The notes below the pieces were generated by a model. The model had not been told where the DNA came from. It ran no database searches and saw only the letters and a list, made by a program, of their open reading frames with translations. From assembly GCF_041956535.1 (NCBI RefSeq), contig NW_027192200.1:213308-249943 (forward strand): a stretch of 36,636 nt of DNA, read 5' to 3'. The position numbers and the translations under genes were made by a program. This document shows positions 1-36,636 of this stretch, piece after piece. The stretch's first letter is position 1, and every line of letters begins with the position of its first letter. The stretch comes from Calcarisporiella thermophila CBS 279.70 (Eukaryota > Fungi > Calcarisporiellomycota).

Positions 1-7
1 TCTCGAT

Positions 8-723
8 ACCCGATGTAACGCCTCGAGAGACACAATTCGTCATACTTTCTTCTTATGTCCTGAACTCACACCGGTATGGCAATGGGCGGAGAGGTGCATT
101 GTCACCATCACAGGCCCCCAGAATACTCCGGTGCTAACTGCTCGCAACCTTATACTAGGAGACCTCACGGAATCCTCGAGAACAGCGAGACACGTAGCCC
201 AAATTACTTTTGACTCGGTGTTGTGGCAAATCCACCGAGATCGGATCTCCTTTCATTTCGAAAGCACCCGAGCCTCACCCGAAATAATCAACAACCGGGC
301 CAAACTAGATATTGAGGAAGTGATAGGAGCCGAACTAATGCGAGCACGAAAAAACCGGCAAATCGAACAGTTTCGAAGAAGGTGGTGCAAGCTGGGTGCG
401 GTTAGAGAAGGAGCGATCGGAGCGGCACTGATACTGGGATAATGCAATAACCCCTACCTTATCCCCTTCCTATCCTCTGCTTCCATCTGTTTACTCCCCA
501 CCCCATTTTTCATGTTATCCTTTGATATCCACAGTTAGTTGAGTTTCACCACTCCCTTACCTATTTGAGCTGAAATTTGATATGACCAACATAACCTTTC
601 GATCTACGATATCACCCAAAACTTTAGCTTTGGCTTCCCTTTCACTTTATTGCTTATAATAATGTAACAATTGTATTTTAGAGTCTTCCTATACAATAAA
701 GACTCGGCATTGATCAAAAAAAA
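8..723 (+). mobile_element. 3' end of an L1/Tx1-like non-LTR retrotransposon (probably 5'-truncated): ORF2 C-terminal zinc-knuckle region, 3' UTR and poly(A)
   Basis: Frame +2 reads TRCNASRDTIRHTFFLCPELTPVW...LWQIHRDRISFHF...*(442). This matches the C-x(n)-T-x-x-H-x-F-x-x-CP-x4-VW and LW-x-I-x3-R motifs at the end of L1-clade ORF2. It is followed by a pyrimidine-rich 3' UTR, AATAAA at 695-700 and A8 at 716-723. TCTCGAT at 1-7 recurs at 734-740 just after the tail (candidate TSD, left copy cut by the window edge). Confidence 0.8.
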
Positions 724-1017
724 TATTGACCCATCTCGATTCTAAGCTCTCGACTGCGCAAAAATGAATTACTCTCGAGCCCTTCAACGTGGAATCAAAC
801 ATCATGTACGTGAAACCAATGTAATCGTTGTACTTATCGTAAGGGCGATCTTTTTAATAATCAAGACTCAGCTTCTGATCAAGTGGATAGCAGTCACAAA
901 CTAAGAGTAAGTGCTGGTGGGGGAAGTGGGATTCGAACCCACGCCGTTCTCATCGGCATCCCAGGGATAGTCCACTACACTAACCCTCCCCCCATCGGGT
1001 ATCGAGATGGGCCATTA
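724..1017. repeat. Inverted repeat (724-740 vs 1001-1017) bracketing the tRNA-like gene
   Basis: TATTGACCCATCTCGAT (724-740) vs reverse complement of 1001-1017 TAATGGCCCATCTCGAT: 15/17 identical, with a perfect 11-nt core. Confidence 0.55.
915..993 (-). ncRNA. tRNA-like RNA / atypical tRNA gene lacking a canonical anticodon arm, with encoded CCA
   Basis: Minus strand reads GGGGGGA-GGGTTAGTGTAGTGGACTATCCC-TGGGAT-GCCGATGAGAACGGC-GTGGG TTCGAAT CCCAC-TTCCCCC-A-CCA. It has a 7-bp acceptor stem (6 Watson-Crick + 1 G.U), a perfect T arm, an A-box (TAGTGTAGTGG), a B-box (GGTTCGAATCC), discriminator A and CCA. Confidence 0.7.
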
Positions 1018-1077
1018 ATGTGACTACTTTTCTAATGATGAGATGAAATAGTGGCATCTTTATCCTTATAAAGCAAA

Positions 1078-1150
1078 GCCCGGTTAGCTCAATCGGTAGA
1101 GCGTGGGACTTTTAATCCCAAGGCTGTGGGTTCGACCCCCACATCGGGCG
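1078..1150 (+). tRNA. tRNA-Lys(UUU), intronless
   Basis: GCCCGGT TA GCTC AATCGGTA GAGC G TGGGA CTTTTAA TCCCA AGGCT GTGGG TTCGACC CCCAC ATCGGGC G forms a complete 73-nt cloverleaf with anticodon TTT. Confidence 0.97.
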
Positions 1151-1153
1151 ATA

Positions 1154-1159
1154 TTTTTT
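1154..1159 (+). terminator. RNA Pol III terminator (T6) of tRNA-Lys
   Basis: T6 run three nt after the discriminator base. Confidence 0.85.
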
Positions 1160-1415
1160 CTCCTTAGCCTTCACGAAATTGGAAAAGAACACACTTCTTT
1201 GACCAATTTCACACCTTTTGATAATATGCTCTGCTCAAGATTAAAAGTTTTCATCACGATTAATAGGTTGGCTCTTGATAAGACCGGAATCTAACATGAC
1301 ACTCTCAAATTTGATAGATGTATATATAAGACCGGCTAAGTATCCATCTAGTTTCACAAGTGTATTTATCGAAAGGAGTCAAAGAATTATTAGGATTGGG
1401 ACATATTAATCAAGT

Positions 1416-1799
1416 TCATTCAATTATGGCCTCGGCTTCGATTTCGACCAAATAGTCTTCACCTATCAATTTTCGCACCTCAACCATCGTGGCCACTGGA
1501 TCCACCCCTCTGAACATATCTCCGTGGGCGCGACCAATCTCATCAGAATCCCTCGCTATATTGATAACATACATTCTGGTTCTGACCACGTGTGTTTTGG
1601 ATGCCCCCAATTGCTTCAACGCCATCTCGATAATCCGTAATGCAGAGGCGGCTTGGTCATAAGCAGAAGAGGGATCAGGACAATCGTTAAGATTGGCAAG
1701 TGTACCAGCAATATGCACGACATTGCCTACACGAACGCCACGGGAATAGCTATACTTTTTCTCCCATGGAGTGTTGGTTGAGTGTTTACTGCGCGACAT
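1416..1799 (-). CDS. RidA/YjgF/YER057c/UK114-family protein, intronless
   Basis: 127 aa: PWEKKYSYSRGVRVGNVVHIAGT...HVVRTRMYV...IGRAHGDMF...PVATMVEV..L.....LVEIEAEA, the typical Rid-fold motifs. Confidence 0.9.
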   Translation of the reverse strand: MSRSKHSTNTPWEKKYSYSRGVRVGNVVHIAGTLANLNDCPDPSSAYDQAASALRIIEMALKQLGASKTHVVRTRMYVINIARDSDEIGRAHGDMFRGVDPVATMVEVRKLIGEDYLVEIEAEAIIE

Positions 1800-1872
1800 T
1801 GTTTCGAAATAGTGTGCAAATAACAGAGATGCAACAGGTCTTATTAACTTTTTTCACTTTACTTTGGTTAGC

Positions 1873-1879
1873 TGACTCA
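1873..1879. promoter_or_regulatory. TGACTCA, putative Gcn4/CpcA (AP-1) site upstream of the RidA gene
   Basis: Exact consensus about 74 bp upstream of the RidA ATG; motif match only. Confidence 0.4.
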
Positions 1880-2387
1880 ATATTGCACATGATAATGTAA
1901 TATTTCTATAACATTTTCTGGGATTTAATTTTTGGGGGGCATTATTGTGTCCATTCTGGCTAGCTTAAATAGATAAATCGTGCTGCCTCACTCTTTGCAA
2001 TATGATAATGTGTTTAGGAAAATCTAATGCTTTTAATAAAGTGGTGTTAAATGTTTTTTTCAAGTTATAGAAAAATAATCCTGTTAATCTCTACCTGATC
2101 GTCCATGACAAAAGGTTCATTATCGACGTAATTAGAATAATTTGTCCAATACGATAAGAAAAGAACTTAGAAGTGCATAATGCTCCGTAGACTTCATCTG
2201 CCGACGTTAGGAGATATTTCAATAAGTGTTGTTGGCAATTTTAACAGAAGAAAAAAGATATATACTTTATTCAATACTACTAAAACATGAAATACTAAGA
2301 AATTGTATGTTTCGAAATTTTATCATAGCAAATAAAGGCTAACGATGATTTTTTTTTTGGAAGAATGAAAGAAAAAATTATAAGAGA

Positions 2388-3722
2388 TCAGGCTACGGAG
2401 GCCGTAACCTTCACTCCGTTCTCAACAAACACCGGAATGCCAACCCTATGCGCCTTGTAGGCACGCACTTCATTCAGAAATTCCGTGAACAAGTACTCCG
2501 TATCCTGTGGACCACCTTTGGCCTCTGGGTGGAATTGAACGGATCTCACGGGGCGGGATGTGTGTCGGATTCCCTCGTTTGATCCGTCATTTGCGTTAAC
2601 AAAGTATTTTTCCCACCCAGCAGGCATCTGGTCGTCACGGAGCGCATACCCATGGTTTTGCGAAGTGATCACACACCTTCCGGTCGTGAGGTCAATGGCA
2701 GGCTGGTTATGCCCCCTATTGCCGAAACGAAGCTTGTACACATCCAAGCCTGCAGCCATGCCCAACAGAAGGTTGCCCATACATATCCCGAAAACAGGCC
2801 GATCGTAAAACTCAAGTGTTTGGCGCAGATGTTGCACCGTATCCACACACTTGGTTGGATCACCAGGGCCATTAGAGATAAAGACACCGTCATATTCATC
2901 CGCAATCTTGGAAACATCGTAGTTCCAAGGGAGAAGGGTGACGGCAGCGCCACGCCCAACTAGGCATCGGAGAATGTTCTGTTTGATGCCACAGTCGATG
3001 ACAGCGATGCGCACGTCACCCTTTGGATTGTATTCGACGGGTTCGCGTACGGACACTTCCGCAACAAGGTTGCGCTCATTCGGGTTAGGAAAAGTCTCGA
3101 TATTCTCGTTGATTGCCTTTTCGCCTACAGAGAGATGGGCTAGTGTAGACCCTTGCTCGCGCAGCAAATGGACAATAGCTCGCGTGTCAACGCCACTGAT
3201 TGCAGGAACACCATACCTCGCACACCATTCTCCTAGAGATTCAACAGCGGTCCAGTGCGAGTAATGAGTGGCATAGTCGTTCACGATAATGCCTTGTACT
3301 TGGATCTTTTCGGACTCGAAGTATCGCAAGAGTCCGAACTCGTCACGAGTGGATCCAGGTACTCCATAGTTCCCAATCAATGGCTGGGTGAACACGAGGA
3401 TCTGGCCGCGATAAGAGGGATCAGTCATAGACTCAGGATAGCCTACAAGCGACGTTGTAAAGACCGCCTCTCCAAAAGTTGAATTAGGAGCACCGAAAGA
3501 CTCGCCGTGAAAGATTTGCCCAGTCTTGAGTTTTAAACAGGCGGGCCCAGATTGGGGCTGAACGGTAGAAGCTGAAGGAGCAGAGGGCTTTTGGCTAATG
3601 GAGATAGGGGAGTCAGTCACAGTGGCAAGGCCTCGTGTGAGAGTGCTGAGTGGTTTTATGGCGGCAGAGCGCAGTGACCCGCGGCAGGCGAAGAGAGTTC
3701 GAGAAGCAATAGGGGATAGCAT
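2388..3722 (-). CDS. CPA1: Arginine-specific carbamoyl-phosphate synthetase small (glutaminase) subunit, with mitochondrial presequence
   Basis: [44 protein letters not shown], catalytic [13 protein letters not shown] and VQFHPE motifs; Arg/Ser/Leu-rich N-terminus. Confidence 0.97.
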
Positions 3723-3803
3723 TTTCCAGTGTTTGTGAGATAGTTAAAAATAATTAAAAGGTGAATTGTGTTGAATTAAAGCAGTAGTTTTCGGGTTCTA
3801 TGT

Positions 3804-3952
3804 TTAGAAGTTGCTTAGGGATTTCCAGACTAGGGGGGGGGGAAATTACGATGTTAATGCTTTTGTTATAACTATGGACATAAGGGGGGGGGGGGCTTAC
3901 TTTGGTCGGCAATATAGTCAGAGGCGTTCTTCTCTTGTGTATGACGGTACAT
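3804..3952 (-). CDS. Arginine attenuator peptide (AAP) uORF, two exons: 3952-3901 and 3829-3804
   Basis: Splicing out the GTAAG...TTAAC...CTAG intron (3900-3830, 71 nt) gives MYRHTQEKNASDYIADQIWKSLSNF*. D12, Y13, D16 and W19 align with the fungal AAP core (DYLSDHLW / DYISDHIW). The stop lies 81 nt before the CPA1 ATG. Confidence 0.9.
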
Positions 3953-5733
3953 GTGGATACTAGCCGAAGAAAAGGCTCGAGTGGAGTTTCTGGTTTTCAG
4001 TAATAGCAGGAGTTCTTCTCAAGTCAAATTCAGACCAAGAGAAAGAACGGTGCGGAAGCGATAATAAATAGGAAACAGAGGGTAAAGATAAGAAGTGAAG
4101 AGAAATTCGCCTCACCAGGTGGATTTTATATTGGGGAAAATGCCCCCGAGAAAAATTTGATAAGAAATTATTGCTCATCGCCATATAGAGCCAATGGGAA
4201 TCGAGCGCCCATTTTTATTTTCATTGGGTGCTCTCCACCTGCATGAATCAACAAGATTTTGAATCTCAAGTCATATTCTGTGGCCTTATCCCACCTATCC
4301 TGGTTCCCGTCACAATCCATTGGCCACATATGTTAGAGTAACTTTTCCCAACCCACTCATTCCGTACGGATGCCTGATAATTAGGGAATGCAGGTATGCC
4401 TTCCAGAGAATATGATATAGAGAGCCACTTATCATTCCACGGTTACCCAATACTCGTTAGAATCATGCATGGATTCATGGATAGGAAAATCATTGCGAAG
4501 CACTGGTGCATCTACAGAACAGCTTCAAGTCGTACTTGCAGCATATCATAGAGTATTGTATACAACCTAGGTGAATGTGAAAGACAAAACGTAAATGGAT
4601 GGTCCAGTACATTTCATGGGCCTAATTGGTATCTCCGGCGGGCTTTATTCTCGCTTGTTCCCATCTCAGAAGTTTGCGAAAATTCCTGTATCTAAATGAC
4701 ATGGCTTCTACACCAGTCAATTCATTCGCACTCAGAATAAAAACCGTCCCAAAAGGTGCTTTCAGCCAGTTTATGTGCGAAAATTGTATTTGTCAACTGG
4801 TAACCTAGCCTCAAGTAGTAATGACGCCGTTTCCTCGATTCGCCTCGATCATGCACTTTCTCGGAAGTAGGATGAATAGCCCTGATTCGTTATTTGAATT
4901 ACTACAAAGCTAGGAGGTATTGCATGCTTCAACTAAGATAACTATTAATATGTACCTGCTTGCCTAGTAGAAGAGAGAGAGAGTGGCGCTCAAATCTTGG
5001 ATCAACCTTTTACTTATTCTTCTGCTATATTATATGACGGCTAGCGGATTAACACATCAGGGCATATAAATATATCGATGGGGAAAAAAATAGTCTTTAT
5101 GGTTAATCGCAAGGCAACTAGATCGACAAAAAAATTCAATTAGCCCTGTTATCATGTAAACTCTAACAAATATTTAATCGTTCTATCGAAAATACAGGGA
5201 TTGATTCCTCTTGAACTGACTATATTTAGTTAGTCTATTTATTTATGTATTAGATTCAATCATATTCCCTGCAGTTTGCTTGTGATTATACACTCTAGAA
5301 TAGTTGCGCTAAGCCGCATAGATTAACTAAACTCTAATATTTTCACGACAATTATGAACCTCTTAGTAAGCGAGGCTTTTGAACCTTCAGTTCATATACT
5401 TATCCAACCTCGCATTATTATTGAGAAGCAATGCGGCTGTCCCCCCCAAGCAGAGTTATAAATATATTGAAGCCTATCGATGCATACGCCAACTTCCCTG
5501 CGCTCTCCCCTCCATCTAGACTTCTCCATCCACCAATGGGCGAAGAAGTCTCCACCCCACAGCCTTCTCTTGACTAAATTAATTTAGGTTCCTCTGAAAA
5601 AGCCTCCCGATTAGAAACAAAAGTAGACTGTGGCTTCGGGAGATGGCACTTGTGGAGCGCCTCATTTGTAAAATGATGGAGAGGGATAACTTATTCTCTC
5701 TAAGCAAAATCATCTCCTGATGCTGATATTATA

Positions 5734-7514
5734 ATGTTCAATCGACATTTCCTTATATCAATAGTTATTTTTGTCCAACTCTCTTTTTCATCGGCGGCGG
5801 CTCCCGCTGCAAAAGTGTCTTTCGGGCATACCGTCATTGGAAACAAGTTGAGTGGCAAAAGTTTAGCAAAGGGTTGCAAGCTGACGTTTGTTCTATCTAA
5901 TTCTTTAGTCTCTACATCTATGGTGGCACTGTCATTCAAAATGGCCAGCCCGTTACATCAAAAGAGTACGCGGTTCTTGATCTTTCAACTTCATGGGATA
6001 CTTCCTCTCCATCTTGGGTACGAGTAGTCCAAGCGAATGGGCCCACTGCTGTCGCCGATAATCTGTTGATTCCGGCTAGTGATGGCTTCATCACTTTTGG
6101 CGGACGCCTCCAAAATGGGTCTCCAACCGACCCGAATACTGTATTCCAATTGCGCACATCTGATAATAGTTGGTCACAACCTGATTACCCCGGTCCAAGT
6201 AGAAGAGGACTATCAGCTTCCGTGACCGAAAAGAACGGGGTAAGCTGGGTCTTTGGGGGAAGAACAACTTTTGACCCGCCAGTGTGGCAGACTCTAGGCG
6301 ACATGTATCGATTTGACGGCTCAAAACTTGAGTGGAGACAAGTATATCCTGCTCACGGCAGCAGTTTGAATCCAACTGGGTTGGTTGGACATACTGGTAG
6401 GCAATCAGCCCTGCACAAAAGCGTTCTCTCTTCATTCCTGATACCCTTCAATTCTTTGTGAATATAGCTTCTCTAATTGGAAACAAGATGGTCATTCTTG
6501 GTGGACTACTAAGTTCGAGTTCAGTACTCATGAACCAACTCAGCGGCGCATGGATTTTCAACACGGAAACAAATGTATGGACAGCTCAACCCTTAGGAGG
6601 GAATGCTCCACCTCCTCGCTGGCTCCACTGTGCAGCTGTTAGTAAGTGTTCTCATCCGGAGTACAAATAGAAGGGCAGTTAAATAATTCTATTTCTCTTG
6701 TACACAGCTCTTGACGACCAAATATTCTTATTTGGAGGCGGTGATGGAGTTAACAATCTTTACGGAGATTTCTGGCTTCTAAATACAACGAGCTGGGTGT
6801 GGCGACAAATAACGCCTACCGGCGGCGTCACTCCGCCCACCGCTCGCTCCAGGCACGCTTGCGAGAGATCAGGTAGCTCAATCCTGATTTTATTCGGTAA
6901 GAATACTGAATTTTCGCTCGTGCAGGATATATCTTTTCACCTAACGACTCATGGCATTCTCCCCAGGTGCTTTGGATTCCAACGGGATCAATCTAGATAA
7001 CTCTTTGTATGTGTATGATCCACAGTCGAACCAATTCACCTCACGCTACACGCCCAATCAACTGGACACAAATTACCAGCCGTCAGGATCTAGCTCCCTT
7101 TCTATTGGGGCTATCGTTGGCATTGTTGTCGGTTGTGTTGTATTCGGTCTTGCTGTAATCTGCATTGCAGTATTCCTTATTAGACGGAAGCGTCGCCAAC
7201 AAAAGCGCGAGAGCGTCATATCTGCTATGAAGCCGCCAATTAAAAATAATAACGGGGTCTCGGCACCTGGTTACACTTCTTCAAATCCTTCTCCGCACGC
7301 AGTAAGACATGTTAGCCTCCCTGCCACTACCTCTCCTCCAATGGTTTATTATACAACTACAATGGACACAAGATTTTCTCTGCCTCCGTATTCCGTAGGT
7401 TCAAATCATCACATGGCTCCGATTGCGGCTTCCACTACAAGTTCAAGTGTGCAAGCGGCTGGGATAAAGCCTGATGAGATAGAGACAGAGGCCAAGCCCA
7501 ACGCATACGATTAG
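5734..7514 (+). CDS. Kelch/galactose-oxidase beta-propeller type I membrane protein, paralog 1 (exons 5734-5846, 5909-6396, 6468-6641, 6708-6896, 6967-7514)
   Basis: Signal peptide, repeated YIYGG/TFGG/VFGG/ILGG/LFGG...W kelch blades, TM helix GAIVGIVVGCVVFGLAVICIAVFLI followed by RRKRR, and a Ser/Pro-rich tail. GT-AG introns restore the frame at each junction. Confidence 0.85.
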
Positions 7515-8329
7515 GGTTTTGATATTTTTAAATATAAACCGATTATATGTTGGGTCTTGCTTTCTATTGCTTGTCTCTGATTTTTTGATTTATTTTTGTA
7601 TTATAATTTCCATTTTTTCTGCAGCTTATTCTTCTGTATACCATTTATTCGTCAATCCAACATAACCTTTACTTTGACTTTATTCATGATCGAATAGTGT
7701 TGTTGAATTTCGTAATAGTATTCAATTTCTTCGGCGTTGGTATATAGGGCAGAGGTGATATATGAAATTAGGAGGGGATATTATATCTTTAAGTTTGGGC
7801 TTGGCATCTTTAATGGACGACAAGATCAGATGATTACTCAAGGCTCAGCGCGTTTCAAGGTGATAGAGCGAATATAGCCTTAATATCATCGCGTGTCATT
7901 GATTAGGCAATCGAGGCAATTAGGCCCATCGGGTTCGTAATCCCTTCAGCCGTTTCTCAAAAAAATCTCATTTGATCTACCGGTGGCGGTTTTATCCAAA
8001 ACAATATTTAAACAAGTCCATTTTTAGATGAGGAGGGGGCTTAAACTTTGTCGCAGTTTTGGGAGTTTTCTCTGGGGCTGGGTGGCAAAATTGTTCGCAA
8101 AATAATATTGGCAGTTGAAATATGTGGCGGGCAGGAAAGCCATTATTTTTATGAAATAAAACGCTACTTATTATTTTCTTGTTTCATAGCGCACTTTCGA
8201 TAATTTCTATATTTTTCTCTCCGGTCACTTCTATTGTCAGACAGTGCTCAATTGATAATCTTAAAATTTCAGTTTGATTTGCTACTGATTGCCTTTTGAT
8301 TGCCTGTGCAAAAAGGTGATGTAAAAAAA

Positions 8330-10210
8330 ATGAAGTTCTCCTATGTCATCATCGTCATCATCGCGTTGACCTCCTGTGCTCTCGCATATACACCTTCACC
8401 AAAGCGTGCTTTTGGCCAGATAGTATTAGGCAATAAGTTGATACTCTACGGAGGTGCTACGATTGATCAGACTGGGTCCAATGTGCCAACCAATGAATTT
8501 GCGGTCCTTGATCTCTCAAAATCTTGGGATGCTCGGAATCCCGCCTGGTTACCCGGATCTGGCAATGTAGATTCGGTTCTCCCAGTTGCAGGAAATGTTC
8601 TTTTGCCTGCTGGAAACAAAGGCGATGAGTATATGGTCACATTTGGTGGCCAAGTGCCATCGAGCATGCCACAGAACGATCCGAATACCGTCTATAAATG
8701 TAAGCTATCCGACAATTCTTGGTCGCAGCCTTCCGGCATTACTCCTTCAAGGAGAAGCTTTCACACAGCTGTATACGACAAGAATATGACGAGTTGGATA
8801 TATGGAGGGCAGGTGGATAGTTCGGGCTCGAATCCTCAACCACTTGACGAACTCTATCGATTCGATGGGAGAACATACAACTGGGAGCAAATAAAAGTGC
8901 CGGCAGGAAGCATGTACCCAGGGCCGGCGACCGGACATACAGCTTCCTTAATATCAGGGTAAGCAAGTATGGATACGCCTGCATGCTATTATTTTCTTCT
9001 TGAGCTATTTTTATTATTTCTAAACATTCAATCATTTTTTTCTAAGTCCTACTTGTTTTTTGTTCTAATTTGTTTAGAAAAATGGTGGTGCTGGGAGGAT
9101 CGAATGGCGTTAGCTTACGACCCATGAATGTTGCTCATATTTTCGATACTGCTAAGCGAATTTGGACGATCCAGTCTCTCACCGGCGCTACCCCTCCCCC
9201 CCGCCTATTTCATGGCTCTACCATCACTCAATTCAACGATATATTTATATGCGGAGGCCGTAACGATACCAATCAACTCTATGGAGATGCCTGGCTACTC
9301 AATACCACGAGTTGGAGCTGGATTGAGCTCACCCCAGGGCAGGAAACGGGGGCTCCACTTCCAACCCCCAGAATGCAACATCAGTGTGCAAGGTCTGGCT
9401 CCAATGTGATGATCATGTTTGGGTCGACAGATCCTAGTGGGAACCAGACTGGTAGGTCTAGTAGAGGCGCTTCTATGTCTCCCGAACACTAAAGAACTCT
9501 ATTTTCCTGGCTCTATATTGATTGCTATGAATTTAGATAACGGAATCTTTGTTTACGACACTCTGACTGGGAAATTCGCGAACAAATACGAGCCACATCT
9601 GCTTGAAACCAATTACGATTTGCCAACCGATGGTTCCCCCGAGTCTAATACTATTTCACAGAATGTTCTCTCGCAAGGTGCCATTATTGGAATCGTACTT
9701 GGGAGTGTCTCCATTGTTTCCCTAACTGCCTTAATTGGCCTGCTGCTGGTACTAAGGCATAAGAAGCAGCAGCGGCTAGTGACTCAAAATGCCACCCCAA
9801 TCGAAGGCGATATCCCTGACGACAAATATGATAGTGACTTGGCGCGCACCCGGCCCTCGACGGGCTACGGCCCTCCGTCGATGCTTGTATCGGGGTACTA
9901 TCCTGCACAGCACCAAGATCCCCGTATGAGTGGACCGCCTCCTCTGGTTATGCAGTATGCTTCTCCACCTCAAGGCTACATAAATCCGGGAATGGATCCC
10001 AGCTTGCTCAATGGTGGAGCCGCTGTGCCGAATGCTTGGCCCGTAATCACCTCCTCTGGCGCAGGGCAGCCAATGGTTGTTCCGATGCAGGTGCCTGTTT
10101 CCCAGGCAGAGATGCTTCATCCACAGGGCGTAATAAGCAACAATTCTTCCCCAGGGTCTGCTACCTTGCAAACAGCGACGAGGACAGAGCAAACACCAAA
10201 TACACAGTAG
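8330..10210 (+). CDS. Kelch beta-propeller type I membrane protein, paralog 2 (exons 8330-8958, 9078-9451, 9537-10210)
   Basis: Signal peptide MKFSYVIIVIIALTSCALA, kelch blades colinear with paralog 1 (AVLDLS.SWD, DPNTV....SDNSWSQP, YRFDG, GHTASLI, GD.WLLNTTSW.W), TM helix and Pro-rich tail. Confidence 0.87.
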
Positions 10211-10655
10211 GGCAATACACCACATGTACGACTACAGATTTAATATACATGGCAACTCTGTAGCACGTAAATCTATGGCCATGCCATCTCTTCCAGTTTT
10301 CCTAGCCTCATTTATCACTTTTTTAACCGGATATTAGCGAGTTATATAAGACTTATTTATCCATTTATCATTCTTTTTCTAATATCTCCTGATTCAACTA
10401 TCATATTATGCCACCCTTCTACTTCACATTTCATGCTAGCATGAAAGTGCACGAACTGTACTTTCATTTTTTTTTTTAATTAGCAATAAACCACTGGAAT
10501 TCAAATGTGAGCCATAGATGGCATATTATTAAAGCAAATTTCAAACCGAATTTTTGAACATAAGCATATTACACTCTTAAAGACAAATACAAGGACCGAC
10601 AAAGGTAGACTGATTTCTCTTAATAGTATCCCAGAGAGCCTATCCAGCTTCCCCG

Positions 10656-12171
10656 TTACTCTTCCTTGTGGTACGACAAGGACGCAAATCTGCCATTATG
10701 AACAATCAAATCCTCGGGTTTAATTGGTTCTTTTGCAAAGAAGCGCTGTAAAATGTCCTACGAAGAGGGGAAAAAACAAGAGTATTATGCTCAAATTCTG
10801 AATTAATTGGACTCTTCGTCCAATTATTAAGCATCTATCCTCACCTTGACTCCGTCGGCATATCGCTTTTGGGCGTCGAGCGTGGTTCCGGAATAGTGGG
10901 GAACCATGGCGTTTCTGGGCAGCTGGCGCCATGGATGGTCGCGTGGAGCGGGTTGGGGGTACCAAACATCACCTCCATAAGCACGAACAGTTCCATTATT
11001 GACCGCTTCTACCAAAGCGTCGCGATCTAACATCATGTTTCATTGTGATAATATGCTATTAGAACGCAGGAGAATCAAGCAAGATAAACTAGGATATATA
11101 TACCAACAATAGCACCCCTTGCAGTGTTAACCAGATAGGAGCCCTTCTTCATGCGTGCAAACACTTGATGGTTGAACAATCCTCGAGTCTTGTTGGTTAG
11201 AGGGCAGTTAATAGTCACCACGTCACATTGTTCTACGAGCTCCTCGAGGCTATGGCAGCGCCGAGCACCAAGTGCTTTCTCAACTTCGGGCTTAAGTGGC
11301 TGATAGTCGAAGTAGAGCAGTTCTTTGCAGTTGAAGGGTTTCAGTCGCTCCAAAACACGGGAGCCAATGCGTCCGGCGCCGACCGTGCCAACTACCTTAT
11401 TTTCGATATCAAACGAATCAACTGCAGCTTCAGCAACGTTCCTATGTAGTTATTGTTGGTTTTCATTAGGTATAAGGCAAGAGAAAAAGGGAAGAGATTG
11501 AAAAGGATAGGAGGGGTTACCAGTCGCCTCGAAGAATTTGATCGTGGGCAGGCACAAAATTACGGACCATCAACAAAATGGTCATCACAACATGCTAGAC
11601 GTATGATATAGTAAGTCAAATCTTTAGGTAAAGTGTATCTCTACTTGGAAAATGATGAAATAGTACCTCTGCAACGCTCACTACATTAGATCCCGTCACC
11701 TCCGCCACGGTTAATCCCGCTTCGATAGCAGCATTCAAGTCGACATGGTCACTCCCGACCCCGGCCGTGATGCACAGTTTCAGATTCTTGGCATTGGCAA
11801 TACGCTCCTTGGAAATGTATCCGGGATGGAATGGAGTTGTTATCAGGACTGGAATAATAATAATGGTTCACCATAAGCTGATGCAGCATTCATTGATACG
11901 GAGAAATCAATGATAGACATACCATCCGTGTCAGGAAGCTCTTTATCCATCACGTTACCAGGACCTTCCTTACTGGAGGTAACCACAAAAGTATGTCCCT
12001 GGGATTCGAGCCACTCACGTAGACCAAGTTCATTCTCGACGCAGCCTATAGCGATGGTTTCATAATATGAGAAGAGATACAGACCGTAGGGGATCGCTAC
12101 AAATCCATACCCAACAAACGCTTCTCCTTTGCGTACTCTTTGCCTTCGTAAAGAACTGCGAGGATTTTCAT
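10656..12171 (-). CDS. FDH1: NAD-dependent formate dehydrogenase (7 exons)
   Basis: Spliced: [10 protein letters not shown]...LG|[13 protein letters not shown]...|ITTPFHPGY...[10 protein letters not shown]...[12 protein letters not shown]|HVVMTIL...GTVGAGRIG...FDY...NTARGAIV|D...[15 protein letters not shown]...[17 protein letters not shown]|DIL...YHKEE*. Confidence 0.95.
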
Positions 12172-13560
12172 ATCGGTTGAATAGTCGGTTCAAGAATTGA
12201 AATCGAGGAAAATAAAGGGTAAGGGGAGGGTGAGAAAAGATGTGAGGGTGAACTTGTCGAGGCGAGAATTTATGCTCTCTATCGTGAGAACATGCTCGCT
12301 TTGTGCTCCCCTGCAGCCACTCAAGAGTAGAATTCTTTTAATAGACCATTTTGAAATAGGGCGAAAAGGTTCAAAACTCAATATCGGATTTATATTTTGG
12401 CTCCAATTTTTGTATTTAATAACGCATTAGAAATGAAGGCGCTGCTAAATTGCAGTGTGAGAATTCCCAAGGCAAAAAAATAAAACCCAAGAGAATGCAC
12501 AGACCCCCAATTTGGAATACAAATTACAATTGGCAGTCACGCGCCCCTTTGAAAATATATTCCAATGGTATGCAGCAGAGTAGAGTTCCGTTAGATTATC
12601 AAAATACATGCTCAGTATTTCCCTTTTTAAAGCGGGAGGATGGACTATACGCCAGTATTGACTCCCCGCTTACTCCCACAATATGCACACTATGATTTGG
12701 AGCTATATCCCAATTACTATTGTAACTAATGTAGTATTGTAACTAGAGATATGACGTAGAGTATGTGGAAATGGTTGTTGCCATGCTGTGAAATGCTGTC
12801 GCTCTAAGAGTTAATACATAAAAGCATTGTCATGAGATGGATTCGGTCCCAGAGATTTCAACTATTAAGTATCAAACGGAAAGCAATTTTCCACCTATTT
12901 TCAATCCTAGTTAGTCTATAATTAAAGACTGGCTCTTGTTTTAGATGGGTTTTGAGATTAATAGTTTTTAAAGTTTTAAATGCCTCCTAGGAATAATGTA
13001 TTCTTTGTCTCTTGCTAGGTGTCCGAATAATAAGTGTCATTTTTCGAGATAATTCTAAGCACCTAGGATAATAATTTATACTCTAGTCTCTTGGCATAAA
13101 TAGTTAATTTTTTCCAACGGTATGCACTCTACTGTATTGATACTGTAAAATGGATGTTATTTTTAAATCATTGCTAAACGTAGCAATACGGATGAGTTCC
13201 TTTATTATTCGCTGTAAGCAAAGTTTATCGGAAGGTAGATCTAGCAATTGTTAACCATATAATAGTTGTAAAGGCCTGGCAAAGATTTAGGATGTAGTAG
13301 GGAAAGGGCATATATTCATCTTGGCATCAAGTTTAACTCATCCCATCTTATAAATCATTCATAGGTTCTTAAAGCAAATGTGACTACTCTCGGATCACTG
13401 GTGACGTAATAAAGTGATATCATCAATTCACACCTATGGATTTTTCTGTTAACTTTTGGTGCCTTTTTCTTTTTACTTACAAAGCACATCCTCGACGAAG
13501 GCTACTCGGGGCGCTAATTCATCTCTATTTTTCGAAAAAGTAGTTTAGAAAAGACATTAG

Positions 13561-13692
13561 GTAAATGCTCGATGAGAGACGGATGGATAGATAAATGGAT
13601 GGATGGACCCATTATGTTGGGGTTAATTCTCGTCAATGCAATCCTTTTAATTATAATCTTCATCCGCTGATCGTACCATTTTCCTTGACTAG
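13561..13692 (+). other. Putative 5'-UTR intron of RPL2
   Basis: AG|GTAAAT donor at 13561, GCTGAT branch-like site near 13666, pyrimidine tract, and TAG acceptor at 13692, three nt before the ATG. Confidence 0.55.
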
Positions 13693-13695
13693 ATC

Positions 13696-14555
13696 ATGGG
13701 TCGCGTCATCAGGGCTCAAAGAAAGGGTGCAGGTGGCATCTTCAAGTCGCACACTGCTGGTCGCAAGGGTGCTGCCAAGTTCCGTAACTTGGATTTCGCA
13801 GAGCGCAAGGGATACATCCGTGGTATTGTGAAGGAGATTGTCCATGATCCCGGACGTGGTGCTCCCCTCGCCAAGGTGGTGTTCCGTGATCCTTATCGGT
13901 AAGGAATCTGGCCAAGATGATTTTCATCAATGGATGGGGGGGTTAGGGATCTTGGTGATTGAATAATGTTATCTTTTATTTTAGGTACAAGCTCCGCACT
14001 GAGACTTTCGTTGCTACCGAGGGTCTCCACACCGGCCAATTCGTCTACTGCGGTAAGAAGGCTGCTCTCACTGTCGGAAACGTTTTGCCCGTCTCTGCCA
14101 TGCCTGAGGGTACCATCGTCTCCAATGTTGAGGAGAAGACTGGTGACCGCGGAGCAATTGCCCGCTGCTCCGGCAACTACGCCACCATCATCGGCCACAA
14201 CCCCGAGACGAACAAGACGCGCGTGAAGCTTCCGTCCGGCGCAAAGAAGGTGATCAGTGGCGATGCTCGTGCCATGATCGGTATCGTTGCTGGTGGTGGC
14301 AGAATCGACAAGCCGTTGTTGAAGGCTGGTCGCGCTTACCACAAGTACCGCGTGAAGAGGAACGCATGGCCCAAGACCCGTGGTGTGGCCATGAATCCTG
14401 TCGACCATCCTCACGGTGGTGGTAACCATCAGCACATTGGTCACGCCTCAACCGTGTCCCGCTTTGCTCCTCCTGGTCAAAAGGTGGGTTTGGTTGCTGC
14501 CCGTCGCACTGGTTTGCTCCGTGGTACCAAGAAGACCACCAACAAGGATCAATAA
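13696..14555 (+). CDS. RPL2: 60S ribosomal protein uL2 (L2/L8); exons 13696-13898, 13985-14555
   Basis: [20 protein letters not shown]...[10 protein letters not shown]...[21 protein letters not shown]...AARRTG; strongly biased codon usage. Confidence 0.98.
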
Positions 14556-14845
14556 ACGTCTATCTCCTTGTTCGCTCTCCTTTCCCGCCTCCCCTTGTTC
14601 ATTTCCTTCGATTTTTTCCCCTAAAAATAAAAATGGGAATTTTTTTATTTTTTCAAAAGTGTGGGAGTGTCTCCGATTTTTTGAAGACCCTCAAAACCAC
14701 CATACCTTATTCTTGAATGACAGAGTGGGCCGATAGGTGGCGCAGTGTGCCATTTTACAACCTCTTGAAGTTATCGCAATAGAGGGCAAAAGGATTGAAC
14801 AAAGTTGGTTTCATTGTGGCATCCTGATACTCAAGGGCAGCAGGA

Positions 14846-17352
14846 ATGGAACGGCCAAAACGCCGGATTGAAGCCGTCAACTACTCAGATAAACCGCAAT
14901 GGCGGCGAAAATCCGATCCTTCGAATCCACCTCCATTGTCACAGAAGAAATCCCCGGCTCCAACCAATGTAAGGGAATTAAGAGTAAGACCACCTGCCAA
15001 GCGCGATGAAAAGGAGTCGCCGAAGGAGAGAGAGCGGAAAGAGCCTTTAAAAGGGCGCCGAGTTCATGGCGGTAAGAATTAATATGGGGTTCACACGAGC
15101 GGATTCCAAAATTACTAATGGCGACTATGTTCGAATTGCTTTTCTTAATTGGTAGATGTCCAGAAATTCTTCTGGGCTATAGAGCGCAAAGATTCCAAAT
15201 CCGTACGCCATTTTCTCCAGTCTCACCCGCGCTTCAACGTGAACCAGCTCTGGGATTCGACGATTTTTGACACACACTTCACATGGGGCCCCCTCCACGC
15301 GGCCGCATTCGAAGGCTCGATCCGTGTAATAAGGGTTCTCATGGAATTCGGAGCCGAGGTGGATCTGAGAGACACATGGTACGGAGGCACACCACTGGCT
15401 TGGGCAGCCTACGCAGGCCATTTTGATGCAGCCCGCTTGTTGATTCAGTCAGGTGCCGACAGAAATGCAAAAAACGACCATGGTCAGATCCCGGCTGACT
15501 TAATTTCGGAACCGGATGACCCACGGTGGGAAGGCATTTTAACGCGATTAGATCTGGTGATTCGATTTTTATTACATATCCATAGCGGTGCGCGTGCGTA
15601 GATATACTAATATAATTTTTATTCTCAGGCGAGTGAGGAGGAATCGGAGAGCGAGGACGACTCCAGTGATGAACAAACGCCAGAGGTGACATCTGTACAG
15701 AACACAGCTACACCAACACCAACACCAACCTCGACATCGGCGCCGACACAAAAGATTACTCTCCCTCGTTTCCCTGAGATTGAGCCGGATTCGGTAAGAA
15801 TACAAATCCCTCATCTCTAGCGCCGACCCTAATGTGTATCTTTCCGCTAGGATGATGAATGGGAGGAGCACGAGAAATTGCAAAGAAACGGCATTGAGTA
15901 TGGTGTGGGAGACTTCGTCTACATATGCTCGCCGGAGGATGCAGGGAACCAGGTGATTGCCCTAATAGAGGAGCTGATGACGGATCAAAAGTATGAAGTC
16001 GATAACTTACCGCCAGTGTCAGGATGGGTCTCTCGTCCCCAGAATTAACTCGCCTTTTTTTACCTTTTTCTTTTTGTTAGCGGTAAGCAATATTTCAAGG
16101 GCACGTGGTTCATTCGGCCAGATCAGGTATTGCAAAATTGGCAGTCCACTTTCGCGAATCCCTTTTCATGACGGTTCCCATATTCGCTCTCTTGTAGATT
16201 CCGTACATCACTGAGCAACATCCTCGCCATCCGCGCGAAGTTCTCAAGCAAGTCGGCCCACGTACCCACACATTTGCCCACCTCGCCCCCTCGTCGAAGA
16301 AGTGTTATGTAATGCATATCATCGACTATGCCAAATCCAAGCCCGACGGCTTTTCGCCTGAGCACGTGTATTTCTGCGGGGCAAGCTGGTGCGAGGAAAC
16401 AAGGATGCTGCAGCCAATCAAGGCATGGAAGAGAGGGGCGTATGTGCCTGAGGCGACATTTCCCGTGAGTTTGGTGCCGCGGATGGAGCGTGGAAGGGAT
16501 GGCAAGAGAAGGAAGAGCGACGGGATTCTAGAGATAGAGGGTGCTTTGGCGCAGTGGCTAGATGGCAAGCAGAATGTCCGGCTGGGACCAGACGATACGA
16601 AGACGAAAAAGAAAAAGGGGAATAAGCAGGAGCAGCCCATGGACTATGTGATGGACGCCATGGATGCGCGATCGCCGTTGGGGGCACGCGGGAGAGTGCG
16701 CGGGCCGCGAGACAGGTTCGGCGAGATGGTGATGAATGTGGAGGCACGAGGCGCATTCAACGCGGTTGACTTTGGGGAGGCCAATTCGCTGGCCTCTCTG
16801 AAGCTCGGCAAGGACTTCAAGATGCTGTGTGAGATTGCCATCGAGACGGATGACCGCTATCTGGCCATGTCGCTGGACACTCGAGTGTATAGCGCGTATA
16901 CACTGTCCATTGGGGCGGGGGCCCATGCAATATGTATTGTCCCCTTGCTGGCTCCCGTGCTGGGGCGGTACCGGGACAAGATCGCGATGACGGTGGTGCA
17001 GGATGGCCGCAGGGTCCATGCGGTTGGCCAGGGCCCCTGGGGCAGAATCTCGAGACTGGGCCGAGGGGGCGGTGAAGAGTCACCCGAGAAGGTCGAAAGC
17101 GTCGAGGGAAAGGACGAAAGGGGGAAGAGGGGGGAGGGGGTCGAGCCCAATGGTATGACTGCAACGCCGCTCGCAGGAAACGAAGTGTTTGGGGAGATGT
17201 TTCTCTTCTCGGTGCCGCCCATTGGCGTGTCGACGGTGGAAATCTGGGTGAGCGCCCCCCTTGGTTCCGACGCTCTCTCTCAAGCCTCCAATTTGCCCGG
17301 GTATGTCGCGGGGATGGTCACGCAGCGTTATTGCCTCTTCGTGTATCGGTGA
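14846..17352 (+). CDS. Ankyrin-repeat + BAH-domain + C-terminal beta-sandwich protein, probably chromatin-associated (exons approx. 14846-15071, 15156-15556, 15629-15793, 15851-15990, 16081-16126, 16198-17352)
   Basis: Ankyrin: GPLHAAA...GAEVDLRD..GGTPLAWAA...GADRNAKNDHGQIP. After an acidic linker comes a BAH domain: NGIEYGVGDFVYI...IALIEEL...YFKGTWFIRPDQ...REVLK...KCYVM....Y...KP.GF...VYFC...IKAW. All splice junctions keep frame. Confidence 0.82.
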
Positions 17353-17922
17353 ATTTCACCTGCTTACGCGATTTTTCCTCTTTTTTTTTTTTCCTTTTCG
17401 CTCTTGCTATTTTATTTGAACTTGTGTGTATTGTAATTTTTTTTAGTATTTCTCCTGTATTTTGCGTTTTGATTTATTCCATTTACTCCCCGACCTCCTT
17501 CCATCTTCACCTCTCATACTGCTTACATATCCCTTTCCGTTTCTCTATTTCTTCTTTTTTTCTTTTTCCTTTCGCCCTCGTCCAGTTTGCTGGTGATGCA
17601 AGCTAATTAGAAAACAAATGGATAAAACTATTTTATATCATATCAAGAAAGGCAGAACAAAAAAAAAACTCAATGGATTAAACCGGAGAAAAGAAATCTA
17701 CAACAAAAGGAAGAAGAGTAAAGAGTAAAAGTAAGAACAGAATAGGAAAAGGAAAATCATTCGATGGAAAGAAGATAAAAAAGGTAAAAAAGGCAAAGGA
17801 GTGGAATGAGTGAGAGCGTGTGCGTGAGATTACAGCAAAATTACAAAGTTTAAAAAGAAAAGGGAAAAAAAAATGAATGGAAGGGGCATATAAGAAGAGC
17901 AATGAGGTGGAAATAGGAGGAA

Positions 17923-17936
17923 ATAGATAGATAAAG

Positions 17937-17967
<31 letters not shown>

Positions 17968-17982
17968 TAGATAGATAGATAG
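17923..17982. repeat. Compound (AGAT)n/(AGAC)n microsatellite
   Basis: Visible tandem tetranucleotides in the 3' intergenic region between convergent genes. Confidence 0.9.
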
Positions 17983-18345
17983 AAGTGGATATACTGCAAA
18001 AATAAAGAGGTATAAGCGGCAAGCGCATGTGTTTTAGAGCGGATGCGAGGAAGAGAAGGAGGAGAAGGAGCAGAAGAAGGAAATGGGAATAGAGGAGGCA
18101 GAGAGAGTATGAAAGCAACCAACCATCAAGTGAAGAACAGCTTTAGAAACCCAAACAAAGAAAAATAATTAGAGAGCGAAAGGGGCGGATAGGTAGACAA
18201 ATAGATAGATAAGTTAGGCGGGATGGATCGTGGATCGAGATAAAGATAAAGGGATAAATAAAGGAGTGGAAATGCAGGATGGAAGTGTGTGTGTGGGGGG
18301 GGGGGGAACGAAATTTGCCATTTCGTCAGTAGGGGTTGCCCGGGG

Positions 18346-20459
18346 CTAATCTCGATGCCGGATGGTTTCCTTCATGAACTTCAAGAATCGGCCACCGTAC
18401 TCTACCGGAGGTACCGCCGAGATTCCTTTTCTGTCCTGCCGGAGTCCCTTCCAAAAGCACTCGGCCCGCTTTGTCAAGTTAAATGGCGTTAAAATGTCAA
18501 TGATGCCCAGATAGTAGAGCTCTCTTCCCGGCAGGTTACGCTCATCCGTGGACATGAATCCCCCCTCGTCCGCATAAAAGCAGCAGCGAGCTCGTTCCGG
18601 CGCGGCCGCTAGAGGGAGCTGCTCGTGTGTGACCCGCACGGGGTCCGAGGCCACCACGGCACGCCGAAGGGCCGACGCAGTGGAGTTTTGGGCGTTGGTG
18701 GGGGTCCGCTGCAGCCTCCGCTCCTCCTTTTTATGCTGGGGCTGCTGCTGGTGCGGTGATGAGGGTGAGGGGCCGTCGGTGGGCTCGAATAGCCACAAAT
18801 TCTTTTCTCGCAGATTGTCTCGGTTACCCCTCATACGGTCATGCACTCCGATTAGGAGCGAATAGTCCATGATGTTCAAGTTCTGCAGTAGCCTGACGTC
18901 CCGTTCCAACTGCCCCACGAAGACTCGACGCTTCTCTGGCCCTAATTCGAGGCATTTTTTGCGGGCCAGCCAGTTGAGATCCTTCATCACCGCACGCGGA
19001 TTCTCTCTGCACTCGGCCTCGGGAAGTTCTCGGCCAAAGGTAGAGCCCTTGAGGTCGTAGGTCTCGTGGATATCTTTGTTGGCCGGGAAGACATTCTGCA
19101 TCACCACAAAGTGGATTTTACGGCCATGCGGGAGTTTCACGCGGTGGAGCCCATAGTAGCGACACAGAAGCGTGTTGGGATTCTCCTTCACGTGCTAAAA
19201 AGGGACAAAAAGGAGGCAGAGACGTGAGGGTGAGTACGCTGGAGAGCCGGGTGTAAAGTGTTCCTCCTCCTTCCTTACCTCGTAATATTGCTTCAGTATT
19301 TTTCTCATCCACTTGTGCTCCGAGTGGTGGATCGTTTTGATGATGAAACGGTAATCCTGCGAATAGTAGAAGAAGGCACCGCTCTTACCGGCCGAGCTCA
19401 GCTCCGAAAGCACATATTTATTCGTGAGAGCCACCAGATAATCTGCAGGGTGGATTCCAAAGAGTTCACGTAGGTGCCGGAACACCCAGGGGGCATAGTC
19501 CTTGAACTTGAAGTCATATTTCACCGAGGGTGTCAGCTCGTTGCCCTTGCTGTGATGGTCATGGAAAAAAGACAAGATCGGGGGTAAGTAAGTCTTCTCT
19601 ACAATGCCGAAAGGTCCACGGTAACTCACATATCAAACGTCATCTTATGCGCTGCGGAAAAATCCTCGTTGTTCAACACTCGCATTGGTTTTGCAGTACA
19701 TCTCGACACCGAGATTCGGATGCCCGTGAGCATGTTGTACATGAGAACATAATTTACATGATCCTCCCCAATCCGCGTCCCAACAAGAACCTCATCCTCG
19801 GCCTGTTGTTTCCGCTGTAGTAGCTTCGAGAGACGCCTAGCCTTTCGACGAGCCAGCTCTTCCTGGAGCTGGCGGAGATCGTCCCAGTCGGGATTGACTT
19901 TACGATGGAGATCATCGTCGGGATTGTAGGTGTTGCGACGATGAAGATGGCGCGGAGCGGCTGCCTCACCAGCGGAGGTGTTGGAACGGGAGATGCGTGA
20001 TGAAGGCGCCACGTACGTGGCGGAGCGAGAAACACCGGCAGGAGCCTTAAGGGGTTTAGCTACAGGGGATACAGATGCAGGGGTAATGGGAGCAGCAGGC
20101 TCGGAATCCTTTCGCTTTGGGGTGCCTCCCTCGGCTCCCAGTCGGGGAGATGAAATCTTGGGATGAAGAGACTCAACCTCGTTGATGTAGGCAAAATCCA
20201 GGGTGTGAAGAGGCGGGGTCGTTTCGCCATTCATCTTTTCTATGTGTACTTCATCCATCCCTGGAGATGGCTCAGTGTGGAGGGTGGCGAGTTTGGGGGT
20301 GCCATTTCCATTAATAAGCTTCTCGTTATTGGACACGTAGTGTGCATGATGGGCCCGAGGTGGCTGCTTGTTCGTTGTGATCGCATTCGCCACGGCTGTC
20401 ATGGGAAGAGTAGTGTTGGGACTAACAGTATTGCGGGTGTTAGCCATGGCCCCAATCAT
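18346..20459 (-). CDS. MSS4: Phosphatidylinositol-4-phosphate 5-kinase (introns 19629-19550, 19278-19195)
   Basis: [67 protein letters not shown] and YLGIIDIL motifs. The start codon choice (20459 vs 20447) is uncertain. Confidence 0.93.
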
Positions 20460-21156
20460 GGGAGGAGAGGAGAAAGGGTGGGTGAGTGGGAGAGGGAGAT
20501 AGGGGGATATAGGGGAAAAGCGGGAAAAATAAACAAGAAACCAAACAGCAATGAAGAGAAGGGGATGGCCCTTGCTACCACAAAAAAGGGGGGGAGCGAA
20601 CAAGAAATGCAAATGAATCCCAAAGAAAAGATTTAATTAACAAAAAAAAGCAAAATGGAAATCTTTCAAAAGCAGGAAAAATGTTATTTTCTATTTTCTC
20701 CCTAAAAGAAAAACAGAAAAGAAAAATCGCTCGGCTCCAAAGAAAAACGCTCGGAAAGGACAGTGGCGGTGTTCGAAAACAACATACTGCTGAGCCCAAA
20801 AGGATAGGGATACAAATTAGGATAGAAATGACTCTGTTAAGACAAATAGCACAACATAATTCTTACAAGGAGATAACATAATTCTGCAAAAGGGAGGAAA
20901 AAAAAACAAATAGGCCAATAGGAAAAAAAAAATAAGGTAAAGAGTAGATAATAAAAACAACGGGATAGAGTTAAAGGGATGAGGGGTGAGATTCAAAATA
21001 AGCAAGGATATGTATACTAAACACTGTTTCACAGATTGACGTGTTAAAAAAAACAATCGTATTGAAGCCAGAATACAATATTTTTTTCCCACTTTCCTCG
21101 TCTCTCTGTGTCGACGTGTTGTTATAAATAGAAAACGTACTTGCAATGCGTGCTAA

Positions 21157-22100
21157 TTAAAATTCCATGTTGCCCACCATAAATTCTTCATATGAGATAC
21201 TGTTGGTTGAAAAGCGTCGCCCTATATTCCGTTCACCCATCTCATCCTCCTCGATCGACTCTAGTTCCTCGTCCTCATCGCTGGGTGCCATATAGCTACG
21301 GGCATAAGAAATGAAAGGATTAATACCGCCCTCGAGCCTTCCGCCGGGACGCAGAGGGAAATTACCTTTGGGTCTTCAGTGTGAAGAACACTATCCGTTT
21401 TAACTTTTTGTTAAAGAAGAAGTAGTTAAACGACCAGCTATAAGCAAAGGCATGTTAGACTACATCCGGGCTGGAAAAAAAATATGGCAAGTTAAAAGCG
21501 CTAACATACATGGCGCCCTCCTCTCGATTCGGATCGCCCTCGTGGTCGGGATTATACGAGTAAACATCACACTCATCCAGCCCAATAACGCTATCCACCA
21601 CATCCCACAGCCGTAACTCCGTCACCACGCGTTCATGCCCACCCAAATTAAACAGCGTAGTTTGCACGGAGTTCATGACCATCGGCACAGACGGCTGCTT
21701 GCTGAACTCTTCAGGTTTAGCGTCGCTAAAGTCGTAGTCCGGAAATGCAGCGTTGAGGGTAGCGATGAGGAAAAAGAGGGTCTTGCGGGAGCTGGCCTCG
21801 TTCATGGGGCCAAACGGGGAGACAATGTGTCGAAAATGGTCTTCTGGGGAGGCGGAGCGGGCCATCTCCTCAATATACCGCATCTCAAGCTGCTTGTAAA
21901 GCCGCTTATCAGAGCCGGCACTTTTACCTGGAAAAGAGGCAAAAGGTCTGAGTTGATAGCTTTCTTTTTTGTCATCCAAACTGAATTAAGCACACACAAG
22001 AATAGGCCTCCAATCGTGCATTTACTTTGCATTCGGCACTCTCCAGAGAATTTAAAGCTCGATTTATTGCATCGAATGCTGGCACTTCTAAATATTTCAT
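21157..22100 (-). CDS. MAF1: Repressor of RNA polymerase III transcription Maf1 (4 exons)
   Basis: MKYLE...RLEAYSCK.AGSDKRLYK...PFGP...SSRKTLFFLIATLNAAFPDYDFS...CDVYSYNPD...DP...GAIWSFNYFFFNKKLKRIVFF, followed by an acidic tail. Confidence 0.95.
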
Positions 22101-22634
22101 CTCGTCACAATGTGTAGGTTTGCTTGGGGTGTGCTTATTTAAGTGCGGGGACGCGGATTGAACTCTCAAGATGTCAGGATTCAACGGTCGGATGTAATTC
22201 TAAAGCAAATATACAAACGCATCAGCATCGTGCGGGGGCCATTGTTCCAATCTAGTTGAGCAGAAAAACATCTGGAAGACATATATACTTCAAAGAAGTT
22301 CGGCAGCCTGAAGGAGAACTAGATCGCCCAAACAGTCCGATCGAGATATGTGGACAATAGGTTGGAGCTTTATGCGGTCACCTATATGTCACGCGAAGAT
22401 AAAAGCGTTAAAAAAATACCCCGCTTTGTCTCGAAAAGCGGAGCTCCGATCTTACAGATCTTGAGCTACAGGCGCAAGCTTAAGGGGGAGCCGTAGTGTC
22501 CAAATGAGGGGAGGCTATGGAGCGCTGCTTGTTGAAATTAGAGAGTTGGAAGAGTAGTAGTAATGGAGATGGGATGGAACGGAAGAGAAACGCCCCCCTC
22601 CGAGCGACTCCCGCAGGAAAAAAATGGTGATCGG

Positions 22635-22657
22635 GTGACGTCACACATGTGTGGCCA
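22635..22657. promoter_or_regulatory. Overlapping palindromes: GTGACGTCAC (CRE/ATF-like), CACACATGTGTG (E-box core) and TGGCCA
   Basis: Seen directly, about 540 bp upstream of the MAF1 ATG; function inferred only. Confidence 0.3.
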
Positions 22658-22723
22658 AATCAGTATGCACAACGAGATCACGCTCATCATCCGGCCTGGC
22701 AATTCAAGCAATCTCGTTCTCAA

Positions 22724-23990
22724 TTACTTTATATCTACCAACCCGTCATTCTAGGGTGTCCCAAGCATTAATATCACGTATGCGTTAAAAACGAGGCCAA
22801 CAACGGGTGCTTACCGTGATTCGGAACTCCACGGTGCTCTCTGGCATGCTAATCGACTTGAAGAGGGTTGCATATCTAAGCCAAACCGTGCCATGAGTGA
22901 ATATTCCCTTTCTCCTCCTTCTCCCCTGGCCCCCACCAAGAGGCAAGCCAAAGCTCAGAATTCCAGATTTTACCTTGCGGCTTCCTTCTGATACAGCATC
23001 ACCCGGTGGCTGCAAGTGTGTCCCCAGCTCTCGCCCAAGGCCGGCATCAACTTTCCCCGGTCCCCTCCGGCTCCTCCGCCATTTCTTGCCACCATTTGGT
23101 TGACGGCCACAACCGCAACGTCTAACTGCCCTGCTATCGATGCCAGCCGTTGCGCAAGCCCATTCACAATTCGGGCGCGGTGAGCCATATCGAGAAAATT
23201 CTGCCTAAATGGGAACGCAACGCTGTCAACGACGATAAGCTTTGCATCGAGCGAGGCAATTAGCGTGGGGAGAAGGTGCGTAAGAGCAACCAGCTCAGCC
23301 GGGGTGGAAGCCCGATAAACGTGTATGTTGGAGAGGATCTCTGTCGAAGATAGTTTAGGCTCTGGTCGGAAAAGTAGTCCAGCGAATGAGGATAGGGGAG
23401 CACCTCGATAAGAAAATCACAAAATAAATACCCTCCAAGTTATCTTCTTCAATCCGCTTATTCACGCGCGCAACCAAGGTTTCGGTGATCTGTGACATTC
23501 TTCGTGCTATGAAGCTTCCCTCAGAATCTAGGATCAAGCCAAAATTCATTAGCCATTCGGTCATCTACCCTAGCCAGCATTCCAATCCAACTCCACCTAT
23601 ATAAATAGCCGCTTTACCCAGGGCCTGCACATTCGCACATACATTCATACAAAAGTTGGTCTTCCCACTTCCGTTTTCGCCACACACTTCCGTCACCATT
23701 CCACACTCCACTCCTCCGCCCAACATCGCGTCGATGGCATTACACCCTGTTTTAATCTTCGCTCTCCGTTTTGCAGCATCTAAAATCTCAGCAGCATCTC
23801 GAGTAACCAGCGGAGGCGGCATCCGATACTCTAGAATTAATGCCGCATCATCAAGGCTTATAGAGAGCTCTTCGCTAAGCGCCTTTGTGCTGGTGGAGTC
23901 CAAGTCGCGTAAGGAGTAATAGCCATATTGGATCAATTTTGAGCGCAGGTCAGGTGAAATGGGAAGTGTAGTTATAAGCCGACTGCTCAT
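22724..23990 (-). CDS. RAD51C: RAD51 paralog C (5 exons)
   Basis: N-terminus RLITTLPISPDLRSKL, Walker A GENGSGKT, YIDSEGSF, VDSVAFPFRQNF..MAHRARIVNGLAQRL, VNQM, LMPALGESWGH and RYATLFKS, all matching RAD51C signatures. Confidence 0.88.
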
Positions 23991-24248
23991 TTTTTTCGCA
24001 TGAAATGAAAATATCACGCCTAATTAGTACAATATTTACAATTTAAAAATGCTGGTAGAGTAGTTCGAAGGCAACGTGAACAACGACTGTGATTCAAGTT
24101 GAATCCATGACTACTTTGTGGCTCATGGGCACAGTCACATATTAAACAAAATATTGCCAAACGAGACGACACACCGCTAGGATTCTGCCCTCCCCCTCTC
24201 ATTTCCACCCCACACCCCCTCACCCTCTCTCGTGAAATCACTTTCAAC

Positions 24249-24548
24249 ATGGGCAAATCGGCTAAATTCTATAAGCGCATTCGCAAACCCAGCGAAATCT
24301 CCTCCCAGGAGCCCAAGCCCATGGATGACGATCTCGACTTGGGGGGCACAAAGAGCGGCGGAATTTCCAAGCGCAAAGCCAAGAAAACGAAGCAAAAGAC
24401 GACGAGTGGGATGGCGATGGCGATCGATGAGGCACCCGCCTCCAGCATGAAGAAGCCCGTAGGTAAGCAGGAGAAAAAGAACGAAACCGGACCCAAGCGA
24501 GACTATGTCGATTTATTATATGGCAAGAAAACGAGTCATAGGAAGTAA
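24249..24548 (+). CDS. Small lysine-rich hypothetical protein (99 aa)
   Basis: ATG in good context (CAACATGG), coding-like composition, basic N-terminus MGKSAKFYKR and a C-terminal KRDYVDLLYGKK block; divergent from RAD51C. Confidence 0.75.
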   Translation: MGKSAKFYKRIRKPSEISSQEPKPMDDDLDLGGTKSGGISKRKAKKTKQKTTSGMAMAIDEAPASSMKKPVGKQEKKNETGPKRDYVDLLYGKKTSHRK

Positions 24549-25040
24549 GCCATGTATTGTACTATTAATACTTGTAAAGAATTAAATTGCATATCTGAAG
24601 AAGAGTGACACTAGAAGAGGTATTTGACATAAAGGCTAATGGAAGGAAAAACAAAAATACAGCATTACAAAAAAAAAGATCAAGTCAAAAAAAAAAACTA
24701 GTGTAAAATCACATAGGTGAAACAAATATTATATACTATACTCAAGAAAGGGGGGGGGGAAGAAAAAGGATATACATCAGAAATTTCCCAATGCCATCAT
24801 ATACAAAAAAGGACACTTGGGAAGCGGAAGGCATTATTAATAGAAAGAAAAGAAAAATGTAATGAGCAAAAAATAACTATACAAAATATAAGGCGATGAA
24901 CGGGAAAAGGGGAGGGAGGGGGAGGGAGGGGAGGGGATGCGGGGCCAATGAGAGTTATTATTAAAACCAATAAAAATATTATAACAATAATAAGTAAAGG
25001 GGGAAAAGCAAAAAAAAATGTACAAAACATAGGAACCAAG

Positions 25041-26357
25041 TCATTCGGACCACACCACGGTAAACTCCTTGTTCCCCATGAACACCGACCTTGGCAGCTC
25101 GGTCTCGTGCCAAGGGCGGAAGGGCCGCTTTCCATCGTCCTGGGACAGCTTCTGCAAGAGTAGCGTGGCGGTGACGGTGTCGATCCAATCCTTGGAGGGC
25201 ACGACGAGGGTTTCGTTGGGTTTGTTGCCGGCGGCTGAGAGGAAGGTGATGGCGGGGCCGCCGGTGGAGGCGCGGCGGGACCATCTTACGTGGTCGGCAT
25301 GGAGGGGCTCCGAGGCGGAGTTGGGGGTGGACAGCGAGCGAGGTCGCCACTCGCCGGCGAGCGCTTCGTGCTGCTGGTTGAGGAGGAACTCCATTCCTCG
25401 CGGCGACGTCATCTTGCGCCGCTTCTCCCCTCCGCCTAGCCCGCCGCCAAGCCCACCGCCGGGATGGGTGGTGGGGGTGAGGGGCGGGGAGTGGATGGAG
25501 GGCCCCGCGCCGCGGGCCTTGCCCCACCCTCTGCCCAAGCCACACCCCACCTCCTCCTCCACTTCCTCCATGTCGATCTCGTCCTCGCCGTAGCGGTCGT
25601 CCTCCGTCTGCTCGTCGGTGGACTCGGTGTCCGCCGCATGCTCCATCCCTGCCGTCCCGCTGTCCACCCGCTCCATGGGGCTCGCCCTTCGATACGCATT
25701 CGCCAGCGCCGAGGTCCTGCGCCGCTTGCTGATCATGGGGACGCGGAGCGATGGGTTCCCGGGCGGCGTGCTCAGCAGCAGGCACCCGAACCCGGGGTCC
25801 GAGGGGTGGAGGCAGGAGGCGGGGAAATCCGGGCCGAACAGCGGCACCAGCTCCTTGCGCAGCACAAAGCAAGTGCGGCGAGCCAGCATCTTGGCGTACT
25901 CGTACTGGATCCACGTGCCCTGGATCTTCAGGAACCCGCCGCGAATTTTCTTGACGTTGAGCTCGGGGTTCGAGTCCACCATCTTGACGATATCGGCCTT
26001 GGAGTTGCCCAGAGCCTTCCAAATGCCCGTGAAGTGGACCTCGCCCGTCTCGCGATCCCACATGATGGTGTGGTCGCCCTCGGGAAGCTGGTACTCATAG
26101 ACTATGGGGCAGAAGGGGGGGGGGGACAAGCATTAGGCGAGATTCAAGGAGGCCTCGGGGCGCATTGGCAGAAGCCCCGGGGCCCAGGCATTCTCTGCGC
26201 TCGAGGGGTGAGGGGGGAGCGGGCGCTTACCAGGTATATAGCCGCGTGGGTCGAGCGACGTCGCGTATTTCGCTAGCTTGACCCTTCCGACCTTGACGCC
26301 GCCTCCGGGGAAGGGGCGGAACCTCGGGGGGTCGCGGTTCTCGGGTGCTCGTAACAT
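25041..26357 (-). CDS. APSES/KilA-N DNA-binding transcription factor (Xbp1-like branch); intron 26230-26102
   Basis: AKYATSLDPRGYIP|VYEY....IMWDRETGEVHFTGIWKALG...KKIRGGFLKIQGTWIQYEYAK.LARRTCF.LR.ELVPLFGPDFP..CL.P.DPGF. Confidence 0.9.
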
Positions 26358-27708
26358 TCACGCAGAATGGGATTCACAAATCACTAGCAGTGTCAGGAGG
26401 AGAGTATAACAGTTATGAATGATGAGGTTAAAAGTGTTGAGCTGCAGAGAGCCGAGTTCGCATTCTAATGGCAGAGGCGCTAATGGGGAGGGAGAGAGGG
26501 GGCAGGGGAGTCGATGAAGGCAATCAGCGAAGGGGGGAGAGGGTGGGGGAGGGGAGGGGGGAGAAAGCGTAGGAGGGCCAGAGAGCAGAGAAGGTCGGGA
26601 GAAACTGAAACTAGTTAAATAATAAATAATAAATATAGCCCAAAGGAAGCTTTCAAATAAAAGAAAAATTAAAGAAACGAGCTAGGAAAAAAAGGAGGGT
26701 GGGGAGAAACATAGGGATAAGTCACGTCCATCAATTTTTTATTTCGATTTGTCTCAATACACCTGAACAATAAACCTTTTTTAGGCATTGTTAATAAGGG
26801 TAGCTATTTTAAACTTCCTGCGGGCCAAACCCATCCACCCCTCCCCCGCGAGGGCCCAGCACCCGCTGACAGCGGCGTGACATGGCCACGCATGAGCTGC
26901 GCAATGTCGGCATCATTGCTCGCCCAAGCCCTCGCCATCCGCGGCATCGGCCGCCCCATGACCACGCGGGCGAGGAGGCGGGGCCCAGAGGCAACCTAAA
27001 GCCCAACTAGCTCTGCCCCGCCCTTTTTTGCACCCGCCATGTGACCCCAAGCTTTTGTTGGCCACTCGACCCGCCGGCAAGCTGTCTAGGCCGAGCAGAA
27101 TTCGGCGGTTTCAATCCTAATCCGCCCTCCGCCCGAAGGGGCCGCGTCCCGGTTGCGCGGCACGCCGCTGGAGTCCCAGAGCGGGCCAGGGGTTAAGAGA
27201 GCGAAACGGGATGTGTGGAACAGGACGCCTCTTTGCTTGCGTTTGGGGCAAGCCTCCAAAGCCGGGCCTGAGAAACAGGGAGGCGGGGCGGGCGGCTTGG
27301 GCGCGTTCCCATCGACTTGTCTTGGCTCCAGCAAGAAATCAAATGATCCACCCTCCCCAATCCCTTCCGAATCGGCCAAACGGGAGGGCTGCTTGCCGAG
27401 CCAATCTCGCCATCGATCCGCCCAGGTGACATAATTTATTAGCCCTCAGGGAGATCGGGCCCTGGTCCGCTTTTGGAAGATATTTAATTTGCTCTCTTGC
27501 GTGTGTTTGGCCCGGCAATTTCCCAGACGGAAAAACAATCGCGCCATGCCAGATTGCTTCGCAATCCGGAACGCTCGCCTTGTTCTAAATCCAATCCTTC
27601 GCAACATTCGCGTCGAACAAGTTTGGCGGCTCACTAGAGAGACCATGATAATTTATTGTACACGTCGTTACCCCCAAGCCTCAGAAGTTTAGAGAGTGTG
27701 AGAAGGAT

Positions 27709-27754
27709 GAGAGAGAGAGAGGGAGAGGAAGGTGGGGGAGAGAGAGAGAGAGAG
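27709..27754. repeat. Interrupted (GA)n microsatellite
   Basis: GAGAGAGAGAGA...GAGAGAGAGAGAGAGA seen directly. Confidence 0.8.
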
Positions 27755-27994
27755 AAAAAAAGAACAGCTTACACCAAGAAGCGGAAAAGAGAAGCAATGC
27801 AAAAATAAGAGGGTTAATAAAAAGAATCCATATCAGCAGCAAGATATAATAAAAATTAAAATAAAGATACTATATATATATGTATGTATATTTATGTTTA
27901 TATAGGTTCATAAATTTATATATATAGAGGACGGCGAAGTCCATCGTAGCTCCTCTTTTGGAACCATACTCACACACACACAAACATACATACG

Positions 27995-30900
27995 CTATGA
28001 GAGATGAAAACCCCCTTGGCCCTCCCTCATCCCCACCTGCAATCGCTCGCGCATCACCTGCTTGGATGAGTATTCGGGGAGTTTCAGGTAGTTTACACAG
28101 GTCATCACTGAGGGGAGATAGTCATTGGCCGTGAGCGGGGGTTCATGGGGCCGGCGAACGATGGTGAAGGGTGGGTTCAGGCTTTTAAATCCTAAAAGAT
28201 GAAAAAAAAAGTACCAGAAAATTAGCCATTGGATAAATGGCAGTCCCCCAGGATGGCCTAAGTTCAAGAGGAAGGGAAGGGGGTGCATACCGCCAATGGG
28301 CAGTTTAGGGCTGCCAGTGATAAACTGCAGGAATTCTCGGCGCTCCTTGATGTCAAACTCCGTCATCAGTTCCACCAGGTGTTGCACGGGACGGCTGCTC
28401 AAGGTGTAGCCGTGGTCGGCCTTGATGGCATCCTGGATGGTCTCCTTGGACCAATCCTCGGGAGCCCGCCCAAAGAGTGCTGCCAGCTCCTCGGCCGTGA
28501 AGATGCGCAGATCACGGACGGGGAACACCGTGTCGAACCCCTTTCGAAACGCCGCTATCTGGTTTGCTACGCCCGTCCCGATGGTGTAGTCGACAACTAG
28601 GGAGATGTACTCCTCAATGTTGTCCATGCCCACATCGATATTCGTTCCACCAGGCTGGAAACAATAAAAAAAACCACACAAGAGACAGGTTAGCAAGGGT
28701 TCCGCCACGAGGGAATCAAATAATACACGGTAACAACCTTGAGCTCAATCTCTGGATATCCCGGCGCAGTGAAGTTCAAGCAGAACTCTTCCAAGCTCAG
28801 CCCGCTCAAGCGGAGCTCGCTCAGCATCTCCTGTTTTTCCTCAGTTTTCAGGTCAGCGCGCCGCAGGATCCGCTTCTTCTCGTCGACAAAGAACTTCACC
28901 TCTTCCAGCGATCTCCCAAGGGTCTGATCGACGCTCCGCAGCAGGCCAATGCTCCGCTTCACCTCCTCGCCGAGCACCATCTGCAGAAAGAGGGGGTGGA
29001 AGGGGATATCGATGATGCGTGAGTCGAGAAGCGAACGCGCAACGAACTGGCCCAGCGCGAAGAACAACTTGATGATCTTACTGGCCTCGTCCCGGCCGTC
29101 GCCCTCCCCACCCGATGGGCTCGCGGGCAGCGGGCGGGGGAAGAGGCCCCGCTCCGAGTGCACATAACTGCTCTTCGGGTCACGCCCATCATCCCGCCAC
29201 ATCTTGACCGCCTTTCGGCAAAACTCCCGCGACACCACCGCGTAGAATTCCAGCGTCGGTCCCAACCCGGTCCCCACCTCCTCGAAATACTCCACCTCCA
29301 GCGCCGCCGACAGCCTCCCGTAGAGCTCGAGCACCCGGATTGCGCTCTCAAGCATCTTGTGCCGCGAGATCCGCACTTTTTGCCGTTGAACCCGGCCCAG
29401 GAACACGTGCGAATCATCGTGCCGGGAGGCATGCAAACTCAGCACGTCGTTTGCGTGGTTTTGTTGGTGAAGCTGTTGCCAGCGGGCCATGGACCGGGAG
29501 TACCCGAACGAGGTGCTCTGCAGGAAGATGTAGCGCGTCTCGAAGGGGAAGAGAAAGGGATAGCCCCTCACCAGGTCGAAGCACCAGGCGGGAAGGCACG
29601 CGCTCGCCACAATCAGGGGCTCCTCCAGCTGGCGATTTAATTTCGCGGCCAACTTCCCGTTCACAAAGTCGTCCTGCGCCTCGCCCCGCTGCGCCTGAAA
29701 GGCGGCCAAAGCGCCCGCCGAGTTCGCCTCCACCTCAGCTCGGAGGGAATGAAGCACTCGCAGCAGTTTCAAGACCTTGGAGTACTCCGGCGGGCTCGAC
29801 GGCGACTCTGGGACGTCCTCCTGCTGCGGGGAGGGTCGCAGGAGCTCGGGAGAGGGCGCGGGGCCGGGGACTTTGCGGTACCTAACCGTGTAGATGGTGG
29901 ACCAGACGTTTCGGCTGCCGGACCCATGTTCAAGCTGGTGGATGGCGGCGTAGATGGTGGAGTCGAGATCCACCGGCATGCTGCTGTCGCCGACGGTAAA
30001 CGCAAGGTGCCAGTCTTGCGAAGCGGACGCGCTGCTGGACGGCTGCGGCTCTTGAAACTGAGTGCCGGGCACATTAGAGCGGGAGCGTGAGGACGATGGG
30101 CGTGACAGAGAGGCCAGAGGGGAAGGCGTGGAGGGCCGGGATCGGGTCCGGCGGGTCGAGGTGGAGGTCGGGGTCGGGGTCGAGGAGGAAGAGCGCACCG
30201 GAGTTCCCGGCTTGATGTCGACCGGGGATGCGCCCTCGTCCTGCTCCATAGCATCCACATTCTCATCCACGGCGCTCTCCACCTCGTCCACCTCGCCCCG
30301 CGGCCTCACTCTCCTTTCGTCCGCCATTTCCGTGTCCACACCAAGTTGCATTTCACGCCGTTGCCTACTGCGTCGACGACCCGATGAGCGGCCAGTAGGG
30401 GAGGGATTAGAAGCGTGTGCTCCAGGAGCAGATGTGGACGAAGGGGCTTGGGAAGTTGATGACGAGGCCGAGGATGAGCTTGCAGTCTCAACTGCTGCCG
30501 GGGTGGCGATTCGGGGCTGCAAGTAGTCGGCCAGAACTTTGAAGGTTGCGATGGCATGCACCGACACCACCAAGTTCGAGTAGGGAGGCGGCACCTCCAG
30601 CCCCGGTTCCGCCACCAACTTCAGGCGCATTTGTTTGGTGAGCATCATCACGGGACTTCGCCTGGCCTCGTCGAGCACTGACTGGTAGGCCGTCACGACC
30701 TCAAATGACTCCAAGCGCCCTAGCAATTCTTGCAGACGCTTGACAAGCAAGGAAAACTCCTCGTGTCCGGTGGGCCTGTCCATGCTCGCAACACCGCTCT
30801 GGTCGCCCAAAAAGATCCCCATGAAGGCTCGTTGTCGATCTTCGAGCGGCGCCTTGGAATAGTCGTGTTCGTCAAGATACCCTAGCAGGGCCTCCATAAA

Positions 30901-33620
30901 GCCACTCTGGAGCAGCTCAAAGCACGACATTGAGTCGCGGGTCGGTGGAAAATGCTGCGCAATGCGATGAAGCACAGAGATCGCGCAGGGATCCGAGGCG
31001 GAGCCGCGTAAACTCGCAGAAAGCTGTTTCAGCTCGAGAAGGACGGCGGTCGCAGGGTGAACGTTGCCCTCACACTCATCTGGAAAATAAGCGTTGCGAA
31101 GAGCACTGGCCCGTTGGAGAATCAGGGCATAAAGCTGCTGATCGCGGGGCGAATCGTTGAATACAAGATGGCGAGCGGCAGGGGGGCTCTGTAGGCCGAG
31201 CCGCTCAAGGACCCGAAGGTTCTCCAAAAAGGAGCCTTGTTGTTGTGCATTCGTGGGAGGCAATGTGGAGGAGGTAGAGGGGGGGGAGGAGGGGGAGAAG
31301 GAGGAGGAAGAAGGGGCCGTCGCGCCCGAACTTACGCTAGCAGGATTTAATATTGCAAATGGGGTAGGTTCCGCATACGTCCCAGTAGCACCACTGTTCA
31401 AGGATGTTGAATCTTGAGTCTTGCCCTGGTCAATTGGGGCAGCCAAGGTTTGTCGGGTGCTCGCCTCTTCGATCAACCTGTTCATTTCAAACACGACCCC
31501 CTCCCTGCGAAAATAATAATGGTATACATCCGGCAGTTTTTTCATCAGTAGTTCGGCCAGCTGCAATGCACCCATGACTAAAGTCGGATATTCCTGTTGA
31601 GCTAATATTCCCGTGAGAAAACTGGCGAACGGCACATCTCGAAGAGATGCCTCGAGAACATCCGCATCCGAAAAAGTAACAAACTTGAGGAGGCCGGCCA
31701 CCACCCGCTGGCGAATCTGTAGGTTGACCGTGGCGGAAAAGAGTTCCGAGAGCGTGGGGACAAGCACGCGGCCAAAGTGGCGGAGGATATCGGGCCGGGA
31801 GCGGAGGAGCTCCACGCGAGCGTCATTCTCAGCCTGCTGTTCAGGCGACAAATCTTGGCCAGGGTTCGCCATGTGGGTGGAGTTGATCGTAGCATGGGAC
31901 AGATCAAAAAGGCCGTCTAAGAGGAATAGATATATCAAGCCCCGTTAGCCAGACCCTTCATCCAGTGGAATGCGCAGTGCTATTACTTTTGGGAAGAGAG
32001 GGCAAGAGTTCGCAAATCACCCCTAGCACTTCATACAATTGCTCACGCGGGCGATGGATAATATGTGCCTGTATGACGACAGGAGGAAGAGCACTAGAGA
32101 TTTCGGTAGGGAACATGTGTCCGGTGATAACCTGGAAGAGCACATCGACGATATTCATCTCCAAAAGCTCGAAGCCGAGATTCGGAGAGCTGTGGGACAC
32201 GACGTTAAGCAAACGAAGGAGTTGTGTGAAAATGGATGGGCTAGAAGAGAGGCAAGAAAAGGAGATAGGCAAAGACGGGTGAGGGGGGGGGGGATGAGTT
32301 TTTATTTTCCAATTTTTGCACACGCTTGCGAGATCTACTCCCACTTACCTGATAATCGCGTTACTACTTCTGGGTATAAGAAGTTCAATTATACTTTCTA
32401 AGAGTCCCTTTGAAATGATTGCCTAATGATCAAGTTAAAAAAACGAATTCCCTCCAGCAAACCAAAGTGGTGTAGTAATCACCTCCAACTGCCCTGCATT
32501 CCCCTTGAATGTATCAGCCAACCGTACAAAACATAGACACGTCTGCTCCACTACCCGTTGATCCGAAGAGTGCATGGTCTGCTCCAGTATAGGCACTACC
32601 TCACGCACAGATTCAAATGCATCCACATTAACACTCCGGCACATGTTAGCGGCGGTGGAAACCGCGGTTCGCTGTGTATGAGTGCTGAAGAAATCAAGGT
32701 ACGAGAGAACAGCCCGCAACCCTCCCTCGCGAACAAGAGTGTTGGGATACTCGGTAGAGATTTTATCCAAGGTCTTTTCAGCAGCAACAACAAAAACAAC
32801 AAAAAAAAAAGATCAGCACCAACATCGAGTGGTCCCCAGTCTAGAAGAATGCCAGCTTACACTAAGTGCCTGCTCTGCCAAATCAATGTATTGGATCTCC
32901 AGCAACTTCTGGCATAGTACCGGAACAGCGCCGCCATACACAACGGTGCCTGTTGATGCGGGGTTGGCCTCCATCAAATTGGACAGGCATCGACAGGCTA
33001 GTAGCATTAAATCGGGTACTGTACTGTCGCGCATCAGTGCAACCAGCTCCCGCACAAAGGGCTCGGCCCCAAAGCCTGCAAGGGAATCCTCCGTTGCTAC
33101 GGAGAGAAGCTCAGCGAGCTCTTGTAGGGCAATGAGTTGCAGTGAAGGATCTCCGGAACGTAGAGTTTCAAGGAGTGTGCGATATTTCTGGGACTGGTGG
33201 AACCCAGGTGGACGAGGCCGCTTTGATTCTTCATCCTCATCCTCTTCACTCTCTTCCTCTTCTCCCCCCTCGTTCCCCCCCCCATCGGTGTCCTCCTCTC
33301 TCCTCTCCCCAGTGACCTCCTCTTCTTCCTCTTCTCTCTCATGTTCCGCTTCGGACATGGTGACATCCTCTTCCGCCATTCTCACTCGAACTTCATCATC
33401 CGCAGGCTTTCTACATGGAAAATTCAATGCCAAAGATTAATTCAACTATCGATTTCCAGAAATCTAATGCAATGCTATCCAATCTGTGATCCAATCCTAA
33501 AATCATACTGTTCCATTTTAGCTTTGATCAAGCGCGAACTTACTCTCTTGTTTGCTCTGAATTTTCGGCGCTGTTATTTAGAGGCAGACCAGCAAAAGTA
33601 GGCGGTTGGGCTGACCCCAT
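27995..33620 (-). CDS. UFD4: HECT E3 ubiquitin ligase, Ufd4/TRIP12 family (multi-exon; first exon 33620-33544)
   Basis: ARM region (LMLLACRCLSNLMEA, LLEIQYIDLAEQALS), KLNRQLEEPLIVAS.CLP.W, RQKVRISR, LEVEYFEEVGTGLGPTLEFY, and catalytic YLPSVMTCVNYLKLP.YS...EGQGGFHLS. A short upstream exon MGSAQPP...QTR splices in frame (GTAAGT at 33543, TAG at 33411). Confidence 0.93.
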
Positions 33621-34022
33621 TATTTTACAAAAGGGGAGATGAGTTCCTGCCCAATTTTCTTTTGCTTCAAGAGTATCAACAGGAAACCAAGAAAACGCCT
33701 TGGGGCTAAGGACTAAATAAAATGCCGCGCTTGTTACTAAAACGAAGTTGGATGAAGAGAAACCAAAGAAAAAAAAAGTAAAAAGGTGGCCACGAATATA
33801 GGAAAGGAAAAAAAGGTCACTAGGCTGGTACTACTTCGTGATCGCAGTTTACTAAAATATGAAGGTTTCAGACGGGTTCTTAAGATTTTCATACTTCATT
33901 AGCAAAGAAAATCAAAGAAAATAGTATAGCATATTCAAATTACAAGACTAGTGTATAACAAATACAGGAACACAGCGGGAAAAAAAAAAGAAAAACGAAC
34001 TGAGTTTTGAAGGGGGGGTGCA

Positions 34023-35646
34023 TTATTGCAATTTCTCCAACGCAGTCAACAGATTCGTCATGTCACTCTTGATATTCTGCGCGTATCTCACAATCTTTTC
34101 TTTCGAGTCCAGCACCTCGATGCTTTCCGTGTACGGGTTGTAGCGCACGCTGAATGGGCGCTCAAGCGAGTGTGCAAATTCGCGTACCTTCTCCTTTGCA
34201 TCCTTGAAGGACTCAGCCACAAAGTAGACCTATACATCAATAAGAGGAGGGGTTTACTCATCACACCCATACTACGTCAGGAATCAAGGCAGCTTACGGG
34301 CTGGTAGTCGGTGATGGGGTATTTCTGCACGGCAACTTTAGAGGGATCGAAGGGACGCATTTCCGGTTTATCGGTCAGAGCATACTCCAGTTCTCCGAAC
34401 GAACTCAGGAGACCAGCCCCATATGCTCGTACGCTTTCACCCTGCTTGCAGACCCCAAATTCAACGGTGAACCAATAGATGGTTGCAAGCTTCTCGATGT
34501 CTTCGTCTGAAGCGCCCAAGGAAGCGAGCCCAATCTCTTGCGAGAAGTCGGCGAAATCGGAATCGGCAAACAAGGGAGCATGGCCTAGCAGTTCATGGCA
34601 TACGTCGGGCTCCGGGGTATATAGGGGTTTCGATGCGTGCCGGATGTATTGAGTGCTATGGAAAACTCGGAAAGCCAACCCATTCAAAAAGTCCCGGGAG
34701 GTCAAGAGCCCCATCACAGGTCGGAGCTGGAAGCCTGTGCAATCCTTCAAGAATCGAGACACGTCCTCCAGCTGCGGGATATTGTCCTCGCGGTAACCGC
34801 AATTTTGCTGTAACAATGGGAAGACGTATTGATGCTCGCGGCAAGCATGGGATGGGTATAGTTGCGTTAGGGTGCGATATACGGTTCCCCATGTCTTGAT
34901 TTCATCGGGGGTGTAGTCGATACGCGGGAGCGGCATGCCCGTCCGGTACGTCTTGGCAATACGAGTGATCTCGGCACGACGCGCTCGATAAACGGGGTCC
35001 TTGGCCCCGGGGTGATCGGAACCTGTGTAGATAGAGAGGGCAAGATTAAATGGAGAAGAAGAGGAAGGGAAATATGGGTGCCTCGGAGACTTACTCAGCT
35101 CTTCACCCATCTCCAGCACTTTCTCGGCAAAGGTGTCGAGATCGCTCAGCTTGCGCGGGAACCATGGAACACTGTTAAACAGGGTGGATTCCCCTCCGCC
35201 CGAGCTAACGACGCCCACCTGCTTGACCGTTTTTTTAAGCGCCTCAACGACCTCAGAGACTTGCTGCATGCTCTTCGCTTGGAAGTCAATGAAGAAGTCG
35301 AAGTCCCAGGCCGCGGTTTTGCTCGGGCGACTGTGAGTAATAAAAATATCATCGGTGAGGAGAAGGGAATCCAGAAGAACTCACAGATGAGTCACTTACG
35401 ACTCAATGCGGCTCAATGACACATTGAGCTTCTTTAAAACATCGAGGCAGTCCTCGAGCGCACCAACCTAACACGAATAATCTTTTTTTAAGATCCATTA
35501 GCCGACACGTCAAATAAGCCCATACAAACCTTGTCGGTAATGGAAAATATGATAGTGGTGCGTAGACTATCGCCGGTTTTAGGCGCGGGTAGCACCTGCG
35601 AGGGGGCATGGAGGGGAGTATTCGGGGTAGTGGTGCCAGCGTTCAT
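34023..35646 (-). CDS. PAH: Phenylalanine-4-hydroxylase (ACT domain + biopterin-dependent aromatic amino acid hydroxylase domain), 5 exons
   Basis: ACT: IFSITDK|VGALEDCL..L...NVSLSRIES|RPS. Catalytic: [34 protein letters not shown]...[37 protein letters not shown]-terminal [18 protein letters not shown]. Confidence 0.93.
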
Positions 35647-36584
35647 TATTTGTTGGGGAAGGATTATTTTTTAGGTGAATAGGCGAAAGGAAGCGAGAAA
35701 AGAGCGCCCGCTTTTATCAACTTCCTTCTTAACTCCTTGATCGTGGGAAATTCTGTGACTGCAAAAGATGCTCAAATTTTTCCGGAGAAAAACTTAGCTT
35801 AAAAAATGTTAAGAAATTAAGTTTCTGCTGGAGATTAACATAAGTGTCCATTTTAAGTAAACATAGGGCACCATGGGCTTGAGATGAGTTTGTAGTCATA
35901 ACATCCACACTGGGACGGGGCGTTCGCCACTGCTTTTACCCTCACCCAGCAAAAGCCATCCCCACTTATAGCTGAGCTTGGGGAGAATTCAAATTCCGGT
36001 ATTTTTTCTTGGTGCAAACAGGTTTCTTTCTCCTGGTCTATCCGGTAATCGAGGCATGAATAATAACAAGGGTGGGGATGGGCTATGCATGTTGATGGTT
36101 CGGACTGGTAATTAAAGGAGTTTCAAGAGACTCCCCCCTGAGATAAAGAGTTAATAAGTGTACAAGGGTAATAATGGTGAATGCTTAGGCACATGGAGAT
36201 TGTATAGTATACTCTCTATTTAATGCTATCGAGGCTGCGTAACACCTATTGCCAAATTTCGGCCTGAAAATGTCGCCAAGCTATTAGTCAGAGTTAGAAT
36301 TGGTAGGTCAAGAGATAAAGGGGTTAAACCTATTTCCAAGCTGCTTTTAAGTTTAAATTTTGAGGGCTATGAGGAAAGCGCCAGTCTCTGATAGGAGGAT
36401 AAAAAATCATACAATATATGAAGTTTGTTTGCACTAAAGCTAAATGCAAGAAGCATCAGATAAGCTTGTCAAGAGATGAAAAAATGGTGTGTTAGCGTCA
36501 GGATTCAACTGCCAAGCTATCAAATTTATTGCAAAAGCACAAAACAAATAATGATAGAGAATTGATTTCTCACGATCTTGCTGA

Positions 36585-36635
36585 TTAACATATGACCCAT
36601 CTGCCATCCCTGAAATCATTCCGCAAATATGCAAC
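36585..36635 (-). CDS. Possible C-terminal end of a gene continuing beyond the window
   Basis: Minus frame reads ...VAYLRNDFRDGRWVIC* followed by AT-rich 3'-UTR-like sequence; too short to identify. Confidence 0.25.
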   Translation of the reverse strand, partial: VAYLRNDFRDGRWVIC

Positions 36636-36636
36636 C

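Follow-up and report, generated by a model that had tools for sequence, protein, structure and literature searches.

A tRNA-like segment beside a fungal tRNA-Lys gene: very probably the head of a SINE that inserts upstream of tRNA genes

The tRNA-like segment at positions 992–915 (minus strand) of a 36,636-nt stretch of DNA from Calcarisporiella thermophila (the window) is very probably the tRNA-derived 5' head of a non-autonomous retroposon, a member of a SINE family (here termed S1) that, like L1-like LINEs of this genome, inserts at the flanks of tRNA genes. The "tRNA-like gene" itself resolves to an ordinary category, that is, a SINE head, while the system around the head is less ordinary than the head itself: at least 105 copies share the same body, and most copies that could be evaluated lie at a near-constant distance upstream of a tRNA gene and point away from it.

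The tRNA-like head and the element behind it

Read on the minus strand, the head (915–992, SINE nt 1–78) opens with a 7-bp acceptor helix (GGGGGAG/UUCCCCC, with a G-U pair at its inner end), followed by a D-like hairpin (TAGT-GTAGTGG-ACTA), a linker segment (CCC-T-GGG), a hairpin (GCCG-ATGAGAA-CGGC) that abuts the T stem directly, a perfectly paired T arm (GTGGG-TTCGAAT-CCCAC), the discriminator A and a CCA that is encoded in the DNA. The A box (TAGTGTAGTGG, 982–972) agrees in 10 of 11 positions with the consensus TRGCNNAGTGG, and the B box (GGTTCGAATCC) lies at 939–929. In the sequence check, acceptor, D-like hairpin, T arm, both boxes and A-CCA were all found just as the initial annotation had described them. 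The canonical tRNA layout (a 5-bp anticodon stem with its 7-nt loop, beginning one base past the D arm, and then a variable loop) is absent from the S1 head: a linker of 10 nt comes after the D arm, and the sole hairpin with a 7-nt loop adjoins the T stem so closely that a variable loop is missing. ARAGORN and the Rfam covariance models, both of which had been proposed as checks, were run and gave no tRNA call: ARAGORN reported neither a tRNA nor a tmRNA on the S1 head, and no Rfam family reached its gathering score, also in a run with E values up to 10. Below these thresholds, tmRNA (RF00023) scored 21.3 bits (gathering 47) through its two ends only, with 328 model positions skipped, and mascRNA-menRNA (RF01684) scored 15.8 bits (gathering 42.5); any match to the tRNA model RF00005 (cut-off 29) lies below the 21.3 bits of the same-clan tmRNA. 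The predicted fold (−34.5 kcal/mol) is modestly better than that of shuffled sequences (z −1.79).

A search of the genome (28.16 Mb, 116 contigs) with the head returned 40 scored matches of 94–100 % identity among 123 candidates, all of which continue past the CCA into the same sequence. The 32-nt junction that spans T arm, CCA and GCAC occurs 105 times at up to two mismatches as compared to 0 times for the reversed control and is therefore, as a sequence, far beyond chance; S1 copies accordingly number at least 105 and are dispersed across many contigs. Many copies with shared tails, an outcome named in advance as speaking against a retained tRNA mimic, is thus what the copy-number check brought to light. 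A head without the SINE body was never found in this genome (a pattern demanding a non-G after the CCA gave three matches, all of them full SINEs), so that the unit is the head of a SINE and not a free gene. The window copy carries the head that is commonest among 38 full-length copies, and this head scores 104.5 bits with the covariance model R1.

From the aligned loci, the S1 consensus comprises 328 nt plus poly(A), giving an element of about 338 nt. Its 78-nt head, which closes with ACCA, is followed by a unique body of about 195 nt, by about 55–60 nt of LINE-related sequence and by a poly(A) of A8–13. The 3' end forms a small hairpin followed by TTGATC, after which the poly(A) begins. Elements start at the tRNA-like +1 with five Gs, and target-site duplications (TSDs) of other copies mark window position 993 as flank. 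The 40 full-length copies that were chosen by whole-element similarity are 95–99 % identical, and exact TSDs of 10–18 bp (median 16) were found in 24 of 36 full-length copies, for example, an 18-nt duplication at locus L011; these TSDs are a signature of target-primed reverse transcription. Across S1 copies the head diverges by 1.2 % and the body by 2.9 %, a 2.4-fold difference that is partly due to subfamily sites. S1 is hence short and dispersed and combines a tRNA-related head bearing A and B boxes with TSDs and a LINE-derived 3' end, as is expected of a tRNA-derived SINE.

That the segment represents a stand-alone functional tRNA-like gene (be it an aminoacyl donor, a decoy, a Gcn2-type sensor or a mascRNA-like RNA) with tRNA-Lys as a chance neighbour is very unlikely. 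The intact minihelix of acceptor and T arm with its discriminator A and CCA, the presence of A and B boxes, the weak Rfam likeness to mascRNA and to the ends of tmRNA, and the helices that are kept across families by compensatory changes would all suit such a gene, but every one of the at least 105 copies, including the three without a G after the CCA, runs into the same body, poly(A) and TSDs bound the whole 338-nt unit rather than the 78-nt head, the CCA is internal and would become a 3' terminus only upon cleavage of the RNA, and the head fails the tRNA, mascRNA and tmRNA models. The stand-alone tRNA mimic favoured by the initial annotation (aminoacyl donor, decoy or sensor) accordingly gives way to another option on the same list, a SINE head, as the head is always accompanied by about 250 nt of shared body, poly(A) and TSDs. 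Even less probable, to a degree that makes it negligible, is a remnant of an LTR element produced by plus-strand synthesis through a whole tRNA primer: on the plus strand the sequence is a full tRNA complement that begins with TGG, and the element end, TGGTGGGGGAAGTGGGATTCGAACC…, has the look of an extended primer-binding site; however, there are no LTRs, the element terminates in poly(A) on its other side, the TSDs span 10–18 bp as compared to the 4–6 bp that are typical of integrases, and the 3' tail is held in common with an APE-type LINE.

The absence of a T4 run after the CCA was borne out, with the first T5 of the minus strand at 763–759 rather than at 764–760 as first given. A transcript longer than the head, which had been considered possible, is in fact to be expected from Pol III, because the S1 consensus contains no T4 run anywhere.

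Outside this genome, little related sequence came to light. Public sequencing runs contained at best 4–7 % of the words of the stretch, probably owing to the conserved tRNA-Lys, and an exact 36-nt core of S1 was absent from metagenome contigs. A degenerate pattern of the junction matched one metagenome contig (WNFE01096706.1), which carries a different tRNA-like unit with only 34 nt in common.

Insertion beside tRNA genes

The window copy comprises SINE nt 1–190 at 992–803 (98.9 % identity by BLAST), i. e., the head and a truncated stretch of body (nt 79–190, 803–914, minus strand). It is devoid of nt 191–328, of the poly(A) tail and of the 3' TSD, and a BLAST search with a full copy found nt 191–328 nowhere else in the window. 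Upstream of its 5' end, a spacer of 85 bp (993–1,077), similar in length to the gap at other S1 copies, leads to a tRNA-Lys(UUU) gene on the plus strand (1,078–1,150; called by ARAGORN and scored 72.6 bits by Rfam RF00005) that is followed by a T6 terminator. The head-to-head arrangement with tRNA-Lys that had been reported holds as regards divergence, but the gap measures 85 and not 84 bp and the head starts at 992 and not at 993. On the other side, the SINE is separated by a single-copy spacer (724–802, as judged by genome search) from LINE-B, an L1-like LINE whose 3' end was recognised by translation and genome matches on the plus strand (1–723) and includes the C-terminus of ORF2 with a CX7HX4C motif (2–430), the 3' UTR, a terminal hairpin (681–687/699–705) and TTGATC followed by A8 (716–723). 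The window copy is one SINE insertion beside tRNA-Lys whose 3' 40 % was lost afterwards; the part of the 85-bp spacer that adjoins the SINE would be the proximal TSD, and the distal copy was lost. Window positions 805–733 (positions 1–73 of the query) had no other match in the genome search. Positions 724–740 are an inverted match (15 of 17 nt) to 1,001–1,017. This repeat was considered as a shared TSD and rejected, and a better fit is homology between the flanks that lie upstream of two tRNA-Lys genes in divergent orientation: the local alignment score of these flanks is 20.5, as compared to 10.9 ± 1.9 (maximum 17) for shuffled sequences. The 5' side of LINE-B extends beyond the window towards a divergent tRNA-Lys gene at C10:209432-209504. 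Separately, a CPA1 gene lies nearby whose upstream peptide resembles the arginine attenuator peptide, which is not known outside fungi.

The adjacency to tRNA-Lys, which had first been noted at this locus, proved to be a systematic feature of the family. Among the 40 S1 copies taken by whole-element similarity, 25 have a divergent tRNA gene that precedes SINE nt 1 at a distance of 76–97 bp (median 83); in eight the upstream flank is masked, three lie at a contig end, one is part of a stack with another element in between (gap 401), and three have no tRNA gene within 600 nt, so that the tRNA gene is present at 76–97 bp in 25 of the 29 evaluable full-length copies. When loci were selected by the head, 11 of 20 showed a divergent tRNA gene at 79–100 bp. 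All of the 25 and 11 associated copies are oriented opposite to the tRNA gene, and the tRNA genes flanked by S1 represent 19 different isoacceptors. The window copy obeys the same rule (85-bp gap, divergent), and tRNA-Lys(UUU) is the landmark at which this insertion was aimed. With the TSD subtracted, the inferred first nick falls 59–79 bp (median 68) upstream of the tRNA 5' end.

The presumed autonomous partner is an APE-type LINE of the L1 clade, as indicated by Pfam domains and by a match to the ORF2 protein of human L1. Between SINE nt 275–335 and the 3' end of a second LINE, LINE-A, the identity amounts to 79–82 %, and LINE-A and S1 alike close with a small hairpin, TTGATC and poly(A). 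The LINE-B segment of the window has 114 matches in the genome; its sister copy at locus L068 contains the domains APE (Exo_endo_phos), RVT_1 and zf-RVT and matches human L1 ORF2p with an E value of 3.8e-53 over residues 25–603 (579 residues). This LINE-B copy is bounded by a 17-bp TSD and has its start 77 nt away from a tRNA-Gln gene in divergent orientation, and at locus L070 a LINE-A copy starts 74 nt from a tRNA-Met gene, with an older S1 copy displaced outward. Like S1, the LINEs point away from the tRNA gene.

In these flanks, newer insertions come to lie on the tRNA-proximal side of older ones and thereby build ordered stacks, with the new element at the same distance even where it lies within the TSD DNA of the older insertion. 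A repeat of about 70 nt (…AAGTCAC…CAGTCAC…ACTCGAGAG…) is common to eight or nine of the 25 target flanks and contains a TCGAGAG-like motif near the insertion. Conceivably, a motif found in front of many tRNA genes could be nicked in a sequence-specific manner, with no tethering to the Pol III transcription complex: LINEs of the L1/Tx1 group with sequence-specific targets in small-RNA genes do exist, and in the eight or nine flanks with the repeat the SINE sits at or beside its TCGAGAG part. We nevertheless regard this Tx1-type alternative as unlikely. The distance between SINE and tRNA gene is equal in unique and in repeat-bearing flanks, and where no trace of the repeat is found (loci L030, L032, L036, L056, L057 and others) the SINE still lies at 80–87 bp; moreover, the TSDs have no motif in common, 19 tRNA species are involved, and the stacks keep their distance on TSD sequence of an older insertion. 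That the spacing is the same with and without the flank repeat speaks for a ruler set on the tRNA gene rather than for the flanking sequence being recognised. Besides this ruler, sequence may contribute to targeting, given that about a third of the flanks bear the TCGAGAG-like repeat.

Sister families and the origin of the head

Searching the genome with a covariance model built from the head gave 132 matches, some of them in diverged families. Of these, S2 comprises about six copies, S3 is a diverged sister family, and S4 folds into a class-I cloverleaf that is near-canonical and reads GCC in its anticodon loop; further head families are intermediate between the named sisters. The junction A-CCA-GCAC is kept in all families, and acceptor, D stem, T stem and the hairpin on the T-arm side are kept in S2–S4 and others via compensatory changes. 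The collapsed stem described in place of an anticodon arm has a different fate: it is present in the window as CCC-T-GGG but is not conserved, with TTCAGG taking its place in S2.

Pairs were counted in a model-fitted alignment of 21 heads (20 distinct), in which 87.7 % of the pairing cells are paired as compared to 44–58 % when the 3' partners are slid, figures to be read with the alignment leaning towards the model, with few related families and few independent events, and with the D arm of S4 aligned badly. Eleven helix pairs have changes on both sides; for example, the second pair of the T stem is UA in 10 heads and CG in seven, and the fourth pair of the T-arm-side hairpin is GC in nine and AU in seven. 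This hairpin is paired in 93.7 % of its cells. The retention of acceptor, T stem, D stem and hairpin suggests that the head is not decaying at random, in line with what had been surmised from acceptor and T pairing in the window alone and is now borne out by the compensatory changes in the sister families. Judging from these sequence comparisons, the RNA fold of the head may well be under selection.

The parent of the head was sought by global alignment of the S1–S4 heads to 50 distinct tRNA genes from the fetched loci, among which no convincing parent was found. With the tRNA-Leu genes of this genome, S1 has an identity of 20 nt, which covers the T arm and 3 nt only. This identity, together with a middle part that is shorter than in a class-II tRNA, is what could be cited for a tRNA pseudogene, i. 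e., a normal tRNA gene minus its anticodon loop. Such an origin is exceedingly improbable, considering that over 100 TSD-bearing insertions at unrelated loci show the same "deleted" form, that none of the 50 sampled tRNAs aligns outside the T arm, and that an encoded CCA and a missing terminator are atypical of nuclear tRNA genes. The tRNA-derived SINE head remains the preferred reading, and its history is better read from S4, the oldest sister family. S4 aligns to tRNA-Ala(AGC) with 54 of 75 identities and an alignment score of 66, and a genuine tRNA-Gly(GCC) reaches a lower score (54). In light of the near-canonical class-I cloverleaf of S4, the hairpin on the T-arm side is more likely derived from a variable loop together with the 3' portion of an anticodon arm. 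The derivation from a tRNA-Leu with a long variable arm, as it was originally proposed, finds no support, with the Leu identity confined to the T arm and S4 being class-I-like; as far as sequence can tell, the series from S4 to S1 argues against a class-II (Leu) origin.

Proposed mechanism and relation to known systems

We envisage that the S1 head would act as the Pol III promoter and that the S1 transcript would continue beyond its poly(A) into flanking DNA. The ORF2 protein of the LINE would then copy the SINE RNA via the common 3' end, and a protein ruler seated on TFIIIB/TFIIIC of the Pol III complex, in the manner of Dictyostelium TRE5-A, would determine the insertion site, with the flank sequence not being decisive; the assignment of this ruler to TFIIIB/TFIIIC is inferred by analogy. 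The ancestral SINE may have arisen when the reverse transcriptase switched templates onto a mature, CCA-ended tRNA. As to the retention of the head, it is proposed from what is generally known of tRNA processing that the tRNA-like fold would be kept to allow RNase P to trim the 5' leader, which would yield a uniform +1 end, and that the encoded CCA, an anti-determinant for RNase Z, would be kept to prevent this enzyme from severing the promoter head from the body. Taken as a whole, the picture of a fungal LINE/SINE community that is TRE5-like but independent of those of amoebae, guided by the Pol III complex to sites about 70–85 bp upstream of tRNA genes and the first of its kind to include a SINE, with a fold that serves RNase P and a CCA that counters RNase Z, is put forward as a possibility to be held tentatively.

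A review names TRE5, TRE3, NLTR-A and NLTR-B, all of which are dictyostelid, as the non-LTR elements that target tRNA genes (PMC5911963), and another study reports that no TRE-like elements occur outside the dictyostelids (PMC5006619). TRE5 inserts 44–54 bp upstream of tRNA genes in opposite orientation (PMC5911963). The elements TRE5-A, TRE5-B/C and NLTR-B are thus like S1 and its LINEs in being placed upstream of a tRNA gene, irrespective of the tRNA species, and in opposite orientation (PMC5911963, PMC5006619). A superfamily of SINEs rides on the system here, whereas none was found described for the TREs in PMC5911963 and PMC5006619. With the LINE of this genome, the TRE5-A group also has in common an ORF2 with APE, RT and zinc finger, an oligo(A), TSDs and repeated insertions at one tRNA gene. 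The two differ in distance, with 76–97 bp to the 5' end of the element here versus 44–54 bp for TRE5, and in host, which is a fungus here and an amoebozoan in the case of the TREs.

Fungal tRNA-derived SINEs, of which Mg-SINE of Magnaporthe is an example, measure 140–500 bp, a range that includes S1. Those of the AfuSINE2 type are similar to S1 in that their head is tRNA-related and bears an A and a B box, their body is unrelated to tRNA, and they have TSDs and a LINE-related 3' part. Some heads of AfuSINE2 from Aspergillus fumigatus have been annotated as "tRNA-related CCA end" (PMC5063351). However, AfuSINE2-type SINEs are low-copy and were described with no mention of tRNA genes (PMC5063351), in contrast to the at least 105 young, tRNA-aimed copies of S1 with its fold-keeping sisters.

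Likewise, mascRNA/MEN-beta (RF01684) resembles the S1 head as a cloverleaf without a normal anticodon arm that resides within a longer transcript, and both would be expected to be recognised by tRNA-processing enzymes. RNase P and RNase Z release mascRNA from the 3' terminus of a transcript made by Pol II, and its CCA is added later, whereas the S1 head would form the 5' terminus of a transcript that is presumed to be made by Pol III, has its CCA encoded and fails the RF01684 model. Ty1 and Ty3 of yeast and DGLT-A of Dictyostelium furthermore use tRNA genes as safe havens via the Pol III machinery (PMC5911963), a trait that S1 would have in common with them. These LTR elements differ in relying on an integrase, in their LTRs and short TSDs and in inserting in either orientation; Ty3 inserts at the start site and Ty1 up to about 1 kb away, both unlike the distance kept by S1. 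In a limited literature search, nothing was found on SINEs or LINEs targeted to tRNA genes in fungi, nor on the repeats of this species.

If tRNA homing by a fungal L1-like LINE holds true, it would represent a second, probably convergent, safe-haven solution in a compact genome. The SINE, which is young and abundant (copies 95–100 % alike) and encodes no LINE proteins, offers a means of separating the roles of RNA and protein in targeting. The compensatory series of the sister families moreover provides a rare case for selection on the RNA fold of a SINE head, along with a testable reason for the encoded CCA, and the tRNA flanks of this genome constitute ordered insertion stacks that can be read as a chronology. 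A practical consequence concerns annotation, in that tRNA finders mis-call some SINE heads: ARAGORN reports some head variants as tRNA-?(Ala|Gly) or tRNA-Gly and calls one copy of S4 a tRNA-Gly with the anticodon GCC.

Truncation of the SINE copy and its setting between two tRNA-Lys genes

The S1 copy in the window breaks at position 803, corresponding to SINE nt 190/191, and hence lacks the 3' 40 % of the element together with the poly(A) tail and the distal duplication. Retroposons are usually truncated at the 5' end, whereas here the reverse applies, and the simplest reading would be that the 3' portion was lost by a later deletion. The neighboring sequence (positions 1-723, + strand) represents the 3'-terminal portion of an L1-like LINE with an open frame that runs on upstream beyond the window edge (1390 codons were reported for the extended frame, part of that stretch being masked). 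The LINE's 3' end carries a hairpin, TTGATC, and A8, an architecture that is common to the ends of the SINE and of LINE-A, a related L1-like LINE.

A 17-nt inverted repeat (15/17 matches; positions 724-740 and 1001-1017) lies on both sides of the SINE fragment. The two arms fit a homology between the upstream flanks of a divergent pair of tRNA-Lys(UUU) genes, the second of which is located outside the window on the same contig (C10:209432-209504). These genes are spaced 4.9 kb apart, and each has its own outward-facing retroposon, with both retroposons meeting mid-interval.

Sister SINE families and a third tRNA-proximal repeat

The diverged sister families S2 (approximately six near-identical copies of 305 nt), S3, and S4 as well as intermediates have the head-CCA-GCAC junction in common (L073:1128-1445 and the further genomic loci L104-L123). 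Older sister-family SINEs lie on the far side of poly(A) tails belonging to younger elements, an arrangement that fits chronological stacks at tRNA genes. Additionally, a third tRNA-proximal repeat was found in the interval separating the SINE head from the 5' end of the tRNA gene at eight loci of this genome (L026, L027, L028, L029, L041, L043, L050, and L055). It starts ~10-20 nt away from a wide range of tRNA genes, has the sequence (T)GTTACGAGAWAATTGGTTTTTGGTACGGRAAGTCAC-N7-CAGTCAC-N5-ACTCGAGAG…, and resumes past the inserted SINE in L028, L037, L041, and L051. Because it begins with TGTTA, the repeat could be a solo LTR; it could also be the 5' end of a further tRNA-targeted element with much shorter spacing.

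SINE heads called as tRNA genes

ARAGORN returned tRNA-?(Ala|Gly)(gc) calls for S1 head variants carrying G33>T (loci with head calls include L029, L039, and L115) and tRNA-Gly(GCC) for one S4 copy, and spurious tRNA-Thr and tRNA-Tyr genes were predicted with the intron option. Calls of this kind will push the tRNA count of this genome too high. On the metagenome contig WNFE01096706.1 (L124), a tRNA-like unit at 17-100 was called as tRNA-Gln CTG; its CCA is encoded, and GCACTTTG comes after it. Only 34 nt, spanning the T arm, CCA, and GCAC, are in common with S1; this likeness may be due to chance, or the unit may head a distant SINE from a different organism.

The CPA1-type gene

The window also contains a gene for a CPA1-type carbamoyl-phosphate synthase small chain (positions 2388-3722, - strand; domains CPSase_sm_chain and GATase). 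Upstream of it, at ~3800-3960 on the same strand, the frames …ASDYIADQ… and …VWKSLSNF* resemble a split arginine attenuator peptide.
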